This document shows, in pieces, positions 1-64,000 of a stretch of 64,000 bases of DNA. Made by a program: the position numbers and the translations under genes. The notes under the pieces were generated by a model. That model was not told the origin of the DNA, did not search any database, and saw only the letters and a program-made list of their open reading frames with translations. Source of the DNA: Dehalococcoidia bacterium. Lineage in GTDB: Bacteria > Chloroflexota > Dehalococcoidia > Lucifugimonadales > Australimonadaceae. The stretch is taken from NCBI GenBank assembly GCA_965249325.1, contig CBDFLP010000012.1:6428-70427 (forward strand), written 5' to 3'. Positions within the stretch are counted from its first letter, which is position 1, and the number at the start of each line of letters is the position of its first letter.

Positions 1-1
1 C

Positions 2-1315
2 CGCATTGAAGAGGCGGCGCGCCTCTACGCAGAGGCCGTCGCGGGCGCGATTCTGCTTGGCGGCGACAACTCAGTGGGCGGCACGCGGCGCACCATCTCC
101 CGCATGGCCGCCGCGCTCGCCCTCGCCACCGGCAACGTGGGCAAGCCCGGCGCCGGCGTTATGCCGGTCTACCACGGGGCCAATGAGCAGGGCGCGTGGG
201 ACATGGGCGTGTGGTCGAACTCCATACCGGGCCACCACCTCCTGAGCGAGCAGTCAGCTGTCGAGTCGCTGGGAGAGTCCTGGGGCGCTCAGCTATCCGG
301 CGAGCCCGGCGTCGGCAACCGGCACGTCTTCGACAACGCGCGCGACGGCCAAGTGAAGGCCATGGTCGTCCTCGGCGACCACGTCCACTATGAGGACGGC
401 GGCCTAGGCGACACGCTGGCGGGCTTGGACAAGCTCGATTTCCTCGTCGTCAGCGATGCGTTCATGTCCGCGGCGGCAGAAAGGGCTGACGTTGTCTTCC
501 CGGCCGAGGTATGGGCTGAGAAGACTGGCACGTACACGAACATCGAACGCCGCGTCCAGCCGTTGCGCAAGGTGCTCAAGAACAAGCGGACTGAGTCCAG
601 GAGCGACCTCGAAGTCATTGCGGGCATCGCGCGCGCCATGGGCGGGGACGGGTTCGACTACGAGGGGCCGGAGCAAGCGCTTGACGAAATCGCGCGGGTA
701 GTCCCGGAGTATGCCGGGATCTCTTACCGGCGGCTGCTGCGCGAGCGAATCGAGGTCGCGACGCCGCCGGACAACGAGCCGCAACCGACCCAGGTTATGT
801 ACACGGGCAACGTCCTGTCCGGGATTCAATGGCCGTGCAAGGACGAGAACGATGCCGGCGCGCCCGTGATGTATGCGAACGGCTTTCGTCACGGCAAGGC
901 GGCGCTTCAACCGGTTGCGTGGCATCCCCGCCCGGCGCGGAACTCGCAGTTTCCGATGATGCTCGCCCACGGACGCGTGCTGATCCAATCGGGGCGCAAG
1001 CCGGAAGTGGTCAGCGACGGTAAGCGCAACCGTGTCGAGCGCGAGGAGATGCTCGTCCTGAACCCGGCTGACGCCGCAGCCGTGGGCCTCGTCGACGGAC
1101 AGCAGGCGGTCGTGGTCACGGAGCAAGGCTTCGAGAAGCGCGGTATGGTCGCGGCGTCGGATGCCGTCCCAGCAGGCGTCGTGTCCTTGACCACTTTGTT
1201 TGGAGAGCTTGCGGTTGAGGTTGACTCCTCGGACCGCCCGGACCCGACGAACCATATCCCCAGACTCAATGCGGCACCGGCCAGAATCGGCCCCGCACAG
1301 CCGGAGCAAGCATGA
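2..1315 (+). CDS. Molybdopterin-dependent oxidoreductase, C-terminal portion (formate dehydrogenase alpha / NuoG-like); 5' end outside window
   Basis: The frame stays open upstream of the listed 74..1315 ORF back to nt 2 (RIEEAARLYAEAVAGAILLGGDN...). It has a GANEQGAWDMG-type motif and a C-terminal molybdopterin-dinucleotide-binding-like segment (LVLNPADAAAVGLVDGQQAVVVTEQG). The stop overlaps the next start (ATGA 1312-1315). Confidence 0.8.
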   Translation, partial: RIEEAARLYAEAVAGAILLGGDNSVGGTRRTISRMAAALALATGNVGKPGAGVMPVYHGANEQGAWDMGVWSNSIPGHHLLSEQSAVESLGESWGAQLSGEPGVGNRHVFDNARDGQVKAMVVLGDHVHYEDGGLGDTLAGLDKLDFLVVSDAFMSAAAERADVVFPAEVWAEKTGTYTNIERRVQPLRKVLKNKRTESRSDLEVIAGIARAMGGDGFDYEGPEQALDEIARVVPEYAGISYRRLLRERIEVATPPDNEPQPTQVMYTGNVLSGIQWPCKDENDAGAPVMYANGFRHGKAALQPVAWHPRPARNSQFPMMLAHGRVLIQSGRKPEVVSDGKRNRVEREEMLVLNPADAAAVGLVDGQQAVVVTEQGFEKRGMVAASDAVPAGVVSLTTLFGELAVEVDSSDRPDPTNHIPRLNAAPARIGPAQPEQA

Positions 1316-2064
1316 CCCAACAACAAGACCGTTTGGCGCATCTGCCACGCGCATACGTGGCCAAGAAGCAGGAGGTGGCGGAGGACCTCTTCCTCCTCTG
1401 GCTGCGGCCCGACGAGCCCTTCCGGTTCAAGCCGGGCCAGTACATCACCATCGGGACCGGCGGGATCGAGCGTCCCTACTCGATAGCGTCAGCGCCCTAC
1501 GAGAATCTCATCGAACTGTTCGTCGAGTACGTCTTGCCTGAGTATGGAGGGAAGCTCACGCCGCTGCTGTGGAACCTCCACGTTGGGGACTCGGTGTCGA
1601 TGCGGCCCCGCGCGAAGGGCCTGTTCGTCTTTCAGCCGCAGTTCCACCATCACCTGATGCTGGGCACGGTTACGGGCGTGGCACCCTACGTGAGCATGAT
1701 CCGGCAGGCGTTGAAGGACAACACTCGTGGGCACCACTTCTACGTGATGGAGGGCGCGAGCCACCAGGACGAGTTCGTCTACGACTCTGAACTGAACCGT
1801 CTGGCGGAGCGCCTCCCGGAGATGGTCACGTTCGTGACGACGGTGAGCCGCCCGCAGGCCGAGCGCAACCGCAGCTGGAACGGGCCGACCGGGCGGGTGA
1901 ACACGCTCGTAGAGGAGTACGCCCAGCGCTGGAGTCTGCCCAAGGAGGACACTGCCGTCTACCTTTGCGGCAACCCCGGCATGATCGAGGACGTGAAGGA
2001 GCGCCTCGCGGGGAATGGCTGGAACGTCTACGAAGAGCGGTTCTGGAAGGAAGACGAGGCTTAG
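1312..2064 (+). CDS. Ferredoxin-NADP reductase-like FAD/NAD(P)-binding oxidoreductase
   Basis: 250 aa with the FNR-family R-x-Y-S motif (ERPYSIAS) and a GTGVAP nucleotide-binding loop (LGTVTGVAPYVSM). It is translationally coupled to the upstream oxidoreductase. Confidence 0.8.
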   Translation: MTQQQDRLAHLPRAYVAKKQEVAEDLFLLWLRPDEPFRFKPGQYITIGTGGIERPYSIASAPYENLIELFVEYVLPEYGGKLTPLLWNLHVGDSVSMRPRAKGLFVFQPQFHHHLMLGTVTGVAPYVSMIRQALKDNTRGHHFYVMEGASHQDEFVYDSELNRLAERLPEMVTFVTTVSRPQAERNRSWNGPTGRVNTLVEEYAQRWSLPKEDTAVYLCGNPGMIEDVKERLAGNGWNVYEERFWKEDEA

Positions 2065-2090
2065 GGGACAAGCCCCGCGGGAGGTCGCTG

Positions 2091-2531
2091 ATGGAAGTCA
2101 AAGAGTTGGGCCATGTCGTTCTATTCGTTAGCGACGTCGAACGCTCGCGCCATTTCTACACCGATATCCTGGGCTGGCGCGAGCTGCGCCGTGAGGGCGC
2201 GCGTCCGGGCACGGCCACGTATTCCACCGGACGAACGCACCACGAACTGTACCTGATGCAGGTTAGCGAGGATGCGCAGCCCATCCCCCAAGGCCCTCGC
2301 TTGGGCCTGTATCACATCGGCGTGAAGATCGGGACGACGGACGAGGAGCTTCAGGCAGCGCTTGCCGAGCTGCATGAAGCGGGAGTGCGTGTGATCGGCT
2401 CGTCAGATCACGGCCATACCCACAGCCTGTACATCCTCGACCCCGACGGCAATGAGGTTGAGCTGTACATCGACGTGCAGCCCGAGACGTGGAGGGAAGA
2501 CTTCGCGTCGGCCAAGCAACTTGCGCTCTAA
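2091..2531 (+). CDS. VOC/glyoxalase-bleomycin resistance-dioxygenase family protein
   Basis: ATG 2091 lies behind a GGGAGG RBS inside ORF 1965..2531. The sequence MEVKELGHVVLFVSDVERSRHFYTDILGW ... HIGVKI ... SLYILDPDGNEVELY is the typical paired beta-alpha-beta-beta-beta VOC pattern. Confidence 0.8.
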   Translation: MEVKELGHVVLFVSDVERSRHFYTDILGWRELRREGARPGTATYSTGRTHHELYLMQVSEDAQPIPQGPRLGLYHIGVKIGTTDEELQAALAELHEAGVRVIGSSDHGHTHSLYILDPDGNEVELYIDVQPETWREDFASAKQLAL

Positions 2532-2583
2532 GGCCGGCTGCCTCCACTTTCCGTTCCACGCCCCGCCTGGCTAGAATCTCCGG

Positions 2584-5169
2584 GTGGCGAGCCCCGTTCG
2601 TAAGCAATACCTCGAGATCAAGTCGCGCTATCCCGATGCGTTGCTCTTGTATCGCATGGGCGACTTCTACGAGACGTTCGATGAGGATGCCCGCCTAGCT
2701 GCGCGAGACTTGGAAATTGTGCTGACGCAGCGCGACATGGGGGAGGGGGAGGTCGTGCCCCTCGCGGGGATCCCGTTCCATGCGCTGGACGGCTACCTCG
2801 CCAAGCTTATTCGCAAGGGTCACCGGGTCGCGATAGCCGAGCAGACCAGTGAGCCCGACGGCAAGCGGCTCGTCGACCGCGGCGTCCTACGCGTAGTTAC
2901 GCCGGGCACGGTGATCGAGCCGGGCCTGCTCGACTCCGGCGCGAACAACTACCTGGCGGCCGTCGCCCTCGGCGGCGCGGAGTCCGGAGTCGCCTACGTC
3001 GACATCACGACGGGAGAGTTCGCCGTAACCCAGCTTGCGTCAGGCGCCGTTGCCGAGGAGCTTGCGCGGCTTGCTCCGTCCGAGGTCATCGTATCCGAGA
3101 GCGGGGCGTCCAGCTTGGATACGCAGTCGGCCCAATACAGCGTTACTAGGCTGAACGGCGCGAGCTTCGCGCCGAACGCGGCCCGCCGGCGTGTGCTGGA
3201 CCATTTCGGAGTGCGCTCTCTGGACGCTTTCGGATGCGAGTCGCTGGCCCTGGCGACGAGCGCCGCGGGCGCAATTATCGAGTACCTGGGCAAGACCCAC
3301 CAGGCTACGCTTCCTCAGCTGACAGGACTGCGGACCTACTCGACGGAGTCGTTCATGACGCTCGACCCGCAGACGCGGCGCAACCTCGAGTTATTCGAGG
3401 GCGGACGTTGGGGAGGGCGCGACCAGTCGCTCCTGAAAGTGCTCGACCTCACGGTAACGTCCATGGGGGCGCGGCTGCTGCGGCGATGGCTTGGCCAGCC
3501 GCTGCTTGACATCCCGGCTCTGGAGCAACGGCTCGACGCCGTGGCGTGGCTGCACGAGTCCGATGCCCGCCGCCAGCGGGTGCGCGCGCAGCTGGCGGAG
3601 GTCTCGGATATCGAGCGGGCGGTGCAGCGCATCGGGGCCGGGGCTGCGTTCCCGCGGGAAGTCGTGGGATTGCGTCACTCCCTGGAGCGCGTTCCTGCGC
3701 TCAGGACCCTCGCCGAAGAGGTCGGCGAGGGGTTGGGCTGGCTCGCAGGCGCCCTGGAGCCCTGTGCTCAGATCGTCGATCTGATCAGGACGACGATCGC
3801 CGACGACCCCCAGGGCGACGTGGGGCAGGGCAGGGTGGTCCGGGAGGGCTACTCAGCGGAGATGGACGAAGTGCGCTCCGCGGCCCAGGACGCCCGCTCC
3901 TACATCGCGGGGCTCGAACGCAAGGAACGCGAGCGCACCGGCATATCGAATCTGAGGGTCGGGTACAACAAAGTCTTTGGCTACTACCTCGAAGTGTCGA
4001 ACGCCAATCTAGCCAACGTGCCGGACGACTATGTCCGCCGTCAGACGCTGGTCAACGCGGAGCGCTTCTACACGCCGGAGCTCAAGGAACACGAGAATCG
4101 CGTCTTGAATGCGGGCGACCGCCTACAAGAGCTTGAGTCGGCAGTCTTCCGCCAGCTTTGCCGCCAGGTGACGGGCCAAGCGGCGCAGGCGTTGGCGACG
4201 GCCCAGGGGCTGGCGACGCTGGATGCGCTGCTGTCCTTGGCGGAGGCGGCCGTGCGCTACGGCTACGTTCGACCGACGCTGGACGAGGGCGAGCGGCTCT
4301 TCCTGCGCAAGGCGCGTCACCCGGTCGTCGAGCGCTTCCTGCCCAGCGGCTCGTTCGTCCCAAACGACACCGACCTCTCGACCGACAAGGACCAGCTCGT
4401 AATTCTCACGGGGCCGAACATGGCCGGCAAGTCGACGTATCTTCGGCAGGTGGCGACGGCAGCGCTGATGGCGCAGATCGGCTCCTTCGTGCCGGCGGAT
4501 GAGGCGCACGTGGGGCTGGTGGACCGAATCTTCACGCGGGTCGGCCTGCAGGACGACCTCGCCGCGGGGCAGTCCACATTCATGGTCGAGATGGTCGAGA
4601 CGGCCGCCATTCTCCACCACGCCACGCGCCGCTCCCTGGTCATCCTGGACGAGATTGGCCGGGGCACATCGACCTTCGACGGTCTCTCCATCGCCCAAGC
4701 GGTCGCCGAGCATATCCACAATGCCCCCATGCTCGGCTGCCGTACGCTGTTCGCGACCCACTACCACGAGCTGACGGCCCTCGCCAACCGGCTGCCGCGC
4801 GTCAGCAACCACAGCGTCGCGGTGTCCGACGAGGGAGGCGAGGTGGTCTTCCTGCATCGCATCACGCAGGGCGGAGCGGACAAGAGCTACGGCGTGCACG
4901 TAGCGCAGCTCGCGGGCCTTCCGAGGCCTCTCATCGACCGCGCCAGGGAGTTGTTGATCGAGCATGAGGCGGGAGGACCGACGAGGGCCAGAGGCAGGCG
5001 CGCGCTCCCAGGTGCGCCCGCGCAGGGCGAGTTGTCGCTGTTCGGTGGTCTGTCGCCCAAAGCCAGGGCGCTCCTCGACGAGCTGCGCGAGCTGGACGTG
5101 GACAATCTCACTCCCCGTCAGGCCCTCGACAAGCTTGCCGAGTTGCGGGGGCAGGCGGCGGAGGGTTGA
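2584..5169 (+). CDS. mutS: DNA mismatch repair protein MutS
   Basis: 861 aa with a GTG start. The N-terminal mismatch-binding motif is YRMGDFYETF, Walker A is GPNMAGKST, and the ABC region is STFMVEM...LDEIGRGTST. Confidence 0.96.
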   Translation: MASPVRKQYLEIKSRYPDALLLYRMGDFYETFDEDARLAARDLEIVLTQRDMGEGEVVPLAGIPFHALDGYLAKLIRKGHRVAIAEQTSEPDGKRLVDRGVLRVVTPGTVIEPGLLDSGANNYLAAVALGGAESGVAYVDITTGEFAVTQLASGAVAEELARLAPSEVIVSESGASSLDTQSAQYSVTRLNGASFAPNAARRRVLDHFGVRSLDAFGCESLALATSAAGAIIEYLGKTHQATLPQLTGLRTYSTESFMTLDPQTRRNLELFEGGRWGGRDQSLLKVLDLTVTSMGARLLRRWLGQPLLDIPALEQRLDAVAWLHESDARRQRVRAQLAEVSDIERAVQRIGAGAAFPREVVGLRHSLERVPALRTLAEEVGEGLGWLAGALEPCAQIVDLIRTTIADDPQGDVGQGRVVREGYSAEMDEVRSAAQDARSYIAGLERKERERTGISNLRVGYNKVFGYYLEVSNANLANVPDDYVRRQTLVNAERFYTPELKEHENRVLNAGDRLQELESAVFRQLCRQVTGQAAQALATAQGLATLDALLSLAEAAVRYGYVRPTLDEGERLFLRKARHPVVERFLPSGSFVPNDTDLSTDKDQLVILTGPNMAGKSTYLRQVATAALMAQIGSFVPADEAHVGLVDRIFTRVGLQDDLAAGQSTFMVEMVETAAILHHATRRSLVILDEIGRGTSTFDGLSIAQAVAEHIHNAPMLGCRTLFATHYHELTALANRLPRVSNHSVAVSDEGGEVVFLHRITQGGADKSYGVHVAQLAGLPRPLIDRARELLIEHEAGGPTRARGRRALPGAPAQGELSLFGGLSPKARALLDELRELDVDNLTPRQALDKLAELRGQAAEG

Positions 5170-5170
5170 G

Positions 5171-5593
5171 GTGCATCTAGGCGCGCATGTATTCGTGGAC
5201 GGCAACAACTTGATGGGCTCGCGCCCGGACGGGTGGTGGCGCGGCCGCGCGGCAGCGGAGCGGCGACTGGTCGAGCAGCTGGCGAGCGTCGCCCTGGATT
5301 TGGGCGGGCAGTGGACCGTCGTGTTCGACGGCGCGCCGCCAAGGGGCGAGCTTACGCCTCCGGCGCACGCGCTCAGCGTGGAGTACGCCGAACGTCGAGG
5401 CCCCGACGCTGCGGACGACCACATCGTGGGCCTCCTTGCCTCGCTGCCCAACGGAGCCGATGCGCTTGTCTACACATCGGACCGGCGGCTGCGCGAGCGA
5501 GCGTCCGCGCTGGCTGCGCGAGTGAAGGGCGTGAGCGCGTTGCTCAGGGAGATTGACGGCGGCGGGGAACGTCGGCGCGAGGAGCCACGATGA
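5171..5593 (+). CDS. NYN/YacP-like (PIN-fold) predicted RNA-binding protein
   Basis: GTG 5171 lies directly after the mutS stop. The sequence HLGAHVFVDGNNLMGSRPDGWW ... VVFDG ... VEYA..ADDHIV is the YacP/NYN pattern. Only the 3' part of ORF 4964..5593 is taken as real. Confidence 0.6.
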   Translation: MHLGAHVFVDGNNLMGSRPDGWWRGRAAAERRLVEQLASVALDLGGQWTVVFDGAPPRGELTPPAHALSVEYAERRGPDAADDHIVGLLASLPNGADALVYTSDRRLRERASALAARVKGVSALLREIDGGGERRREEPR

Positions 5594-6057
5594 CGAGTTG
5601 GGGCGACTTCGAGGCGGCGGACCCCGAGCTCGCGGCGTTAGGGCGGGCGCTGTTCTTGGAGACCCAGCTCACGCTCCTAGGTTCGCTGCGGAAGGACGGC
5701 TGGCCGCGCATCAGCCCCGTCGAGCCGCTCTTCCTCTCCGGGGAGCTCTACCTTGGCATGATGTGGCAGTCGCGCAAAGCCCTCGATCTCCTGCGGGATT
5801 CTCGCTGCACGGTTATGAACACGGTCCATGACCGCATGATCCCGGACGGCGAGTTCAAGCTATTCGGTCGCGCCGTCGAGGTCACGGACCCCGACGAGCG
5901 CGCGGCCTACGAGTCCGCACTCTACGAGCAATTAGGTTTCTCACCTACGGATACGGGCGACGAGGACTACCATCTATTCAAGATCGACGTCGCCAGCGCG
6001 TCCTTCGCCAAGATCCAGAACGACGAATGGGTGCGGAGGTTCTGGCGGGCGGGGTGA
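5590..6057 (+). CDS. Pyridoxamine 5'-phosphate oxidase (PPOX) family protein
   Basis: 155 aa with an ATGA overlap to the upstream gene. The GSLRKDGWPRISPVEP...GELYLG pattern is typical of split-barrel PPOX-like proteins. Confidence 0.65.
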   Translation: MTSWGDFEAADPELAALGRALFLETQLTLLGSLRKDGWPRISPVEPLFLSGELYLGMMWQSRKALDLLRDSRCTVMNTVHDRMIPDGEFKLFGRAVEVTDPDERAAYESALYEQLGFSPTDTGDEDYHLFKIDVASASFAKIQNDEWVRRFWRAG

Positions 6058-6127
6058 CCTCATCTCGTCGGAGTATGGCCTTTGGCCTGCTGAGAGCGGG
6101 TGAACCTGGACAGCGGCGTTACAATCA

Positions 6128-6937
6128 TTGCAGAGGTGGGCCATGGTCGATGAGCTGGTGAGGGAGCAAACCGAGACGGCGACGACGCAAGACCTCGCGG
6201 AGCAGTTCGCCCTGCGCCCCGACCTCGACGAGTCGCCTGAGTTCCTCGGCGGCCTATACAACCTGTCGGTCTGGAAGCCTAAGGACGCCGAGCACCGGTA
6301 CTTTCAGGAGCATGCTCCGAAGGCTGGCGAAGTCGCGCCGGACTTCACCCTCCCGCTCCTGGACGGCGGAGAGATTACTCTTTCGTCGCTGCGCGGGAAG
6401 CCGGTGATGATTGAGTTCGGCTCCGTCACCTGACCGCCGTGCGTAGCGGAGTCTCCGCTAATGGAACAGCTGGCCAAGCGGTATGCGGACGACGCGCACT
6501 TCCTGTTCGTCTACGTCCGCGAAGCACACCCCGGCGAGGCCTACCCGCCGCACCAGTACTACGAGCAGAAGACGCTGCACGCGAGGTCGTTCAGGGAGCG
6601 TCTGGGCATCGAGCGCACGATCGCAATCGATTCCCTGCAAGGCAAAGTGCACAGGGTGTACGGCGGCGTGTCGAACATGTCTTGGATCGTTGATCACACG
6701 GGCCGCGTCGCCTACCGGGCGGCATGGACAGTCGCGGACGACATAGAGTGGGCGCTCACGGAGATCATCGCGTCGCGGGAGCTGAAGCGCAGCGGGAAGT
6801 CCACCGCCACGTTCTACCGCGAGATCGTGGGGCTCCGGCCGCAACGCGCGCCGCTGGAGGGACTGCCGCGCTTCATGGGAGGCGCGGTGGCGGCGCGGCA
6901 GTTCGAAGCAGCCAAAGGGCGGACGGATCGGGGCTGA
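6128..6937 (+). CDS. Thioredoxin-fold, iodothyronine-deiodinase-like protein with in-frame UGA (probable selenocysteine at 6431-6433)
   Basis: ORFs 6128..6433 and 6461..6937 share one frame and are separated only by TGA. The context FGSVT-TGA-PPC puts the TGA at the nucleophile position of the GSxT[C/U]PP motif, and VYVREAHPGE follows downstream. A hairpin begins 10 nt after the TGA. Confidence 0.7.
6444..6460 (+). other. Putative bacterial SECIS hairpin
   Basis: Perfect 7-bp stem tagcgga / tccgcta with loop gtc, starting 10 nt after TGA 6431-6433. Confidence 0.55.
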
Positions 6938-7013
6938 TTGGCATATCCTGATAGCGATAGCTCCGCCGGGCGTAGTCACGGCGGCCTGATTCCGGAGGAG
7001 GACGTAGCCGATC

Positions 7014-7394
7014 GTGCCTATTTATGAGTTCAGATGCAATGCGTGCGGGGCCAAGTCCGCTCTCTTCTTCCGGCACATGACGACCGATGCGAAAGGGGAG
7101 TGCAGCCGGTGCGGCAGTCCCGACACGCGACGGCTCTTCTCGACCTTCCGCGTTCTCAAGCCCGCCGCCGACCCTAGCAAGCTGAACAAGGCGGAGCTGT
7201 TGGATGGCGTCGACTATACGAACCCGGGCTCTATGGCGCAGTTCTTCCGCCGCATGGGCGATTCGTTTGGCGACGCGCCCAACGAGCACATGGAAGAGAT
7301 AGTCGGAAGGCTCGACCACGGCGAGCCGGTGCACGAGGCGCTGGGGCTCGACATGGGCCACGATCACTCTGCCCCCGCTGCCGACGGCGACTGA
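7014..7394 (+). CDS. FmdB-family zinc-ribbon protein (CxxC...CxxC)
   Basis: MPIYEFRCNACGAKS...ECSRCGSPDTRRLFS is the canonical FmdB/CxxC_CxxC_SSSS N-terminus. Confidence 0.8.
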   Translation: MPIYEFRCNACGAKSALFFRHMTTDAKGECSRCGSPDTRRLFSTFRVLKPAADPSKLNKAELLDGVDYTNPGSMAQFFRRMGDSFGDAPNEHMEEIVGRLDHGEPVHEALGLDMGHDHSAPAADGD

Positions 7395-7421
7395 GCCAGG
7401 GGCCTACTCGCCTGCAATGCA

Positions 7422-7452
7422 AGAGGGGCGGGAGTATATCTCCCGCCCCTCT
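7422..7452. terminator. Bidirectional intrinsic-terminator-like hairpin between convergent genes
   Basis: 13-bp perfect inverted repeat agaggggcgggag / ctcccgcccctct with loop tatat. It lies between the + strand stop at 7394 and the - strand stop at 7482. Confidence 0.6.
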
Positions 7453-7481
7453 GCTCGTTCGCGTGTCAGCGTCGGAGCCGT

Positions 7482-8522
7482 CTAGTCGGGGACGTTGGCG
7501 AATGCCGGGAAGACCTTCAACGGGTTGGTGTTGATGATCGTGATCTTGTCCTCTTCCGAGAGCGAAGGCAGGTAGTCGATGACCGGGAGCAGGTTGTCGG
7601 AGGTGAGGCCGACTGCGGTCTGGGACGGGTGGTCGCTTTCCTTACGCACGTTGCGGCCAGAGCCGGGGGCTTCGGTGCCGAAGGCAATGTTCGCTGGGCC
7701 CCACTGCTTGATGGCAAGCTCGAGGTAGTCGATGTCGTACGTGCAGGTGTCGAAGAAGAGGTTGTCGCCCTTCCACTTGCCCCGGTGGCCGGAGGAAGCG
7801 ATGAAGCGGTCCAGCGCGCCTCCCGCGTGGGCGATGCAGATGCGGAGGCCGGGGAACTTCTCGAAGATGTCGCTGTAGGCGAGGATGCGCGTTGCGAGGA
7901 ACGTTTCGACGACGAACCCGACCTGGTAGTTGCCGGGGATGTGGCCGATGCGCGGATCTAGGCAGTTGGTGCCGTGGATGAACACCGGCACGTCCCACTC
8001 CTGGCACTTCTCATACACGGGGTGCCAGTAGGGCTCGTGCATGCCGGGTGAGTTGTGGCGGCCGTCCGGGTCCGGGCTCAGGTACGTGCCGACGAACCCG
8101 TAGTCCTTCACGTTCATCTCGAACTCGGGGATGCAGTTGCTGAGGTCCGGGGCCTCGGCAATCTGGGGCAGCATGGACGCGCCGAGGAAGCGGGTGGGGT
8201 GGTTCTGCACCTGCTTGCGGATGGTGTCATTTGTGAACTCGCACCATGGGTCGTAGAGGTTGCGGGGCATCCAGCCCATCATCGTGAACGGGCGCGGGCC
8301 GATGACTTGCACGTCGATGTTCCGCTCGTCCATGTACTCCGCGTGCATCTTGTTCGTCGCGGCGAACGCGTCGTCGCTGAGGTCGCCGCCCGCCGAGCCG
8401 GTCGCCCGCAGCGGGCTTGCGCCTACGTGCCCGGAGGAGAACCCTCCAACGATCCACGAGCGGACCGAATTCGGCGCCGATACGTGGCCGTGCACATCAA
8501 GAACCTTCGTGCCTTTGAACAT
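7482..8522 (-). CDS. Amidohydrolase_2 family metal-dependent hydrolase/decarboxylase (ACMSD-like)
   Basis: 346 aa. The N-terminal VLDVHGHV metal-binding HxH motif, a later HGT..., and IAHAGG are typical of this family. Confidence 0.85.
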   Translation of the reverse strand: MFKGTKVLDVHGHVSAPNSVRSWIVGGFSSGHVGASPLRATGSAGGDLSDDAFAATNKMHAEYMDERNIDVQVIGPRPFTMMGWMPRNLYDPWCEFTNDTIRKQVQNHPTRFLGASMLPQIAEAPDLSNCIPEFEMNVKDYGFVGTYLSPDPDGRHNSPGMHEPYWHPVYEKCQEWDVPVFIHGTNCLDPRIGHIPGNYQVGFVVETFLATRILAYSDIFEKFPGLRICIAHAGGALDRFIASSGHRGKWKGDNLFFDTCTYDIDYLELAIKQWGPANIAFGTEAPGSGRNVRKESDHPSQTAVGLTSDNLLPVIDYLPSLSEEDKITIINTNPLKVFPAFANVPD

Positions 8523-8607
8523 AGTCTCTCCCTTTTGCGCCTATCGGATCCTCCGCGGCGCGGTGTGTTGGTATCGAGAAGCGGGAGTCCCGCTTCAGAA
8601 GTCGATT

Positions 8608-9885
8608 CTATCCTACGAGCTCCCCTGCCTCTGCGGGAAGCTGGTCGAATATCTTCGCGTTCGAGTACTCCTCATGGACCGGCACCTGATGCTGCAGGTC
8701 AATCAGTTTGCCGGTCTTGGCCGATTCGATCACGGCGAGGGTGGCTTCGAGGGTCGCCATGCCCCACTCGGGCGTGTGGTAAACGGGCGCGCCTTCGACG
8801 ACCGCCTCGTAGAGCTCCTTGAGCTCGGCGCGGCGGTTCATCGCCCAGCCGTTGGGGGGCTTGAGGTCGATGGTGTGGTGGCCGTTGTTGTCGTAGATGG
8901 TGATGCCGTAGGGGGAGCGCGTGATGTCGCCACGGTCGCAGGACACGACGACGAAGCCCGGCTCAGCGGGGACCCAAGGTTCGCCGCCTGGATCGCGGTT
9001 CTGGCCCTCGCGCTTGAAGATTTCGACCTCTCTCTCGCCGCCGATGCGGATGGCCTGCTTATCGGACTCTTCGTCGCGGCTGCCGGTGATCATCCCGTTG
9101 CGGACGAGCATACGTTCAGGCTCGTCGTAGCGCTGGCGGTCGTGGCCCCAGGGCACCATCTGGGCACCCATGAAGTAGCCGTGGGCGTTATGGACGATGG
9201 TGGAAAAAGCGCCGTTCTCAAACTCGAATATCGCCGAGTAGTAGCCGGGGATGGGCCGTTCGGGCATCCACTGCCCGACGACGCCCCGCACGTTCTTTAT
9301 CATGCCGCCGCCCAGGAGACGGACCGTATCTATCTGGTGGGGCCCCTGGCGGTAGACGAGCCCGCCGCCCTGCGCCAGGTCCAACTCCTCGGCGACGCGG
9401 GGGCGGAGGAGCCAGTCGGTGTAGGCCATGAAGTTGATGGACCGGACCGCTCCAAGCTGGCCGGACTGGATGATGCTGTACATCTTGCGGAAGGGAGGGA
9501 TGAACGACCGGGTGTGGCCGGCGATGAGCACGTTGCCGGTGCGCTTGGCGGCGTCGCACATGGCCTGGGCTTCAGCGAGGTTCAGGGCCATCGGCTTCTC
9601 GACGACGACGTGCTTGCCATGCTCGAGGGCGTAGATGGTCATGGGAGCGTGGAAGCGGTTGGGAGTGGAGATCCAGACGGCCTCGACCTCCGGGTCCTCG
9701 CACAGCTCTTCGATGCTGGGGTAGACCTTGGCCTCGTAGCGGGCCTGGAAGCGCTCTCTGGTAAGGGGGTTGATGTCGGCGCCGGCGATGAGGTCGATCT
9801 CTTCCATCTGCTCAAAGGCCGGCAGCATCTCCGTGCCTCCTACGCCGATGCCGGCCATCGCGACGCCAAGGGTTCTCTTCGCCAT
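8608..9885 (-). CDS. Gfo/Idh/MocA family oxidoreductase
   Basis: 425 aa with an N-terminal Rossmann motif (LGVAMAGIGVGG) and the EKP motif (HVVVEKPMAL). Confidence 0.85.
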   Translation of the reverse strand: MAKRTLGVAMAGIGVGGTEMLPAFEQMEEIDLIAGADINPLTRERFQARYEAKVYPSIEELCEDPEVEAVWISTPNRFHAPMTIYALEHGKHVVVEKPMALNLAEAQAMCDAAKRTGNVLIAGHTRSFIPPFRKMYSIIQSGQLGAVRSINFMAYTDWLLRPRVAEELDLAQGGGLVYRQGPHQIDTVRLLGGGMIKNVRGVVGQWMPERPIPGYYSAIFEFENGAFSTIVHNAHGYFMGAQMVPWGHDRQRYDEPERMLVRNGMITGSRDEESDKQAIRIGGEREVEIFKREGQNRDPGGEPWVPAEPGFVVVSCDRGDITRSPYGITIYDNNGHHTIDLKPPNGWAMNRRAELKELYEAVVEGAPVYHTPEWGMATLEATLAVIESAKTGKLIDLQHQVPVHEEYSNAKIFDQLPAEAGELVG

Positions 9886-9965
9886 CTACAGCTCCTCCGC
9901 AGAATCCGTGAGGTGGGTGTATCACCGAGTGGCGGGCGTGTCAAACCCGCAGGCGTTAACAATGC

Positions 9966-10385
9966 TTAAACGAGAGTCTTCTCCATGAAGACGAGTTCGT
10001 CGCGGATGTAGCCGATGCCGTCGTAGAAGCGCTGGACGCCGCTGTTATCCGGCTCGATGAGAAGGTTGACCTTCACGCATCCAATCGCCCGAAAGCGCGC
10101 TTCGAGCTCCGCCATGAGCATCGTGCCGAGACCGTTCCGCTGTCGGCGCGGAGCGACAGCGAGGTGGTTCACCCACCCGCGACGTCCGTCGTAGCAGCCC
10201 AACACCGCGCCCACGACTTGGCCATCGACCTCGCCAACGATGAACAGTTCAGGGTCGCGTTCGAGCTTCTGCTGGATGCTTTGAGCGTCGTCCGATAGGT
10301 GTAGCGTCAGCCCGGCGGCGCGCCAAAGGGCTGCGACCTGCTCGTAGTCGCGCATCTCGAACGTTCTGATGAGTACGTCGGCCAT
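9966..10385 (-). CDS. GNAT family N-acetyltransferase
   Basis: 139 aa. The acetyl-CoA binding motif is HLAVAPRRQRNGLGTMLM (Q/RxxGxG/A). Confidence 0.85.
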   Translation of the reverse strand: MADVLIRTFEMRDYEQVAALWRAAGLTLHLSDDAQSIQQKLERDPELFIVGEVDGQVVGAVLGCYDGRRGWVNHLAVAPRRQRNGLGTMLMAELEARFRAIGCVKVNLLIEPDNSGVQRFYDGIGYIRDELVFMEKTLV

Positions 10386-10415
10386 GGTCAGCGTACTAGG
10401 GCCTTACCTGCGAGT

Positions 10416-10634
10416 TCAAAGAGACTCCCACTCAGCCTTGCTTACGCCAGCTTCCCGCAGAATGCTCATTAGAAGAGAGGTGTGGATGGCGCCTCTGTGG
10501 GGGTTGGGCAGTGGAACGCGAGTCCGGCCACGCTTCATGAATCCGTGAGGTGCGCCAGATCGCGGGCCGGTAAAACCTGCACGGCGTAAGGCTGCAATCA
10601 ACTCGCGCCGGTCGATAGGCCCCAGGCGCGGCAT
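10416..10634 (-). CDS. hicA: HicA-family toxin (mRNA interferase)
   Basis: 72 aa. The pattern ...RELIAALRRAGF....SG..HGFMKR......VPLPNPH.G.I....L..IL...G... is the YcfA/HicA pattern. It overlaps the upstream antitoxin gene by 1 nt. Confidence 0.8.
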   Translation of the reverse strand: MPRLGPIDRRELIAALRRAGFTGPRSGAPHGFMKRGRTRVPLPNPHRGAIHTSLLMSILREAGVSKAEWESL

Positions 10635-10873
10635 CAGGCCGTCTGTGCGAGGTTCAGGCTGATGCCGTCCATGGTGGGCAGGTCATCTCCCTCGCGTAGG
10701 GCAAGGAGGAGCCAGTCCTCGAATACACTCCGCAATTCCTCGCGGCAGGCTTCGAGGGTATTCTCGTTGGCCCATAGGCCTTGAAAGCCCTCGATTGTTC
10801 CGAAGAACGAGCCATCATCCAGCGCCTCGTAGCGCGCTTTGCGCATGCTGGCTCGTATGTATGCTGTCAGCAT
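10634..10873 (-). CDS. hicB: HicB-like antitoxin (UPF0150 fold)
   Basis: Start is taken at MLTAYIR (10873) inside ORF 10634..10936. FFGTIEGFQGLWANENTLEACREELRSVFEDWL matches the HicB N-terminal domain pattern. Confidence 0.7.
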   Translation of the reverse strand: MLTAYIRASMRKARYEALDDGSFFGTIEGFQGLWANENTLEACREELRSVFEDWLLLALREGDDLPTMDGISLNLAQTA

Positions 10874-10949
10874 GTCCGTCTCCTTTGAGCGGTACTCCTC
10901 GCTGCGATTATGGCACACCCCGCTTGGACCGCGCACAAGACCGTCGCCG

Positions 10950-12257
10950 CTACTCCCCCCGCGCGGCGAGATCTTCCTGCAGCAGGCGCTCTGCGTAGGC
11001 GACGAGGGACTGCTCCCGGTCGGCGGGGGTGGACTTGGCCTTGAAGTACCGGCGCAGCGCGTCGATGGGGCCGAGCCGCTCCGCGTCGTCGGTTGCGAGG
11101 CGGGTGCGGCGGTCGCGATGCACTCGGCGCTCGACGCCCGCGATGTGGAAGGCCGACGTTAGCGCCTGGCGCACAGCGGACTCGCGGAACGCCGGCTCCT
11201 GTTCCGCGGTCATCTCGACCCGGAGCCGGACGATGGAGCGTTCGAGTCCCTCGCCCGAGTGCTTGCCGACGGCCTCCAGCGCAGCGTCGGTGGGGTCCTC
11301 GGCAGCGCGCGTTGGCACGTCGATGGTGAGCATGGGCCGGGTGTCGACGGCCACGAACTCGTAGCTCACGAGCCGTTCGCCCTGGGGCTTGGCGGGGTCG
11401 ATATCGACGATGACGAAGCCCTTGTCCTCGCGCTCCTCGCTGAAGTCGACACGCTCGATGCTGCCTGCGTAGACGACCGGGGGGTTCTGGGTCAGCGTCT
11501 GGTGCTTGTGGATGTTGCCCAAGGCGACATAGTCGAACTGGGGCAGCGCAACGGTTCCCAGGCCGATGACGTGGTCGTTGCCGAGCATCATGGATTGCTC
11601 GGAGGCAGTCTTCGCGCCGGAGACGTTGACGTGGGCGCAGAGCACTGCGGGGGTGTTGGGGTCGAGGGCGGCGACCTCCTCCCGGAGATGGTCGGTGAGG
11701 CGCGCCTCGACCGCCAGTTTGATCTGTTCGAGGGTGAGTCCGCGCGTCTCCTCGCGGGCCATGAAGTGGCCGATGCGTATCCAAGGCAGGGCGACGACTT
11801 GAATGTCGCCTGCGTTCGTGTGGACGCGGCGCGTCTCCAAGGTCTGGCTGACGATGACGTTGTCGACGTTCAGCGTGGGGAATATCTCAAGGGCGGAGGC
11901 CCGGTTCGCGACGTGGGGCAGGTCGTGGTTGCCTACGGTGAGGAGCGCAGGGACGCCCGCGGCGGACAGGCGGGCGATGCGGCGCGCGAACTCGCGCTGG
12001 TGGGTCTGGGACGGGTCGCGCGACTTGTAGGCGTCGCCCGCGAAGAGGAAGAGGTCGACGCCGTGGTTGATGGCGTAGTCGACGGCGTAGTCCAGGGCGG
12101 TGAGGAAGTCGAGCAGGCGCGTGCTGACGCCGACGTACTGGGACCGCTCTTGGTCGGGGGCGAAGTAGGCCGGCAGCGCGGCGATGTCCTCCTCGGTCGC
12201 GGGTCGGCCGTAGGACTCAACGCCTATGTGGATGTCGGAGATGTGGAGGAGGCGCAT
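10950..12257 (-). CDS. SbcD/Mre11-type metallophosphoesterase (DNA repair exonuclease)
   Basis: 435 aa with calcineurin-like motifs ISDIHIG, AGDAYK, GNHD and HV. No SbcC-like ATPase is adjacent. Confidence 0.8.
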   Translation of the reverse strand: MRLLHISDIHIGVESYGRPATEEDIAALPAYFAPDQERSQYVGVSTRLLDFLTALDYAVDYAINHGVDLFLFAGDAYKSRDPSQTHQREFARRIARLSAAGVPALLTVGNHDLPHVANRASALEIFPTLNVDNVIVSQTLETRRVHTNAGDIQVVALPWIRIGHFMAREETRGLTLEQIKLAVEARLTDHLREEVAALDPNTPAVLCAHVNVSGAKTASEQSMMLGNDHVIGLGTVALPQFDYVALGNIHKHQTLTQNPPVVYAGSIERVDFSEEREDKGFVIVDIDPAKPQGERLVSYEFVAVDTRPMLTIDVPTRAAEDPTDAALEAVGKHSGEGLERSIVRLRVEMTAEQEPAFRESAVRQALTSAFHIAGVERRVHRDRRTRLATDDAERLGPIDALRRYFKAKSTPADREQSLVAYAERLLQEDLAARGE

Positions 12258-12615
12258 GGATTTCTCTTAGAAGTGAGACATTTCGGGACATTCTGGGACA
12301 TTTCACTCGTAAGGGACGGGCGCGCCGAACGTCGGCGACCGCACGCCATCCATGGTAGGAGGAGCGGGGGCGGCGGGGCAATGGGCAGTTGTCAGTGGGG
12401 GAGGATGGCAGAGGGAGGGTGTGGGGTTACATCGTTAGCAGGAGCAATCCTTCATGCGGGCCTGTCGGCCCACACCACAACCGACGAAAATGGGCGGGAG
12501 GAGGACGCGTCTCTAACTCTCCCCCCGCTGGTTTGGCTCACCACCTCTGGGAAGGGCCTATTTTCGAAGCAATGTCATCGCGCTCCGCCACGGGTGACGC
12601 CTGTGGCGGGGCGTC

Positions 12616-12913
12616 CTAGTATTCGATCGCCGTTCTAGGTTCGAGCCGTTCGGTGATGGTGTCGACTTTGAATCCGAGATACTCGAGGGTCGTCACTCCG
12701 ATGAGCGTTTGCGAGGGCCAGGCTCTTAGGGACCACGCGACCGTCGGACAGCTCGACCTGCACTTCACGGACGACCTCCAAGCCAAGCCGTTGCCCCAGT
12801 GACAGTGGAATCTTCGTGAAGGTCGCGCCGGTATCGATGAGGCATCGCAAAGTGTCCGTCGCGGACGCCCCGGAGATGGTCAGGTCTGCGTAAGTCCCGC
12901 TCATGTGAACCAA
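12616..12913 (-). pseudogene. Retropepsin-like (clan AA) aspartic protease, frameshifted
   Basis: The N-terminal frame has the catalytic LIDTGAT. The expected C-terminus (LIGVTTLEYLGFKVDTITERLEPR...) is encoded in another frame from about 12700 and ends at TAG 12616-12618. Confidence 0.6.
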
Positions 12914-12914
12914 T

Positions 12915-14252
12915 CTACCCTCGTCCGCCCATCGACCGGAGCTGCTCCCGTACCGCGTCGTCGAGTTCCGCTATGGGGACGCGGACTTGGGCCATGGTGT
13001 CGCGGTTGCGGATGGTGACGGCCTGGTCCTCTTCGACGGTCTGGAAGTCGATGGTCACGCAGAGCGGAGTGCCGATCTCGTCCTGGCGGCGGTACCGGCG
13101 GCCGATGGACTGGGCGTCGTCGTACTGGCAGCGGAAGGAGCGGAGCATCTGCGCGTATACCTCGTGGGCAGTGGGGGCGAGCTTCTGGTTGCGACTAAGA
13201 GGCAGGACGGCGACCTGGAGGGGGGCGATGTCCGGGTGGAAGCGGAGTACGGTGCGCGCCTCCTCCTTGCCGTCTCCGGTAGGGACCATCTCCTCGTCGT
13301 AGGCGTCGAACATGAAGGTGAGGGCGGCGCGGTCCACACCGGCGGCGGGCTCGATGACGTAGGGGAAGTAGTGCTCGTTCAGCTCCTGGTCAAAGTACGT
13401 CATGGTCTTGCCGGAGGAGGCCTGGTGCTGGCTGAGGTCGAAATCGGTGCGGTTAGCAATGCCTTCGAGCTCGCCCCAGCCCCATGGGAAGCGGTACTCG
13501 ACGTCGGAGGTCGCCTTGGCGTAGTGGGCCAGCTCGTCGGGGTCGTGGGGGCGTAGACGGAGGTTCTCCTCCTTGATGCCGAGGGCCGTATACCAGCCGA
13601 ACCGCTGCTGGATCCAGTGCTCGTGCCACTCGTCGTCGTCGCCTGGCTTGACGAAGAATTCCATCTCCATCTGCTCGAACTCGCGGGTGCGGAAGATGAA
13701 GTTGCCGGGAGTGATCTCGTTCCGGAAGGACTTGCCGATCTGGGCGATGCCGAAGGGCAGCTTCAGGCGTGTCGCGGTCACGACGTTGTCGAAGTTGATG
13801 AAGATGCCTTGGGCGGTCTCGGGGCGCAGGTAGACCTGATTGGCCGAGTCCTCGACGGGGCCGACGAAAGTCTTGAACATGAGGTTGAACATGCGCGGGT
13901 CGGAGAGCGTCGCTCCGTCGTCGGGACATCGTGAGGGGTCGTCGAGCTGGTCGGCGCGGTAGCGCTTGCGACAGTTGGGGCACTCGACGAGGGGGTCGGT
14001 GAAGTTGGCGGCGTGACCGCTGGCGACCCAGACCTGCGGGTTCTGGATGATGGCGCTGTCGAGGCCCACCACGTCGGGGCGTTCGTAGACCATCGCCCGC
14101 CACCAGGCCTCCTTGACGTTGCGCTTGAGCTCGACGCCGAGGGGGCCGTAGTCCCAGCTGGAGCCGATGCCCCCGTAAATCTCGCTCGACGGAAAAACAA
14201 ACCCTCGCCGTTTAGCGAGGGAGACGATCTTACTCAGATCCACACCAGTCAT
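12915..14252 (-). CDS. glyQS: Glycine--tRNA ligase (dimeric class II, GlyQS type)
   Basis: Start is at [28 protein letters not shown] (ATG 14252 behind GGAGG). Class II motifs are present, including [21 protein letters not shown]. Confidence 0.95.
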
Positions 14253-14387
14253 GGCGCCTCCATGGCCTGCGCAACTGGCCGTTACGCGGTACGAGTAAGT
14301 ATAGCCGACGCGCACCGACTCCCGGCGGACGCCCGCGCCCGGCGGACGGGAGAGGAACTGATGGCCTCTCTTCGGATGCAGGGAGGG

Positions 14388-16490
14388 TTAGGCGGTTGGG
14401 GCGCTCGGGGCGCTTTGGAGTCGAGCCAGCTCTTCGAGAGGGATGTGGCAGTGGATTTCGTGCGTTGGCGAGTCTGCGCCGGTCTGCACCGGGGGTGGGG
14501 ATTCGTCGCAGATGGCCCCAATCTTGCGCGGGCAGCGGGCGGCGAAGAAGCAGCCCACGAACTCCTCGTGCTGCGTCGGCACTGCGCCGCTGAGACGGAT
14601 GGTCGGGGGGATGGCGTCCGGGTCGGGAATGGGTGCTGCGGACAACAAGGCTTCCGTGTACGGGTGCGACGGCGTGGCGAGGACATCCTGGGCAGGGCCC
14701 GATTCCGCAACATGGCCCGCGTAGAGCACGACAATCTCGTCGGACACGTAGCGCACGACTCCCAAATCGTGGGAGATGAAAACGAATGACGTTCCCTTCT
14801 CGCGCTGGTGGTCCTCCAGCAGGTTGAGCACTTGCGCTTGGACGGAGACGTCGAGCGCGGAGACAGGCTCGTCGGCGACGATGAGCTCCGGGTCGCCGGC
14901 GAACGCGGCCGCGAGCGCTACTCGCTGCTGCTGCCCCCCGCTCAGCTCGAGCGGGGGGCGGTCCATGTAAGAGGCGTCGAGGCCGACGGCCTCCAGCAGC
15001 CTAATAGCTCGGTCTTCCCGTTCCCTCGAATCCAGGTCAGTGAACTTCTGCAGCGGCCGGAGGATGGTGTGGCGCACGGGGAGTTTCGGGTTCAAGGAAG
15101 AGGTCGGGTTCTGGAAGACCATCCTGAGCGACGCCTTCTGTTCGGAGTCGCGGTCCTCGGCGCCCGGCGGCAGGTCTTCTCCCTTCAGCTCTAGGTCTCC
15201 GCTGTCTCGCGGCACGAGGCCGGCGATGCTGCGAGCTACGGTTGTCTTGCCTGAGCCGCTCTCGCCGACGATACCGACGGTCCGCCCGGCGCCAACGTTG
15301 AAGTCGATGTTCTCCACGGCTCGGACGGGTGGTTTCACCCTTGGGCCGAAGAAGAGGTACTTCCGCTGCCATCGACCGTAGACGTGTTGAAGTCCCTTGA
15401 CTGTCAAGGTTGACTCGCCAGTGGTCTGCTGCGTCGCCGCCTGCTCCACGGCCTCGCCCCAGAGGTCCAGGCGGACATCGTCGGGAAAGAAGCATCGAGA
15501 CTGGTGGCCTTCGCCCACGGAAACCGGCTCGGGGGCGTCGCTGCGGCAGTGGTCCTGGACCATGGGGCACCGGTCGGCGAACAGGCATGCGCCGGAGTCC
15601 GCTAGGGCGCTGTCGTAAACGGACCCCTGGATACTCTGTAGCCTCGTGACCGCCCCGGCGTCGGCAATCGACCTGGGGATGCAGCTCAGCAGACCGACGG
15701 TGTATGGGTGCCGGGGGTTCTTGAACAGATCGTGGACCGACGCTTGCTCCACTGTCTGCCCCGCGTACATGACCACCACACGGTCGGCCACACGGGCGAT
15801 GACGCCGAGGTTATGGCTGACGTACAGGATACCGGCGTTCACCCGGCCTTTGAGGTCTGCGACGAGGTCGAGGATGGTTGCTTCGGTCGTAACGTCCAAC
15901 CCGGTAGTAGGCTCGTCCATCAGGAGGAGGTCGGGGTCGCACGCCAAGGCCATGGCGATGACGATGCGCTGCTGTTGACCTCCGCTGAGCTGGTGAGGGT
16001 AGCTCTGAGCAATCCGCTCGAAGTCGGGCAGGCCGACGCTCACGATGAGCTCCGCCGCTCGGTCGACGACCTGCGAAGCGTCGAGGCTCAGATGCTCCTG
16101 GAGGACCTCCTGGATCTGAAGGCCGACCTTCATGGTCGGGTTCAGCGCGAGCGCCGGGTCCTGGTAGACCATAGCGATACGGTTTCCTCGCAGCTTACGG
16201 AGTTCGGCAGACCCAAGTTGCACCATGTCCTGTCCCTCGAACAGGACCGAGCCCCCAACCGTCGCCGTCTCGGGCAGATAGCCCATGATGGCGAACGCCG
16301 TCGTCGACTTTCCGCACCCCGACTCGCCGACGATGCCGACAACCTCGCCGCGATGCACCTCGAGCGTGGCTTCGCGAACGGCATGCACCAGCGCGGACGG
16401 CGTGTGGAAGGTGACAGACAGCCCGTCAATCTTCAGAAGGGGAGCGTTCTCGTCATGGTGGGGAACGTCGCCGTTGCCGTTATAGCTCAT
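14388..16490 (-). CDS. Oligopeptide/dipeptide ABC transporter ATP-binding protein, fused double NBD (DppD-DppF type)
   Basis: Two Walker A sites (GESGCGKST, GESGSGKTT) and two LSGGQQQR signatures. Start MSYNG (16490) makes an ATGA overlap with the upstream permease stop. Confidence 0.9.
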   Translation of the reverse strand: MSYNGNGDVPHHDENAPLLKIDGLSVTFHTPSALVHAVREATLEVHRGEVVGIVGESGCGKSTTAFAIMGYLPETATVGGSVLFEGQDMVQLGSAELRKLRGNRIAMVYQDPALALNPTMKVGLQIQEVLQEHLSLDASQVVDRAAELIVSVGLPDFERIAQSYPHQLSGGQQQRIVIAMALACDPDLLLMDEPTTGLDVTTEATILDLVADLKGRVNAGILYVSHNLGVIARVADRVVVMYAGQTVEQASVHDLFKNPRHPYTVGLLSCIPRSIADAGAVTRLQSIQGSVYDSALADSGACLFADRCPMVQDHCRSDAPEPVSVGEGHQSRCFFPDDVRLDLWGEAVEQAATQQTTGESTLTVKGLQHVYGRWQRKYLFFGPRVKPPVRAVENIDFNVGAGRTVGIVGESGSGKTTVARSIAGLVPRDSGDLELKGEDLPPGAEDRDSEQKASLRMVFQNPTSSLNPKLPVRHTILRPLQKFTDLDSREREDRAIRLLEAVGLDASYMDRPPLELSGGQQQRVALAAAFAGDPELIVADEPVSALDVSVQAQVLNLLEDHQREKGTSFVFISHDLGVVRYVSDEIVVLYAGHVAESGPAQDVLATPSHPYTEALLSAAPIPDPDAIPPTIRLSGAVPTQHEEFVGCFFAARCPRKIGAICDESPPPVQTGADSPTHEIHCHIPLEELARLQSAPSAPTA

Positions 16491-17413
16491 GCATCGTCCC
16501 CTTTCAGGGGCAACTGCTTGGCCTGCCGAATGCCATCGGCTAATAGGTTGACGCCGGTCACCAGCGACGCCACCGCGACTCCGGGCGCAAGCGCGACCCA
16601 AGGCGCAGCGACGATGTAGATGCGGCTCTCACTGATCATCAGCCCCCAGTCAGAGGAGGGCGGCTGCACGCCCAGCCCGAGGAACCCCAGTGAGGCGACC
16701 AGCAGGATTGCGTAGCTGAACCGCACCGAAGCCTCGACGGCGAGGACCGGCAGGATGTTGGGCAATATCTCGCGGAAGACGATGTAGATATCCGGCTCTC
16801 CGCGCAGGCGTGCGGCATCGATGAACTCTAGGCCTTTCACCGCCAATGTCGAGGAACGCATCACGCGCGCAACAGGCGCGATGGACACGACGCCGATCGT
16901 CCCTGCGATGTTGATTGGGTTGGGGCCCAGGCTCGTGAGAGCCAGCAGCGCAATCAGCAGGGACGGGAAGGACATCATGCCGTCCATGATGCGCATGACG
17001 ATATCGTCGGTCCGGCCGCCCTTATAGGCGCTGCTCATCCCCACCACGGTGCCCAGGATGATGCCGAGCAGAGCGCCCGCCACGGACACTGATATCAGCG
17101 ACGTGGCGCCTGACATAACCCGGCTGAGCACGTCCCGGCCGAACTGATCGGTGCCCAGCAGGAACTGGAGAGACGGAGGTTCCAGTTGGTGTTCCTCAAT
17201 GTGGAACTCGGTCGGAGAATACGGCGCCACCGCCGACCCGAATAGCGCCAGCGCCATGTGCAGCGCCACCAGCGGCAGGCCGATTCTGCCTGCGGGCGTC
17301 TTGAGAGCAAGCCGAAACCACGACTTGAGCGTCCGCAGGATAGCCACGACCGGGCCCGCTGCACCCAGAGGATTCGGTTGCACTCTTGGGGAAAGCGCGG
17401 GTGCTGCCATCAC
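16487..17413 (-). CDS. Peptide ABC transporter permease (DppC/OppC-like)
   Basis: 308 aa multi-TM protein with an EAA-loop-like motif (IDAARLRGEPDIYIVFREILPN). Confidence 0.9.
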   Translation of the reverse strand: MMAAPALSPRVQPNPLGAAGPVVAILRTLKSWFRLALKTPAGRIGLPLVALHMALALFGSAVAPYSPTEFHIEEHQLEPPSLQFLLGTDQFGRDVLSRVMSGATSLISVSVAGALLGIILGTVVGMSSAYKGGRTDDIVMRIMDGMMSFPSLLIALLALTSLGPNPINIAGTIGVVSIAPVARVMRSSTLAVKGLEFIDAARLRGEPDIYIVFREILPNILPVLAVEASVRFSYAILLVASLGFLGLGVQPPSSDWGLMISESRIYIVAAPWVALAPGVAVASLVTGVNLLADGIRQAKQLPLKGDDA

Positions 17414-18354
17414 GCAAGCCTTATTCGCGGATTGAGAGCGCCATAGCTCAGATCCGCTAAGAGATTACTCAGCGCATACGTCCCCGCGATGATAAGCGAG
17501 AGGCTTTGCAGCAGGGGAACATCGCGCGTGTTGATGGAGGTCAGCAGCAGTTGCCCCAGGCCGGGGTAGGCGAAGACATTCTCAACGATGATCAGTCCGC
17601 CGAGCATCCAGCCCATGTTCACGGCGATCACACTGATCGTCGGGAGCATGGCGTTCGGTATGATGTGGCTCCTCAGCACACGCCGCATCGGCAGTCCCTT
17701 GAGCACCGCCGTACGAACGTAGTCCGTATCCAGGACCTCGATCACGTTGGCGCGCGTCATCCGCATGATGTAGGCAAACAGCACACCGGTCAGCGTCAGA
17801 GTCGGCAGCACGAGTATCAGCGGTCTCGTCAGAGGACTTGTCCCAGGCAAGATCGCACTCGAGGATGGGAGCCAGCCGAGGAACGACGAGAACACAACAA
17901 TCAGCAGCACGCCCGTCACAAACTCAGGAAGCGAGATGGCCACAAGGCTCGCGGCGGACACGGCGTGGTCCGATTTCGAGCCATGACGCACTCCCGCCCA
18001 CACTCCTACGGCGATGGCAGAAGGCACCGCGACGAAGAAGGCGAAGACCGCGAGGATCAACGAATTCGCCAGCCGCGGCGTAATCACCTCCGATACCGGC
18101 CTCTTCTGCACGAAGGAGTCCCCCATATCGCCTTGGACGACCCCGCCGATCCAGTCCAGATATCTGACCACAGCGGGGCGGTCCAGGCCGAGCGTCTCCC
18201 GGATATTCTTCAGGTTCTGCTCGGTGGCGCCCTGCCCCATGATCATCGTCGCGACATCACCCGGTAGGATTTCGGTTATTGCGAAGATTGCCAGCGAGAC
18301 CACTAGAAGGGTCACGACGATTAGGCTGATCCGCCTCACCAAGAATCGTGTCAT
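17410..18354 (-). CDS. Peptide ABC transporter permease (DppB/OppB-like)
   Basis: 314 aa. MTRFLVRRISLIVVTLLVVSLAIFAI..LPGD is the canonical N-terminus, and the EAA loop is DYVRTAVLKGLPMRRVL. Confidence 0.9.
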   Translation of the reverse strand: MTRFLVRRISLIVVTLLVVSLAIFAITEILPGDVATMIMGQGATEQNLKNIRETLGLDRPAVVRYLDWIGGVVQGDMGDSFVQKRPVSEVITPRLANSLILAVFAFFVAVPSAIAVGVWAGVRHGSKSDHAVSAASLVAISLPEFVTGVLLIVVFSSFLGWLPSSSAILPGTSPLTRPLILVLPTLTLTGVLFAYIMRMTRANVIEVLDTDYVRTAVLKGLPMRRVLRSHIIPNAMLPTISVIAVNMGWMLGGLIIVENVFAYPGLGQLLLTSINTRDVPLLQSLSLIIAGTYALSNLLADLSYGALNPRIRLA

Positions 18355-18374
18355 GGCGCTTACCTACCTTTTGC

Positions 18375-19964
18375 TTACCTGTCGAGCCACGCTTCGTTCA
18401 GGATGAGCCAGCCTAACGGGTGCGGAAGCACATTGCGGACATCGTCCCGCTCGCCGTAGAGCACCGGCTGGAAGGCGGTGACCAGACGCGGCACGTCTTC
18501 CACCAGGATGCACTGGATCTGCTTGTACGTCTCTGCGCGCTCAGCTTCGTCCACCTGCCCGCGGGCCTTGACGATCAACGCGTCGAGTTCGTCGTTGTAG
18601 TAACGCGGGGCGTTCCAGGAGGAGTCGCTCATGTACTGGATGCTCAGCGCCTGGTCAGGCGTCCGGCCGAACCAGTACACCACGGTGAACGTCTCCACCA
18701 GCCAGGTGTTCGCCCAGAACTGGTCCTCGGGTCTTTGCACGAGGTTCACGGTGATGCCTGCCGGTGCCGCCCGCTCCTTGAAGGCGACCGATTGCTCCAG
18801 CATGCCCGGGCCGACGTTGCCGGTGTACAGGGTGACCTCTATCCCGTCCGGATAGCCGGCCTCCGCCAGCAACTGCTTCGCGAGCTCGGGGTCGTAGTCC
18901 GGAGGAGCGCACTCCGTAGTGAACACTGGGTCGTTGGGCGCTATCGGGTGATCGTAGGCGATGCTGCCTCTTCCGAAGAGCGCAGCCTGGCGTATGGCTT
19001 CGCGGTCGGTCGCGGCCTGGAAGGCCTGCCGCACCAGTTTGTTGTTGAACGGGGCCTCCCAGTTGCCGAGGTCCAGCCCGATGTGCGAAGAGCTGGCCGT
19101 TTCCAGCACCACGGTTCCGGGGTTAGCCTCGATGCTGGGAGCGGTGGGCGGTTCGAGTTGGTAGATGACATCCACGTCGCCGCTCTTGAGCGCTTCCGCC
19201 CGCGTCGATGGATCCGGGATAAGCTGGAACACCACCCCGTCCAAGTACGGCTTGCCATCGTCCCAGTAGTCGGGGTTCTTCGTGAGCACGGTCCGTTGGC
19301 CGGGCAGGTACTCCTCCAGGATGAAGGGGCCCGTCCCCACGCCTCCCAATGCCAACGATTCCAGGTCGACGTTCGACGGCAGGATCCTCGCCTGGTAGAT
19401 GGAGAGCACCTCTGGGAAGAATGCGCTCGGGCTGACGAGGTCGAACCGGATGGTGTAGTCGTCGATGATCTCCATGCTCTCGATGACCTCGAACGTGGAC
19501 CGGGCAGGGGAGTCGAGCACCGGGTCCAACAGGCGCTCGAACGAGAACACGACGTCCTCTGCCTTGAACTCCTTGCCGTTGTGGAACTCCACTCCCTCCC
19601 GCAGGTGGAAGGTGTAGGACGAAAGGTCCTCACTGGGTTCCCACGACGTGGCCAACTCAGGGTTCATGGAGAGATCAGGCTGGATCATCAGCAGGTTGTC
19701 GTACATCTGCTGGGTGATGATGGTGTCCGCCGTGCCCAACGTGAACAGCGGGTCAAGCGTGTTGTTCTCCGACACCAGCGTCACAGTGAGAGTTCCGCCG
19801 GTCTTCGGCTCGCCAGAGCCTGTACTGCCATCATCACCATCGTCATTGCCGCAGGCGCCGATTATGAAGAGCGCCCCGATAGCCAGCGCGATGAGCGCTG
19901 CCATGCGCAGCCACCTGGCCCTGCTGGTCTCGATGCCGGTTGCTTCTGCCATCTCTTCTGCCAT
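18375..19964 (-). CDS. ABC transporter substrate-binding protein, family 5 (peptide/nickel)
   Basis: 529 aa with a signal/lipobox-like N-terminus (LFIIGACGNDD) and an SBP_bac_5-type body. It is the first gene of the 4-gene operon. Confidence 0.9.
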   Translation of the reverse strand: MAEEMAEATGIETSRARWLRMAALIALAIGALFIIGACGNDDGDDGSTGSGEPKTGGTLTVTLVSENNTLDPLFTLGTADTIITQQMYDNLLMIQPDLSMNPELATSWEPSEDLSSYTFHLREGVEFHNGKEFKAEDVVFSFERLLDPVLDSPARSTFEVIESMEIIDDYTIRFDLVSPSAFFPEVLSIYQARILPSNVDLESLALGGVGTGPFILEEYLPGQRTVLTKNPDYWDDGKPYLDGVVFQLIPDPSTRAEALKSGDVDVIYQLEPPTAPSIEANPGTVVLETASSSHIGLDLGNWEAPFNNKLVRQAFQAATDREAIRQAALFGRGSIAYDHPIAPNDPVFTTECAPPDYDPELAKQLLAEAGYPDGIEVTLYTGNVGPGMLEQSVAFKERAAPAGITVNLVQRPEDQFWANTWLVETFTVVYWFGRTPDQALSIQYMSDSSWNAPRYYNDELDALIVKARGQVDEAERAETYKQIQCILVEDVPRLVTAFQPVLYGERDDVRNVLPHPLGWLILNEAWLDR

Positions 19965-20689
19965 CTATTGCACCTCATCCATAGTCCCAAGCGGCGGGTT
20001 GTCCTTCGCATGGGAGCCGTAGTCCTGAGCTTGTATTTGCCGCCCCTGCGAGGCGCGTCAAAATCCTCCGCGCCGCGCCTTCTGTTTTGAGGTGTCAGGG
20101 GGCGAGGGCAGTACGGATAATCTGCTTCGGGAATACCGAAAAGGGGGGTAGCTCGCCTGTTGCCGGCCTTTTGTTCGGCTACGGGGGAAGCGGTCCGTTT
20201 TACCTCGGAGTGGCTTGCAGCCAGCCGATCGGCGGCGAGTTCGCGTTAGAGTAGGCAGAGTTTCAGAGGGTGTCAATCTCGCGATTCCGTCAGCGATTGC
20301 GGCGATAACGTCACAAACCGGCATCGCAGTGAAGCCTGTGCCGCAATGGGCGTGGGCAAGGCCGTGGCCATGCTTTTACCCAATCAGACCGGGCTGGGGC
20401 AGTCGCAAGCGAGGCGCCGCCAAGAACCCTCTGCTCCTCACCACCGTCTAGGGAATGCCGTTTACCAAGGCTGTGCTGCGTCCGTTTCGGCGTCGTGCTA
20501 CTAGAATCCCGAATTTCGTCTGAGCGGCGCCAATCCGCGGCCTTATCCGCCATATTTCAAGCGGCAGGCAATCTTGCAGGGAAATCTTGGCCCCCTCGTC
20601 ATGCCCGTGAACACGCGTGCCAGCCGGGGCGAGGCTACGGCGCTTCGATGCGGTGCTATAGTTGGCGCATCTCTAGCTCCGGAGCACCG

Positions 20690-21919
20690 ATGAGGCTTGG
20701 GCCGACGACTCGCGGACTCACTACGCTGTACTCGACGACCATCCTGCTTGGCTCCGGTCACGGGATGCTGTTCCCCATCATTCCGCTGATAGCCAGCGAG
20801 TTCGGAATCTCCGGCGGCATCAGCGCGCAGACGGTGACGGCGTTCGCCGCGGGCCGTCTCCTCGGCCAGCCCCTCGGCGGCGTCCTGATAGACCGTTTCG
20901 GCACCCGCCCGGCGGTGACGGTCGGGCCCCTGGTGATAGGCGTGTCCGTGCTCATTGGCGCGGTGACGCCGTGGTTCTGGCCGTTGCTGGTCGCGTTGTT
21001 CATTGCGGGGGCGGCGGACAGCGGGTGGATGCTGGGGCGCGAGGTGGCCGGGGTCGACCTCGTGCGTCCGGAGCAACGGGGCAGACTGATGAGCGGGTTC
21101 ATGGGGTTCCACGGCGTCGGCATGGGACTCGGCGCGCTGCTGAGCGGCGTGCTCGGAGACGAGATCGGCTTCCGACCGGTGTTCTACGTCTACACGGGCC
21201 TGGCGGCGGGGGTCTTCCTGCTGGGACTGTTCATTCCGAGCGGCCACCGGCATCACCGCCCCCAAGCCGACGTGGCCCCCGCCCTTCAACGCGAAAGCTG
21301 GTTCGCCCGGTTGAGGGGCCTGATTCTGCAGATCGACCCGCAGTTGCGGTCGACCTACGTTGTGCTGGTGTTCGCGACGGCGAGCATGATGCTGTACCGC
21401 ATGGCGTACCAAGGCATCCTGCCGGTCTACTCCGCCGAAATCGGCATGTCGGCGGCGGACATCGGGAGGCTCTTCTTCGTGGTGTCGATGGGGTCGCTGG
21501 TGATGATTGTTCCCGCCGGGTTCATCGTGGACAAGGTGGGCAGGAAGTGGGCGACGGTCCCGAGCACGGCGATACCGGGCGTTGCGTTCCTGCTGATTCC
21601 GTTCATGGACTCTTTCGGCCCGTTGATGGTGATAGCGGTCCTGATGGGTTTCTCTAATGGCTTGTCGCTCGGTTCCGTGGCGACGTCGACGTACGACGTC
21701 GCGCCGGAGGCGGTGCGGGCGCGTCTGCAGGCGTTGCGGCGGACGTTTGCGGAGGTCGGGGCGATAACGGGCCCGCTGCTGGGCGGTTACCTGTCGATTC
21801 AGTTCGGGGCGGGGGTGGTGTTCCTCGTGTACGCGCCGGCGCTGCTCATCGCGGCGTTCCTGCTCCTGTTCGTCGCCCGCGAGACGCTAGTGAAGCAGCG
21901 CGCGCCGGCCTCGGCGTAG
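20690..21919 (+). CDS. MFS transporter
   Basis: Start is at MRLGPTT (20690, behind GGAGC). There are about 12 hydrophobic segments, and G..IDRFGTRP is the MFS loop 2-3 motif. Confidence 0.8.
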   Translation: MRLGPTTRGLTTLYSTTILLGSGHGMLFPIIPLIASEFGISGGISAQTVTAFAAGRLLGQPLGGVLIDRFGTRPAVTVGPLVIGVSVLIGAVTPWFWPLLVALFIAGAADSGWMLGREVAGVDLVRPEQRGRLMSGFMGFHGVGMGLGALLSGVLGDEIGFRPVFYVYTGLAAGVFLLGLFIPSGHRHHRPQADVAPALQRESWFARLRGLILQIDPQLRSTYVVLVFATASMMLYRMAYQGILPVYSAEIGMSAADIGRLFFVVSMGSLVMIVPAGFIVDKVGRKWATVPSTAIPGVAFLLIPFMDSFGPLMVIAVLMGFSNGLSLGSVATSTYDVAPEAVRARLQALRRTFAEVGAITGPLLGGYLSIQFGAGVVFLVYAPALLIAAFLLLFVARETLVKQRAPASA

Positions 21920-21925
21920 GGGCGC

Positions 21926-23242
21926 GTGCCCCTTTTCAGCGGCCTAGCGCATCGGACGCCGTTCTACTACGGGTGGGTGGTCGCGGGGGCGGTGTCCGTC
22001 ACCATGATGCTGAGCGGCACGCTTGCCGCCCCCATCTTCGGCATATTCATTCCGGCGTGGACTGAGGAGTTCGGGTGGTCGCGCACCGCTATCGCCGGCG
22101 CGTTCAGCTTCGCGACGGTGATGGCCGGGCTGGCGGGGCCCCTCGTGGGCCGCGCGTTGGACAAGTACGGCGGCCGGCTGGTGATGGGGGGCGGCGCACT
22201 GATGATGGGGGCGTCGCTCATCGGCATGGGATTCGTCGGAAGCCTAGTCGCGCTCTATCTGGTCTTCTCAGTGGGCCGGGCTGCCACGATGAGCATCCAG
22301 AACCTGGCGGCCCATACGGTCATAGCGAACTGGTTCATCCGGCGCCGGGCCTTCGCGACCGCGGTCGCCGTGAATGGCAGCAGGATAGGGCTGGGCATCT
22401 GGCCGGTGCTTGCCGCGCTGGTGATAGCGAACGTGGGCTGGCGGGAAGCGTTCTGGGCGCTGGGGGCGGTGGTGACCTTGATTGCGGCCGCGCCTCTCTT
22501 GACGATCATCGCGCGCAGGCCAGAGGAGGTCGGCCTGCACCCCGACGGCCGCCCGCGCCCGGCGACGTCGCCGGCTGGGTCGCGCATCAGTCCCGCCGAA
22601 CGCGCTTGGGCCGAGCGCAACTGGACGGCGCGCGAGGCGGTCCGTACGTCATCGTTCTGGTTCCTCATGCTGACGCACATGGGCGTGATGCTCGTCGGCG
22701 GAGGGTTCGGCGTGCATCGCATTCCCTTCTTCTTGGATAGGGGCCTCGCCGACGCATGGGTTGGGCCGGTGCTGTTGCTTCACGCGATAGGGATGCTCAT
22801 CGGCGGGTTCCTTGCGGCGTGGCTGATGGGATTCATGCCGCGCCGCGTCGTAATCTCCGTATCGATGGCTGCGGGGGCGGCGGCGATGCTCGTCGCCCTT
22901 GTCGTGCCGCCGGACGCGCCTATCGCGGTCTTCACGTTCTTGGAGTCGATGGCGTTCGGGGGCATCTTCGCGATGCTGCCCGTGGTCTACGCAGACTACT
23001 TTGGCCGTGAGTCGATAGGGACGATCAGGGGCCTGACGCACCCGATTGTGGTGGGGTCGAATGCGGCGGGCCCGCTGTTCGCTGGCCTGGTGTTCGACGC
23101 GACGGGCGGGGAGCACACATGGGCGTTCGTGAGTTTCAGTGTCGTCCTGGCGTTGGGCGCAATCAGCGCGCTCCTGGCCCGTCCGCCGTCGATTGCGGTT
23201 GACAGAAGCAACGCCCTTGGGGACACTCCCGCCGACCCATAA
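21926..23242 (+). CDS. MFS transporter (oxalate/formate antiporter-like)
   Basis: 438 aa, multi-TM, with the loop motif GRALDKYGGR. Confidence 0.85.
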   Translation: MPLFSGLAHRTPFYYGWVVAGAVSVTMMLSGTLAAPIFGIFIPAWTEEFGWSRTAIAGAFSFATVMAGLAGPLVGRALDKYGGRLVMGGGALMMGASLIGMGFVGSLVALYLVFSVGRAATMSIQNLAAHTVIANWFIRRRAFATAVAVNGSRIGLGIWPVLAALVIANVGWREAFWALGAVVTLIAAAPLLTIIARRPEEVGLHPDGRPRPATSPAGSRISPAERAWAERNWTAREAVRTSSFWFLMLTHMGVMLVGGGFGVHRIPFFLDRGLADAWVGPVLLLHAIGMLIGGFLAAWLMGFMPRRVVISVSMAAGAAAMLVALVVPPDAPIAVFTFLESMAFGGIFAMLPVVYADYFGRESIGTIRGLTHPIVVGSNAAGPLFAGLVFDATGGEHTWAFVSFSVVLALGAISALLARPPSIAVDRSNALGDTPADP

Positions 23243-23258
23243 CGCTTCGGAGGACGAC

Positions 23259-24080
23259 ATGGCCGACTACGCTCGCGCAGACCTGCTCGTCGAGACTGAT
23301 TGGCTCGCCGACCACCTCGGCGACCCCAACGTCCGAGTGGTTGAGATGGCCCAGGAAGGCGGCGACTTCGAGGCAGGGCATATCCCCGGCGCCGCGCTCT
23401 CTCCCACCTGGCAGATTAAAGGAACGGAGAACACGCGGCTGGTCGCGCCCCCGGACGAGGCCAAAGCCTGGTTTGAGTCCGTCGGCATCGGCGACGATAC
23501 GCTGGTGGTCGGCTACGACCGCTTCCACAGTCGCGACGCTGGGCGCTTGTGGTGGGTGCTCAACTACTACGGGCACACGAACGTGAAGGTGCTCAACGGC
23601 GGATGGACCAAGTGGCTGGCGGAGGGGAGGGCGGTCGCGTCGGGCCCTTCGACGGTCGCCGCCGGTGGCGCGTTCACCCCCAAGGGGCCGGACCACGAGA
23701 TCGAGTCCACCGTGGAGAAGCTCAAGGACGCGATCGGACGAGACGACGTCGTTATCTGGGACGTCCGCTCGGACGCCGAGTACAGCGGAGAGAACGCTCG
23801 GGGCAATGCCCGCTTCGGTCACGTGCCGGGCGCGGTTCATCTGGAATGGACGCATCTGATGGCCGCCGACGATACGTTCAAGCCCCCGGAGGAGCTGGAG
23901 GCCCTCACGCGCGGTCTCGGGATAACGCCTGAGAAGACCGTACATATCTACTGACAGGGCGGAGTGCGTGCGGCGCACGCAGCATTCGTCCTGGCGTTGA
24001 TCGGCCACCCTCGAGCCTGCATGTACGACGGCTCGATGGGCGAATGGGCCAACCGCGACGACACGCCATTGGAGACGTAG
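23259..24080 (+). CDS. Two-domain rhodanese (thiosulfate/3-mercaptopyruvate sulfurtransferase-like) with in-frame UGA at the catalytic Cys position (probable selenocysteine, 23952-23954)
   Basis: Start is MADYARADLLVETDWLADHL. The frame continues through TGA: ...KTVHIY-TGA-QGGVRAAHAAFVLALIGHP.ACMYDGSMGEWANRDDTPLET, ending at TAG 24078-24080. The TGA replaces the Cys of the rhodanese active-site loop Y-C-x-x-G-x-R. Confidence 0.7.
23965..23981 (+). other. Putative bacterial SECIS hairpin
   Basis: Perfect 7-bp stem tgcgtgc / gcacgca with loop ggc, starting 10 nt after TGA 23952-23954. The spacing is the same as at 6444. Confidence 0.55.
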
Positions 24081-24120
24081 CGGGGAAGCGACTGTCGGTC
24101 GAACGAACGAGCCGACGCGC

Positions 24121-24156
24121 AGGGGGAGCGCCGCGATTGTCACGGGCGCTCCCCCT
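24121..24156. terminator. Bidirectional terminator-like hairpin
   Basis: 12-bp inverted repeat agggggagcgcc / ggcgctccccct between convergent genes ending at 24080 (+) and 24181 (-). Confidence 0.55.
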
Positions 24157-24180
24157 ATCTTTAACGGGCGACCGAGGCCG

Positions 24181-24987
24181 CTACTCGATGGCGAATACGG
24201 CTTGCACTTCCACGCTAACCTCTAGCTCGCCGGCGAAGAACTGCGTCGGCGGGCCTGCTGAGTCCGAGGCCGCCATCGCGAATCGCGCCTCAGCGAAGGG
24301 GAAGGAGTCGGCGCTGCCCTCCGATACGGAGATGAGCGTGCCGCGAGTGACCTCCAGTTGCGTAGCGTAGAGGTCCGCCTTCTCCACGGCGTCCTGTATC
24401 GCGCTGATGCGGGCTTCGCGCTTCAGTGCGGTAGTGTCTTCTATGCGGAAGACGATGCTGTTGACGCGCGTTAGGTCGCCGCCCGCCTCAACGGCGCGGT
24501 CCACGACGTCGCCGGTGGCGTTGAGGTCGCGGAGCGTAACGTTCAGGGTATTCGTTACCTGGAAGCCGAGTAGTTGCTGCTCGCCCTCGCGCAAGTACTG
24601 GTAGCGTGGATTGATGGAGAAGTACGACGTCCGTATGTCATCCTCCGCCACGCCTGCCGCGCGCAGCTCGGCCACGATGGCCGTGAGGGCGCTTGCGGCA
24701 TCGGCTCGCGCCTCGCTCACGCTGTCGCGCAGCGCCTCGACGCCGAGCGAAAGGACCGCGATGTCCGGCGTGCCGGATGCGACTCCGTAGCCGGATGCGT
24801 GGATGCCGACCTGCGTCGTGTTATAGATGGATACGTCTCCGCTGACTGCTGAAGCCGGCAACGGGGCGTCGCTATCGCCGTTTTCCTCGGAGCCCGAGCA
24901 CGCCGCGAACAGCGCCATCGCCGCCAGCGCGCTTGCCAGGAGCAGCAGTCCCCTCGACCGCCGCCGTACCACGTCCGAAATAGTCAT
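24181..24987 (-). CDS. SIMPL-domain (DUF541) secreted/lipoprotein
   Basis: 268 aa with signal peptide and lipobox (LFAACSG). The body pattern (GYGVASGTPDIAVLSLGVE...RADAASAL...) is typical of the SIMPL / 26-kDa periplasmic immunogenic protein family. Confidence 0.75.
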   Translation of the reverse strand: MTISDVVRRRSRGLLLLASALAAMALFAACSGSEENGDSDAPLPASAVSGDVSIYNTTQVGIHASGYGVASGTPDIAVLSLGVEALRDSVSEARADAASALTAIVAELRAAGVAEDDIRTSYFSINPRYQYLREGEQQLLGFQVTNTLNVTLRDLNATGDVVDRAVEAGGDLTRVNSIVFRIEDTTALKREARISAIQDAVEKADLYATQLEVTRGTLISVSEGSADSFPFAEARFAMAASDSAGPPTQFFAGELEVSVEVQAVFAIE

Positions 24988-25113
24988 TTCATGCCTCCTG
25001 AGTCCCGCCCCTGGTCCTTTCCCCTCTCGTTGGAATTGCCCACAGGAGGAAAGGGGAAATGGCGTCCAGTCACTGGGTAGACGGAACGATACGTGAAAAA
25101 GTTCCCATCGCTA

Positions 25114-25821
25114 CTAGGTCTCGGTGCGCGAGGCGCGGTGCCTGAGAGCGACGACTCCGAGGGCGAGGACCACCATGGTAAGTCCCAGGGCCAGCTGCGC
25201 CCAGCGAAGGGCCGATGGACCGGTGGCTTCGCCATCGCCGCCGAGCTCGGCTTCGTCGCTGGCCTCGAGGGCGAGCGGGGCCGTAGCCGCCTCGGAAGCC
25301 GCATCCGGCGCGGACGCGAACCGCTCGCTCGCCTGGCGCATGCTCTCGGGAATCGGGTCGGCTGCTCCGACCGGCGCGGCCTCCGACGTGAGGGACTCGC
25401 CCTGCATCACCATGCTGTCCGACGCTAGGCCCTCCGTTTCCATCAAGTCGGCTGAGTCGGCGGAGAAGCGCTCGGCGTCGCGGCCGACGCCTCCGATGTC
25501 CGCGCCGATGAGGGCGACGAGCAAGACGGCCGTGGCTGCTGTTGCGGTCTGCATCCACCGCAGCAGCCCGCGCCCCTCGTTCGCCGTAGTCGGCCTTGGG
25601 GCGTAGGGCAGCGCGAAGGACCGGGGCGCCGGGACATCCGGCTGCACCCTCAGGAGCGCCGTCACGCCTTCGAGCTCGGCGATCTCTTGGGCCAGGGCCG
25701 GGTCTGTCCGAGCTGCGTCCGAAAGCTCCCGCTCGCCTGCCGCGTCGAGGGAGCCGTCGAGGCGCCGCATGAGCAGCTCCTCGCGTCTGCGCCGCTTCTT
25801 GCTGAACAGTCCGCCTATCAT
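25114..25821 (-). CDS. Putative membrane anti-sigma factor
   Basis: It overlaps the ECF sigma gene stop by 4 nt. It has an N-terminal cytoplasmic helix region, a central TM segment (TATAATAVLLVALIGA) and a second C-terminal TM segment. Confidence 0.55.
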   Translation of the reverse strand: MIGGLFSKKRRRREELLMRRLDGSLDAAGERELSDAARTDPALAQEIAELEGVTALLRVQPDVPAPRSFALPYAPRPTTANEGRGLLRWMQTATAATAVLLVALIGADIGGVGRDAERFSADSADLMETEGLASDSMVMQGESLTSEAAPVGAADPIPESMRQASERFASAPDAASEAATAPLALEASDEAELGGDGEATGPSALRWAQLALGLTMVVLALGVVALRHRASRTET

Positions 25822-26447
25822 TCCGCCTCTCCGTTCTGACGGGAGTGCTCGCTGGAAAGTTCCACCTGGTCTCGCAGGAGCTCGCGGAGGCGCTGGCGCG
25901 CGCGAAACAGCCGCGACTTGACCGTGCCGATATTCACGCCCGTCGCCAGGGACGCTTCCTGATAGTCCAGGCCTTGCAGGTCCACGAGCGTCACGACGAG
26001 GCGCTGGTCGTCGGGCAGGCGGGCGACGGCGTCGCGAACGAGCCGTACGGTCTCGGCGCGCTCGGCGGACTCGTCAGGTTGCGGGCCGGGGTCGGGCCAG
26101 GGGTCTGCTGGATCGCCGCCTTCCGTGTACTGCTCCAGCGATGAGGCGCGCCGGTGGGCGGGAGAGCGCAGGACGTCGCGGGCGCGGTTCGTCACGATGG
26201 CCAGCAGCCACGCTCGCAGGCTGCCGCCCCGGTAACGGCTGATGTTCCGGTACGCGGAAAAGAACGCCTCTTGAGTGACATCCTCAGCCGATGCGGGGTC
26301 CCGCAGCATCCGGAGCGCGACGTTATAGGCGAGGGACTGGTGGCGCTCGACGATGGCGTTGAACGCGACGAGGTCGCCGGCTTGGGAGCGGGCGACCCAT
26401 TCCTGTTCGTCGGCGTTCGAAATGGTCTGTTCGGGTTGGTTCCGCAA
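25818..26447 (-). CDS. ECF-type RNA polymerase sigma-70 factor
   Basis: 209 aa. Region 2 reads FNAIVERHQSLAYNVALRML.D...AEDVTQEAF, and the region 4 HTH reads LDYQEASLATGVNIGTVKSRLFRARQRL. Confidence 0.9.
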   Translation of the reverse strand: MRNQPEQTISNADEQEWVARSQAGDLVAFNAIVERHQSLAYNVALRMLRDPASAEDVTQEAFFSAYRNISRYRGGSLRAWLLAIVTNRARDVLRSPAHRRASSLEQYTEGGDPADPWPDPGPQPDESAERAETVRLVRDAVARLPDDQRLVVTLVDLQGLDYQEASLATGVNIGTVKSRLFRARQRLRELLRDQVELSSEHSRQNGEAE

Positions 26448-26532
26448 GAGGCTCCAGCGCCGCTCCGAGGGGGCATTCTATCGCCCGCGAGTATAATGAA
26501 GGGGCGCGGCTGCTCCGGGCCGCCCTCTCCTT

Positions 26533-27138
26533 ATGCAATCCGTCCTCCGCGAAACAATCGAGACGGTCGCCCTGGCGGTCTTCCTCGTCCTTCTGCTCCA
26601 ATCGGCGGTCCAGAACTACCGGGTTGAGGGTCCGAGCATGCTCCCGCTGCTGGAGAACTTCGACCGGGTGCTGGTCAATAAGCTGGCCTACACGGAGGTT
26701 GATGCGCAGCGAGCGGCCCGTTGGATCCCGGGACTGGAGGCGGGCGACAAAGAGTCGTGGCATCCGGTGGGAGGGCCGGGATACGGCGACGTAGTCGTCT
26801 TCCGCTGGCCGCGGGACGAGCGCCAGAACTTCGTGAAGCGCATCATCGGCCTGCCGGGCGACAACATTCGCATCCAGCGGGGCAATGTCTATCGCAACGG
26901 AGCCGTGATCGACGAACCCTACGTCGAGAGGGAGTCTGGGGAAACCATTGCGGAACGGACGGTCCCGGATGGCGAGTATTACGTGATGGGCGACAATCGC
27001 CGACAGAGTGACGACTCCCGTCACTGGGGGAACGTGCCGGCGGAAAATATCGTCGGCAAGATATGGGTGGCCTATTGGCCGCTCAATCGCTTCAGCGCGC
27101 TGTTCGCCCGCCCTCTCCTAACGGGCGCCATCCGCTAA
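26533..27138 (+). CDS. lepB: Signal peptidase I
   Basis: 201 aa with the catalytic boxes GPSMLP, KRIIGLPGD and GDNRRQSDDSRHWG. Confidence 0.9.
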   Translation: MQSVLRETIETVALAVFLVLLLQSAVQNYRVEGPSMLPLLENFDRVLVNKLAYTEVDAQRAARWIPGLEAGDKESWHPVGGPGYGDVVVFRWPRDERQNFVKRIIGLPGDNIRIQRGNVYRNGAVIDEPYVERESGETIAERTVPDGEYYVMGDNRRQSDDSRHWGNVPAENIVGKIWVAYWPLNRFSALFARPLLTGAIR

Positions 27139-27149
27139 GCTAGTCCTGT

Positions 27150-27225
27150 GCCCCTGTAGCTCAAATGGCAGAGCGCCGGGCTTTTAACCCGGGCGTTGCA
27201 GGTTCGAGTCCTGTCGGGGGCACCA
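27150..27225 (+). tRNA. tRNA-Lys (anticodon UUU), CCA encoded
   Basis: Hand-folded cloverleaf. Acceptor is gcccctg/cgggggc, D stem gctc/gagc, anticodon stem ccggg/cccgg with loop cTTTTaa, T arm gcagg-ttcgagt-cctgt, discriminator A, then CCA. Confidence 0.85.
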
Positions 27226-27957
27226 TACTGAATCAATATCAAGAGTAAATACTGGTGGTCTGCGGACGTATGCCGTGATGGCAGCTGCCGCTGAGACAGC
27301 CCCGGCGCTATCAGGGCGACCAACCCTAGTGGCGGGCCTTCCTCCGTTTCAGGGGCCGGAGGCGGAGGGGGAGCCGACGTGGGGGTGGGCTTCACTCGCC
27401 TCCCTGGCGCGGTAGTCGTCCAGCCTCGCCTGCAGACTCTCGAGCCGCTCGGTGATGAACTTCCGCTGCCGGTCAAACTGCGCCTCGGTGAACTTACGGC
27501 CCGGGTGCGGGCGGACGCGTGCGACTCGCGCCTGATCTATTCGGCCGTGAACTCGATCACTGAACTGCGCAACCAACGGTCAACTCTCGCATTCGCCGGG
27601 AAGTAGCGCGAGCTTGGCAACAGCCGTTCGCCGTCGGCCGGGATGAAGCCGAACTCGACGCGTCCATCTTCGAGGCGCTGCGCCGTGATTCGCCCGAGTG
27701 TCTCACCGCCATGCTCCACTGGAGATGAAACCAGCCAGCGACCGACCGACTCGACCGGGAAGTAGCGAGAGCTCGGCAGAATGCGCTCGCCGCCCACGGG
27801 CTGGAATCCGAATTCGATTCGTCCATCATCCAACAGTCGCGCAACGATCCGGCCCTCCACAACGGCTTCCGTCATCAGATCCCCGTCCGCTACGGGTTCA
27901 GGCGTCCCTTCGTCGGGCGGCTCCTCCGTTGGGTCTTCGGCAGTGCCGCCGGACCGG

Positions 27958-28548
27958 GCGGGGTTGGCGCTGTCGATCTCGGAGCAGCCATAGTTGTTGC
28001 AGGCGACGACCCAGTAGTAGTTGTGGCTGTCGTCGGGGTCGGTGTGCGTGTAACTGGTGACGGTAAGCTCGGTCGCAAGCTCGTCGCAGAAGCTCGGTCC
28101 GCTGCTACCCAGCCGGCAACTCGAGTCGAAGAAGTCGTCGTAGTAGACGGTGTAGGACTCCGCATCCGCGGAGGCGTCCCAGGTGAGGACGATGGCCGAG
28201 CCGTCGTACTCGTAACGCTGGTTGGCGGGCGCAACGGGCGGAGAGCCGCCGAGCTGGGCGGGGTTGGCGCTGTCGATCTCGGAGCAGCCATAGTTGTTGC
28301 AGGCGACGACCCAATAGTAGTTGCGGCTGGTGTCGGGGTCGGTGTGTGTAACTGGTGGCGGTAAGCTCGGTCGCAAGCTCGTCGCAGAAGCTCGGTCCGC
28401 TGCTACCCAGCCGGCAACTCGAGTCGAAGAAGTTGTCGTAGTAGACGGTGTAGGAGGCGGCATCCGCGGAGGCGTCCCAGGTGAGGACGATGGCCGAGCC
28501 GTCGTACTCGTAACGCTGGTTGGCAGGCGCAACGGGCGGAGGGCCGCC
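27958..28548 (-). repeat. About 300-bp tandem duplication inside the LRR gene (FN3-like module x2)
   Basis: 27958-28250 and 28258-28548 are near-identical by eye. The upstream (5') copy has gtgtgtgta where the other has gtgtgcgtgta, a 2-nt deletion that causes the frame change. Confidence 0.85.
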
Positions 28549-28954
28549 GGTGGTCGGAGTCGGGACCGGAGTTGGAGTCGGGACTGGAGTCGGGGTCGGC
28601 ATCGGGGTCGCCGTCACCGTCGCCGTCACCGTCGCCCTGGCGGTATCGGTGGCAGGGGCGGCCCCTCTTGCGTTGTCTCCGATGCCGCGCCCGCTTACGG
28701 CGAGGGTGAAAGTAAGTTCGACTCCCGCCGCCAGCGCCGGAATCGTCACCACCGGAGTGGCGCTCCCGTGATTGTCAAACCTTACCGTCACTCCGCTTGC
28801 GGGGCTGGTCAGCGCCCAGGAGTAAATGACATTCGCGCCCCACGGCCCGCCATCGCTGCCGCTGCCGTCGAGCGTCACATCGCCCCCCGCAGTCGGAACC
28901 GCTCCGTCATCCGGCCGGGCATCCGCCGTGGGGGCGAAGGGTGCGCCTGGATTA

Positions 28955-29545
28955 TCCCCCAGGTACAGATTCGCCAGCCCGGTCAGATCGTTGAAGACGC
29001 CGTCGGGAAGCGTGGTTAGCGCGTTGCTGTTCAGACTCAGATCCGTCAGCGCGGTCAGCCCGTCGAACACCCTGGCGCGAAGCGTGGTCAGGCCATTGTT
29101 GCCCAGAAGCAAAATCCTCACCCCGGTCAGATCGTCGAACACCCCGGCGGGAAGCGTGGTCAGACGGTTGTTGCCCAGGGCCAGAGTCTCCAGCGCGGTC
29201 AGGTTGTCGAACACCCCGTCGGGAAGCGTGGTCAGACGGTTGTTGCCCAGGACCAGAGTCTCCAGCGCGGTCAGGTTGTCGAACACCCCGTCGGGAAGCG
29301 TGGTCAGCGCGTTGCTGTTCAGGTTCAGTTCCGTCAGCATGGTCAGGTCGTCGAACACCCCGTCGGGAAGCGTGGTCAGCGCGTTGCTGTACAGCTGCAG
29401 TTCCGTCAGCGCCGTCAAATCGTCGAACACCTCGTCGGGAAGCGTGGTCAGCGCGTTATATGACAGGTCCAACTCCCTCAGCGAGGTCAGCCCGTCGAAG
29501 TCCCCTTCGGCGAGCGCAGCTATGCGCTGGTTGCTGAGATCCAGC
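28955..29545 (-). repeat. 72-bp tandem coding repeats (LRR units)
   Basis: The unit gtcgaacaccccgtcgggaagcgtggtcag(a/c)g(c/g)gtt(g)... recurs, encoding ...LTTLPDGVFD.LT.L..L.L..N. Confidence 0.85.
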
Positions 29546-30170
29546 TGACGGGTGATGGCGGCGAGATGGGCGTCGGTGACGTCGGCGCAGTCGATGGCCA
29601 CGCCCTGATCAGCCTCGATCAGGCGCAGCAACTCGACGCGCACCTCAGTTGTGCGCCCGCAGATGCCAGAGCTTGCGCTACGAAGTTGTAGACCACACCG
29701 TTGATGGTCGCATCCGTGATGTTGATGCTGCTCCTGCTGGTGAAGAACAGGAAACTCCCGCGACCGGACGAGTCGACCGAGAACTCGACGCTGCGCCGGG
29801 ATACGTACAGCTCTCCCCGGAGCCAACAATCAACCCCGGGCGGCACACGTCCGTGCCCTGCGCGCCCACGGGGGCAAGGGCCGCAAGGGCAGACGCCGCG
29901 ACTGCAAGCACCAGCGCGGCTGCCATCAGGAGCTTCCGCCGTGGGCGGCGTCCCGTAGCCTGCGCGGGCCGGTTGTCCAGAGCCCTCGCTTGACCCGCTT
30001 GCTTGAAGAACTGCATGAACATCCACTCCACGACTGCAAGCGACTATGTCATCGTTCCCGATGTTTAGGTCCACTCCCAGTGCCTTAGCGCCACGAGAGA
30101 GGAAGTCGTGGCTCGCGTTGTGGGCGAAAGACTTGTCCTTCATCCTCTTGGGCACGGCCGACAGGCGCGG

Positions 30171-31640
30171 CTACGCCCAGCTGCTTAGGTCGACGGACGG
30201 GAGCGCCGTGGCGCCCATGAGGTAGGCGTCGATGCCGTGGGCGGCCTGCCGCCCTTCCGCGATTGCCCACACGACGAGCGACTGGCCTCGCGCCATGTCT
30301 CCTGCTGCGAACACGCCGGGCACGCTGGTCATCTTGGACACGTCTGTCTTGACGTTGCCTCGTCCGTCGAGCTCAACGCCAAGCTGCTCCAGCATCCCCT
30401 CATGCTGGGGGTGCAGGAAACCCAACGCGAGCAGCACCAGCGACGCTTCCAACTCGAACTCGCTGCCGGGCGTCTCGGTCATTGTGGGCCGGCCCGTCTC
30501 ATCCGGCGGACCCCATTCGATGCGGGCTGCGTGGAGCCGCTCGACGCGACCGTTGCTGCCCGATAGACGCTTCGTGAGGATGGAGTAGTCGCGCACGCCG
30601 CCTTCCTCGTGGGCCGCGGAGCTGCGCAGGATGAGGGGCCACAGGGGCCACGGATTGTTCTTCGACCTCGATGCGGGCGGCTCCGGAAGGATCTCCCATT
30701 GCACGACCATCTCCGCGCCCTGGCGGTGCGCGGTGCCCAGGCAGTCGGCGCCGGTGTCGCCGCCGCCCAGGATAATGACCCGCTTGCCCTCGGCCGTGAT
30801 GCGCTGCTCGGGAGGCACTTCCAGACCGCGGTTGATCCTGTTCTGTTGCGTTAGGTAGTCAACTGCGGGGTGTACGCCCTCGAGCTCCTCGCCCGGGACA
30901 TTCAGCCGACGAGCAATCGTCGAGCCCCCAGTCAGACAGACGGCGTCGTATTCGTGCAGCAGGCTGTCCGCGGGAATGTCCACGCCAACGTTGCAGCTCG
31001 TGCGGAACTCGATTCCCTCCGCGGCCATCAAATCGACGCGTCGATTGACAACGCTCTTGTCCAGCTTGAAGTCGGGGATGCCGAGCGTGAGCAGCCCGCC
31101 CACGTACTCGTCACGCTCGAAAACCGTGACCAGATGCCCGGCGCGGTTCAGCTGGACGGCGGCGGCTAGGCCGGCAGGACCGGACCCAACGACGGCGACG
31201 CGCTTGCCGGTCCGCTTCTCGGGCGGGTGCGGCGCCATCCATCCCTCGTCGAAGCCGCGGTCCACGATGGCCTTCTCGATGTACTCAATCGTGACGGGCT
31301 CCTCGTTGATGGAGAGCACGCAGGAGGCCTCGCAGGGCGCGGGGCATATCCGGCCCGTGAACTCGGGAAAATTGTTGGTTGCGTGCAGCGCCGCCAGCGC
31401 GTCCTGCCAACGTCCCTTGTACACCAGGTCGTTCCAGTCGGGGATGAGATTGCCCAGTGGACAACCCTTGTGGCAGAAAGGAAGCGCGCAGTTCATGCAG
31501 CGCGCGGCTTGGACCCGAGACTTGTCGTCGGACCACGCCTCGTAGATCTCGCGGTAGTCCTTCGTTCGCTCTCCGGCGGGCCGGCGCTCAGGAGGCTCGC
31601 GCTCGAATTCTAGGAATCCGGTCGCCTTACCCACTGCCAA
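30171..31640 (-). CDS. gltD: Glutamate synthase (NADPH) small subunit
   Basis: 489 aa with the Fe-S Cys cluster (CMNCALPFCHKGCPLGNLIP), FAD/NAD GxGxxG sites (VVGSGPAGLAAA; ILGGGDTGADC) and AAGDMARGQSLVVWAI. Confidence 0.95.
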   Translation of the reverse strand: MAVGKATGFLEFEREPPERRPAGERTKDYREIYEAWSDDKSRVQAARCMNCALPFCHKGCPLGNLIPDWNDLVYKGRWQDALAALHATNNFPEFTGRICPAPCEASCVLSINEEPVTIEYIEKAIVDRGFDEGWMAPHPPEKRTGKRVAVVGSGPAGLAAAVQLNRAGHLVTVFERDEYVGGLLTLGIPDFKLDKSVVNRRVDLMAAEGIEFRTSCNVGVDIPADSLLHEYDAVCLTGGSTIARRLNVPGEELEGVHPAVDYLTQQNRINRGLEVPPEQRITAEGKRVIILGGGDTGADCLGTAHRQGAEMVVQWEILPEPPASRSKNNPWPLWPLILRSSAAHEEGGVRDYSILTKRLSGSNGRVERLHAARIEWGPPDETGRPTMTETPGSEFELEASLVLLALGFLHPQHEGMLEQLGVELDGRGNVKTDVSKMTSVPGVFAAGDMARGQSLVVWAIAEGRQAAHGIDAYLMGATALPSVDLSSWA

Positions 31641-34600
31641 CCGCTTGGAGCGCTGATTGCTTGCCCGCTTCGATCACGCGACGGTAGTCCCTCGGGTAGA
31701 CCTTGACGAACTTTGTCAGGAATGCGTCCCAGTCGTCCAAGACGCGCGCCGCGTTGGCGCTGCCCGTGTACTTGCGGTGCTTCTGGACCATCGCGCGGAG
31801 CTCCTCGATGTCCTCTGGCTCGACCACCGGCTCGAGGTCCACGAGCTCCTGGTTGCAGCGCATGTCGAAGTCGCCCGCCTCGTCGAGGACGTACGCGATG
31901 CCGCCGCTCATCCCGGCGGCGAAGTTCCGCCCTGTCGGGCCCAGCACTATCACGCGCCCGTTGGTCATGTACTCGCAGCCGTGGTCGCCCACGCCATCGA
32001 CGACGGCGTGCGCGCCGCTGTTGCGGACACCGAAGCGTTCGCCCGCTAGGCCGCGGATGAACACCTCGCCGCCGGTGGCGCCGTAGAGGGCCACGTTGCC
32101 GACGATGATGTTCTCCTCGGCCACGAACGTCGACTGCCGGGGAGGGACCACCACCAGCCGCCCGCCGGAGACGCCCTTGCCGAAATAGTCGTTGGAGTCG
32201 CCCTCCAGCGTGAACGCGACGCCCTTGGCGAGGAACGCCCCGAAGCTCTGGCCCGCGGAGCCGGTGAACGTGACGTTGATCGTATCGTCGGGCAACCCGT
32301 CCTCGCCGTAGCGCTGGGCTATCTCGCCGCTGAGCATCGTGCCGACGGTCCGGTTGGCGTTGCGGATCGGCGACTCAAAGGTGACCGGCTCGCGGTGTGA
32401 GAGCGCCCGTTGCGAATGCGCAATCAGTTCGTGGTCGAGCGCCCGCTCGAGGCCGTGGTCCTGGTCCTCGCAGTGGCAACGGGCGACGGAGTCCGGCGCC
32501 TCGGGCTTCGCGAGCAGGTCGGTCAGGTCGATGCCCTTCGTCTTCCGCCAATGGTCGATAACGGAGCCGGTCTTGAGCTTGTCGACTCGGCCCACCATCT
32601 CGTTGACCGTGCGGAACCCGAGCTGGGCCATGATCTCGCGCAAGTCCTCCGCCACGAAGAAGAAATAGTTGATGAGGTGCTCGGGTTGGCCCGCGAACCG
32701 CTTCCGTAGCTCCGGGTCCTGCGTCGCGACGCCTACCGAGCAGGTGTTGAGGTGACACTTGCGCAACATGATGCAGCCCTGCGTCACCAGGGAGGCGGTC
32801 GCGATGCCGAATTCGTCGGCCCCGAGGAGACAGGCGATCGCGACGTCGCGGCCCGTCTTAATCTGGCCGTCGGTCTGCACCACGATTCGGCCGCGGAGGT
32901 TGTTCCGGACGAGCACCTGCTGCGTCTCGGCGATGCCAAGCTCCCACGGCAACCCGGCATGTTTGATCGACGACTCGGGCGACGCCCCAGTGCCTCCGGT
33001 GTCGCCGCTGATGAGCACGACGTCTCCGTGCGCCTTCGATACTCCCGCGGCGATGGTCCCGACGCCAACCTCGGCCACCAGCTTCACGTGGATGCGGGCG
33101 CGCGGGTTGGCGTTCTTCAAGTCGTGAATCAGCTGCGCCAGATCCTCGATGGAGTAGATGTCGTGGTGGGGCGGAGGCGAGATCAGCTCTACACCCGGCG
33201 TGGAGTTGCGTATCCAGCCGATGTATTCGTCCACCTTGTAGCCCGGCAACTGTCCACCCTCGCCCGGCTTGGCCCCCTGCGCAATCTTGATCTGCAGGTC
33301 GGACGCGTTGACCAAGTAGTTCGTGGTGACGCCGAACCGGCCCGACGCCACCTGTTTGATGGCGCTGTGCCGCCGGTCTCCGTTCGAGTCGGGGGTGTAG
33401 CGGCGATAGTCTTCGCCTCCCTCGCCGCTGTTGCTGCGCGCGCCTATGCGGTTCATCGCGATCGCCAGCGATTCGTGCGCCTCGCGGCTGATGGAGCCGA
33501 GGGAGATTGCGCCCGACGCGAACCGCTTGACGATTTCGACGGCGGGCTCGACCTCGTCGATCGGAATAGGCTGGGGCAGGGTCTCGAAATCGAGCAAGCC
33601 GCGCAGCGTGCAGAGGCGGCGCTCGTAGCCGTTGGCGAGCTCCGCGAAATCGCGGTACGCGCGGGCGTCGTTGGTCCTGCTGGCGAATTGCAGCTTCGCG
33701 ATGGTGTCAGGGTTCCACATGTGGTACTCCCCGTCGCGGCGCCAGTAGTAGAACCCGCCTGGGTCCAGGTCGAGCGCCGCGTCGATCGCGACCTCGGGGA
33801 ACGCGCGCGCGTGGCGTGCCAGCACGTCCGCCTCGATGGCGTCGGTGTCGATGCCGCCGATCCGTGAAGCCGTCCATGTGAAGTACTCGTCCACCAGCCG
33901 CTGGCTCAGCCCGACCGCCTCGAAAATCTGAGCCCCGTGGTAGCTGTGTATCGTGGAGATCCCCATCTTGGAGATCACCTTCAGCAGACCCTTGGTTGTC
34001 GCCTTGATGTAGTTGTACGCCGCCTCCGCCGCGTCTGGGAAGAGGCCCTGACGGCGCATATGCTCCAGTGTTTCCAACGTGAGATATGGGCAGACCGCCC
34101 CCGCGCCATAACCGATCAGCAAGGCCAGGTGGGCCACCTCGCGCGGCTCAGCGCTCTCTACGACGATTCCCACTTTCGTGCGCTCGCCCTCGCGAATGAG
34201 GTGGTGATGCACGCCGGCGGTCGCCAGCAGGCTGGGGATAGCCGCGTGATGCGGGTCCACGCCCCGGTCGGAGAGGACGAGGATCGTACAGCCCGCTTCG
34301 ATAGCCTCCGACGCGCCGCGGCGCAGAGCGTCCATCGCGCGGTCCATCGCGCCCGGCCCTTCGTCGGCCGGGAAGAGCAGCGACAGCGTCGCCGCCTTAA
34401 TGCCGGGCCGGTCGACCGCCTTGATCTTCTCGAGGTCGCGCTCCGTGAGGACAGGGTTGGGCAGCCGGAGTTGACGAGCGTGAAGGGGGGTCTCCTCGAA
34501 CAGATTGCGCTGAGCGCCGAGGTTGATGTTGACCGACGTCACGAGCTCCTCGCGGATCGCGTCGAGCGGCGGGTTGCTCACCTGGGCGAACAGCTGCTTG

Positions 34601-36171
34601 AAGTAGGTGAACAGAAGTTGCGGGCGATCGGAGAGCACGGCCAAGGGGGCGTCGTTGCCCATGGAGCCGGTGGGCTCCGCGCCGTTGACCGCCATCGGCT
34701 CCAGCAGGATGCGGAGGTCCTCTTGTGTATACCCGAACGCCTGCTGCAGGTCGACCAACGACTCCTCGTCGAGCTCATGGCGACCGTTGCGGCCGGGCTC
34801 GGGGTCCGGAAGCGCGTCCAAGTGCACCAAGTTGTCCCGCAGCCACTCGCCATAGGGCTGGCTCGCCGACAACTCCGACTTGATCGTGGCGTCGTCGACG
34901 ATGCCGCCGCGCTCCGGGTCCATCAGGAACATCCGTCCGGGGTGAATGCGCTCCTTGAACAGCACCTTCTCAGGCGGGATGTCGAGAACGCCCACCTCCG
35001 AGGCCATGACCAACGTGTCGTCGGTCGTCACGAGGTAGCGGAAGGGACGCAGTCCGTTGCGGTCGAGCACCGCGCCAACGCGGTCTCCGTCGGTGAAGGC
35101 GATGAGGGCCGGCCCATCCCAGGGCTCGACGAGGCAGGCGTGGTAGTCGTAGAAGTCGCGCTTGTCCTGCGACATCTGGACCTTCGGGCCGGTGGCCTCC
35201 GGGATCAGCGCCATCATCGCGTGGTGCAGCGGGCGCCCAGTGTGCAGCATGAGCTCGTAGGCGTTGTCGATACAAGCGGTGTCGCTCTGGCCCGGCCAGA
35301 TGATGGGGAACAGCTTGTCGAGATCGTCGCCGAATTCCGGCGAGGCCATGGCGTTCTGGCGCGCCGCCATCCAGTTGATGTTGCCCCGCAGCGTGTTGAT
35401 CTCGCCGTTGTGGACGATGTAGCGGTAGGGGTGCGCCAGCTTCCATGAGCCCAGGGTGTTGGTGCTGAAGCGCGAGTGCACAAGCGCGAATGAGCTCACC
35501 ACGAGCGGGTCAGCCAGGTCCTTGTAGAAGCCCTCGAGCTGGGTGCCTATGAGCAAGCCTTTGTAGACGACCAGCTTCGAGGACAGGCTGCAGACGTAGA
35601 ACTCGCCTCCGCCGGAGAGTCCCGCATCGAGGACTTCGCGCTCAGCGACCTTGCGAATGACGAACAGCTTGCGCTCGAACGCCGCGGAGTCCGACCCGGG
35701 GCCCATGCCGATGAATAACTGGCGAATCACCGGCTGACACTCCCGGGCGACGTAGCCGATGACGGACGGGTCCACCGGAACGTCGCGCCAGCCGAGGAAC
35801 CGCTGCCCCTCCTGTTCAGTGGCGCGGACGACGATTGCCTCGCACGCCTCGCGCTCTGCGCTGTCTTGCGGCAGAAACACGATGCCGGTCGCGTAGCCGC
35901 CCGGTCCCGGAAGGTCGATCCCCAGCTTCGCCGTTTCGCGGCGCAGGAAGTCGTGCGGCATCTGGAGCAATATGCCGGCGCCGTCGCCGGTTTCGGGGTC
36001 GCTACCCGCCGCGCCACGGTGCGCGAGGTTGGTCAGCACCTCGAGCCCGTTCCGAACGACCTCGTTGGACTTCACGCCGCGGACATTCGCCACGACGCCT
36101 ACTCCGCAGGCGCTGTGCTCGAACTCGGGACGATACAGCCCAAAGGGCTCACCTTTCCAAACGTTTGCCAC
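31627..36171 (-). CDS. gltB: Glutamate synthase large subunit
   Basis: 1514 aa. It has the N-terminal amidotransferase Cys (EHSACGVG), an FMN/3Fe-4S central domain and the C-terminal GXGXG domain (GNVALYGATGGEVFIRGLAGERFGVRNSG). Confidence 0.97.
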   Translation of the reverse strand: MANVWKGEPFGLYRPEFEHSACGVGVVANVRGVKSNEVVRNGLEVLTNLAHRGAAGSDPETGDGAGILLQMPHDFLRRETAKLGIDLPGPGGYATGIVFLPQDSAEREACEAIVVRATEQEGQRFLGWRDVPVDPSVIGYVARECQPVIRQLFIGMGPGSDSAAFERKLFVIRKVAEREVLDAGLSGGGEFYVCSLSSKLVVYKGLLIGTQLEGFYKDLADPLVVSSFALVHSRFSTNTLGSWKLAHPYRYIVHNGEINTLRGNINWMAARQNAMASPEFGDDLDKLFPIIWPGQSDTACIDNAYELMLHTGRPLHHAMMALIPEATGPKVQMSQDKRDFYDYHACLVEPWDGPALIAFTDGDRVGAVLDRNGLRPFRYLVTTDDTLVMASEVGVLDIPPEKVLFKERIHPGRMFLMDPERGGIVDDATIKSELSASQPYGEWLRDNLVHLDALPDPEPGRNGRHELDEESLVDLQQAFGYTQEDLRILLEPMAVNGAEPTGSMGNDAPLAVLSDRPQLLFTYFKQLFAQVSNPPLDAIREELVTSVNINLGAQRNLFEETPLHARQLRLPNPVLTERDLEKIKAVDRPGIKAATLSLLFPADEGPGAMDRAMDALRRGASEAIEAGCTILVLSDRGVDPHHAAIPSLLATAGVHHHLIREGERTKVGIVVESAEPREVAHLALLIGYGAGAVCPYLTLETLEHMRRQGLFPDAAEAAYNYIKATTKGLLKVISKMGISTIHSYHGAQIFEAVGLSQRLVDEYFTWTASRIGGIDTDAIEADVLARHARAFPEVAIDAALDLDPGGFYYWRRDGEYHMWNPDTIAKLQFASRTNDARAYRDFAELANGYERRLCTLRGLLDFETLPQPIPIDEVEPAVEIVKRFASGAISLGSISREAHESLAIAMNRIGARSNSGEGGEDYRRYTPDSNGDRRHSAIKQVASGRFGVTTNYLVNASDLQIKIAQGAKPGEGGQLPGYKVDEYIGWIRNSTPGVELISPPPHHDIYSIEDLAQLIHDLKNANPRARIHVKLVAEVGVGTIAAGVSKAHGDVVLISGDTGGTGASPESSIKHAGLPWELGIAETQQVLVRNNLRGRIVVQTDGQIKTGRDVAIACLLGADEFGIATASLVTQGCIMLRKCHLNTCSVGVATQDPELRKRFAGQPEHLINYFFFVAEDLREIMAQLGFRTVNEMVGRVDKLKTGSVIDHWRKTKGIDLTDLLAKPEAPDSVARCHCEDQDHGLERALDHELIAHSQRALSHREPVTFESPIRNANRTVGTMLSGEIAQRYGEDGLPDDTINVTFTGSAGQSFGAFLAKGVAFTLEGDSNDYFGKGVSGGRLVVVPPRQSTFVAEENIIVGNVALYGATGGEVFIRGLAGERFGVRNSGAHAVVDGVGDHGCEYMTNGRVIVLGPTGRNFAAGMSGGIAYVLDEAGDFDMRCNQELVDLEPVVEPEDIEELRAMVQKHRKYTGSANAARVLDDWDAFLTKFVKVYPRDYRRVIEAGKQSALQAVGSG

Positions 36172-36402
36172 CGATTACTCCTCGGCCTCACGGCGTTGAA
36201 TGCAAAAGCGCGCCTCTCCTGCTCTTGACGTGGGAGCCTAGGAGAGAACGCTGCTCGACCTTACAGGTATATGCTTTTCAAGAATAGCAGATTCCGCCTC
36301 GTAGTAAAAGGCTGTACTCGTTCGGTACAAGCTGTCCATCGGGTGAGGAACTGGGCGGGAGTGAGATAGCCGAAGGCTTTGCCCGTCTGCGGAGAGGTCC
36401 CC

Positions 36403-37632
36403 CTAGGCCTGGAGGGCCTGGATGAGCTGGAGGAGGGCCGCGGTGACGGCGCGGTTGCGGACGAGGGGGCGGCGCGACGGGAACTCGTGGCGGGCGACCG
36501 TCACGGAGTCCGGCGTGGCGACGCCGATGTACACGGTGCCCGCCTTGACGCCGTCCTGGTCGCCCGGCCCCGCGACGCCGGTGACGCTGATGGCGCAGTC
36601 GGCGCCGTAGGCGAGGCACGCGGCCTCCGCCATGGCCCGCGCCGTTTGGTCGCTGACCGCCCCGTGTTCGCGCAGGACCTCGACAGGCACGCCCGCGGCG
36701 ACCTTGCCCTCGTTCGTGTAGGTGATGCCCCCGCCCACGAAGTAGTCGGAGGAGCCGGGAATCTCGGTGAGGGCGGCGCCGACCATGCCTCCGGTGCACG
36801 ATTCGAGCACGGCGAGGGTGAGCTTCTTCTCCCGGAGCAGCTCGCCGACCCGTTGGGGCGGGTACTCTTCGTCGGAGCCCCAGATGTAGTCGCCGAGGGC
36901 GTCCCTGATCATCGCCTCGGCGCGGAGCAGCGTATTGAGCGCCTCGGTCTCGGTGTCGGCCTTTGCGATGGCGCGGACGTAGATGCCGTCCTGCTTTGCG
37001 TACACCCCGAAGTCCATGCCGTCGAGGTCGTAGACGTCGCGCACGGCCTCGTCGACGGCGGCCTCGCTCAGGCCGATGGTCTTGAAGGTGCGGGACATGA
37101 TCTTCTGTCCCGGCAGGCGCTCCTTCAGACGGGGGGCGATCTCCGTGGACCACATATTGGTCAGCTCGCGGGGCGGGCCGGGCAGGGTGAGCAGGATCTT
37201 TGCTCCGGTGTCGATCCACCAGCTCGGCGCGGTGCCCATGGCGTTCCGGATCGCCTTGGCCGACGGGATGATCCCCGCCTGACGGAGGTTCTGCTGGGGC
37301 ATCGGCTGGGCGCCGCGGCGGGCGAAGTTCTCCTCCAGCCACCGCTTGAGCTCGGGGTCGGTCGTGATCTCCTCGCCGAGCATATTGGCGATGCCATCGC
37401 GGGTGAGGTCGTCGAGGGTTGGGCCCAGGCCGCCCATCGCGATCACGACGTCAGAGCGGCGCCAGGCGCGGTCGAGGGTGTCGGTGAGCCGGGTGAGGTC
37501 GTCGCCGACGATGGTGACGAACTGGAGCTCGAGGCCGAACTCCGGGAGGCGCTGGCCGATCCAGGAGGAGTTGGTGTCCTGGGTCTCGCCCATGAGGAGC
37601 TCGGTGCCGACAGCGATGATCTCAGCCTTCAT
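36403..37632 (-). CDS. cinA: CinA-family protein (MoCF-binding domain + nicotinamide-nucleotide amidohydrolase PncC domain)
   Basis: 409 aa. The N-terminus MKAEIIAVGTELLMGETQDTNSSWIG is canonical, and the C-terminal CinA domain carries ESCTGG. Confidence 0.9.
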   Translation of the reverse strand: MKAEIIAVGTELLMGETQDTNSSWIGQRLPEFGLELQFVTIVGDDLTRLTDTLDRAWRRSDVVIAMGGLGPTLDDLTRDGIANMLGEEITTDPELKRWLEENFARRGAQPMPQQNLRQAGIIPSAKAIRNAMGTAPSWWIDTGAKILLTLPGPPRELTNMWSTEIAPRLKERLPGQKIMSRTFKTIGLSEAAVDEAVRDVYDLDGMDFGVYAKQDGIYVRAIAKADTETEALNTLLRAEAMIRDALGDYIWGSDEEYPPQRVGELLREKKLTLAVLESCTGGMVGAALTEIPGSSDYFVGGGITYTNEGKVAAGVPVEVLREHGAVSDQTARAMAEAACLAYGADCAISVTGVAGPGDQDGVKAGTVYIGVATPDSVTVARHEFPSRRPLVRNRAVTAALLQLIQALQA

Positions 37633-37684
37633 AGCGAGCGCGAGTATAGCACCGGCCCGGACGCTCCCTCGCTGTGGGGGCTCT

Positions 37685-37748
37685 CACCCGTCATCGCCCA
37701 GGCGCAAAATCCTCTCTCCCGTCTGCGGGGGAGAGCTAGAGAGGGGGC
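37685..37748. repeat. Dispersed palindromic element (type B: ctctcccccgtctgcgggggagag-tagagaggggg) with degenerate type A arm
   Basis: The same core recurs at 38470-38506, 40056-40093 (inverted) and 40288-40326. Diverged variants sit near 41986-42034, 56900-56935 and 62330-62650. Confidence 0.7.
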
Positions 37749-37765
37749 GTCAGCCCAGGCGGGCG

Positions 37766-38062
37766 CTATGCGCTTCTCGGCGCGACAGGCAATCTCCGCA
37801 CGGCTGCTCCGGCGTGTTCCTCGGCGACGGCGAGATCGAACTGCGTCTGAAGGTTCAGCCAGAACTGGGGGTCGACGTCGAACCAGTGTCCCAGGCGGAG
37901 GGCCGTGTCGCCGGTCACTGAGCGCTTGCCCGCGATAATCTGACTGATGCGGTTGGGCGGGACATCGATTGCGCGCGCGAACGCCGTCGGGCTGACGCCC
38001 AGCTCGTCGAGCTCATCCTTCAGCACCTCTCCGGGGTGAACAGCGCGCCTGAACATTCCCAT
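37766..38062 (-). CDS. higA: HigA-type antitoxin (XRE-family HTH)
   Basis: Start is at MGMFRRAVHPGEVLKDELDELGVSPTAFARAIDVPPNRISQIIAGKRSVTGDTALRLGHWF, the canonical HigA/VapI HTH_3 pattern. Confidence 0.8.
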   Translation of the reverse strand: MGMFRRAVHPGEVLKDELDELGVSPTAFARAIDVPPNRISQIIAGKRSVTGDTALRLGHWFDVDPQFWLNLQTQFDLAVAEEHAGAAVRRLPVAPRSA

Positions 38063-38072
38063 CGTCTCCTCT

Positions 38073-38357
38073 CTAATGGTAGTCGACAATCTCGACTTCG
38101 GTTGGACCAGCGTGGCCGCTAGGCCAGCTGAAGCAGATACGCCATTGCCGGTTGATGCGGATGGCATACAGTCCTTCCCGATCACCCCTGAGCGTCTCCA
38201 GGCGGTTGCTGGGCAACGCTCGCAAAGTATCCAGCGACGGCGCAGCGTTCAGGACTGAGAGCCGCTTGGCCGCCTGCTGCTCGAATCCTTGGAATGCTGC
38301 AACGAACGCGCCGCCGGCGAATAATTCGGTCCGCTTGCCCCCGTACCCGAGAATCAT
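38073..38357 (-). CDS. higB: HigB-type toxin (RelE/ParE superfamily, plasmid maintenance killer-like)
   Basis: Start is at MILGYGGKRTELF. ...LRALPSNRLETLRGDREGLYAIRINRQWRICFSW..G...EVEIVDYH matches the HigB C-terminal signature. It lies 10 nt upstream of higA. Confidence 0.75.
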   Translation of the reverse strand: MILGYGGKRTELFAGGAFVAAFQGFEQQAAKRLSVLNAAPSLDTLRALPSNRLETLRGDREGLYAIRINRQWRICFSWPSGHAGPTEVEIVDYH

Positions 38358-38442
38358 GGTAAGAAGATAGCACATCGTGTGACGATGTACGTCAATCGTA
38401 CATGCAAGCGCCAGGTATAGCAAGGACGATTCACACGTCTCC

Positions 38443-38583
38443 GCTCATTCCCGCGCAGGCGGGAAAATCCTCTCCACCGTCTGCGGGGGAGAGTTAGGGT
38501 GGGGGCTGTCTGCGGAGGCGCAGCCCACGCCACCCGTCATTCCCGCGCCCCCTCCGTCATTCCCGCGAAAGCGGGAATCCAGG
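38443..38583. repeat. Cluster of REP-like palindromic elements (type A gtcattcccgcg-N3-5-cgggaatcc x3, type B x1)
   Basis: Type A copies are at 38443-38470, 38535-38548 (half) and 38556-38583. Inverted or diverged copies are at 39891-39920, 40031-40055, 40531-40557 and 53488-53515. Confidence 0.75.
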
Positions 38584-38763
38584 CGGCATGACCTTCCCAG
38601 CCAGGAAATCAAGAGGTCTCTTCACGCAAACGGATGACAGTTGGCCCTTGCCTGTTCGCCGCGCCCATCCTTAGCCTGTCTTCACAGCCTCTATCCCGGC
38701 GTATCGTGAGGGGGCGAAATAGGGGAGGACGCCGTGGGCGACGCTATGCTGGTTCCAGTAAGC

Positions 38764-39270
38764 ATGAAGCGAATGATGAGTGTGATGGTGATGGCTCTGG
38801 TGTTGTTCGTCTCTTGCCAAGATGCAACACCGGAACCACTTCCCACACCTGTTTCATACAACTGGCTATACTAAACCTATCAGCGAGAACGTGAAGCTAA
38901 CCCCACACGACTAGAGCAGAGAATAAAAGTCAGGCCACTTCATGTTGTCGAAGGACCGATTACCAGCATTCAGGGTTCGAAAATTCAATTCCATATTCGG
39001 CAAGTAATGCTGGGGAAAGACAAGTATGTTGAGTGTGTCTTCCCAGAGGACCGTTACGTGTTGGCTCTAAATATTGGGGAGACGGTATTAGTTGCAGGTA
39101 GACTAGATAGGGCCGATGAGGTTGTCAGGTTGACTGGCTGCATCCTGGTTCCTAAAGGCTACTTTTCCAATGAGCTGCTAAAGTTGACTCCTACTGCAGG
39201 GCCAACTCCAACCCCCACTGCGACACCACTCCCAACTCCCACTGCGGGGCCAACTCCAACCCCCCTGTGA
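38764..39270 (+). pseudogene. OB-fold (tRNA_anti-like) lipoprotein interrupted by in-frame TAA at 38872-38874
   Basis: MKRMMSVMVMALVLFVSC (lipobox) ...SYNWLY-TAA-TYQREREANPTRLEQRIKVRPLHVVEGPITSIQ... continues in the same frame into listed ORF 39007..39270, and a PT-rich tail follows. The region is visibly low in GC. Confidence 0.5.
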
Positions 39271-39410
39271 CACCGACCCCCCAGAACGTGACACTACCCC
39301 GCTGACCCCACCCGCCCCGCCTGCTACGATGACCCTTGCAATGGTCTTCCACGGGACAGAGCATCTATGCCGGCAGAGGCCAAGCAGGTGAAGGAGGAGA
39401 GAGAGGAACG

Positions 39411-39839
39411 ATGAAAGTCCTAGGCGTAGGTTTGCTCACCGTGCTCTGTGTGGCAGTTGGATGCGGCGGCGATCCAGGTCCCACGGCTACGCCCGTCGTG
39501 TGCGAGACAGACTTTTCGGCATTCGAGAAAAAGGGCATCGTCCACGATGACTATCAGGGCATCTGTGTTGAAGACGGCGGCTACTACCTGTACTTGACAT
39601 TGAGAAACAATACGGATGAACCCTTTCGCCTAAGTCTATTGCAAGGGGACAAAGACCCAAAAATCTTATACGAAGTGGGCAGGAAGTCCCTCAATGATGC
39701 CGCAGTCTATTTGTTGAAGGTGTGCCCATCCGACTGTGATGCAACGCAGGGGCAGGTGCAGATAGAAGTTGACGCTCCCGATGCCCCAGCCGATGTTGAG
39801 TGGGCAGTGCGAGTGGAAAAGAAAATAGACTCAACATGA
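39411..39839 (+). CDS. Hypothetical Cys-rich lipoprotein
   Basis: ATG 39411 lies behind AGGAGGAGAGAGAGG. The lipobox is MKVLGVGLLTVLCVAVGCGG. There is no recognisable domain, and composition is low GC like the preceding gene. Confidence 0.55.
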   Translation: MKVLGVGLLTVLCVAVGCGGDPGPTATPVVCETDFSAFEKKGIVHDDYQGICVEDGGYYLYLTLRNNTDEPFRLSLLQGDKDPKILYEVGRKSLNDAAVYLLKVCPSDCDATQGQVQIEVDAPDAPADVEWAVRVEKKIDST

Positions 39840-39890
39840 ACGGCAGCGCCATTCACTACAGCCCACGTTTGCTGCGGCGATACGGCGATT

Positions 39891-40093
39891 CCTGGATTCC
39901 CGCATGCGCGGGAATGACGGAGCGCCCGCCCCCTATGCGGCATTGTGGACGTTGAGGGGGCCTCTTCCTCGCTAGATATCCGCCGTCTGTGGGGGAGGGA
40001 CTTCGGGGTAGTGACGAATGGGAGGGGCTGCGAGGTTCCCGCCCGCGCGGGAATGCCCCCTCTCTAGCTCTCCCCCGCAGTTGGTGGAGAGGA
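39891..40093. repeat. Cluster of REP-like elements (type A inverted x2, type B inverted x1)
   Basis: 39891-39920 reads cctggattcccgcatgcgcgggaatgacgg. 40031-40055 reads cgaggttcccgcccgcgcgggaatg. 40056-40093 reads ccccctctctagctctcccccgcagttggtggagagga. Confidence 0.7.
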
Positions 40094-40251
40094 CTTTCGG
40101 ACGCAGGCGGCGCCCTTTGCGCAACACCTCACCACCACTACGACACTTGCCCCTTACGCCAACCCGCCTCCATCGCGTACCGTGGAATCCCATCATGCCT
40201 ATCCCCGCGCTACCCCTGATACCCCAACCCTGCCGCGCTGCCGATGCCCCC

Positions 40252-40326
40252 GAAAATCCTCCCCCCTGTCTACGGGAGGGTGTTTGGTCCTCTCCCCCGT
40301 CTGCGGGGGAGAGTTAGAGAGGGGGG
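40252..40326. repeat. Type B palindromic element pair
   Basis: A diverged hairpin gaaaatcctcccccctgtctacgggaggg is followed by cctctcccccgtctgcgggggagagttagagagggggg. Confidence 0.7.
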
Positions 40327-40653
40327 CCCTGGAACAAAGTGTTTTCACATTTATTTCGCACTCTTGATCGTGGGAAGCAGGCCGTGGCCTGCTAAACAGC
40401 CCTGATCAAGAAGGCGAAAGTACCCCTTTCAGCGACACTGCTCACCAATTCTTACGAGTGAAAATCCCATCAAGAAGCAGATTTGCTCCCTCGAAACACA
40501 CGTTTCTTCCCCGCGCGCCGGCAGAGGGGGCGAGGTTCCCGCCTTCGCGGGAATGGCGGGCGGACACGGCGCGGTTGTGAGCGTGCGTGGGGGGTGCTAT
40601 CCTTACGCCCGCGTCCCGGTGAGCCGGGGCGCTTCTGCGTGTAGGCGGCAACG

Positions 40654-41067
40654 ATGCATCTGGTAATCGACGGTCACAACTGCGAGCGGTCGCAGATCTC
40701 CGACCCGGAGGTCGTGCGGCGCTTCTTGGACGAGTTCCCCGACCGCATCTCCATGACCAAGATCACGCCGCCCGCGGTGTACACCTACCAGGGGCCCACT
40801 CCCGAGGACTGGGGCGTCTCGGGGTTCGTGATCATCGCGGAGAGCCACATCAGCGTTCACACCTTCCCGGACCGCGGCTACATCAACATCGATGTCTTCT
40901 CGTGCAAGGAGTTTGACGCCGATACGGCCCTGCGCGAGGTTACGGAGACGTTTGCGATCGAAGATGCGCAGAGCTGGGTGCTCGACCGCGGACTCGAACA
41001 TCTGCAGCCCGCTACGGCGAAGCAGGTCGTCGAATCCGAACGGGAAGCCGTTCGCCAGCGCGTCTAG
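40654..41067 (+). CDS. speH: S-adenosylmethionine decarboxylase proenzyme (class 1, SpeH type)
   Basis: 137 aa. The self-processing site is IIAESHISVHTFP, followed by YINIDVFSC. Confidence 0.9.
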   Translation: MHLVIDGHNCERSQISDPEVVRRFLDEFPDRISMTKITPPAVYTYQGPTPEDWGVSGFVIIAESHISVHTFPDRGYINIDVFSCKEFDADTALREVTETFAIEDAQSWVLDRGLEHLQPATAKQVVESEREAVRQRV

Positions 41068-41085
41068 CGCGTAGAGAGGGCGCCT

Positions 41086-41964
41086 GTGACCTCCGGCGCG
41101 TGGCCGACCATACCTCCTACGTTCCTTGCTCTCGACCCGAGCGAGCATTCCCTGGAGCGGTCGCGGTGGGTCATCCTGCCCGTGCCCTATGAGGCCACGA
41201 CGAGCTACCGGAAGGGAACGCAGGCGGGTCCTGCAGCCATCATCCGCGCGTCGGTTGAGATGGAGGACTACGACCCAGAGTTCGGGTACGACCCCTGCGA
41301 CGCCGGCATCTACACGGCCCCGCCCATCGAGCCCGCCCTCGCCGGTCCCGAGGCGATGGCCCGCCGAGTCGCGGAGGCCGTCGGCGCGTACGCGGACGCC
41401 GACAAGCTCGTGGGGATGCTTGGCGGCGAGCACTCCATCTCGTCGGGGGCGGTGGCGACCCTAGCGGAGCGGCGGCCCGGCCTGAGCGTCCTCGTGTTCG
41501 ACGCCCAAGCCGACCTGCGCGACGAGTATCAGGGCGCCGCGTACAGCCATGCGTGCGCTACGCGACGGATGCTCGATCACGCGGCGGCGACCATCGTCGG
41601 TGTCCGCAGCATGACAGGGGACGAGGCGGCGTTCGCGGCGGAGCGGGGCGTTCCTCTGTTCCTACGGGGCGCTGAGCCGATTACGGACGTGGGCGCAATC
41701 GTCGACACGCTCGCCGAGGACGTCTACGTGTCGTTCGACCTCGACGCCTTCGACCCGTCGTTCATGGCGGCGGTCGGCACGCCTGAGCCGGGGGGCATGG
41801 GCTGGTGGGAGGCGCTGCGGATACTTCGCGCCGTGGGGGAGCGTCGCCGCATAGTGGGCTTCGACGTCGTCGAGCTATCGCCCGGCGAGGGTCCCGAGGC
41901 GTGCGCATATACAGCCGCGAAGCTGGCGTACAAGCTTATCGCTTACGCGTCGCTTGGGGGGTAG
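41086..41964 (+). CDS. speB: Agmatinase / ureohydrolase family protein
   Basis: 292 aa with arginase-family Mn motifs GGEHSIS, VFDAQADL and SFDLDAFDPSFMAAVGTPEPGG. Confidence 0.85.
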   Translation: MTSGAWPTIPPTFLALDPSEHSLERSRWVILPVPYEATTSYRKGTQAGPAAIIRASVEMEDYDPEFGYDPCDAGIYTAPPIEPALAGPEAMARRVAEAVGAYADADKLVGMLGGEHSISSGAVATLAERRPGLSVLVFDAQADLRDEYQGAAYSHACATRRMLDHAAATIVGVRSMTGDEAAFAAERGVPLFLRGAEPITDVGAIVDTLAEDVYVSFDLDAFDPSFMAAVGTPEPGGMGWWEALRILRAVGERRRIVGFDVVELSPGEGPEACAYTAAKLAYKLIAYASLGG

Positions 41965-42040
41965 GCTTCCCTGGGGGCTCATGCCCACCCCTCCTCGGTC
42001 CTCCCCCGCGGATGGGGGAGGAAGAGATAGAGTGAGCGCC

Positions 42041-43234
42041 ATGGCGAGCAGGCCTGACCGCACCATCTATATGGATCACGCCGCGACCACGGCCATCGCG
42101 CCTGAAGTGGTCGAGGCGATGCGGCCCTACCTGACAGAGGGATACGGCAACCCGTCGAGCATCTACGCGCTTGGGCAGCAGGCGCGTCGCGCCATCGACG
42201 ACGCGCGGGAGCGGTGCGCCAAGGTCTTGGGCGCTCGGGCGGGGGAGATCGTCTTCACGAGCGGCGGGACCGAGTCGGACAACGCCGGCATCATGGGCCC
42301 AGCCCTGGCGCTGAAGGACCAAGGCCGTCACATCGTGACCACGAAGATCGAGCACCACGCGGTGCTGCACGCGGCCGCGCTGCTGGAAACGCTCGGCTGG
42401 GAAGCGTCCTACGTCGCGCCCAGCAAGGACGGCGTCGTGCGTGCGGGGGACGTGCTAGACGCGGTGCGGCGGGAGACGACCGTCGTGAGCGTGATGCTGG
42501 CGAACAACGAGATCGGGACGGTCCAGCCCGTCGCCGAGGTCGCGCGCCTCGTGAAGGAGCGCGCATCGGTGGAGCGCCGGTCGATTGTCGTACACACGGA
42601 CGCGGTGCAGGCTGCGGGAGCGATGCCGGTGGACGTGGACGCCCTAGGCGTCGACCTCCTCTCGCTCTCGGCCCACAAGTTCAACGGCCCCAAGGGAGTC
42701 GGACTGCTGTACGTCCGGCGCGGCACGCCATTCACGCCCACGCAGGTCGGCGGCGGACAGGAGCGCGACCGGCGCGCGGGCACGGAGAACACCGCGGGCA
42801 TCGTCGGCATGAGCGTTGCGCTCGAGAACGCGGAGCGCCGCCGCGCCCGGAACGCGGCGGCCTGCGCCGGGCTGCGCGACCGGTTGGTCAGCGGCATCCT
42901 CGAACGGGTGGAGCGCGTCGAGGTGAACGGAGACCTCGACGCGAGGCTGCCGGGCAACGTGAACGTCTCCTTCCCCGGGGTGGAGGCCGAGCCGCTGCTG
43001 ATGGGGCTCGACCTCGCGGGAATCGCGGCGTCGAGCGGCAGCGCGTGTACGGCGGGCTCGCTGGAGCCGTCGCATGTTCTGCTGGCGTTGGGGCGGTCGA
43101 CGGAGGCGGCGAGGACGAGCCTCCGGCTCACGGTCGGGCCGGAGAACACCGAGGAGGAGGTGGACTACGTGGTGGAGACGATAGCCCGCTTGGCGCCCAA
43201 GCTGCGGGCGCTCTCCCGAAATGGGAGAGGCTAG
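42041..43234 (+). CDS. Cysteine desulfurase (NifS/IscS class, PLP-dependent)
   Basis: Start is at MASRPDRTIYMDHAATT. The PLP lysine motif is SLSAHKFNGPKG and the catalytic loop is SSGSACTAGSLEPSHVL. Only the 3' part of ORF 41954..43234 upstream of this start is uncertain. Confidence 0.9.
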   Translation: MASRPDRTIYMDHAATTAIAPEVVEAMRPYLTEGYGNPSSIYALGQQARRAIDDARERCAKVLGARAGEIVFTSGGTESDNAGIMGPALALKDQGRHIVTTKIEHHAVLHAAALLETLGWEASYVAPSKDGVVRAGDVLDAVRRETTVVSVMLANNEIGTVQPVAEVARLVKERASVERRSIVVHTDAVQAAGAMPVDVDALGVDLLSLSAHKFNGPKGVGLLYVRRGTPFTPTQVGGGQERDRRAGTENTAGIVGMSVALENAERRRARNAAACAGLRDRLVSGILERVERVEVNGDLDARLPGNVNVSFPGVEAEPLLMGLDLAGIAASSGSACTAGSLEPSHVLLALGRSTEAARTSLRLTVGPENTEEEVDYVVETIARLAPKLRALSRNGRG

Positions 43235-43242
43235 GCAATCGC

Positions 43243-43869
43243 GTGAGGCTCCCACCGCCGCTCGAGGAGTTCCTGTACGAGCCGCCGGTCGCGCCGACGA
43301 TCTGGCCGCGGCGCGTCTTCCATCTGCTGGCCGGCTCGTCCATACCCGTCGTCATCCTCTTTCTGCCGAGGGACGTGGTCGAGTGGGGCTTGATTGCGGC
43401 GAGCGTGATTGCGGTGTTGTTCGAGCTCGTGCGGAGTCTGGCGCCCTCGATGAACGAGCTGGCGGTCCGACGTCTGCCGTTCTTCAAAGACTCGGAGCGC
43501 TGGCAGGTGACCGGCGCGACCTATATGACGCTGTCGGCGACGTTCATCGTGTTCGTATTCGACAAGGAGGTCGCGGTGCTCGCCCTGTTGTTCCTGTCCG
43601 TGGGCGACCCCTTCGCGGCCCTCATCGGCGTTCGGGACCACCGGACGCGCGTGTTCGGCAAGTCGCTGGCGGGAGCGGTCGCCTTCACGAGCGCCGCCAT
43701 CGGCGCCGGCCTGCTGGCGTCGCTCCATCCCGACGTTCCGCTGGCGTGGTGGATCGTCCCCGGCGCGGTCGTCGCCGCCGCCGCGGAGCTCGCGCCCCTG
43801 CCGATCGACGACAACATCACCGTGCCGCTGGCGGCGTCGGTGGCGATGGCGCTCCTGGCATTGGCGTAG
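43243..43869 (+). CDS. CTP-dependent phosphatidate cytidylyltransferase / dolichol(phytol)-kinase family membrane protein
   Basis: GTG 43243. The protein is multi-TM and carries SVGDPFAALIGVRDHRTRVFGKSLAGAVAF, resembling the CTP_transf_1 signature. It is only the tail of the 551-aa ORF 42214..43869. Confidence 0.55.
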   Translation: MRLPPPLEEFLYEPPVAPTIWPRRVFHLLAGSSIPVVILFLPRDVVEWGLIAASVIAVLFELVRSLAPSMNELAVRRLPFFKDSERWQVTGATYMTLSATFIVFVFDKEVAVLALLFLSVGDPFAALIGVRDHRTRVFGKSLAGAVAFTSAAIGAGLLASLHPDVPLAWWIVPGAVVAAAAELAPLPIDDNITVPLAASVAMALLALA

Positions 43870-43878
43870 ACTTTGCGC

Positions 43879-44751
43879 ATGCTGGAGATACGCGCCCCCC
43901 GGGACTTCCCCTTTCCCGGTTCATGGGGATGGTCTTTAGACCACGATCCTGTCTTGCAAGACCCGCGGGCGTCTGCGTTCGCCGAGGATGAAGTCGTTCT
44001 CGACCTACGCGAATGCGTCCGCGTGGACTTCCCCGCCGCGTTGTGGTGCGCGGTATATGCGTCCTTGGTGCGGAACGCAGGTGTCGCGTGTCGCCTGCTG
44101 GCTCCCAGGGATTTGAGCGCGGCCGCCTATCTCAGGGAGCTAGGACTGTTCTCCGCGTTGGGCGACAGGGGCGTTACGGTCGAGGCCGTGACAACTGAAT
44201 TCGCAATCGACCACGTCGTAGTGCTTCCGATCACGAATTTCTCGACTACCAATGGGGCCGAGGAGTTGGCCTATGAGGCTTTAGACCGGTGGAACCAAGG
44301 TCAGATTCCAGGCAATCTACGCAGCCAGGCGTCGGAGACGTTCGGCGAACTTGCGAACAATGCTGCTGAACACGCCCAGTCCCCCGTGGGGGCATTCGGC
44401 ATAATTCTGTTCTACCAGGATGGGCGGTCCCCTCAGAGCGCTCGGCATCTGGCCTGCGCCGTCGCCGACGGAGGGTTGGGAATCAGAGAAGCGCTTGGCC
44501 GCAATCCAACATTGCGGCGCACGACCGATAGCGAGGCCATTGAACTTGCGCTCCGCGAACGAAACAGCGGGACGGGACTGCCCTCCCGTGGGATAGGCCT
44601 GTCTTGGGTCACCCAATCGTCGCCCCTCTTGACCGTACACTCCGGCGGTGGAGTTGTCGTGATAGGCTCGGAGGAGGTTCCTCCACACAGTCGTGAGGAT
44701 GACATCGTGTTCCCGGGCACGTACGTTTCAGCGAGCGTCAACTTTGGTTAG
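43879..44751 (+). CDS. GHKL-type (histidine-kinase-like) ATPase with N-terminal STAS-like region
   Basis: N-box FGELANNAAEHA, G1 box AVADGGLGI and G2-like SGTGLPSRGIGLS are present. The N-terminal VVLDLRECVRVDFPAAL...YLRELGLFSAL resembles a STAS/anti-anti-sigma fold. Start is ATG 43879 (or TTG 43873). Confidence 0.6.
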   Translation: MLEIRAPRDFPFPGSWGWSLDHDPVLQDPRASAFAEDEVVLDLRECVRVDFPAALWCAVYASLVRNAGVACRLLAPRDLSAAAYLRELGLFSALGDRGVTVEAVTTEFAIDHVVVLPITNFSTTNGAEELAYEALDRWNQGQIPGNLRSQASETFGELANNAAEHAQSPVGAFGIILFYQDGRSPQSARHLACAVADGGLGIREALGRNPTLRRTTDSEAIELALRERNSGTGLPSRGIGLSWVTQSSPLLTVHSGGGVVVIGSEEVPPHSREDDIVFPGTYVSASVNFG

Positions 44752-44755
44752 CCCC

Positions 44756-45076
44756 ATGTCGCACATCGCTATTGGCAACTTAATCCACAAGCGGGTTCTG
44801 ACGGCGCGTGACTCGGTGAAGGCGGTTGCGCCGGAGATAGTTGACGCAGCTGCCAGGGGCAGCGGGGAGATTATTTTCGACTTCTCTGGCGTCGAGGCTG
44901 CGGGGCCGTCCGTGCTCGAACAGTTGCTATCGACCGTGGCGCATCTGTCCGGCGGCAGGGACATCCTGTTCTTGAACATGCCCGGCGATTCGCTCAAGGT
45001 TGAGATGGTCGCGCGCGCTCACAACCGCTCCGTCGTCGAGGATGAACGGGGGGGCTGGCGGCTTACTGCTGCGTAG
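44756..45076 (+). CDS. STAS-like small protein (DUF4325-like)
   Basis: 106 aa starting 4 nt after the ATPase stop. [25 protein letters not shown]...ILFLNMP has the layout of STAS-like DUF4325 proteins. Confidence 0.55.
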
Positions 45077-45081
45077 CGTCC

Positions 45082-47121
45082 ATGCCCAACCTCCTTATCA
45101 ACGAGACTTCTCCCTACCTGCTGCAGCACGCTCATAATCCGGTGGACTGGCGGCCGTGGGGCGAGGAAGCGTTCGCGAAGGCCAGGGCGGAGGACAAGCC
45201 CGTCCTCGTTTCCATCGGCTACGCGGCGTGTCACTGGTGCCATGTGATGGAGCGCGAGTCCTTCGAGGATGAGACGGTCGCGCAGAAGATGAACGACCTC
45301 CTTGTCCCCATCAAAGTCGACCGCGAGGAGCGGCCCGACATCGACGGCATCTATATGGAGGCAATCCAGCGCATGCACGGGCACGGCGGCTGGCCGCTCA
45401 ACGTGTTCCTCATGCCGGACGGAAGGCCGTTCTACGGGGGGACGTACTTTCCGCCGACCGACCGCGGTGGCATGCCCTCCTGGTCCAAGGTGATCGACGC
45501 GGTGGCGGACGCCTATTACACGCGCCGGGACGCAGTCCTGGAGAACGCGCGCATCCTGACCGAGGCGCTCAGGACGTCGTCGCAGATGGACTCGCCCGAT
45601 GAGGCGGTGCGGGAGTCGACGCTGGACCTGGCCTACCGGGGCCTGGCGTCGATGTTCGACCCAGAGCATGGAGGCTTCGGCGGCGCTCCCAAGTTTCCAC
45701 AGTCGATGCCCCAAGAGTTCCTCCTCCGGTACTACGCCAGGACCGGTGAGGAGCACCCGCGCGAAATGGTGGAGGTCTCGCTTCAGCGGATGGCGAACGG
45801 GGGCATCTACGATCACCTGGGCGGTGGGTTCGCCCGGTATTCAACGGACGGTTTCTGGCTCGTGCCGCACTTCGAGAAGATGCTGTACGACAACGGGCTT
45901 CTCGCCTCGCTCTACCTTCAGGGGTTCCAAATCACGGGCGACCAACGCTACCGGGTGGTAGTGGAAGAGACGCTGGACTATCTGCTGCGCGATCTCCGGC
46001 ATGCCGACGGCGGCTTCTTCTCGTCGCAGGACGCCGACAGCGAAGGCGTCGAGGGGAAGTACTACGTATGGGCGCAGAGCGAGGTCGAACGTCTCCTGGG
46101 CGATGATGCGGCCTTGTTCATCCGCTACTACGGGGTGACTTCGCACGGCAACTTCGAGGGCCGCAACATACTCAATGTCCCGGACAGCGCCGCCGCCGCG
46201 GCGGCCGACCTGGGCGTGAGCGTCGACGAGCTTACCGAGCGCCTAGCGCCGATGCGTCAGACGCTTCTGGAGGAGCGGACCAAGCGCATCCCGCCCGCGA
46301 CCGACGATAAGGTGCTGACGGGCTGGAACGGCCTTGCCTTGCGGACGCTGTCGGAGGCCGCTTTCGTGCTGGACCGGCCCGACTACCGCGAGGCGGCTGA
46401 ACGCAACGCCGAATTCCTGCTCCGCGAGCTGCGCCCGGACGGGCGTGTACTGCGGACCTGGAAGGACGGTCGGGCGCATCTCGCCGGTTATCTGGAAGAC
46501 TATGCGCTGCTCATCAACGGGCTGCTCTCTCTGCACGCCGCGACCTTCTCGCGCCGGTGGCTCGTGGAAGCCAAGCATCTGGTCGACGAGATGATCGGGC
46601 TGTTCTGGGATGCCACAGCGGAGGCGTTCTACGACGTGGGGACCGACCACGAGGAGCTGATTGTCCGGCCCCGCGACACGTTCGATAACGCGGTCCCGAG
46701 CGGCGGTTCCGCCGCGGGGGAGGCGCTTCTGCGGGTGGCTGCGCTCACTGGGGACGAAGAGTACGCCGCAAAGGCGGCCCGACTGCTCAGGGGCGTCGCG
46801 CCGCTTGCATCGAGGCATCCAATGGGGTTCGGGAACTGGCTTCGAGCAATCGACCTTCACCTAGCTTCTCCGACGGAAGTGGTCATCGTGGGAGACCCGT
46901 CCTCCGAGGCGACTCGTGCGCTCCTCGCCCCGCTGCGCGAACGGTTCATGCCCACGGCGGCGTTCTTGGGCGTCGCCCCGGGCGATCCTTACTCGTTCTC
47001 GACTCCGCTTATCGAGGGCCGAACGGAGTCCGCCGTTCCGACGGCCTACGTGTGCCACGGGTATTCGTGCGACTTGCCGACGAGCGACCCGAACGTGCTC
47101 GCCGGTCAGCTTGGAGGGTGA
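45082..47121 (+). CDS. Thioredoxin-domain (DUF255) / six-hairpin glycosidase-like protein, YyaL/SSP411 family
   Basis: 679 aa. The canonical N-terminus is [51 protein letters not shown]. Confidence 0.9.
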
Positions 47122-47201
47122 CGGGCTCACACGAACCGGCTCGCCAGACGCGGGCCTCGACTTGCCGCAGGCTGTAGGATTGGGACGCAGCGGGCGAGGC
47201 T

Positions 47202-48509
47202 ATGCAGGACCACCACGACGAGCCTAGAGTAGCGAATATGGTTGAACGCGGCTTTTGGTTCAGGACGGCCGTCGTGGCCGTGGCGCTCAGCGCCGTCGTT
47301 TTCCTTTTCAGCATCCTCGGGCGCATCTGGGGATTCCTGGGGGACCTCCTCCTCATCTTCTTCCTGGCGTATCTGGTTGGTTCGCTGGTGATTCACGTGG
47401 TGAACGCCGTTATGCGCGTGCCGCACATGACGCGGCCGGTAGCGATCTTCTTGGTATATGCCGTCTTTCTCATGCTCGTGGCCGTCTTTGGATTCCTGGT
47501 CATACCTTCGATCGTGAACCAGATCACCGAGCTGACGGAGGTCGTTCCCGAATACGTCGATCGGGCGCCGGAGCTCATTCAATGGGTTGAGGGGTCTTTG
47601 GCCCGCGCCGGCATTGAATTCGACCTCGAGAACCGGGTGCAGCTTGACTTCCTGAGCGACCTCGCCACCAGCACTGCCCAAGTTGTGGCGGACAACGCGG
47701 GCCAGATCCTTCAGAGCGTCGTGACCTTGATCTTTGGGGTCTCGTTGGTGGTGGTGATCTCGTTCTACATCGTGCTCGACGGGGGTCGCCGCCTGCATGA
47801 GTCGCTGAAGGTGCTGCCGCCCAGGGCCGAGCAGGAGGCGCGCTTCATCCTTCGGACCATCGACGACACCTTCTACGGGTACGTCCGGGGCATGCTGCTC
47901 GTGTCGATGATCTACGGCGTCGGCACCGCGGGAGTCATGATTGGGACGGGCTTGCCGGCGGCCCTGCCGGTGGCGTTGATATCCAGCATTCTGCTGGCGG
48001 TGCCATTCGTGGGAGACTGGCTTGCTCTCGCGCTGCCGCTGATCGTGGCCGCCGTGGCGGGCGACTTCCTCACGTTTATCATCGTGTTGGCGGTGCTGCT
48101 ATTCATACAGCAGGTGATGCTGAACCTGCTGACACCCAGGATTCTGGGCCGCGCCGTGCGGATGCCCGCCATGCTCGTCGTCGTTGCCGTGGTGGTTGGA
48201 GCGCGGCTCGCGGGTCTCGCGGGAGCGCTGCTCGGAGTGCCCACGATGGGCGTCATCCATGCATTGGCGGTCCACTACGGGCTCCGCATCCGGGAGCGGC
48301 GTGAACAGCGGGAGAACGCGGCTCGCGAGGCGGCGGAGCCCGTTGCCGTGGAGGCCGAGGCTGCCGGGAACGAGGCGACGGAAGAGGCCGAGCCCCGTCT
48401 CCTCGTCGCGGGAAGCTCTCCTTCAACGAATGGGGAGGGTGAAGAGCGCGCCCGGCTCAGGACGCAGGCCCCGCGCGCTCGGTTCGAGGGAGGCATGCCT
48501 CCCTGCTGA
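47202..48509 (+). CDS. AI-2E family transporter (PerM/UPF0118)
   Basis: 435 aa with about 8 TM segments and a charged C-terminal tail. The start could instead be MVERGF 36 nt downstream. Confidence 0.8.
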   Translation: MQDHHDEPRVANMVERGFWFRTAVVAVALSAVVFLFSILGRIWGFLGDLLLIFFLAYLVGSLVIHVVNAVMRVPHMTRPVAIFLVYAVFLMLVAVFGFLVIPSIVNQITELTEVVPEYVDRAPELIQWVEGSLARAGIEFDLENRVQLDFLSDLATSTAQVVADNAGQILQSVVTLIFGVSLVVVISFYIVLDGGRRLHESLKVLPPRAEQEARFILRTIDDTFYGYVRGMLLVSMIYGVGTAGVMIGTGLPAALPVALISSILLAVPFVGDWLALALPLIVAAVAGDFLTFIIVLAVLLFIQQVMLNLLTPRILGRAVRMPAMLVVVAVVVGARLAGLAGALLGVPTMGVIHALAVHYGLRIRERREQRENAAREAAEPVAVEAEAAGNEATEEAEPRLLVAGSSPSTNGEGEERARLRTQAPRARFEGGMPPC

Positions 48510-48538
48510 CCCTTTGTTCTCAGGGGGAGGGAGAGGGC

Positions 48539-49018
48539 TCAGGGGGCGAGCGAGGGCAAGCTGACGGGGAGCTGCGGCTGATCGGGGTCGAACTCCACCA
48601 GCGCCCAGCCCATAATATGGCCGTCCTTGACTGAGAGGAGGTCCGCCCCGAACGGCAACGGCTCCCAGCCGCCCGCTTTGTCGTTCGCGTTCTCATTCCA
48701 GATGAAGGCACCCCAGAACTCGCTTCCCTCGGGCGCGACGCCCAGGACTTCCTTCACGAAGTGGGCCCGGAACTCTGGGAACCAATCGGCCACGATGTCG
48801 CCCTCCGCCACCTCTTCGAGCAGCTCGTAGCCGTCGATGCCCTTCGGGACGGTGACGTCCCGGAACCACTGCGGCGAGGAGGCGTCGGCCTCGATCAGCA
48901 CGCTGGCGGCGATAGGCCCGGGCGTCGGGTTATTGTCGCTGCAGGCGGCGACGGCGACCGCCGCCGCAATCAGCAAGAGCAAGTAGAGCGCGGAGCGCGT
49001 GACGCTCGCTAGCGCCAT
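48539..49018 (-). CDS. DUF4430-like (transcobalamin beta-domain-like) lipoprotein
   Basis: Start is at MALASVTRSALYLLLLIAAAVAVAACSD (lipobox) inside ORF 48539..49420. ...GYELLEEV....IVADWFPEFRAHFVKEVLGV......FWGAFIWNEN.... follows the DUF4430 layout. It overlaps the upstream membrane gene by 10 nt. Confidence 0.65.
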   Translation of the reverse strand: MALASVTRSALYLLLLIAAAVAVAACSDNNPTPGPIAASVLIEADASSPQWFRDVTVPKGIDGYELLEEVAEGDIVADWFPEFRAHFVKEVLGVAPEGSEFWGAFIWNENANDKAGGWEPLPFGADLLSVKDGHIMGWALVEFDPDQPQLPVSLPSLAP

Positions 49019-49668
49019 CCAGTCCGCTCCCTCGCTCGTTGGGCCCCCTTGACGAACAGAGGGCCGAACACGGTGAAGAGCACGAGGTTTGCGCCGAGGT
49101 GGACGGCCATGAAGAAGAGCGCGCCTGGATTGAAGAGCGCGAGGCCCAGCCAGCGCGCGTATTCGCCGCTCCCCGCGACCGTCGCCCAGTAATAGCCCGT
49201 GTAGACGTTCGTCGCCAGGTCGTATGCCGGCGTGACGAGGAGCGCGGGGAGAAGGAACGCGAGCGAGACCATGCCGGGCCGGAGGGATAGACGCTCGGGG
49301 CTGACGAATCGCCGCACGGCGGCCCCGGCCACCGCGTATAGCGCCTCGGATGCCATCAAGGTCATCAGCAGCTGCGCATGCGCCACGCCCCACGGGTTGA
49401 TCTGTCCATAGACAAGCCACGCGGCGACGGCAACCGTGATCCCCCGTCGCAGGCCAAGCGTGTAGCCCGCCACGAAGACCAGCAGGTCGAAGAGCTTGAC
49501 GTTCGGCAGGGCCGACAGGGCGTAATTAGACGCCAGGATGAGGGCCACGAAAGCGCCTGGAACCGCCGCCTCTCGCAGGATGACGTCCGGGACCAAGGGC
49601 CGGCCCAGGACTCCCTCTCGCATGTTACGGGGGGCGCCCCCGCGCCAAGGCATCTGTGCTTGCTGCAT
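49009..49668 (-). CDS. ECF-transporter S-component-like membrane protein
   Basis: 219 aa with about 6 TM segments. ATG 49668 lies behind GGAGGGAACAA. It is paired with the DUF4430 gene and preceded by a riboswitch-like leader. Confidence 0.55.
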   Translation of the reverse strand: MQQAQMPWRGGAPRNMREGVLGRPLVPDVILREAAVPGAFVALILASNYALSALPNVKLFDLLVFVAGYTLGLRRGITVAVAAWLVYGQINPWGVAHAQLLMTLMASEALYAVAGAAVRRFVSPERLSLRPGMVSLAFLLPALLVTPAYDLATNVYTGYYWATVAGSGEYARWLGLALFNPGALFFMAVHLGANLVLFTVFGPLFVKGAQRARERTGWR

Positions 49669-49699
49669 TTGTTCCCTCCAACAAAAGACCCCCGTTCGT

Positions 49700-49865
49700 T
49701 AGGACAGGGGTTGCGCTCGCTCCTCGTCCCGTGCGTTCGCGGGGTTGGGACTCTTAGCGCTCCGGACCGGGCTCTCCCCCACTCGCGAGGGCCTACCGTT
49801 GCGTGCCAGCGCCGGACTTTGACCGGCTTCACGGATGCCTATTCGGCGCGCGCCAAGGGTCTGTA
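49700..49865 (-). ncRNA. Probable cobalamin riboswitch (leader of the 49668..48539 operon)
   Basis: The minus-strand core AAUAGGCAUCCGUGAAGCCGGUCAAAGUCCGGCGCUGGCACGCAACGGUAGG resembles the conserved B12-riboswitch core (compare E. coli btuB AAUAGGGAAUCCAGUGCGAAUCUGGAGCUGACGCGCAGCGGUAAGG). The B12-box region (GAGCCCGGUCCGGAGCGC) matches only partially. Confidence 0.5.
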
Positions 49866-49937
49866 TTCGGTTAGGGTGACTATAAGCGGCTGCGGGCCTC
49901 TTGGCTAGAGACAGGCTGACGGCGCTATGCTCCATCC

Positions 49938-50468
49938 ATGGACGCAGGCGATTTCATAGTGCTCGACGTCGAGACCGCGGGCGGCTCGATGAACAACTTT
50001 CCGGAAGGCTTTCAGCTGCTGCTCACCGGCACGCGCTGCGACATGTCCTACGGCATGTACACGTCCGACCCCGCGAGCCTGGCGCAGCTCCACGCGCTCC
50101 TCGCGGGCTTCGACGGTCCGGTCGTCACCTTCAACGGGGCGCACTTCGATATCCCGATGCTCGACCGCTGGATGCGCGACGTGCTGGGCGAGCCGGTCTC
50201 CGTGCGGCGGCACTACGATTTGATGGCCGAAATCGTAGTGGCCGCCGGGCGCCGCATCAGCCTGGACCGCCTCTGTCTGTACACCTTCGGCGAGGAGAAG
50301 GTGTAATGGGACCATCGGGAGAACGCTCGCGCCTGGCGACAGGCCCCGCAGCGGCTGATTGACTACAACCGCGTTGACCTCGACCTCACTCACGAGCTAT
50401 TCATGCGCGTGCTGAGGGGAGAGCACCTGTTCCTCGGCGACGCGTCGGTGCGCTTGCGGGCGCCGTGA
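49938..50468 (+). pseudogene. DEDD-type 3'-5' exonuclease (RNase H-like fold) interrupted by in-frame TAA at 50304-50306
   Basis: Exo I is FIVLDVETAG and Exo II is FNGAHFDIPML, both before the stop. An Exo III-like YNRVDLDLTHELF follows after the TAA in the same frame, and the frame ends at TGA 50466-50468. Confidence 0.6.
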
Positions 50469-50529
50469 GCCTGACCGGCTCGCTGCGCTATAGTGGCCCC
50501 GCATCCCGATCGGCCGGAGGGTTCCTCGT

Positions 50530-51519
50530 ATGCCTAAACACGTTGTCCACATCTCGCCCAACCACATGGACCCCGAGTACGCGATTGAGCGGCGGGAGCT
50601 CGGCGACGACGTAGACCTCCGCTCCTGGAGCGCGACGGAGGACGAGGCGCTTGGCCGGGAGCTGCGGGACGCTGAGGCCATAATGACCTGGCGCGTCCCC
50701 TTTCGCGCCCGCGTCATCGAACAGCTCGAATCCTGCCGCCTCATCATCCGTATCGGCGTTGGGTTCGACATCGTGGACATGGACGCGGCGAAGGCTCGCG
50801 GCATCGCGGTCTGCAACGTGCCCGACTACTGCACCGACGAGGTCGCCGACCACACGATCGGCCTGCTGCTGACGATCTCGCGCGGCATCGTCCGCTACAA
50901 CGACAACATGCGCGCGGGGAACGAGCGGTGGGGCTGGTCCGGCGCGGCTCCCCTCTACCGGCTGGCCGGAAAGAGGATTGGGATTATCGGGCTCGGCCGG
51001 ATAGGGACGGCCGTCGCGCGCAGGGCTGCCGCGCTCGGGTTGGACGTCGCTTTCCACGACCCGTACGTTCCCGACGGGACCGACAAGGCGCTTGGCCTGC
51101 GGCGCCTGGAGCTGCCGGAGCTGCTTGCGGGCTCGGACGTCGTCACGTTCCATACGCCGCTGACGGATGAGACGCGAAGGATGGCGAACGCCGACTTCTT
51201 CGCGGCGCTGAAGCCGGGAGCAATCGTGCTCAACACGTCGCGCGGCGCGGTGATCGACGTGGACGCACTGGAAGCCGCGATGCGGGAGGGTAGGGTGGCC
51301 GCCGCGGGTCTGGACGTGCTGCCCGTCGAGCCCCCGTCGCCGGAGCCAGGCCTGATTCGCGCCTGGCGGGCAGGGGAGGAGTGGGTGCGCGACCGCCTGG
51401 TGTACACGCCCCACTCGGCGTTCTACAGCGAGGAGTCGGAGACGGAGATGCGCGTCAAGGCCGCTCGCACGGTGCGCGAGGCGCTCGAGGGGAAGCCCAT
51501 TCGGAACAGGGTGAACTGA
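50530..51519 (+). CDS. D-isomer-specific 2-hydroxyacid dehydrogenase family protein
   Basis: 329 aa with the NAD site GIIGLGRIGTAVARRA, and the catalytic R/E/H context NTSRGAVID ... TPHSAFYS. Confidence 0.9.
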   Translation: MPKHVVHISPNHMDPEYAIERRELGDDVDLRSWSATEDEALGRELRDAEAIMTWRVPFRARVIEQLESCRLIIRIGVGFDIVDMDAAKARGIAVCNVPDYCTDEVADHTIGLLLTISRGIVRYNDNMRAGNERWGWSGAAPLYRLAGKRIGIIGLGRIGTAVARRAAALGLDVAFHDPYVPDGTDKALGLRRLELPELLAGSDVVTFHTPLTDETRRMANADFFAALKPGAIVLNTSRGAVIDVDALEAAMREGRVAAAGLDVLPVEPPSPEPGLIRAWRAGEEWVRDRLVYTPHSAFYSEESETEMRVKAARTVREALEGKPIRNRVN

Positions 51520-51574
51520 GGGCTAAGTCCGCGGCGCCGCCAAGGGCCGGGGTCGCTTTCGCCTGCACTAAGAA

Positions 51575-51606
51575 GCCGCCCCTTCGAAGGTCGAATGGGG
51601 GGCGGC
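51575..51606. terminator. Terminator-like hairpin between convergent genes
   Basis: Stem gccgcccc / ggggcggc with a 16-nt loop, followed by cctttgtgtg. It lies between stops at 51519 (+) and 51639 (-). Confidence 0.5.
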
Positions 51607-51638
51607 CCTTTGTGTGCGTTCCGTGCGCTAAGCAGGGG

Positions 51639-52306
51639 CTACTGCGGGCGTCCGGTCATCCCCCATCCGTAGAGGTCGACGCTGCGCTGGCCTGCCTTGA
51701 GCGAGGCGATGGTGCCGGCTTCTTTCTCCTCGCGGGCGATGGACTTCTCGGTGACCTCGGCGATGCGCGCTTGGGGCACGACCACCACCCCGTCGCGGTC
51801 GCCAACGACGAGATCGCCGGGGAAGACCCAGATCTCGCCGTTGCGGATGGGGATGTTGACGGCGCCGTAGGCGTCGAAGTCCTTGGTGGTGCCGCGCATG
51901 CAGAGTCCGGCGGAAAAGACGGGGATGCCCTGTCCGCTGGCGTGCAGGTCTTCGAGGAGCTGGCCGTCGCGGACGCAACCGTCGATGACGAGGCCGGCCA
52001 TGCCGACCTGCTTGGAGGCGTGCGTCATGATCTCGCCGAGTAGCCGGCCTCGTGGAAGTGGCCGGTGTCGACCACCATCACGTCGCCGGGCTGGGCGTGG
52101 TAGATGCCGCGGTGGAGCCAGAGATTGTCTTTGGGCGGGGAGAGGACGGTGAGGGCGGTCCCGCAGACGTACCAGCTGGGGGAGACGGGCTTGATGTACG
52201 AGGGGAGCGCGCCGATCTGGCCGCCGGCCTCGTGCAGGGTTGCTGTTCCTATGCCTTTCACCGCCTCGATCAGCGCGGTGTCCGGGCGTGTGACTGTCTG
52301 CGTCAT
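51639..52306 (-). pseudogene. RraA-family protein (HMG/CHA aldolase-like), split by a 1-nt frameshift near 52030-52040
   Basis: The N-terminal half (MTQTVTRPD...PGDVMVVDTGHFHEAGY) ends at a premature TGA. The C-terminal half (..EIMTHASKQVGMAGLVIDGCVRD...) continues in another frame (ORF 51639..52028). The combined length, about 222 aa, equals that of the intact paralogue next door. Confidence 0.65.
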
Positions 52307-52314
52307 TGCTTCTC

Positions 52315-52971
52315 CTAGCGCGCGAGCATCTGCTCGTAGTTGATACCCATCACTTCGACGACCGACTTGCCGGCCATCACGTCCGCCGCCATCGCCTGCT
52401 CGCGGGCGACGATATTCTCCGCCTCCGGGACGACCTCGGTCACGCGGTCCTGCGGGACGACGACCACGCCGCTGTTGTCGGCGATGATGTAGTCGCCCGG
52501 CGCGAGGGAGACGCCGCCGATTTCGATGGGCTCGTTCGTCGACTCCTCGACGATGCGGCCCCTCGCCGTCAGGGGGACGGCGGCCCTTGCGAAGAGCGGC
52601 AGCCCGAGGCCCTTGGCCTCGTCCACGTCCCGCGACGCGCCGTCGATGATGACGCCAACGACGCCCTTGGTCTTGGCGGCGGTCGAGAGGATGCCGCCCC
52701 ATCCCGCGACATCGGTCCTGCCCCGGTGGTCGCAGACGATGATGTCGCCGGGGTCGGCGGCTTCGACGGCGGCCGTGCCCAGGTGGCGGACAGTGGTCTC
52801 GTTGCCCTTGGTCTTGAGCTTGAAGGTCACCGCCCTACCGGCGATCCGGCCCGTCTCGTAGAGAGGGAGGATGCCGATGACCGTGCCCTTGATGCCCAGC
52901 TTGTCCTGCGCGTCGGAGACGGCGCAGGAGTCGAGCTTGCCTAGCCGCTCGACCCATTCGTCGACTGCCAT
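52315..52971 (-). CDS. RraA-family protein (4-hydroxy-4-methyl-2-oxoglutarate aldolase / RNase E regulator-like)
   Basis: Start is MAVDEWVERL (ATG 52971 behind GGGAGG) inside ORF 52315..53220. Motifs are PGDIIVCDHRG..DVAGWGGILSTAAKTKGVVGVIIDGASRD. Confidence 0.85.
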   Translation of the reverse strand: MAVDEWVERLGKLDSCAVSDAQDKLGIKGTVIGILPLYETGRIAGRAVTFKLKTKGNETTVRHLGTAAVEAADPGDIIVCDHRGRTDVAGWGGILSTAAKTKGVVGVIIDGASRDVDEAKGLGLPLFARAAVPLTARGRIVEESTNEPIEIGGVSLAPGDYIIADNSGVVVVPQDRVTEVVPEAENIVAREQAMAADVMAGKSVVEVMGINYEQMLAR

Positions 52972-52985
52972 GATTGCCTCCCGGC

Positions 52986-53375
52986 CTAGCCTTCCACGTA
53001 AGCGGTGAACTGGATCTGCAGCTCCATCCCGCCCGCGAGCGCGTCGTACTGGATGGTGTGGCGGGTGGGGCGGCTCTCCTCGTCCGGGAACATGGCGACC
53101 CACTGCTCGTTGATCAGGGGGCGCATGTCGCGGCTCTTCACGTAGACGTTCATGTGCGCGATGTCGTCGGTCGTGCCGCCGGCCTCCGCCACGATGCGCC
53201 GGACGTGCTCGAAGGCCCACTGGGCCTGCTCAGTCAGGTCAGAGGGCATCTCGTTGGTCTCCGGGTTCAGGCCGCTGACGCCTCCGGACGTAACGAGTGG
53301 GCCGGTCTTGGACGCGGGGGGGATGGGCTGTCCGCCGTGCCAGTTGCCCGGGATGTGCAGCACTCTCCTTGCCAT
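52986..53375 (-). CDS. RidA/YjgF/UK114 family protein
   Basis: Start is MARRVLHIPG (ATG 53375) inside ORF 52986..53627. The 129-aa protein shows the RidA pattern ...LVTSGGVSG.....E.P.D...Q...AFEHVRRIV..AGGT.DDI...... Confidence 0.8.
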   Translation of the reverse strand: MARRVLHIPGNWHGGQPIPPASKTGPLVTSGGVSGLNPETNEMPSDLTEQAQWAFEHVRRIVAEAGGTTDDIAHMNVYVKSRDMRPLINEQWVAMFPDEESRPTRHTIQYDALAGGMELQIQFTAYVEG

Positions 53376-53542
53376 GGACTCACCTCTAGAAGGGGATATT
53401 GGATGCAGTTGAGTATCGCCCGCGCCTCGGAAGTCCGCAAGCGCGGGGGCCCGTCCGTCTACCTTCCGTAATACCCGCCCACCTCCCGTCATACCCGCGC
53501 AGGCGGGTATCCAGGTACCGGCCTCCCTCCCCCAGCGCCGCC

Positions 53543-53617
53543 CCAATAGGTTCGTGGTGGCTGCCAACGGGTTTGTGGTCGCTGCCAATAGGTTCGTGGT
53601 GAGCCTGTCGAACCACG
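53543..53617. repeat. 21-bp tandem repeat (about 3 units) ending in a hairpin
   Basis: Units are ccaataggttcgtggtggctg, ccaacgggtttgtggtcgctg and ccaataggttcgtggtgagcctg. The last unit forms cgtggtgagcctgtcgaaccacg. A related gttcgacaggctcaccacgaa occurs at 62481-62501. Confidence 0.7.
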
Positions 53618-54145
53618 CCGCCCGCAATCAACGTTCTCCTCCCCTTCCGCTCTAGGTCCCCCCGTCTGCGACGCATGATGCCCGGTGAGGCCGGAATCGG
53701 CTCCGGCCCGGCGCATCGCACGACCGTTGGGGCTTGCTTTGTCCGAAGATGCCTCCGCCATCTCACTCGTAACGTTCCCCGGCCTACGAGTGCGCGAGGG
53801 CTGCCTCTCGAAAAAAGCGTGCCATTTCGTGCCATTAAGTGCCATTTACTCCTGGCGGATCCTTCCCTAGCCCCTCCTTGGTAAGGAGGGGAACAGGGCC
53901 TAAACCAGTGTCGCGTAACCAGTGTAGGGAGAGCAGGGGTGTTCGGGGATGGGGCAAATGTCAGTCTTGCGCCGCTTCAGCAATGTTGTGTCACGCGTCG
54001 TCTGCGGAGGGGGAGCTAGGGAAGGGGAGCCAAAGAGAGAGGAGAGGGACATGGGACTCCCGCCGCCTGGATGCCCAGGCTGGTTAGGCGTGGCGACGTG
54101 AGGAGGTGATACTGTGAGCAATGGATCGGATCAGGGGGACAAGCG

Positions 54146-54547
54146 ATGGCGCGCAAGAAGCGGGTGTTTATCAGTTTCGATTACGCTGACCGGGGCCTGA
54201 AGAACGACTTTGTCTGTCAGTCGGAGCAGCGTGATGTCCAAATTGCCATCACCGACGCATCGCTAGTCGAAGCGGAACCGGAGTCCCAGTGGGTCGCAGA
54301 AACCAATCGCCGAATCCAGAGTTGCGACGTGTTCATGGTTATCATGGGTCCGAACGCCCACCAAGCTCCCGGTGTGCTTCGTGAAGTAAGCATTGCCGTA
54401 GGGTTGAACAAGCCTCGGTTCCAGCTCAAGCCAAAGCGCAGGTACGGGTCTCCTGTGAAGAACGCAGGGGCAATAGTGCGGTGGCCGTGGAAGACACTGG
54501 AACCGTGGTTCACCATAGACTCCGGTCGAGCGGGCTGGCAGGCGTAG
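54146..54547 (+). CDS. TIR-like domain protein (DUF1863/MTH538-like)
   Basis: 133 aa. MARKKRVFISFDYADR..., then W....N.RI..CDVFMVIMGPNAHQAPGVLREVSIAV follows the TIR-like layout. The gene is lower in GC than its neighbours. Confidence 0.7.
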   Translation: MARKKRVFISFDYADRGLKNDFVCQSEQRDVQIAITDASLVEAEPESQWVAETNRRIQSCDVFMVIMGPNAHQAPGVLREVSIAVGLNKPRFQLKPKRRYGSPVKNAGAIVRWPWKTLEPWFTIDSGRAGWQA

Positions 54548-54548
54548 C

Positions 54549-54965
54549 GTGGACAAGGAAGCCGCCAGGATTGAGCACCTGAAGCTGATTCAGCAGGTAA
54601 TCGAACGTCTCGCTAGGAGTTCGTTCGTGATCAAAACTGCTGCGTCAACGGTTACCGCAGCCATCGTGGCAGCGACGGTCGCGGCTTCAACTCCGGCAAT
54701 CGGTTTGGGGGGCGTGGCGTTGCTTAGCCTATGGGGGCTCGATGCCTTCTACCTGCCGAGGGAACGTCGATTCCGGGCCCTCTTCAACCAAGTGCGCACA
54801 GGGGCGGCCTCAGAGTTCAGCACCAAATCCTACTTCACGATGACAACCCACCCTGGCCCGTCCGGGAGTGTATGGAGAGCAGCTTGCTCATCGACGCTGG
54901 TGACTCTCTACCCGTCTCTTCTTCTGGTAATCGGGGCACTGGCCGCAGCAACGGAGGTTGCCTAG
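54549..54965 (+). CDS. Small membrane protein (about 3 hydrophobic helices), candidate effector partner of the TIR-like protein
   Basis: GTG 54549 lies 1 nt after the TIR gene stop. It has an N-terminal amphipathic helix (EHLKLIQQVIERLARSSF), two adjacent hydrophobic segments and a C-terminal hydrophobic segment. Confidence 0.6.
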   Translation: MDKEAARIEHLKLIQQVIERLARSSFVIKTAASTVTAAIVAATVAASTPAIGLGGVALLSLWGLDAFYLPRERRFRALFNQVRTGAASEFSTKSYFTMTTHPGPSGSVWRAACSSTLVTLYPSLLLVIGALAAATEVA

Positions 54966-55357
54966 CACCCCCTCGCCCGAAATCCGCCACGGAGCCGCGT
55001 TGAGGGGAGCTTCCTGAGCGTCTCGTTGTGCGGGTCCACCTCGATGCCTATGGACTCCAGAACAGTCAGGCCCAGCAGCGGCTCGGCGTCCTCCTCTGCG
55101 AATACGATGTTCGCAGCAGTAACCTCCCCCATGAGTTCCACCTGAGCGACTGCAATCTCCCTCCTCACCTCGCTGCCGTCGGCGAGGCCGTACACGCGTG
55201 CTCCCTTGGGCGCGAGGCCGATTGCCTCCAGGTATTGCCTGGGCGCGAGACAGTCCATTGCTCCCGTGTCGACCAGAAACAGGCCCTCCCAGGTTTTCTC
55301 GGGGTCGGCGGGGTTTCGGACGGTAACGGTTACGTGTGTTGCTCCTATTGTCGCATC
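54962..55357 (-). CDS. Retropepsin-like (clan AA) aspartic protease; start codon unclear
   Basis: The listed ORF starts at MDCLAP (55258), but the frame is open upstream through the catalytic LFLVDTGAM to a TGA near 55440. There is no ATG/GTG/TTG in that stretch, so the 5' end is approximate. The stop shares the CTAG tetranucleotide with the convergent TM gene stop. Confidence 0.55.
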   Translation of the reverse strand, partial: DATIGATHVTVTVRNPADPEKTWEGLFLVDTGAMDCLAPRQYLEAIGLAPKGARVYGLADGSEVRREIAVAQVELMGEVTAANIVFAEEDAEPLLGLTVLESIGIEVDPHNETLRKLPSTRLRGGFRARGC

Positions 55358-55471
55358 CTCTCGTGGCGCCCAGCGTCCTAGGAACGTGCCTACGCGTCCA
55401 ATGTAGGTTTGGCCTGCGTACGTGTCAATCAGACATTGTCACGGACGACCTGCGCAGCCTCATCCCACTCC

Positions 55472-56779
55472 TCACCCTGTCGCCGCCGCCTCGCGGGCGT
55501 TCGCTTCTTCGACGAGGCGGTGTATCGCCCTTATCTGGCCGCTGAAGATGAACGCGAGGGCGGTGACGGCGATGACGGCGGCACCTCCCACGGCTATGGC
55601 GAAGGGCGTGCTGGTGAACGAGGCGACGAAGCCCGCTTGCAGCGCGCCGAGGGGCGCGAGGCTCCACATGACGCCCCGAAGCCCCATCACGCGCCCGCGG
55701 TACTCCGTCGGGACCAGCAGGTTGAGCAGCGTGTTGGAAGCCGTCTGGAACACCGAGTAGAGCCCGCCGCTCGCCGCGGCCATGGCGAGGGCGAGCCAAT
55801 ACCACTGCATGATCCCGTTGACGCCGAACAGCACCACGGACAGGCCGAGCAGCCCCGCGCCGCCGCCGAGCATGAGCGCCCTGCTCTGGTGCTGTCCGTA
55901 CGAAGCGGAGAGGAAGATGCCGATGAGGCCTCCGACGCCGCTTGCGGTCTGCAGCAGGCCGAGGCCCTCGGGGCCCAGTCCCAGCACGTCCGTCGCGTAG
56001 GCGGGCAGCAGCCATTGATAGGAGAGCCCGAAGTAACCGATGGAGAAGCTCATCATGAGCAGCAGAAGGAAGATGCGATGCCTCGCGACGAACTTGAGGC
56101 CGTCCGCGATGTCGTGCAGCATGGTCTTGCCGGTCGCGCGCCGCATCCCTTCAGGCAGCTTGATGGTTACGATGGCGATGGCCATGGCGGCGAACCCCGC
56201 CGCGATCAGGTAGAAGGCGACAGCAGCCCCGAGACGGAAGTCGCCCGTGACTGCGCCGACGATGGCGATCGGCCCCGCCGCGATCATGGGCGCGAACACC
56301 CGCGTTCCGTTCCACACGCTCTGGTTCAGAGCTGTCGCGAACATGAACTGGTTCCGCTGGATGAGCGCGGGCCAGACCACGCGGCGCGCGGGCTGGTCCA
56401 GCGACGTCGAGATGCCGATGAGGAACGACGAGAAGACGATGTGCCAGACCTCGACGCGTTCGATCAATACGAGGGTGGCCAGCGCCGCGATGATGATGGC
56501 CGAGAAGCCCTCGCCCAAGAGGATGAGGCGCCGGGGATCGATCCGGTCCGCGAGGGCGCCCGCGACGAGGTTGAAGATGATTGCGGGGATGGCCTGGGCA
56601 GCCGCCACGAGGCCCAGGGCGACCTCTTCGCCGGTCATGTCGTAGACGAGCCATCCTTGGGCGGTGAGCAGCGCCTGATGCGACGTGACGCTCGCGACGA
56701 GGCCCAGCCAGTAGCGGCGGTAGTACCTCGTGCGGAGGACGGAGAGGAACTCGAAGCGTCGGGCCAGAGCGTTGCGCAC
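55472..56779 (-). CDS. MFS transporter (MFS_3 / enterobactin-exporter-like)
   Basis: 435 aa with about 12 TM segments and the motif GALADRIDPRRL. Confidence 0.85.
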   Translation of the reverse strand: MRNALARRFEFLSVLRTRYYRRYWLGLVASVTSHQALLTAQGWLVYDMTGEEVALGLVAAAQAIPAIIFNLVAGALADRIDPRRLILLGEGFSAIIIAALATLVLIERVEVWHIVFSSFLIGISTSLDQPARRVVWPALIQRNQFMFATALNQSVWNGTRVFAPMIAAGPIAIVGAVTGDFRLGAAVAFYLIAAGFAAMAIAIVTIKLPEGMRRATGKTMLHDIADGLKFVARHRIFLLLLMMSFSIGYFGLSYQWLLPAYATDVLGLGPEGLGLLQTASGVGGLIGIFLSASYGQHQSRALMLGGGAGLLGLSVVLFGVNGIMQWYWLALAMAAASGGLYSVFQTASNTLLNLLVPTEYRGRVMGLRGVMWSLAPLGALQAGFVASFTSTPFAIAVGGAAVIAVTALAFIFSGQIRAIHRLVEEANAREAAATG

Positions 56780-57150
56780 CGGGTTACGTTACCCTTGTTC
56801 GGCCCCCTCCTCAATCCTCTGTTGCCTGCGAGCAGTGTCGGCGAGACCCTTGCCTAGGCAACCCTCTGAGCAAATGGCTGATGCCTCCAACCCCCCCTGC
56901 AGGACCCCTCTCCCGTCTGGAGACCTTTGCGTAACACGCGTCGGAGGCGAACGGCGGCATTTGCCCATTGCCCAGTTCTTCGCAATGCCCTACAATGAAG
57001 TGTCATAATGTCGTCATTCCCAGGGCCGCAGGCCCCCAACCACCGGCGGTGGAGACTGAGAGGGGGCAGGCCGCATGAAATAAAAAAACATTATCGGTCA
57101 GGTTGTAGCCCTAACCCAGGAAGCAGGCCACGGCCATGAAAACGCCCCCC

Positions 57151-57276
57151 GAAAAGCTGACCGGTCCCTGTTTTCCGGTAGGGTTTTTACTCGTAACGAA
57201 ATGTGCAACCGGTCAGCTTTTTACTCGTAACGAAAATGCAAACGGTCAGCTTTAATGTGCAAACGGTCAGCTTTTC
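57151..57276. mobile_element. MITE-like element: 13-bp terminal inverted repeats enclosing tandem direct repeats
   Basis: gaaaagctgaccg (57151-57163) is the exact reverse complement of cggtcagcttttc (57264-57276). Inside are three direct repeats ending in (a/c)cggtcagc (57184-57218, 57219-57250, 57251-57271). Confidence 0.5.
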
Positions 57277-57295
57277 GGAAGTGATAGGGGTGTAG

Positions 57296-58552
57296 GTGGC
57301 CATTTTTAGCTCCACGATCCGGCGCGCCCGGTCTGGCTTCTACGGTTGGCGCATCGTCGCCCTCATGCTCGGGCCCCGGTCGGTCGGGAACGGCGTGTAC
57401 GTCTTCGGCAACACGCTGTTCGTCATCCCCCTCGAAGAGACGCTGGGGTTGAACCGCAGCCTGTCGTCGCTGATGTTCGCCATAGGGGGCGTGATAGGCG
57501 GGCTGTCGGCGCCCGTCAGCGGAATGCTCATGGACCGGTGGGGCCCGCGGCGGGTGCTGATATGGAGCGTGCTGATCGGCGCGGCGGGCTACGGTCTGTT
57601 CGCAGGCTCGCCGAACCTGATGGTCGCCTTCATCATCTTTCTTGGCCCGATCAGCCTCGTCATGCTGAACATCGCGTTCAATGCCTCGTCAGGGATCATC
57701 AACAACTGGTTCAATCGCTACAAGTCCACGGCGTTCGCGCTCATGCAAGGAGGCTCCGGGCTGGGGTCGCTTGCGATCATCACGGCGCTGGCGTTCGCCA
57801 TCGATGCGTGGGGATGGAGACAGGCGTCGCTCCTCGCAGGCGCAATCATCCTGGCGGTGGGGCTTCCCACTGCTCTCGCCACGCGGGATACGCCGGAGGA
57901 GATGGGGCTGCACCCGGACGGCGAGGCGCCGGTCAGGTGGGCGTCGGTCCCGCCCGGCGCCCTGGCCGGGCCGTCGGCCGGCGCGGCGTTGCGCACGCCG
58001 AGCTTCTGGATGATGGTGGCGACGACCACCCTGTTCGGCGGTGCGATGACGGCCCTGGGCATCCACTTCGTGCCGGTGATGGTATGGAAGGGGCTGACCG
58101 AGGTGGAGGGAGCGTTGATGCTCACGGTCTGGGCGCTGGGCAGCGTCGTGACGATAGCGGCGGTCGGGGCGCTTGCGGACCGGCTAGGCCGATTCCGTGT
58201 CGGGGGCGGGGCGTGCCTGTTCGTGGGGACTGGCGTCTTACTGCTGAACGTCGGCGGCGCTGGGGTGGGGTTGTGGGTCGCGGTCCTACTGCTGTCGGGG
58301 TCGAGCAGCCTCTACCCGTTGATGTGGTCGATTCTTGGCGAGCTGTTCGGCCGCCGAGCTTACTCCACGATCCGGGGCTACGTGATGGCGGCGCAAGCCG
58401 ACGGCTCCCTGGGAGCCCCCATCATGGCCGGCGCGGTGTTCGAGGCGACGGGCAGCTACGTGTTCCCGCTGTGGGTCCTCGCCGGCATGTGGGCCGGGGC
58501 CGCGCTGCTGATGTTCGTTACCCCGAACCGGACCTATGTGAGGCTGACGTAG
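57296..58552 (+). CDS. MFS transporter (oxalate/formate antiporter-like)
   Basis: 418 aa with a GTG start, about 12 TM segments and the motif GMLMDRWGPRRV. Confidence 0.85.
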   Translation: MAIFSSTIRRARSGFYGWRIVALMLGPRSVGNGVYVFGNTLFVIPLEETLGLNRSLSSLMFAIGGVIGGLSAPVSGMLMDRWGPRRVLIWSVLIGAAGYGLFAGSPNLMVAFIIFLGPISLVMLNIAFNASSGIINNWFNRYKSTAFALMQGGSGLGSLAIITALAFAIDAWGWRQASLLAGAIILAVGLPTALATRDTPEEMGLHPDGEAPVRWASVPPGALAGPSAGAALRTPSFWMMVATTTLFGGAMTALGIHFVPVMVWKGLTEVEGALMLTVWALGSVVTIAAVGALADRLGRFRVGGGACLFVGTGVLLLNVGGAGVGLWVAVLLLSGSSSLYPLMWSILGELFGRRAYSTIRGYVMAAQADGSLGAPIMAGAVFEATGSYVFPLWVLAGMWAGAALLMFVTPNRTYVRLT

Positions 58553-58573
58553 GACGTCTAGTCCACCGTTCGG

Positions 58574-59617
58574 CTAGTGGCCGGGCTGGGAGGAGCGCTC
58601 CTCGCGGTAGAAGACTTCTTCGGGGAAGATCTCGTCCCAGGGCTGCTTGGCGGGGCTGAGGCCCTGCTCGACCGAGAACTGCTGCGCCATGTCGAACGCC
58701 TTGGCGTTGGGCTCGATGCCGTAGGCGAAGGGGTCGGGGCCGAACACGTCGTCGACCTCCTTCTGGAACTGCGCGCCGAACACATAGAGCGTCGGGGGCA
58801 GAGAGCGGAGGCGCTCCATGGCGATGCGCTTCGAGGACTCGAACGCCTCCATGAGGCTTACGGCGACCCAAGGGCGCTCTTCGAGGATGCTCTCTCGGAT
58901 AACAGTGACGTGGTGGGGCGGGAAGACGCCGTGCTTCTTGAAGAAGCGGACCGATTCGGCTTTGGGGTCGGAGAAGAGAGGAGGGAAGTCGGGGCTGTTG
59001 CGGAGGTCGCGGCTCTGCTGGCGGTCGATGCCGGAGCCGCGGACGGAGCCGATACCGATGGAGGCGTCGAGCTCGCCGTTCGAGTACATCGAACTGAAGT
59101 CGGTCGTCGCGTGGCGGAGATCCAACCCCTCGGGGAGGCCGAGGCCCGCGTCCTTGGAGGCGCCGGTGTGGCTGTAGTGCTCGCTGCGCTCCATGAACCA
59201 GGTCATGTCCTCGGGCTCGACGCCCCACTCGAGCTTGAGGATGCCGCGTGTCCATAGCCCGACGGACTGCTGGTAGTCGCCGATGCCGAAGCGCTTGCCC
59301 TTGAGGTCCTCCGGGTGGTCCTGGCGAATGCCGGCCGCCTTCCGGATGTAGACGTTGGTGTAGGAGAAAGTCCGGTTGTGGAAGACGGGGAGCATGCGGT
59401 AGGGGAAGCCGAGGGGCCGCATCCGCAGGTACGACGACATGGACATCTCGGAGACGTCGTAGCGCTGGAACTTGATTTGCTCGTAGAACACGCGGGGCAC
59501 GGCTCCCGGCATGCCCTTGTAGTCGAGCTCGATGCCGTCCGGCTTCACCTCGCCGGAGATCATGGGCACGACGCGGTCGTAGGCAGTGATGGCGAAGGAG
59601 AGTTCGAGGTTGGACAT
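58574..59617 (-). CDS. PhtD-like (4,5-dihydroxyphthalate decarboxylase family) / NMT1-THI5-like periplasmic-binding-fold protein
   Basis: 347 aa. MSNLELSFAITAYDRVVPMISGEVKPDGIELDY...FYEQIKFQRYDVSEMSMSSYL matches my recollection of the PhtD-family N-terminus. Confidence 0.7.
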   Translation of the reverse strand: MSNLELSFAITAYDRVVPMISGEVKPDGIELDYKGMPGAVPRVFYEQIKFQRYDVSEMSMSSYLRMRPLGFPYRMLPVFHNRTFSYTNVYIRKAAGIRQDHPEDLKGKRFGIGDYQQSVGLWTRGILKLEWGVEPEDMTWFMERSEHYSHTGASKDAGLGLPEGLDLRHATTDFSSMYSNGELDASIGIGSVRGSGIDRQQSRDLRNSPDFPPLFSDPKAESVRFFKKHGVFPPHHVTVIRESILEERPWVAVSLMEAFESSKRIAMERLRSLPPTLYVFGAQFQKEVDDVFGPDPFAYGIEPNAKAFDMAQQFSVEQGLSPAKQPWDEIFPEEVFYREERSSQPGH

Positions 59618-59707
59618 GAGGGCGACCTCCGGGCGGGGTGTTCGATGTGGGGATGATACGCGATGGCGAGGTGGGGGCGTGTGGGGTGGCCCTCAGTAAT
59701 CGGTGTC

Positions 59708-60340
59708 CTAGGTAGCCAGCACTGCTTCCACATCTTTCCGTAGCTCGGCGAATGCAGGCAATTGTGAGAGATTGGCGAAGGTCTTGGTTTCCTCAGCGAT
59801 CCTAATCCAAGTACGCGCCGTGAAGAGATTGCGTTCCCGCCGGCGATGGCGGGTGGTGGCCTCGGCTGCCAAGGAGACTAAGTCGCGGAGTGTCTTCTTT
59901 GGGTCGGGTAGGTCCTCCAAGTGGGTGGTTGTGGGCAGACTCAGGAGAGTCGCGCCGTTGGGGTTCCGGGCTGCGTTCCGAATAGCCTGCTCGTCGGTAA
60001 GCAGCCACGTTTCCGTCATCTTGACAGGGATGACGGGAATGTGCTTGGCGACTGACGTGACTCTGTCCACAGCAACCTGAATCTCGGCTCGGCGGGCATG
60101 GGGAGATTGACTCTCAGCATCACGATGGACGAAGAGAATGTCACAGGGGAAGAGACTTAGGGCCATCGCAATCCGGCCATCAAGGAGGCTCGGCGGGCGA
60201 GGAACCCCTCGAAGATCGGCGAATGCTGGGACAAGCGTTAGGTTAGGTTCGATATCCGTTAGGAGCCAATTGATAATCGGCTTAAGTGCCTCATCGGATG
60301 GCCCGTCAGTTAAAAGCGTGTAGTGGAGTTCGCGCGCCAT
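59708..60340 (-). CDS. DUF4276-like protein (possible TOPRIM-like partner of the upstream ATPase)
   Basis: 210 aa. LLTDGPSDEALKPII (acidic motif 1), LFVHRDAES (motif 2) and VIPVKMTETWLLTD (DUF4276-like E-x-WLL-x-D). It starts 5 nt after the ATPase stop. Confidence 0.6.
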   Translation of the reverse strand: MARELHYTLLTDGPSDEALKPIINWLLTDIEPNLTLVPAFADLRGVPRPPSLLDGRIAMALSLFPCDILFVHRDAESQSPHARRAEIQVAVDRVTSVAKHIPVIPVKMTETWLLTDEQAIRNAARNPNGATLLSLPTTTHLEDLPDPKKTLRDLVSLAAEATTRHRRRERNLFTARTWIRIAEETKTFANLSQLPAFAELRKDVEAVLAT

Positions 60341-60345
60341 GCTGT

Positions 60346-61872
60346 CTAAACGGGGAGGGGCAGCATGAGCTGAACGTCGCTACGCTGTGCGACAAGTTTT
60401 TCGCGCCGGCGTGTGGAGGGTTGGTCAGAGTCCTGAGGCTCCTCTTCGTCATCTGGAACGCCTGCGGGGTTGAGGTAGGACATGAGCGTCCCAAGAGCGA
60501 TTGGGTTAGGAGGCCGACCCTCCTTTGTATCGAGTTCCTCTCTCCAGGTGTAGGGGAGATATCCGAACCGTACGTACGCTGCGCGGCCATCCCCAGAGGG
60601 AGCAGGCCTGTTGACTGATTGGGAGACCAGCAGACTTGATTCCGGCACGTGAGTAACCACCACCGGAGAGTGAGTGTTAACCATGACCTGCCGCAGGGGG
60701 CTGCTTTGCGGGAAGTCGTTCTTTGGGTCCGTTGTGATGTCGTTCAAGAGACGCAGCATTGCGGGGACACGCGCCGGGTGTATGCCGTTCTCGGGCTCCT
60801 CCAGGCAGATTAGTCCTCCGGAGTCCTCCTCCATTTCTAGGATGGCGAGAGCTAGGAACCGGAGCGTCCCGTCTGATAGCGAACGGGCGTCATGTGGCGT
60901 GCCGTCGCTAAGGCGCACCTGAAGGGTCAGGAGCTCTCGTTGGTCGTCCCGATGCACCACAACTTTGCCGACGTCATCAATCAGTTGAGCGAGTCGATTG
61001 GAAATGTCAGTGTAGACGGCCTCTTCATCAACTGCGGAAGGGATGCCGGACTCAACTTGCGGGACTGTCGCCATGTAGTGGAGTGTTGCGGCTGCGTGAG
61101 CGCCATCCATCCCAAGGTGGATGGGCGACGTGAACTCATCGGGCTTACGCAGTGCAGAAGGCTCTAGTTGTAGACGCTTCCAGGATGACATTTCATTCTT
61201 CGCAAGAAGGGCAGTTGGACTCTCCGCGGCATTGACTGCCGATAGGACTGTTCGCGGAAGGTCACGAGCCGATCGATTGAGGGTTCGGCCTGAACGCCCA
61301 TCTTGATGGAGCCGTATGACGCGGCTTTCACCGTCTCCTACGGTGGTGATGTAAGGTGCGGCACGCTGTCCTGTGACAACTGATCTTCGCCAGGTAGGGG
61401 TATGGTGAAACCCCAATCGTCGTGGGGCCTCCGTCTTATTGATGTGAGACAGCGTCTCCTCTGTAATCTCAATGCTGTTGGGGCCTGTTCTAGTTCTCTC
61501 TCGGTAGGCGAGCTCCAGCGAGTACCGGAGGTACGTGCTGGTCGCGTGAGCGTCTTGCCCGAGGTCGTCTCTCCCCGTCCCGGGCACAATCATTTCGGCC
61601 TCAAAGCCCATCGTAGACGCCTGGCTATCGCCTGATCGGTGGAAAAGGCTTCGGACATCAGCTGACCTACCGCCCTCCTCACGGACGGTCGTCGCTGCTT
61701 CGAGGAGTGGGCGGCTGGCCAAGAGGCTGAGGAAGTGGATTGCGTCGAATAGGTTCGATTTGCCAGTCGCATTCGGGCCCGCGATGCAAGTGAACGGGCC
61801 AAAGGCGATATCCACGTCAACGAGATTCTTGAAACCCGAGATTTTTAGACGAGTAAGCATAACGCTCCTCAA
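60346..61872 (-). CDS. ABC/SMC-like AAA ATPase (AAA_21/AAA_15, OLD/AriA/RecF-like)
   Basis: MLTRLKISGFKNL, Walker A GPNATGKSNLFDAI, signature-like LSDGTLRFLAL and Walker B/D-loop LICLEEPENGIHP are present. The start is 61872 or ATG 61860. Confidence 0.8.
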   Translation of the reverse strand: MRSVMLTRLKISGFKNLVDVDIAFGPFTCIAGPNATGKSNLFDAIHFLSLLASRPLLEAATTVREEGGRSADVRSLFHRSGDSQASTMGFEAEMIVPGTGRDDLGQDAHATSTYLRYSLELAYRERTRTGPNSIEITEETLSHINKTEAPRRLGFHHTPTWRRSVVTGQRAAPYITTVGDGESRVIRLHQDGRSGRTLNRSARDLPRTVLSAVNAAESPTALLAKNEMSSWKRLQLEPSALRKPDEFTSPIHLGMDGAHAAATLHYMATVPQVESGIPSAVDEEAVYTDISNRLAQLIDDVGKVVVHRDDQRELLTLQVRLSDGTPHDARSLSDGTLRFLALAILEMEEDSGGLICLEEPENGIHPARVPAMLRLLNDITTDPKNDFPQSSPLRQVMVNTHSPVVVTHVPESSLLVSQSVNRPAPSGDGRAAYVRFGYLPYTWREELDTKEGRPPNPIALGTLMSYLNPAGVPDDEEEPQDSDQPSTRRREKLVAQRSDVQLMLPLPV

Positions 61873-61940
61873 CTGACCCGGACCGGTGTTTGTACGTCCA
61901 CCCCAATTCTATCTCGCCCCAATCGTACCCGCTGCCTAGC

Positions 61941-62396
61941 CTAGCCAATCTCCAAAGTGTTGAAGACGCCGCGTTGGAGGGCGGCGGTGGAGAGGAGTTG
62001 TTCTAGGACTACGTGGGCCTCGGGGCGGCGAAGGTCTAGGGACGAGACGCCGATAGCCCGATAGAGGACGCCTGAGCCGACCTTCGTGGTCGTCTCTCCG
62101 CCGATTTCGGTGGGGAGTTCTATGCCGAGGGCAAGAGCCATCGCCTGCGCTTGCATCTCGCCGACGCCCGAGGCGTGGGTCTTGGTGAGGACGCGGCCGT
62201 TATAGAGCAGCGAATAGCCGTTCTTGTTGCGCCGGATGGCGACGGGCGTCTCCCCGCGCGGACGGTTGATGAGGCGCTCCGCGTAGTCGAGCGCCTTGAT
62301 CCGTGAGATTGCGATGGCTTCCTTCTCAGTCCTTCCCTGTCTGCGAGGCCTTTGCGTAACTCTTTCCGGCGGCCGTAGCTCTTCCCACCCGCCCAC
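61941..62396 (-). CDS. Hypothetical protein (possibly first gene of the ATPase cassette)
   Basis: The 151-aa ORF is co-directional and 68 nt upstream of the ATPase gene. Its N-terminal codons overlap a dispersed repeat, so the true start is uncertain. No motif was recognised. Confidence 0.3.
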   Translation of the reverse strand: MGGWEELRPPERVTQRPRRQGRTEKEAIAISRIKALDYAERLINRPRGETPVAIRRNKNGYSLLYNGRVLTKTHASGVGEMQAQAMALALGIELPTEIGGETTTKVGSGVLYRAIGVSSLDLRRPEAHVVLEQLLSTAALQRGVFNTLEIG

Positions 62397-62657
62397 CCGT
62401 TATGCTGTGGGGGACACCCCCACGCCCCCGGCAGAGGGGCTTGGCCCCTCTGCACTCCCTGGTATTCCAGGCCGGTTCATAGTTCGACAGGCTCACCACG
62501 AATCAGTCGATGCCGCGCTCGTTCATGTCTGCGAGTCGCTGGTCGGACATGCTGTTGCGTCGAGGTTACGCAAGGGTCTTTTTGCGGAGGAGTGGGGGAA
62601 TAAATTCTCCCCCGCCGTTGCACAAGGGCCTGCGGCGGGGGAGAAGGATGAAGGAGG

Positions 62658-64000
62658 TTAGACGGCGCACTCGCCTTCGCCGCGCTCCAGCTTGTAGAGG
62701 ATGGTCTTGCCCCAGTCCACGTAGGTGTCGAGGTTCTCCTTGTTGAGGGCGCCGACTTCGCGGTACTGGTTGGCGAGCTGCTCGAAGGGAGTTGTGCCGA
62801 CGCGATCGACGAAGTCGTTGAAGGGCTCGCCTTCGTTTCGCTCGCTCCGGTAGTGGGCGATGATGTCGTCCATGAAGGCCGGAACGCGCTTGGCGGGCAC
62901 CTTGGCCTTGACGCGATGGCCGAAGCGCACGGGGTCCTGGTTGCCGTAGTTGCCGGCGAGGAAGACCTCGTAGGCCGGCGCTTGCTGCCCGCCTTCGCCC
63001 TTGGCCGCCGCGCCGTGGAAGCCAATGTTGGCGATGTGGTGACGCGAGCAGCCGTTCGGGCAGCCGCTCACCTTGACGTGCAAGCTGTTCACCAACGGGT
63101 CCTCGATCTCCTTCTCGCGGATCGTCTCACGCAGCGCCTCGGCGACGCCCATGGACGAGGTGATTCCCATCTTGCAGCTGTCGGTGCCGGGGCAGGAGAC
63201 GACGTCGGTAATCTTGTTCGCGCCGTCTTCCGCCAGGCCGATGGCCTTGAGGTCGGACCAGAATGCGTGGAGATGGCCCTCCGGCACCCATCGGTAGAGG
63301 AGGTTTTGCTCGGTCGTGGTGCGAATGCGCCCGCCGGCGTACTTCCGCGCAATCTCGGCCAGCGCCGGGAACTGACGCTCGTAGATGTCGCCGAGGGGCA
63401 GGGTGACGTAGACGGCGTAGTAGCCGTCCTGCTGTTGCGCGAGGGCGTTGGTGGCCTTCCACTTGAGGAAGGCGGGTTCGGAGTGATTCCCGGTTACAGG
63501 GACGAGCGGGGGAGGCTCGTCGATCATCTCGGGCGGGAGCTCCATCCATGGAGTGGGGTCGAAGTCGGCCTTTGCCCAATCGCCCTCCATCTCCTTCTCG
63601 ACCTCGGCCCTGAAGGCCTCGATGCCGATGCGGTCGACGTAGAACTTGATGCGGGCGCGCATCTTGTTCTTACGCAGCTCGCTCGTGCGGTGGAAGACGC
63701 GGATGGCGGCTTCGGCCACCTTGAGGTACTCGGTGACGGGCACGAAGTCGGAGAGGACCCACGCGATGCGGGGCATGATGGACGTGCCGCCGCCCACGCG
63801 CATCTCGAATCCCTTGACGCCGTCCTGAACCTTGGGGATGAAGGCGAGGTCGTGGATGTCGGCGACGACCTCGTCGTCCCCCCCGCTGGAGAAGGAGGTC
63901 TTCCACTTGCGGGGAAGAGTCTGGGTGTACTCGTGGCGCACGAAGTAGCGGGCGTAGGCGGTGAGGTAGGGCGCGACGAAGAAGGGCTCCTCAGGCTTCA
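62658..64000 (-). CDS. Ferredoxin-dependent sulfite/nitrite reductase (siroheme + 4Fe-4S), 5' end outside window
   Basis: Cluster/siroheme Cys motifs are CPGTDSCKMGI and SGCPNGCSRHHIANIGFHG. The frame stays open beyond the listed start (63941) to the window edge (...EEPFFVAPYLTAYARYFVRHEYTQ). Confidence 0.9.
   Translation of the reverse strand, partial: KPEEPFFVAPYLTAYARYFVRHEYTQTLPRKWKTSFSSGGDDEVVADIHDLAFIPKVQDGVKGFEMRVGGGTSIMPRIAWVLSDFVPVTEYLKVAEAAIRVFHRTSELRKNKMRARIKFYVDRIGIEAFRAEVEKEMEGDWAKADFDPTPWMELPPEMIDEPPPLVPVTGNHSEPAFLKWKATNALAQQQDGYYAVYVTLPLGDIYERQFPALAEIARKYAGGRIRTTTEQNLLYRWVPEGHLHAFWSDLKAIGLAEDGANKITDVVSCPGTDSCKMGITSSMGVAEALRETIREKEIEDPLVNSLHVKVSGCPNGCSRHHIANIGFHGAAAKGEGGQQAPAYEVFLAGNYGNQDPVRFGHRVKAKVPAKRVPAFMDDIIAHYRSERNEGEPFNDFVDRVGTTPFEQLANQYREVGALNKENLDTYVDWGKTILYKLERGEGECAV

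Follow-up and report, generated by a model that had tools for sequence, protein, structure and literature searches.

Two short open reading frames (ORFs) separated by an in-frame TGA are in fact one gene of 264 residues, encoding a thioredoxin-fold, deiodinase-like redox protein with a probable UGA-encoded selenocysteine (Sec) in its active site. The gene lies at 6143..6937 on the forward strand of the window, by which we mean the whole 64,000-nucleotide stretch of Dehalococcoidia DNA that was analysed, and very probably specifies a soluble cytoplasmic oxidoreductase of the PF00837 UxxC selenoprotein family, with UGA read as Sec97. Both sequence and translation are continuous from 6128/6143 to 6937 except at TGA 6431-6433, where the protein reads ...GKPVMIEFGSVT*PPCVAESPLMEQLAKRYADDAHFLFVYVREAHPGE..., as the first-pass annotation had recognized when it placed the ORF ending at 6433 and the ORF 6461..6937 in one frame split by that codon alone. 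The segment flanking U97 reads PVMIEFGSVT-U-PPCVAESPLMEQLAK. The first ORF had been given as 6128..6433, and although the frame stands, the start does not. TTG 6128 is unlikely because the orthologues begin with MVDE... or MVRE..., N termini that align from ATG 6143, which an RBS-like gaggtgg precedes. On this comparison ATG 6143 is most likely the real start, giving 6143..6433 for the first part.

Features of the deiodinase-like gene and of the second UGA-containing gene in the window
Feature	Position	Strand	Remarks
Full CDS, deiodinase-like selenoprotein	6143..6937	+	264 aa, U = residue 97, single frame
Shine-Dalgarno-like gaggtgg	6133..6139	+	3 nt upstream of ATG 6143; read from sequence
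UGA very probably read as Sec (U97), first residue of U-P-P-C redox motif	6431..6433	+	orthologue conservation, Cys alignment
TGC, Cys100, presumed resolving residue, sole Cys of the protein	6440..6442	+	invariant in Sec-form orthologues
Bacterial SECIS-like element	6437..6464	+	RNAalifold consensus, conservation, geometry
SECIS lower stem, 4 bp, predicted	6437-6440/6461-6464	+	
SECIS upper stem, 6 bp	6445-6450/6454-6459	+	conserved across relatives
Apical loop GUC, G-first triloop	6451-6453	+	
Conserved internal Met107 codon, false start of 158-aa "ORF"	6461..6463	+	GGAG 6448-6451 upstream, from SECIS stem
True stop codon TGA of deiodinase-like gene	6935-6937	+	
Rhodanese-family gene, in-frame TGA at active-site Cys position (Y-U-QGGVRA)	23259..24080	+	
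In-frame TGA of rhodanese-family gene	23952-23954	+	SECIS-like hairpin, geometry as at deiodinase-like UGA

Pfam T4_deiodinase (PF00837) matched residues 59-192 with 47.7 bits (cut-off 27). AhpC-TSA (PF00578; 47.6 bits, cut-off 26) and Redoxin (43) also exceeded their cut-offs and scored almost equally, so the PF00837 assignment is not exclusive within the thioredoxin clan. The peroxiredoxin (AhpC/TSA) motif P-x-x-x-T-x-x-C is absent; KPVMIEFGSVT-U has Thr before U and no Pro at -7. Two NCBIfam models scored below their cut-offs: NF038285 deiodinase_rel (96.6 bits, cut-off 250, profile positions 174-325 of 347 matched) and ResA (46.6 bits, cut-off 170). Among PDB sequences, mouse Dio3 (4tr3, E 1e-9) and Dio2 (9h48, E 2.4e-9) aligned through FGSxTCPP...YIEEAHP, and in the HMMER alignment to 4tr3 the stretch fgsvtCppcvaes...flfvyvreahpge stands opposite FGSCTCPPFMARM...FLIIYIEEAHPSDGW. 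The deiodinase-like signature proposed from the raw sequence, GS-x-T-[C/U]-P-P followed by EAHP, is thus borne out by both the Pfam match and the Dio alignments, and the protein carries the core motif of the animal enzymes, FGS-x-T-U-P-[PS] plus Y-x-x-E-A-H-P.

An AF2 model, built from an alignment with X at residue 97, predicts one thioredoxin-fold domain covering both halves, with core pLDDT above 90. A strand (88-93) leads to U97 at the N terminus of helix alpha1 (99-113), and the acidic N terminus of the protein is modelled as disordered. The top Foldseek matches were mouse Dio2 (9h48, E 1.9e-11), ResA/TlpA-like proteins, and Dio3. No transmembrane segment was found, the highest 19-residue Kyte-Doolittle mean being 0.94.

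Catalogues of prokaryotic selenoproteins already contain this family under the name "deiodinase-like protein, PF00837, UxxC": Zhang, Fomenko & Gladyshev 2005 (PMC1088965) were the first to describe it, from the Sargasso Sea selenoproteome, and reviews from 2022 and 2026 list it again (PMC9312934, PMC13188914). The window gene is a well-supported further member of this family known since 2005. It shares the Pfam family, a UxxC motif with one Sec, a UGA aligned to the Cys of homologues, and a SECIS-type hairpin directly downstream with G in a small apical loop; its source is likewise marine and uncultured, and its role is presumed to be redox. Nothing essential differs, and what we describe here is an orthologue group in Dehalococcoidia/SAR202-type Chloroflexota.

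The closest Cys-containing relatives, deiodinase-like or "peroxiredoxin" proteins of about 305 aa (e.g., the Terriglobales MAG proteins P0036, P0043, and P0066), are 34-51% identical. They have in common with the window protein the FGSxT-[C]-P...FLFVYVREAHPGE core, an N-terminal YNY, and a C-terminal GG..A..F. Unlike in the window protein, their motif is Cys-x-x-Thr, with one redox residue, and their C terminus carries a hydrophobic anchor (Kyte-Doolittle 1.7-1.9); the EAVGI tail they have is likewise missing from the window protein. Because they are CxxT rather than CxxC, longer, and tail anchored, we regard them as paralogues and not as U-to-C orthologues.

The order MutS / PNPOx-like / deiodinase-like gene / Zn-ribbon is kept among close relatives only. 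Distant Sec-form homologues have unrelated neighbours, so gene context offers no functional clue. Among the other window genes is one for an LRR-rich, eukaryote-like protein.

Resemblance to the animal enzymes Dio1-3 (4tr3, 9h48) extends to the thioredoxin/peroxiredoxin-like fold, the Sec nucleophile, and FGS-x-T-U-P-P with Y-x-x-E-A-H-P. The Dio proteins differ in having an N-terminal membrane anchor, U-P-P/S-F in place of U-P-P-C, an HPSDGW extension after EAHP where the window protein has EAHPGEAYPP without DGW, and a SECIS in the 3'UTR instead of inside the CDS; structural overlap with them is only moderate (TM 0.67-0.69). We do not expect thyroid hormones to be substrates of the window protein. 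The closest core superposition was with ResA/TlpA/DsbE proteins (e.g., 4nmu, 1st9; TM 0.85-0.87, rmsd about 2.2, Foldseek), which share a thioredoxin fold with an x-x-spaced redox pair at the alpha1 N terminus. Those proteins are extracytoplasmic, membrane anchored, and Cys-x-x-Cys, whereas the window protein is soluble, has neither signal peptide nor anchor, employs Sec, and shows an EAHP motif of the DIO type.

These likenesses raise the question of whether the protein is a true, deiodinase-like reductive dehalogenase acting on halogenated phenolics, such as sponge bromotyrosine derivatives, and not a generic thiol/peroxide oxidoreductase. The best structural match being the Dio2 catalytic core, the conserved S-x-T-U...Y-x-x-E-A-H-P, and the LRR-rich protein would fit such a role, as would the sponge-derived orthologue MAGs, one of them (L016) from Aplysina aerophoba bin16 and the RHO1/SB bins by name only. 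We nevertheless consider it improbable: superposition of the core is closer with ResA/TlpA (TM 0.86, rmsd 2.2) than with DIO (TM 0.69, rmsd 4.6), the ...HPSDGW motif and the N-terminal anchor are absent, U-x-x-C is typical of dithiol-type oxidoreductases, no conserved neighbour genes indicate halogenated substrates, and those who first described the family anticipated a redox function and not deiodination (PMC1088965). As a long shot, one may speculate that the UxxC enzyme of sponge-associated or marine SAR202-type Chloroflexota is a selenium-dependent reductive dehalogenase of natural organohalogens (bromotyrosine alkaloids, bromophenols); if true, thyroid-hormone deiodinases would have a functional counterpart in prokaryotes, and the class Dehalococcoidia a cobalamin-independent way of dehalogenating.

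Evidence that the UGA encodes Sec comes from its position and conservation. We found TGA at the U97 codon in all 27 distinct orthologues (53-97% identity), a set comprising Dehalococcoidia/SAR202 and related MAGs plus more distant homologues. The first-pass annotation had suggested looking for TGC or TGT in relatives, and none of the 27 has either, down to 53% identity. Their terminal stops vary (TAG in 18, TGA in 5, TAA in 3), and their frame continues past the UGA as it does in the window gene. The active-site motif FGSVT-U-PPC contains UPPC in the window and 26 further loci, with UPYC in one distant homologue. In full-length homologues, which carry FGSATCPMT at this point, the U97 column is Cys in 66 of 68 and Ser in the other 2; the TGA does, as first supposed, occupy the position of the nucleophile. 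TGA is also the normal stop of 12 of the 42 large ORFs in the 64-kb window, so the genetic code has not been globally reassigned.

A perfect 7-bp hairpin starting 10 nt after the TGA (tagcgga-gtc-tccgcta, 6444-6460) had been reported for this site. It is present in the window sequence, but the stem conserved across relatives has 6 bp and begins 11 nt after the UGA, the seventh pair (6444-6460) being found in some orthologues only. An RNAalifold consensus of the orthologues recovered a two-part stem in which 96.7% of cells were paired; slid controls gave 32-55%. The base of the hairpin shows compensatory changes, its pair 15-29 varying among GC, GU, AU, and UA, and C28 is replaced by U in several relatives, leaving a G-U wobble. 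Covariation is thin, with double changes at one pair only, since coding constraint acts on the stem as well. Codons +5..+8 (GCG GAG TCT CCG) have no synonymous change in 24 sequences, amounting to four frozen synonymous sites, and substitutions of S at residue +7 (by V, F, or A) retain an NNT codon, which preserves the A20-U24 pair.

The hairpin geometry (11-nt spacer, 6-bp stem, G-first triloop) occurs at 3 of the 1,526 TGAs in the window, with 0.78 expected. Two of the three are the in-frame active-site TGAs of the deiodinase-like and rhodanese genes, whose hairpins have identical geometry, in agreement with the spacing noted earlier. The third, TGA 42552, is out of frame in an Aminotran_5 gene and was rejected as a chance match. 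This rarity, together with TGA in 27 of 27 orthologues whose terminal stops vary, places the feature beyond chance. The stem-loop observed here follows the UGA closely and has a G-N-N loop; such spacing with a small apical loop containing G is typical of bacterial SECIS elements (PMC1088965). In a GC-rich context the hairpin forms, and its folding energy is unremarkable relative to shuffles (z = +0.27 and -0.65). Rfam gave no match to the hairpin at gathering level across the whole window, and only noise at a permissive E-value (6380-6540). This null result says little, since bacterial SECIS elements are diverse and Rfam covers them poorly. Support for the element comes from conservation and geometry; thermodynamics by itself lends it none.

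Pfam scans of 40 window ORFs detected no selA, selB, or selD in the 64 kb; the one Aminotran_5 protein, at 41954..43234, is not SelA. ARAGORN found only a tRNA-Lys in the window and, searching for tRNA-Sec, nothing in 23 orthologous loci (about 2.5-7 kb each). The TGA orthologue L016, 75% identical to the window gene, comes from SAR202 bin16 (MPMJ00000000), a MAG (a bin, not an isolate genome). The COG table of Slaby et al. 2017 (Table S4) gives SAR202 bin16 one copy each of SelA, SelB, and SelD. Relatives have long contigs on which both TGA genes, the deiodinase-like and the rhodanese one, are found together. At the left edge of the window, what had been called a formate-dehydrogenase-like molybdoenzyme is indeed a molybdopterin oxidoreductase, but its identity as formate dehydrogenase does not follow: ORF 2..1315 (PF00384 + PF01568) is the C-terminal part only. 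A Sec codon of this enzyme, if it has one, would fall beyond the window's edge.

Could the UGA be read through without Sec, by near-cognate insertion of Trp or Cys or by leaky termination stimulated by the hairpin, giving a Cys- or Trp-containing or mixed product? Sec machinery was not found within the 64-kb window, and the hairpin is short with an unexceptional folding energy, both of which would be compatible with this. We judge it very unlikely, however. The UGA sits at the family's catalytic Cys position, and a need for Cys predicts TGC or TGT in some orthologues, where 0 of 27 have it; moreover, bacterial SECIS elements typically have this spacing and a small apical loop containing G (PMC1088965), a second copy of the hairpin accompanies the active-site UGA of the rhodanese gene, and a related MAG bearing an orthologue is reported to have SelA, SelB, and SelD. 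Cys alignment, the invariant TGA, the conserved hairpin, and PF00837 together uphold the original suggestion of a probable selenoprotein.

It is scarcely credible that the locus instead holds two small genes, a 96-aa peptide ending at TGA 6431 and a 158-aa protein from ATG 6461 (RBS GGAG 6448-6451), or one gene broken by a nonsense mutation: every public gene call makes this split (C-terminal fragments starting at Met107 account for 52 of the 120 best database matches), and ATG 6461 with GGAG upstream at 9-nt spacing is conserved in every orthologue, but the SECIS stem and a conserved Met account for both. In the model, which has high confidence to either side of the TGA, this codon separates strand beta1 from helix alpha1 within one compact thioredoxin-fold domain. 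The 27-nt "spacer" behaves as conserved codons of the same frame (PPC invariant, variation mostly at third positions) and matches CPMT... in the Cys homologues that have no interruption. All 27 genes have TGA as the "stop" whereas real stops vary, and a pseudogene would not remain intact down to 53% identity. Independent conservation of the halves, which the first-pass annotation had named as grounds for abandoning its call, is therefore not what we see.

For the single Sec-containing protein, we propose that SelB carrying Sec-tRNA(Sec) would bind the hairpin 11 nt downstream of UGA 6431-6433 during translation, and that the codon would therefore be read as Sec (U97) instead of stop; this decoding step is suggested by conservation, geometry, and the known bacterial mechanism. 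U97 at the N terminus of alpha1 occupies the canonical CxxC position, and the U97/Cys100 pair would cycle between selenolate/thiol and an intramolecular selenenylsulfide. Because the 264-aa protein contains no Sec or Cys other than U97 and C100, such a couple is most likely. Ser94-Thr96...Tyr124-x-x-Glu127-Ala-His129-Pro130, common to the window protein and animal deiodinases, suggests that the selenol has acid-base or proton-relay surroundings, unlike those in a plain disulfide exchanger. The enzyme most likely reduces an oxidised small molecule or protein (peroxide, sulfenate, or disulfide), after which thioredoxin or a similar system may re-reduce the selenenylsulfide.

To our knowledge, no substrate is known for any bacterial member of the deiodinase-like family. 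Twenty years have passed since the family was described; as a soluble protein of 264 aa with one U-x-x-C pair, the window member lends itself well to biochemistry. The compact SECIS geometry, with its 11-nt spacer, 6-bp stem, and G-first triloop, provides a simple lineage-specific search pattern for more such genes. A whole clade of Dehalococcoidia/SAR202 genomes very probably has two selenoproteins or more, the deiodinase-like one and the rhodanese among them, and because public annotation systematically splits or truncates these genes, the selenoproteome and selenium dependence of an abundant marine or sponge-associated lineage are likely under-counted.

The two ORFs that the first-pass annotation joined, one ending at 6433 and the other spanning 6461..6937, share a reading frame in which TGA 6431-6433 is the sole interruption; read-through translation gives ...GKPVMIEFGSVT-*-PPCVAESPLMEQLAKRYADDAHFLFVYVREAHPGE.... 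The frame and end of that call are confirmed, but its start at 6128 is unlikely. The likely start is ATG 6143, because orthologues begin MVDE.../MVRE.... From this start the product is 264 residues long, and recoding falls at position 97 (U97). The 27 nt from the TGA to the internal ATG evolve as codons, with PPC invariant and changes mostly at third positions. TGA serves as an ordinary stop in 12 of the 42 large ORFs of the window, so there is no global reassignment of the genetic code.

Matches found among 5.8 billion proteins fell into two groups. Among the best 120, 52 were proteins of 147 to 176 amino acids starting at a Met ten codons past the UGA; they represent this gene as shortened by gene-calling software. 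A GGAG contributed by the SECIS stem and the conserved ATG of this residue (Met107) mimic a ribosome binding site and start codon, which accounts for these C-terminal fragments and for the splitting of the gene in all public gene calls. The other 68 were full-length homologues (~305 amino acids, 33 to 51% identity), in which the U column is occupied by Cys (FGSATCPMT), or by Ser in two. When the C-terminal half served as query in an exhaustive HMMER search, 804 representative clusters (50% identity) were recovered, 294 of them at E ≤ 1e-10. Many begin at the equivalent of Met107, suggesting that Sec forms are commonly deposited in sequence databases in truncated form.

Whether close relatives carry TGC or TGT at this codon had been posed as a test. 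We scanned 185,579 species-representative genomes and recovered 22 orthologous loci, all from Dehalococcoidia/SAR202/Chloroflexota MAGs, and added seven more from contig look-ups. Every locus down to 53% identity has TGA at the U97 codon, within FGS[VIF]T-*-P[PY]C, and no Cys variant of the Sec clade was seen among the orthologous loci recovered. The internal codon is TGA in 27 of 27 distinct genes, whereas their terminal stops are TAG (18), TGA (5), and TAA (3). A pseudogene, or two independent genes as the first-pass annotation had considered, is excluded by the Cys column, the retention of TGA in every orthologue, the stop-codon contrast, and the codon-like bridge joining the halves.

The proposed hairpin (tagcgga-gtc-tccgcta) is present at 6444-6460. 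From 22 orthologous segments, numbered so that TGA starts at position 1, RNAalifold derived two stems, a lower one (7-10/31-34) and an upper one of 6 bp (15-20/24-29), capped by a 3-nt loop that invariably opens with G. In this fold, 96.7% of cells are paired, compared with 32 to 55% when the partners are slid, and pair 15-29 occurs as GC, GU, AU, and UA. The codons GCG GAG TCT CCG, which make up the upper stem with its loop and specify residues +5 to +8 from the UGA, show no synonymous variation across 24 distinct sequences of 55 to 97% identity, against a mean codon entropy of 0.84 bits for amino acid-conserved degenerate codons elsewhere (permutation P = 0.024 for a run of four invariant codons). 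Sequences with Val, Phe, or Ala in place of Ser at residue +7 still use an NNT codon, which keeps the A20-U24 pair. The spacer between UGA and upper stem is 11 nt, the optimum for the minimal Escherichia coli fdhF SECIS. The SECIS case, upheld by conservation across orthologues, is weakened by two results: the folding energy of this hairpin alone was not significant, and no Rfam model matched it.

We also looked for this geometry at every TGA in the window, 1,526 trinucleotides over the two strands. Three matched, against 0.78 ± 0.9 in dinucleotide shuffles, and two of them are the active-site UGAs of the deiodinase-like and rhodanese genes. The third, TGA 42552 (+), has its stem at +15..+29 and a G at +21. 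It sits inside an Aminotran_5 gene (41954-43234; class V aminotransferase, cysteine desulfurase/selenocysteine lyase type), out of that gene's frame, and was taken as chance.

The rhodanese hairpin shares the exact geometry, in line with the identical spacing noted at first pass, and is strong (z = -2.4). Its UGA lies in the context HIY-U-QGGVRA, at the active-site Cys position, where 27 full-length homologues read C-Q-[GA]-G-[IV]-R-A (CQGGIRA). About 90 of its 120 best matches are cut short at the UGA codon, the same database pattern as for the deiodinase-like gene. Relatives of both genes occur on contigs of 2,381,319 bp and 711,552 bp, indicating that the two UGA genes travel together.

SelA, SelB, SelD, and tRNA-Sec are not encoded within the 64-kb window, and the short orthologous loci contain no tRNA genes. 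One orthologue (MPMJ01000004.1; 75% identity, TGA kept) comes from SAR202 bin16 of the sponge Aplysina aerophoba (Table 2, PMC5649159), for which COG1921 (SelA), COG3276 (SelB), and COG0709 (SelD) are listed in one copy each (Supplementary Table S4, PMC5649159). The gene order MutS, PNPOx-like protein, deiodinase-like gene, Zn-ribbon protein is kept only among close relatives; distant Sec-form homologues have differing neighborhoods. One of these, at 7950-8000 of locus L028 (contig DATLTP010000301.1, from a MAG labelled Bacillota), adjoins cytochrome b/Rieske genes and keeps TGA within FGSFT-U-PYC, followed by a longer and different hairpin. Its motif and hairpin show that the UxxC Sec form reaches past the close Dehalococcoidia orthologues, with a lineage-specific SECIS.

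Other features of the window are tabulated below. The N-terminal region of the molybdopterin oxidoreductase, the expected site of its Sec/Cys ligand, falls beyond the window. The leucine-rich repeat protein is eukaryote-like, consistent with the sponge origin of several orthologue-bearing MAGs; such repeat proteins are frequently reported in sponge symbionts. The ATPase and its 210-aa neighbor could be a two-gene anti-phage defense pair.

Features of the window
Feature	Position	Strand	Remark
Molybdopterin oxidoreductase, C-terminal part (PF00384 + PF01568)	2-1315	+	Runs off left window edge
NAD_binding_1 (ferredoxin-reductase-type) protein gene	1312-2064	+	4-nt overlap with molybdopterin oxidoreductase gene
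gaggtgg	6133-6139	+	Precedes likely start ATG 6143
GGAG + conserved in-frame ATG (Met107)	6448-6463	+	GGAG from SECIS stem, 9 nt upstream of ATG
Rhodanese/sulfurtransferase, two-domain, candidate selenoprotein	23259-24080, TGA 23952-23954	+	UGA at active-site Cys
574-aa protein, mostly leucine-rich repeats	28105-29829	-	LRR_8, E 6e-49
210-aa protein, no Pfam match	59708-60340	-	Beside AAA_21/AAA_15 ATPase
AAA_21/AAA_15 (OLD/AbiEii-like) ATPase	60346-61872	-	Adjoins 59708-60340

Profile searches were run with C in place of U. In Pfam, PF00837 (T4_deiodinase) passed with 47.7 bits (cutoff 27), and AhpC-TSA and Redoxin passed almost as well; NCBIfam deiodinase_rel (96.6, cutoff 250) and ResA (46.6, cutoff 170) were subthreshold. 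The top PDB sequence matches were Bacteroides TlpA-like 2ls5, mouse Dio3 4tr3 (E 1e-9), and mouse Dio2 9h48 (E 2.4e-9), with the Dio3 alignment passing through FGSxT-C-PP and YIEEAHP. An AlphaFold2 model (mean pLDDT 74, core >90, acidic N-terminal 47 residues disordered) predicts a thioredoxin fold. Residue 97 occupies the classical CxxC site of this fold, after strand 88-93 and before helix 99-113. Foldseek placed the mouse Dio2 catalytic core first in the PDB (E 1.9e-11), followed by ResA/TlpA-type proteins (TM 0.85 to 0.87) and Dio3. Residues S94, T96, Y124, E127, H129, and P130 are conserved and match deiodinase active-site residues. The protein has no hydrophobic segment and is therefore expected to be soluble.

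The product does not belong to the animal-type deiodinases: the membrane anchor and HPSDGW extension are absent, U-P-P is followed by Cys rather than Phe, and the SECIS is part of the coding sequence. The nearest Cys relatives form a distinct subfamily of ~305 amino acids with CxxT instead of CxxC and a C-terminal hydrophobic anchor (Kyte-Doolittle 1.7 to 1.9 and a conserved EAVGI C terminus in P0036, P0043, P0058, P0066, and P0111). These features set the Sec and Cys forms apart in architecture, and probably also in where they reside and how they work.

The data directly establish one gene whose modelled product has a thioredoxin fold, with UGA where the catalytic Cys would be encoded and, downstream of it, a hairpin that is conserved. 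By analogy with the known bacterial mechanism, SelB with its Sec-tRNA(Sec) would bind the hairpin and bring Sec to the UGA. The motif, and the fact that U97 and C100 are the only Sec/Cys residues, suggest that catalysis would proceed through a U97-C100 selenenylsulfide, which a thiol system would reduce again. A speculative reading, which we consider very improbable, is that the enzyme would use selenium to dehalogenate natural organohalogens reductively.

"Deiodinase-like protein, Pfam00837" was introduced by the Sargasso Sea selenoproteome as a previously unreported family of bacterial selenoproteins, one that has Cys homologues and bacterial SECIS elements; the authors favored a redox function over deiodination (PMC1088965). 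Reviews from 2022 and 2026 list this family with UxxC beside the rhodanese-related sulfurtransferase with UxxG (PMC9312934, PMC13188914), which the window rhodanese matches. The window gene agrees with the prokaryotic deiodinase-like family (Pfam00837, UxxC) in every sequence-level criterion. It is well supported as a real selenoprotein gene, an added member of an already known family, and its main value is that an annotation is corrected and selenium use is documented in SAR202-type Dehalococcoidia.

Follow-up and report, generated by a model that had tools for sequence, protein, structure and literature searches.

The gene at positions 23259-24080 of the window, the whole 64-kb stretch of DNA of a marine, SAR202-type Chloroflexi bacterium analyzed here, very probably encodes a two-domain sulfurtransferase of the rhodanese family in which the catalytic cysteine is replaced by selenocysteine (Sec). 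This reading of the sequence agrees with the preliminary description, which had proposed a Sec-containing rhodanese that is cut short in the ORF track, and it is supported by the position of an in-frame TGA in the column of the catalytic Cys, by a conserved tail downstream of this codon, and by a covarying hairpin that follows it. The coordinates of all features are collected in Table 1.

Reading frame and active site of the rhodanese gene

The reading frame starts at ATG 23259 and runs through ...GITPEKTVHIY to TGA 23952-23954, from where it continues with QGGVRAAHAAFVLALIGHPRACMYDGSMGEWANRDDTPLET to TAG 24078-24080. Direct reading thus bears out the earlier statement that the listed ORF stops at TGA 23952-23954 straight after KTVHIY. 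The preliminary description had further counted 42 codons between this TGA and TAG 24078-24080. While the end of the frame was placed correctly, the number of sense codons is 41, as 42 includes the stop, and the residue given as a dot in the accompanying translation of the tail is Arg. The GC content by codon position amounts to 0.68/0.46/0.84 upstream of the TGA and to 0.68/0.54/0.80 downstream of it, i.e., both halves of the gene carry the same coding signature.

Table 1. Coordinates of the predicted selenoprotein gene and of associated sequence elements within the window.
Feature	Position	Strand	Basis and remarks
Full CDS, two-domain rhodanese-family selenoprotein (predicted)	23259..24080	+	273 residues, Sec at position 232; Pfam, 1UAR alignment
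Shine-Dalgarno-like GGAGG	23249..23253	+	5 nt before ATG 23259; direct reading
N-terminal non-catalytic rhodanese domain, approximate limits	23280..23639	+	1UAR and 1E0C alignments, direct reading
C-terminal catalytic rhodanese domain, residues 151-265	23709..24053	+	Best Pfam stretch, profile positions 1-101 of 102
UGA, proposed Sec codon at the catalytic Cys of loop U-Q-G-G-V-R	23952..23954	+	Homologue alignment, TGA conservation
Extended SECIS stem (candidate), lower helix 23956-23962 with 23986-23992 enclosing the upper hairpin	23956..23992	+	Less conserved, 83.6% of cells paired
Upper SECIS hairpin (candidate), UGCGUGC-GGC-GCACGCA	23965..23981	+	Perfect 7 bp, 10 nt after TGA; covariation, Sec versus Cys contrast
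True stop codon TAG	24078..24080	+	Frame translation
11-bp inverted repeat GGGGGAGCGCC / GGCGCTCCCCC, 12-nt loop, then tatcttt	24122..24155	.	Lies between the rhodanese gene and the convergent SIMPL gene; direct reading

The start of the rhodanese gene follows, at a distance of 17 nt, the stop codon of the second of two upstream genes for MFS transporters, and a promoter scan between this MFS gene and the rhodanese gene returned no promoter-like site; the gene is probably co-transcribed with both MFS genes. On its other side, the inverted repeat at 24122..24155 represents a possible terminator, and a consensus terminator scan of the + strand called none at this position. Conservation of the gene order MFS-MFS-rhodanese/SIMPL/signal peptidase/tRNA-Lys is limited to the clade of the window, and, therefore, the genomic context gives little functional guidance.

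For comparisons at the protein level, the TGA was written as Cys. The resulting 273-aa product contains two tandem rhodanese domains (Pfam Rhodanese, 2 stretches, E 2.7e-33), the second of which, the catalytic domain, spans residues 151-265 and thus depends on read-through of the UGA for its completeness. End-to-end alignment was obtained with the Thermus thermophilus protein 1UAR (E 9e-44, query residues 4-271), and full-length alignments were likewise obtained with Azotobacter vinelandii RhdA (1E0C, E 6e-37), E. coli SseA (1URH) and bovine rhodanese (1RHD), the E-values of all four ranging from 9e-44 to 6e-27. These Cys-containing rhodaneses show the same architecture as the predicted protein, with an inactive N-terminal domain, a catalytic C-terminal domain, and a six-residue loop that begins with the catalytic residue. 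In the N-terminal domain of the predicted protein, an Asp is found at the equivalent position (...VVGY-D-RFHSRD...), as in inactive rhodanese domains.

The column of the TGA is that of the catalytic Cys of the solved two-domain rhodaneses, at the start of the six-residue loop in the C-terminal domain. The catalytic Cys of 1UAR, of 1E0C, and of approximately 30 Cys-containing relatives (YCQGGIRAAH...) falls exactly on the TGA, as the preliminary description had expected for Cys homologues. The loops of 1UAR, 1E0C, 1URH and 1RHD read CRIAER, CQTHHR, CGSGVT and CRKGVT, respectively, while that of the window protein reads UQGGVR, with Sec for Cys. An initial assignment of this loop to rhodanese/3-MST enzymes therefore holds with respect to the catalytic Cys position, but not with respect to 3-MST, since U-Q-G-G-V-R corresponds to the CxxGxR of rhodanese/TST and not to the CG[ST]GVT of 3-MST. 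Accordingly, 3-MST (SseA equivalog, NF008557) was ruled out as the class of the protein on the basis of both the loop UQGGVR and a score of 113.2 bits, below the cut-off of 250.

Membership in the NCBIfam family NF041203 (rhodanese_LYCAU) was ruled out as well (32.6 bits, cut-off 115; two domains; UxxG motif). This family, described as 'rhodanese-related (seleno)protein' (form 3, CxU), likewise represents a rhodanese-domain selenoprotein. However, it consists of a single domain of approximately 126 aa with a CxU motif, and the match of the window protein to it falls in the N-terminal domain.

TGA-containing relatives and the SECIS-like hairpin

Among the top protein matches, approximately 90 clusters (90% identity) of 230-236 residues were found, all of which end with ...H[IVTA]Y at the point where the window ORF ends. 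These are followed by full-length relatives of approximately 275 residues, which continue with YCQGG[IV]RAAH...YDGSM.EWANRDDTPL. At the DNA level, one genome per species was retrieved and the 80 best loci (L001-L080) were counted, revealing TGA as the catalytic codon in 76 of these 80 species-representative genomes and TGC or TGT in the remaining 4. The genomes belong to Dehalococcoidia, SAR202 and other Chloroflexota MAGs, together with two Candidatus Entotheonella. A second scan, seeded with Cys forms and directed at metagenome contigs, yielded 68 motif-bearing loci, with TGA in 42 and Cys in 26. TGA, frame and hairpin thus recur in 118 independent loci.

The hairpin that had been reported in the preliminary description (tgcgtgc-ggc-gcacgca, 23965-23981, 7 bp, 10 nt after the TGA) was confirmed by direct reading. 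Its conserved core comprises 6 bp, formed by 23966-23971 and 23975-23980, and lies 11 nt after the UGA with an apical loop of GGC. The 45 nt counted from the UGA fold with -25.2 kcal/mol (z = -3.48), a value reached by only 1 of 200 dinucleotide shuffles, so that the hairpin is more than chance would produce. For a 71-nt fold around the rhodanese UGA, the z of -1.13 was not significant.

The consensus of 77 aligned Sec forms consists of the UGA, 11 nt, and CCGUGC-GGC-GCACGG. Since RNAalifold alone recovered only 3 pairs from this 77-sequence alignment, pairing was counted on a named structure instead, and 96.6% of the upper-helix cells were found to be paired. Moreover, three compensatory exchanges were identified. 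A change from C-G to G-C occurs in 13 distinct sequences, which constitute the window's own clade, the window included, and couples Ile (AUC) to Val (GUG) with Gly (GGN) to Ala (GCN). C-G is replaced by A-U in two Entotheonella sequences, and G-C by U-A in three sequences, with Ala to Ser coupled to His to Asn. The observed covariation score was matched by none of 500 shuffles, and the pairing fell to 35-55% when the partners were shifted by 1-3 columns. Furthermore, synonymous divergence within the hairpin codons is down to 0.22, and the active-site Arg is encoded by CGU (CGT) in 55 of 57 distinct Sec sequences, compared to 6.9% of the remaining 1127 Arg codons of these genes.

As a control, we used the Cys forms, in which an almost identical peptide is encoded. 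The complete 6-bp stem is present in 102 of 113 distinct Sec forms versus 1 of 30 Cys forms (Fisher 4e-20), and the Arg codon CGU in 109 of 113 versus 1 of 30 (Fisher 7e-25); as the Fisher tests ignore shared ancestry, these p-values are indicative only. Being conserved, covarying and specific to Sec forms, the hairpin is well supported as the SECIS-like element for which it had been taken. The standard stem is missing from an IRAAQS subgroup (L043, L126, L133 and L134), and in the printed sequences of this subgroup a hairpin is read 5 nt further downstream, CAGCGCA-GUC-UGCGCUG.

A match to a SECIS covariance model, which the preliminary description had put forward as a further check, was not obtained: no Rfam SECIS family matched 23930-24030 or 6410-6510 at E up to 10. 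It should be noted that both this result and the weak performance of RNAalifold are unsurprising for an element of only 15-17 nt.

The textbook example of a bacterial Sec insertion element is the SECIS of E. coli fdhF, a hairpin within the CDS that lies 11 nt after the UGA and carries a G in its apical loop. The rhodanese hairpin resembles it in being intragenic, in its distance of 11 nt from the UGA, in its apical-loop G, and, presumably, in serving as the site for SelB. It differs in its shorter upper stem (6-7 bp) and its 3-nt GGC loop, and no bulged U is evident. Moreover, unlike the fdhF SECIS, it is made of the codons of the active-site loop (I/V-R-A-A-H-G/A), and, built in this way, the candidate SECIS forces paired amino-acid changes. 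A hairpin near the UGA whose small apical loop contains a G is also what has been described as the criterion for bacterial SECIS elements (PMC1088965), and both characteristics are found in the window hairpin.

Decoding of the UGA

The bacterial Sec pathway consists of SelA, SelB, SelC and SelD, with fdhF as its paradigm. By analogy, SelB-GTP-Sec-tRNA(Sec) would bind the apex of the hairpin while the ribosome is positioned at the UGA, and would insert Sec, so that the full 273-residue enzyme would be completed. If the known chemistry of rhodaneses applies, the selenolate would then accept a sulfane sulfur, for example with thiosulfate as the donor, resulting in an enzyme-Se-S(-) intermediate, and this intermediate would pass the sulfur on to an acceptor in a double-displacement cycle.

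Genes for this machinery were sought in the window as well as in relatives. Neither selA nor selB nor selD was found in the Pfam annotation of the 40 predicted genes of the 64-kb window, and its single tRNA (Lys) was its only Rfam match, with no tRNA-Sec among them. The flanks of the 80 genome loci likewise contained no convincing Sec machinery genes, and none of the 160 related loci as a whole carried selA, selB, selD or tRNA-Sec. Several candidates from these searches were rejected. The tblastn searches with E. coli SelA, SelB and SelD as queries covered the window as well as L001-L080, and matched an EF-Tu-like sequence beside tRNA-Thr/Tyr genes in L054, weakly a GTPase in L029, and a SelD-like sequence in L036 that was read as ThiL from its sequence and a TsaE-like neighbour. 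A tRNA-SeC call by ARAGORN in L067 (at 20-114) came without Rfam support. Two of the relatives with a TGA-containing rhodanese gene correspond to SAR202 bin16 (MPMJ, L012) and SAR202 bin22 (MPMM, L025), for which Table S4 of Slaby et al. 2017 gives 1 and 2 copies of SelA, respectively, and 1 copy each of SelB and SelD in both bins. In addition, Chloroflexi are among the phyla with known selenoproteins (PMC1794560).

The window contains a second gene of this kind. The preliminary description had pointed to a like geometry in 6128..6937, and there a TGA (6431-6433, in ...FGSVT*PPCV...) is indeed followed by a 10-nt spacer and a hairpin at 6444-6460 (UAGCGGA-GUC-UCCGCUA, 7 bp with a 3-nt GUC loop). 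This gene is deiodinase-like with a UxxC motif and is unrelated to the rhodanese; a 60-nt fold of the region was not significant (z -0.23). When all six frames were scanned for in-frame TGAs flanked on either side by coding signal, only the rhodanese gene and the deiodinase-like gene were retrieved, plus one antisense artefact, and both real in-frame TGAs sit on catalytic or redox Cys positions.

Exchange between Sec and Cys appears to have been frequent in this family: a quick NJ tree shows at least 10 switches, a count that is indicative only. Among the Cys forms, L085 is the single one with an intact hairpin; its nearest neighbour is a Sec form, and it looks like a recent Sec-to-Cys conversion. 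Such switches, which together with losses of the Sec trait were generally concluded to be frequent (PMC1794560), could suggest that the rhodanese gene is a former selenoprotein gene in a genome that has lost Sec decoding, and that it is silent or truncated in this organism only. We consider this very unlikely, since two different selenoprotein genes of the window keep an intact UGA, frame and hairpin. Furthermore, the window tail differs from that of the closest relative (L001, 94% identical; a rhodanese with 94% identity is found on the chromosome OZ244741.1) by 7 synonymous changes and a single non-synonymous one, which points to ongoing selection on the read-through product.

A decoding of the UGA without selenium, in which reassignment or near-cognate read-through stimulated by the hairpin would insert a standard amino acid (Trp, Cys or Gly), is highly improbable. 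TGA terminates 12 other predicted genes in the window and also, after the tail, 12 of the 77 rhodanese genes of the Sec form, so UGA is not reassigned. Although it is true that the sequence alone indicates that the ribosome must pass the UGA and not which residue enters, the restriction of in-frame TGAs to two redox or catalytic Cys positions, a hairpin whose spacing and G-containing small loop are as in bacterial SECIS elements (PMC1088965), and the presence of SelA, SelB and SelD in related genomes all argue against a standard residue and in favor of Sec.

The preliminary description had also raised the question of whether the relatives are genuinely truncated, and they are not: all 76 TGA genomes keep an in-frame tail of 38-45 codons, and the downstream frame is retained to a real stop in all 118 TGA loci (76 from genomes and 42 from metagenomes), down to approximately 45% protein identity. 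Codons 14-38 after the UGA, beyond the hairpin, show a pS of 0.63 and a pN of 0.20 (pN/pS ~0.32), with synonymous sites near saturation. A tail conserved under purifying selection rules out an assembly error as well as a pseudogene or a genuine truncation. While all public annotations give a protein of 231-236 aa and no Sec machinery is seen in the window, it is therefore scarcely credible that the TGA represents a genuine stop, leaving a 231-residue protein without the catalytic loop or a pseudogene with a downstream remnant, as such a product would lack the active-site loop along with the last third of the catalytic domain, and a decaying remnant would not retain a covarying hairpin.

Place among known selenoproteins and implications for SAR202/Dehalococcoidia

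Selenocysteine-containing rhodaneses have been predicted from metagenomes before, as the preliminary description had stated. The first prediction of a Sec-containing 'rhodanese-related sulfurtransferase, COG2897' came from the Sargasso Sea in 2005, with 3 sequences and a SECIS figure (PMC1088965), and in the GOS analysis of 2008, cd01449 comprised 8 Sec versus 3,367 Cys sequences, with 1 for COG2897 (PMC2398784). The family was classed as 'predicted' in a selenoprotein inventory from 2022 (PMC9312934). In an inventory from 2026, it is listed among the predicted families as 'form 4, UxxG', and the first 'experimentally verified' rows of the table do not include it (PMC13188914). A deiodinase-like UxxC selenoprotein is included in both inventories as well (PMC9312934, PMC13188914).

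With its two-domain SseA/TST type, Sec at the catalytic Cys, and a UxxG motif (U-Q-G-G in the window), the window protein matches the Sec family of COG2897/SseA (cd01449), which is likewise marine bacterial, has a SECIS whose small apical loop carries a G, and is known from prediction alone. From these features, no difference in kind is evident between the two. Since the family was already predicted in 2005 and inventoried in 2022 and 2026, the kind of gene found in the window is known, and the known picture of selenoproteins is unchanged by our results. The family had also been described as rarely annotated and not biochemically studied. In agreement with this, public records, NCBI included, give a protein of 231-236 aa, as gene callers still cut Sec rhodaneses short at the UGA, and our literature search yielded no biochemical work on a natural Sec-rhodanese.

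What is new here is that Sec is the rule in the Dehalococcoidia/SAR202 subfamily (76 of the 80 best genomes), compared to 8 Sec and 3,367 Cys sequences in GOS, and that both the covariation of the hairpin and the repeated exchange between Sec and Cys are documented. With Sec in 76 of the 80 best genomes and repeated switching, the enzyme might not be a generic thiosulfate sulfurtransferase. It is conceivable, if rather unlikely, that Sec is the default catalytic residue and that the enzyme is specialized for a chemistry requiring an Se-S or Se-Se intermediate and is coupled, within the clade, to the adjacent MFS transporters. In that case, its roles could include, for example, the mobilization of selenium for SelD or the handling of sulfane sulfur derived from organosulfur compounds in the dark ocean and in symbiosis with sponges.

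For annotation, reading the UGA as Sec would restore a complete catalytic domain to approximately 90 protein clusters that are currently filed as fragments without an active site. Furthermore, natural pairs of Sec and Cys forms, L085 included, represent good material for studying what Sec gives to a sulfurtransferase. SAR202/Dehalococcoidia are abundant in the deep ocean and in association with sponges, and a Sec-dependent rhodanese in most of the sampled relatives would imply that this lineage has a requirement for selenium that is tied to its handling of sulfur.

Hairpin variants and a Cys form with a Sec-type stem

Among the relatives of the predicted Sec rhodanese, L085 (601-1416) is a Cys form with TGC at the catalytic codon, in which the complete Sec-type hairpin (CCGTGC-ggc-GCACGG) as well as the active-site Arg codon CGT have been retained. 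Its nearest neighbour, at a distance of 0.15, is the Sec form L051, and L085 looks like a recent Sec-to-Cys conversion bearing a fossil SECIS.

Furthermore, a subgroup of Sec forms with the loop sequence IRAAQS (L043, L126, L133, and L134) does not possess the standard stem. At these loci, a different 7-bp hairpin, CAGCGCA-GUC-UGCGCUG, is found 5 nt further downstream (columns 20-36 after the TGA, read by eye), and the SECIS of this subgroup appears to have been rebuilt, not lost.

The outermost conserved stem pair is maintained through paired amino-acid changes, as revealed by comparing window positions 23964-23966 and 23979-23981 with columns 13-15 and 28-30 of the alignment of rhodanese relatives (A2): most sequences encode Ile and Gly (AUC...GGN), while the clade of the window gene encodes Val and Ala (GUG...GCA). 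Two residues flanking the catalytic loop seem to be constrained by RNA pairing.

A tRNA-SeC call made by ARAGORN at another of the related loci (L067, 20-114) was rejected as a false positive, with the sequence being unlike bacterial tRNA-Sec and Rfam giving no tRNA or tRNA-Sec match.

A second selenoprotein candidate and other genes of the window

The deiodinase-like gene (Table) is a candidate for a second selenoprotein. Its product harbors the motif T-U-P-P-C (UxxC) at the TGA and matches Pfam T4_deiodinase with an E-value of 1.6e-12; for NCBIfam deiodinase_rel, it scores 96.6 bits, below the cut-off of 250. The UGA is followed after 10 nt by a 7-bp stem capped by a GUC triloop, a layout shared with the rhodanese gene, and the ATG at 6143 may be the true start. 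The deiodinase-like UxxC family has been among the predicted selenoproteins since 2005.

Moreover, a molybdopterin oxidoreductase gene appears to be truncated by the start of the window, leaving what looks like its C-terminal part at positions 74-1315 (+). Within this family, enzymes of the formate dehydrogenase type frequently contain Sec, encoded close to the N-terminus; any such N-terminal codon would fall outside the window.

The rhodanese and SIMPL (DUF541) genes converge on the inverted repeat, which may be a terminator; a consensus terminator scan missed it because its loop comprises 12 nt. The leucine-rich-repeat protein has no counterpart among the related loci. Adjoining the HigA/HigB-like pair, a low-GC island (38800-39850; 46-52% compared to 65% GC) contains small ORFs with many Pro-Thr repeats, one of them lipoprotein-like. 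HigAB systems have been reported to be enriched in sponge symbionts (Slaby et al. 2017).

Table. Features of the window, by position
Feature	Position	Strand	Details
Deiodinase-like/AhpC-TSA thioredoxin-fold protein	6128-6937	+	TGA 6431-6433, hairpin 6444-6460
11-bp GC-rich inverted repeat, then T-rich run	24122-24155
Leucine-rich-repeat protein, 574 aa	28105-29829	-	eukaryote-like repeats; LRR_8, E 6e-49
HigA-like HTH antitoxin	37766-38185	-
HigB/RelE-like toxin ORF	38073-38423	-	overlapped by HigA-like antitoxin
Class-V aminotransferase (cysteine desulfurase/selenocysteine lyase family)	41954-43234	+	Pfam
DUF255 thioredoxin-domain protein	45082-47121	+

Taxonomic and habitat spread of the Sec form

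Beyond the Chloroflexota, the Sec rhodanese was identified in the sponge symbiont Ca. Entotheonella (L039 and L055), where a C-G pair of the stem is replaced by A-U. Several of the Chloroflexota carriers are sponge MAGs as well, and the loci L012, L025, and L104 belong to an Aplysina sponge metagenome. The presence of the Sec form in both Entotheonella and sponge Chloroflexota may reflect inter-phylum transfer or a common habitat.

Follow-up and report, generated by a model that had tools for sequence, protein, structure and literature searches.

Two adjacent genes, A and B, lie in the window, which is the whole stretch of 64,000 nucleotides of Dehalococcoidia DNA that was analysed. Gene A encodes a protein that consists of a STAS-like N-terminal domain followed by a GHKL domain. 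Gene B encodes a free-standing STAS-like protein of the DUF4325 type. The pair is embedded between the gene of a conserved membrane protein and yyaL, with 9 nt between the upstream stop codon and the ATG of A, 4 nt between A and B, and 5 nt between B and yyaL. The sequence-only reading had described both genes on this strand with this gap between them, and the list of open reading frames agrees. That reading had also assigned the upstream gene to a CTP-transferase family, which finds no support in Pfam or NCBIfam. The features of the locus are shown in Table 1.

Table 1. Positions of the A-B pair, its domains and motifs, and its flanking genes in the window.
Feature	Position	Strand	Characteristics
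Upstream flank, conserved membrane protein	43231..43869	+	212 aa; no Pfam or NCBIfam match
Gene A, STAS-like + GHKL ATPase/kinase-like protein	43879..44751	+	290 aa; ORF, homologues and model
A residues 36-122, N-terminal STAS-like alpha/beta domain, motif VVLDLRECVRVDFPAALW	43984..44244	+	
A residues 124-290, GHKL (Bergerat-fold) ATP-binding domain, SpoIIAB/RsbW type	44248..44748	+	
N box ELANNAAEH (E157, N161, H165)	44347..44373	+	Invariant in close and wider family
G1 box DGGLG (D197, G199, G201)	44467..44481	+	D197 and G199 invariant down to 23% identity
G2 box RGIGL (R237, G238, G240)	44587..44601	+	Invariant or nearly so in close and wider family
Gene B, free-standing DUF4325-type STAS-like protein	44756..45076	+	106 aa; homologue profiles and model
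B core motif lDFsGVe..tPSFxDE in the family (D42, P51, S52; D55 in the family)	44879..44920	+	
Downstream flank, yyaL (Thioredox_DsbH/DUF255)	45082..47121	+	679 aa; Pfam E 5.5e-74

The ATG of gene A is backed by homologues that start with MLEIRAP, and the close homologues of A (n = 29) are 278-305 aa in length. The AlphaFold2 model of A has a pLDDT of 84.5 and a pTM of 0.88. The N box, the G1 box (DxGxG) and the G2 box that define the GHKL superfamily are all present in A, and their conservation in close and distant homologues bears out the earlier claim that the motifs are real. E157, N161, A162, H165, D197-G198-G199-x-G201, G238, and G240 are invariant in the 29 close homologues. E157, N161, H165, D197, G199, R237, G238, and G240 are invariant in 41 distant homologues that share 23-32% identity with A. 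The motif set is far beyond chance, since the profile of the A family finds 7,182 clusters (50% identity) at E<=1e-3 among 1.84 billion representatives. No DHp, membrane or sensor domain was found in A, so the architecture that had been proposed for the two proteins holds.

Profile comparisons place the C-terminal domain of A in the same superfamily. A of the window scores 13.5 bits (E 0.076) against HATPase_c_2 (PF13581), which is below the gathering threshold of 27.4 bits. HATPase_c_2 is matched by 18 of the 29 homologues, all of them sub-threshold (best E 5.5e-5), and HATPase_c by eight; a distant relative (P0146) clears the HATPase_c_2 cut-off with 34.9 bits. The C-terminal half of the A family profile matches the chains of the anti-sigma factor SpoIIAB (E 0.02-0.03), and the profile also matches an HWE kinase (E 0.0037). 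The scan of A and B against NCBIfam gave no match, and one distant relative of A matches TIGR01925 (spoIIAB) weakly with 20 bits. In the Foldseek search of A against the PDB, the top ranks are nearly all GHKL proteins (Hsp90, sacsin, GyrB/ParE, CA domains, and an anti-sigma factor), with weak matches of which none reaches E<=1e-3 and with low TM-scores for a two-domain query. The search of A against BFVD gave weak matches only and no close structural relative.

The N-terminal domain of A exhibits the order beta38-42, alpha51-66, beta70-74, and alpha79-88 in the model, with a spacing that matches that of B. Relatives of A match STAS_2 weakly in this region (E 8e-4, 1.8e-3, and 0.095), and the N-terminal half of the A family profile matches the STAS proteins MlaB, 4hyl, and TM1442 with E 0.04-0.13. 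Judging from these several marginal matches, we refer to the domain as STAS-like. A comparison of the domain with the B profile (hhalign) aligned only the 19-column motif VVLDLRECVRVDFPAALW, with E 0.009 and a probability of 4.5%. The idea that the N-terminal domain of A and B are paralogues was dropped because this match is too weak.

B of the window scores 20.3 bits (E 6e-4) against STAS_2 (PF13466) and 13.5 bits (E 0.06) against DUF4325 (PF14213), and neither score reaches the gathering threshold (29.2 and 23 bits, respectively). STAS_2 is matched by all eight B homologues, sub-threshold (best E 1.2e-5), and DUF4325 by five of the eight close B homologues (best E 2.6e-5). Many wider relatives of B have precomputed PF14213 matches and bear the NCBI name 'STAS-like domain-containing protein'. 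The expectation of Pfam matches to HATPase and DUF4325/STAS families thus stands for the families, which match HATPase_c_2, STAS_2, and DUF4325, and fails for A and B of the window, which stay below every curated cut-off. The predicted structure of B has a pLDDT of 93.8 and matches RsbV in the PDB at TM 0.51-0.53; all Foldseek matches of B are weak and none has E<=1e-3.

The core motif of B is strongly conserved among 70 sequences. D42 and P51 are found in all 70, D55 in 67, and S52 in 66, with Ala or Gly replacing S52 in the other four. In the model, P51 opens helix 51-60. A non-significant hhalign alignment of B with SpoIIAA places P51 on Ser58 and S52 on Ser59. P51 of B therefore appears, from this alignment, to take the canonical position of the STAS phosphoserine. 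This counts against the kinase-substrate relation that had been proposed earlier, as does the incomplete conservation of the adjacent S52.

Genes at related loci were picked as anchored same-strand open reading frames. B is directly 3' of A in about 70 of the 72 intact loci, which come from 71 species genomes of several phyla, and the linkage that had been predicted for other genomes is confirmed. The gap between the two genes measures -4 to +32 nt in 66 of the 70 loci. The link is kept even in a locus where A is only 26% identical (L084), the B-like partner of which has 128 aa (E 1.6e-13). Leaving aside the antisense shadow of A, no further family of open reading frames is present in over 20 of the 75 loci. 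One locus (L009) keeps an intact A with all catalytic motifs and no B, and the distance between A and yyaL there is 8 nt. A can therefore exist without its proposed partner nearby.

The same site between the membrane-protein gene and yyaL is occupied by the pair in about 19 related loci. The membrane protein is 64-95% identical across the syntenic loci, and the neighbouring genes across the occupied loci have diverged to 57-96% identity. The pair is thus not a recent arrival. Two related metagenome contigs (L088 and L089) exhibit empty junctions, where the membrane-protein gene and yyaL adjoin without A or B. The A-B cassette is an insertion at this junction, in line with the earlier description of the pair as wedged into a housekeeping cluster. 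Direct and inverted repeats flanking the cassette are at chance level only. Other clades carry the pair at other sites, namely the gap between the methylmalonyl-CoA-mutase gene and its B12-binding subunit gene, the gap between Iso_dh and Ldh, and after gyrA or coaBC.

The composition of the pair differs from that of its flanks. In the window, A has a GC3 of 0.68 and B one of 0.77, whereas the flanking genes have 0.82-0.91, and the lower GC that had been suspected by eye sits chiefly at third codon positions. The low value of A persists in five genomes (0.60-0.70 versus 0.82-0.92 for the neighbours). A GC3-based gene caller got A wrong because of this low GC3. A is also the faster-evolving gene. 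It shares 74% identity with its closest orthologue, whereas the neighbouring genes share 92-96%. Its dS is 0.54 and its dN 0.18, compared with dS 0.10-0.24 and dN 0.02-0.04 for the immediately flanking genes; the AI-2E gene, one further out, has dS 0.43 and dN 0.09. The dN/dS of 0.33 points to purifying selection on A. In the tree of A, the context clades are monophyletic, and members from Proteobacteria and Binatia are nested among Chloroflexota.

In distant relatives, the gene 3' of A has an N-terminal DUF4325 domain. One such partner consists of DUF4325 fused to an N6_N4 DNA methylase of restriction-modification type, adjoining a ResIII helicase. Another joins DUF4325 to a winged helix-turn-helix domain (HTH_24 / AbiEi_4) in one protein. 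With 26.6 and 27.5 bits, the partners encoded in L090 and L093 clear the DUF4325 cut-off. These fusions suggest that A is the regulator and DUF4325 the regulated domain.

We favour the explanation that the two genes are co-transcribed and encode a self-contained partner-switching module that is driven by ATP and acts on the DUF4325 domain, and we give it a probability of about one half. A would contribute a GHKL domain of the SpoIIAB/RsbW type (residues ~124-290), with its Mg-ATP contacts all intact, behind a STAS-like domain (~36-122) that is probably not phosphorylatable at the canonical position. B would be the cognate ligand of the GHKL domain. We infer that A binds B physically in a nucleotide-dependent manner, and that it may phosphorylate B near the start of helix 2, at S52. 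The STAS-like domain of A may serve as a built-in competitor or pseudo-substrate. The binding or hydrolysis of ATP would then determine the availability of B (or A) for action on a third, unlinked partner, which would be the output of the module. The 1.2-kb cassette is an accessory insertion that would ride on the transcription of the operon of the membrane-protein gene and yyaL, and its inheritance since then has probably been vertical within one Dehalococcoidia clade.

A broader reading, which we put forward tentatively as a possibility, is that the A family and DUF4325 together form a general, previously undescribed ATP-dependent switch that gates diverse outputs without a sigma factor or PP2C phosphatase. 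The outputs might be a restriction-modification methylase, a winged-helix regulator, PIN nucleases, or a free DUF4325 adaptor, and the cassette of the window might be an effector-less, operon-embedded form. On the same doubtful footing, the cassette could be a stress or infection sensor or an addiction module that is held at one site, with diversifying pressure on A.

The alternative that survives best treats A and B as a conflict or selfish module of a toxin-antitoxin-like or phage-sensing kind, which we consider rather unlikely. A would then act, in an ATP-dependent manner, as an effector or sensor that is checked by B, or the reverse, and the pair would be kept by addiction or by protection against mobile elements. 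A two-gene cassette that has no fixed neighbours and is present or absent at one site agrees with this explanation, as do the low GC3 and fast evolution of A and the nesting of Proteobacterial and Binatia members in its tree. The contexts of several relatives agree with it as well. In Gordonia phage Phishy, gp32 belongs to the A family over its full length (120 bits) and is encoded between tail genes and the integrase gene. It is the one real relative found by tblastn against phages, and no other phage record has it. Plasmids gave only partial Bradyrhizobium matches without a DUF4325 neighbour in the same kind of search. Some relatives adjoin DDE transposases, one lies within an element that carries a primase-polymerase, a LexA-like repressor, and a GmrSD_C nuclease, and one lies in an island with TerB/BrxC-BrxD, a DUF4325-bearing restriction-modification methylase, and ResIII. 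A Francisella prophage has a pair of 293 aa and 112 aa, with DUF4325, between the repressor and integrase genes (PMC7924643).

However, the subfamily of the window does not share these contexts. A and B match no known or candidate defence model in PADLOC-DB 2.0 at E<=1, no member of the subfamily was found in IMG/VR, and its immediate neighbours in the neighbour census are housekeeping genes and not defence genes. The conflict-system role that had been offered earlier is thus echoed by phage-borne, transposon-flanked, and restriction-modification-fused distant relatives, and it is not borne out in the window's own subfamily, which lies outside defence islands. The monophyly of the context clades and the sharing of the site by genomes with neighbours that are 57-82% identical imply slow turnover, and the dN/dS of A and the chance-level flanking repeats also argue against a selfish module. 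In L009, A is kept intact while B is cleanly missing. This speaks against a toxin role of A with B as its neutraliser, since a type II toxin would not be expected to persist without its adjacent antitoxin.

It is very unlikely that A and B are an ordinary anti-sigma and anti-anti-sigma pair of the RsbW/RsbV type, with the sigma factor and the PP2C phosphatase encoded elsewhere. The GHKL domain of A is closest to SpoIIAB and RsbW among solved proteins, one A homologue carries the JGI name 'anti-sigma regulatory factor (Ser/Thr protein kinase)', and B has the weak STAS_2 matches described above. Against these resemblances, A is double the size of RsbW or SpoIIAB owing to its added N-terminal domain, and B is a DUF4325-type protein in which an invariant proline appears to stand at the expected phosphoserine position. 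The lack of a linked sigma factor or PP2C gene that had been remarked in the window extends to its relatives: none is present in the Pfam-annotated gene tables of seven related loci (+/-6-8 kb) or among the immediate neighbours of the pair in about 42 further loci. The DUF4325 domains of the relatives are fused to a methylase or a helix-turn-helix domain and are not paired with a sigma factor.

A post-translational regulator of the flanking operon, acting on YyaL, the membrane protein, or the products of the polyamine or cysteine-desulfurase genes, is equally improbable: it would fit the spacers of 4-9 nt to the neighbours, a scan inside the cluster that revealed no promoter-like and no convincing terminator-like site, and the adjacency of A and yyaL in 19 loci (including L009, where B was lost), but the membrane-protein gene and yyaL adjoin without the pair in related contigs, most of the other 50-odd loci are flanked otherwise (mutase subunits, gyrA, coaBC, Ldh), and by its anomalies of composition and rate the pair stands out as foreign to this operon. 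A functional tie of the pair to yyaL was rejected because of these empty sites and the different neighbours in other clades.

To our knowledge, neither the A family nor DUF4325 has an experimentally established function. The scale of the question is set by the roughly 7,200 clusters of the A family at 50% identity, the partner of which is still a Pfam domain of unknown function. If the partner-switching explanation is true and the two proteins form an obligate pair, in which the ATPase is the regulator and DUF4325 the regulated domain, they would represent a new, sigma-factor-independent branch of signalling by partner switching. It would also offer a handle on the control of some restriction-modification enzymes and helix-turn-helix regulators that bear DUF4325. 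The locus itself may serve as a test case, with natural empty sites for comparison, a conserved operon, and an ATPase that has evolved several times as fast as its surroundings.

The pair shares several characteristics with SpoIIAB/SpoIIAA and RsbW/RsbV. The N box (ExxxNAxxH), the G1 box (DxGxG), and the G2 box (RGxGL) of these kinases all recur in A, and SpoIIAB is among the best sequence matches of A in solved structures. B resembles RsbV with a TM-score of about 0.5, and A and B are apparently translationally coupled as in such pairs. Unlike SpoIIAB and RsbW, which have about 145 aa, A has about 290 aa and an extra N-terminal STAS-like domain. Unlike SpoIIAA and RsbV, B is a DUF4325 protein and appears to carry Pro where the phosphoserine is expected. 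Unlike the RsbW-RsbV-sigma-PP2C systems, the pair has no linked sigma factor or PP2C in about 75 loci from several phyla.

Variants of partner switching that are fused or independent of sigma factors are represented by Rv1364c of M. tuberculosis, SiaB/SiaC of P. aeruginosa, and BtrW/BtrV of Bordetella. They are precedents for an RsbW-like kinase and STAS in one polypeptide and for kinase/STAS-like pairs with a non-sigma output. The domain order of Rv1364c is kinase then STAS, which is the reverse of that of A. A PP2C phosphatase and a Ser or Thr that can be phosphorylated are part of those systems.

B shares the core motif of PF14213 (DUF4325, 'STAS-like domain of unknown function'). Unlike typical members, the subfamily of B has its own C-terminal extension (P76 ... 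R87-x-H89 ... W101), and B scores 13.5 bits versus the 23 bits of the threshold. A VapC-like PIN group (PIN.4) is reported to be transcriptionally coupled to DUF4325 genes (PMC5499597). That unit is similar to the A-B pair in that it consists of two genes, one for a DUF4325 protein and one for an enzymatic protein. The two differ in the partner of DUF4325, which is a PIN nuclease there (PMC5499597) and a GHKL ATPase here.

Both open reading frames of the pair, A (STAS-like and GHKL domains) and B (DUF4325-type, STAS-like), were found on the forward strand as the sequence-only reading had proposed, and their positions are listed together with those of other features in the table below. The start of A is assigned to the ATG at 43879 and not to the TTG at 43873, which is supported by homologues beginning with MLEIRAP. 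The genes are densely packed: the upstream membrane protein gene ends at 43869, 4 nt separate A from B, and yyaL begins at 45082. A pattern scan from speD (40654) to the AI-2E transporter gene detected neither a promoter-like site nor a convincing terminator. The window contains no second copy of A or of B and no flanking repeats that mark the cassette. The membrane protein has a mean column identity of 83% among eight genomes and no Pfam or NCBIfam match, and the start of its gene and the stop of the aminotransferase gene share 4 nt. Further upstream lies a type II toxin-antitoxin pair. Small ORFs adjoin the trough in GC content, and the product of one ends in a low-complexity tail rich in Pro and Thr (TPTAGPTPTPTATPLPTPTAGPTPTPL).

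Positions of the features in the window and in loci from other genomes or contigs
Feature	Sequence	Positions	Strand	Remarks
A	window	43879-44751	+	290 aa; translation checked
B	window	44756-45076	+	106 aa; translation checked
Membrane protein gene	window	43231-43869		212 aa; upstream of A
HigB-like toxin gene	window	38073-38423	-	PF05015, E 1.3e-10
HTH_3/XRE antitoxin-like gene	window	37766-38185	-	overlaps the toxin gene
Type II toxin-antitoxin pair	window	37766-38423	-	~5.5 kb upstream of A-B
GC trough	window	38750-39250		GC 0.49; window mean 0.65
AI-2E family transporter gene	window	47202-48509
A without B, followed by yyaL	L009	4505-7431
Pair between mutase-type subunit genes	L026, L044, L047, L050, L052, L055, L057, L058, L063	~8100-11650 in each
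DUF4325-methylase and ResIII helicase after P0146	L090	7900-11938
DUF4325-winged HTH fusion after P0155	L093	7946-8509
318-aa hypothetical protein, plasmid pS15H	L083	3644-4600

The architecture that had been read from the sequence of A agrees with the family matches, the invariant motifs and the structural model. The Pfam assignment holds for the family, where 18 of 29 close homologues (278-305 aa) match HATPase_c_2 and eight match HATPase_c, but not for A of the window itself, whose sole Pfam match is HATPase_c_2 below the cut-off (E=0.076, 13.5 bits against 27.4) and which has no match in NCBIfam or PADLOC. Residues E157, N161, A162, H165, D197-G-G-x-G201, G238, and G240 are invariant across the 29 homologues. 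An exhaustive profile search identified 7,182 clusters (50% identity representatives) with E<=1e-3, of which 2,487 reach E<=1e-10. Members at 23-32% identity are alignable end to end and retain E157, N161, H165, D197, G199, R237, G238, and G240; one distant relative exceeds the HATPase_c_2 cut-off (34.9 bits), and two exhibit weak STAS_2 matches in the N-terminal 60 residues. The wider family profile gave marginal matches to PDB sequences, namely SpoIIAB (anti-sigma F, E 0.02-0.03) and an HWE-type kinase (E 0.0037) for the C-terminal half, and the STAS proteins MlaB, 4hyl, and TM1442 (E 0.04-0.13) for the N-terminal half. The AlphaFold2 model (pLDDT 84.5, pTM 0.88) places an alpha/beta domain at the N terminus and a GHKL-like domain behind it, and its best Foldseek matches in the PDB are almost only GHKL proteins, none at E<=1e-3. 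The N box of A is ExxxNAxxH-A, the form of anti-sigma serine kinases and histidine kinases, while that of GyrB, Hsp90, and MutL is ExxxNxxD. We read A as the fusion of a STAS-like domain with a SpoIIAB/RsbW-like GHKL domain predicted to bind ATP; DHp, membrane and sensor domains are absent.

The assignment of B stands likewise for its orthologues, which were taken from neighbouring genes and match STAS_2 (8/8) and DUF4325 (5/8), whereas B of the window is below both cut-offs (STAS_2 E=6e-4, DUF4325 E=0.06). A profile of 48 B sequences recovered 64 further proteins, many with a precomputed PF14213 match and some named 'STAS-like domain-containing protein' by NCBI. The model of B (pLDDT 93.8) has the STAS core order of helix, strand, helix, strand, helix, then a C-terminal hairpin; RsbV (TM ~0.5), SpoIIAA, and another STAS protein are among its weak Foldseek matches. 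R18, D42, and P51 are invariant in all 70 distinct B sequences, followed by W101 (69/70), D55 (67/70), and S52 (66/70), the last being replaced by Ala or Gly in the other four. In a non-significant hhalign alignment to SpoIIAA, P51 falls on Ser58, the phospho-acceptor, and S52 on Ser59. B is a DUF4325-type STAS-like protein that, from this placement of P51, appears not to be a canonical phosphorylatable antagonist, and S52 is a candidate acceptor only. The models of the N-terminal domain of A and of B have the same element spacing (strand ~38-42, helix from 51, strand ~70-74, helix 79-88), and D42 and P76 are present in both. Their profiles are alignable over the D...P motif only (E 0.009, probability 4.5%), and a common origin of the two is plausible.

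The linkage of A and B was scanned with one genome per GTDB species, giving 71 loci that are mostly from Dehalococcoidia, including SAR202; about one third are labelled Planctomycetota/Phycisphaerae, 'Deltaproteobacteria', Binatia, Actinomycetota, Gemmatimonadales or Brocadiaceae. The linkage holds across the scan. With the sole exception of L009/L010, every complete A whose contig extends further is directly followed on the same strand by a B homologue, and the distance between the two genes ranges from -4 to +32 nt in 66 of 70 loci. When all ORFs within 6 kb were clustered, the antisense shadow of A was the only other family to occur in over 20 of 75 loci. Distant homologues of A are also paired: the downstream neighbour of P0143 (26% identical) is a B-like protein of 128 aa (E 1.6e-13; DUF4325 19.4 bits), and that of P0148 is a DUF4325-like protein of 111 aa.

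The order speD, agmatinase, class-V aminotransferase, membrane protein, A, B, yyaL, and AI-2E transporter is shared by about 19 loci that form one clade in the A tree and whose neighbour proteins are 57-96% identical to those of the window. Two related metagenome contigs have yyaL immediately after the membrane gene, with neither A nor B; the junctions are TAA-CGTAGCGCC-ATG (L088) and TAA-CTCGTC-ATG (L089). The pair is thus an indel at this site. These empty junctions support the earlier view of an insertion in a housekeeping cluster; the occupancy is nonetheless old, given the divergence of the neighbours and the single clade. In L009, A retains all motifs (P0020) and is separated from yyaL by 8 nt. 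Upstream of A, L009 is rearranged and carries an N6_N4 methylase/HNH gene; beyond yyaL it has a phage-portal gene.

Other settings were identified. In nine Dehalococcoidia loci the pair lies between the genes for the large and the B12-binding subunit of a methylmalonyl-CoA-mutase-type enzyme, and in five of these a retropepsin-like (gag-asp_proteas) gene of 121-128 aa lies 26-27 nt upstream of A. The pair also occurs between Iso_dh and Ldh (one locus), after gyrA or coaBC, and before polA, chlI, lpxI or fur. In 24 of 69 loci the pair has, both upstream and downstream, a same-strand ORF of 100 aa or more no further than 50 nt away. Restriction-modification (RM) type genes (methylases, Mrr-like nuclease, RE_CfrBI enzyme) were found 4-7 kb upstream in a few syntenic loci, and none directly adjoins the pair in the neighbour censuses.

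The lower GC content noted for the pair is confirmed at third codon positions, and the same pattern in five related loci indicates that the anomaly has lasted through long vertical descent. Compared with L001, the closest relative of the window, A specifically exhibits synonymous and non-synonymous divergence that are both raised about 2-7 fold. This is consistent with faster protein evolution together with a weaker constraint on composition, and also with recombination that replaced the A allele. The AI-2E transporter gene (84% identity, dS 0.43) likewise exceeds its neighbours in divergence.

GC3 of the pair and its flanking genes, and their divergence from L001
Gene	GC3, window	GC3, L001-L004 and L007	Identity	dS	dN	dN/dS
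A	0.68	0.60-0.70	74%	0.54	0.18	0.33
B	0.77	0.68-0.83	92%	0.27	0.06	0.22
Flanking genes	0.82-0.91	0.85-0.92	92-96%	0.10-0.24	0.02-0.04	0.12-0.25

The wider family extends to mobile elements. Gordonia phage Phishy gp32 (283 aa, annotated 'histidine kinase') aligns end to end with the A profile (120 bits) and lies between tail genes and the integrase/repressor block; the next gene is a 75-aa ORF with a faint B-like motif, and no other phage record has a counterpart. For a Francisella prophage, a published table gives a 293-aa hypothetical protein and, next to it, a 112-aa DUF4325 protein between repressor and integrase (PMC7924643). DDE transposases adjoin the pair of P0143, and that of P0148 lies within an element carrying a LexA-like repressor, HTH_17 proteins, a primase-polymerase, and a GmrSD_C nuclease. 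The gene after P0146 encodes 671 aa with an N-terminal DUF4325 (26.6 bits, above the cut-off), an N6_N4 DNA methylase, and a PKD-like tail, and a ResIII helicase gene is next, which makes a type III-like RM unit behind an A-family gene; the locus also has TerB, BrxC/BrxD-like, DEAD helicase, TnsA-like, and patatin genes. P0155, from Chloroflexota in a housekeeping context, precedes a 187-aa fusion of DUF4325 (27.5 bits) and a winged HTH (HTH_24 24.8 bits; AbiEi_4 24.3 bits). A survey of PIN domains reported a VapC-like group transcriptionally coupled to DUF4325 genes (PMC5499597). Together, these cases suggest that DUF4325 is a modular receiver/adaptor domain attached to or paired with differing effectors, and that the STAS-GHKL protein serves specifically to regulate it. 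The Bradyrhizobium elkanii conjugative plasmid pS15H encodes a hypothetical protein that has the same arrangement of STAS-like and GHKL domains, scores 55 bits against the A profile and has no DUF4325 neighbour; the adjoining genes encode DUF4365 and a DEAD/DEAH helicase.

The best-supported reading, to which we assign a probability of about one half, is that A and B form a self-contained ATP-driven partner switch. The GHKL domain of A would bind the DUF4325 domain of B, possibly phosphorylating it, the non-phosphorylatable STAS-like domain of A would act as an internal competitor, and the output would pass to a third partner. The data show the domain architecture, the conserved motifs, the linkage and the indel; binding, ATP dependence, phosphorylation and output are inferred. 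A conflict or selfish module is unlikely: the mobile-element relatives, low GC3, fast evolution of A, and empty sites are in its favour, but the absence of PADLOC matches, the housekeeping neighbourhoods, the slow turnover, the dN/dS of 0.33 for A, and the intact A without B in L009 argue against it. An ordinary anti-sigma pair whose sigma factor and phosphatase are encoded elsewhere is very improbable, as is a regulator of the flanking operon. The absence of an accompanying sigma factor or PP2C gene, already remarked from the sequence, is borne out in the Pfam-annotated gene tables of related loci and in the neighbour censuses. A tentative extension of the partner-switch reading, which we consider somewhat doubtful, is that ATP-dependent switching by the A family is general and gates outputs as different as RM enzymes, HTH regulators, PIN nucleases, and free adaptors. 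A full-text literature search returned only incidental mentions of the A family and no experimental characterisation. The pair is a variant of GHKL/STAS partner switching and is not categorically new. It differs from the known systems in its domain fusion, in a partner of the DUF4325 type whose acceptor position appears to be occupied by Pro, and in having no linked sigma factor or PP2C phosphatase gene.
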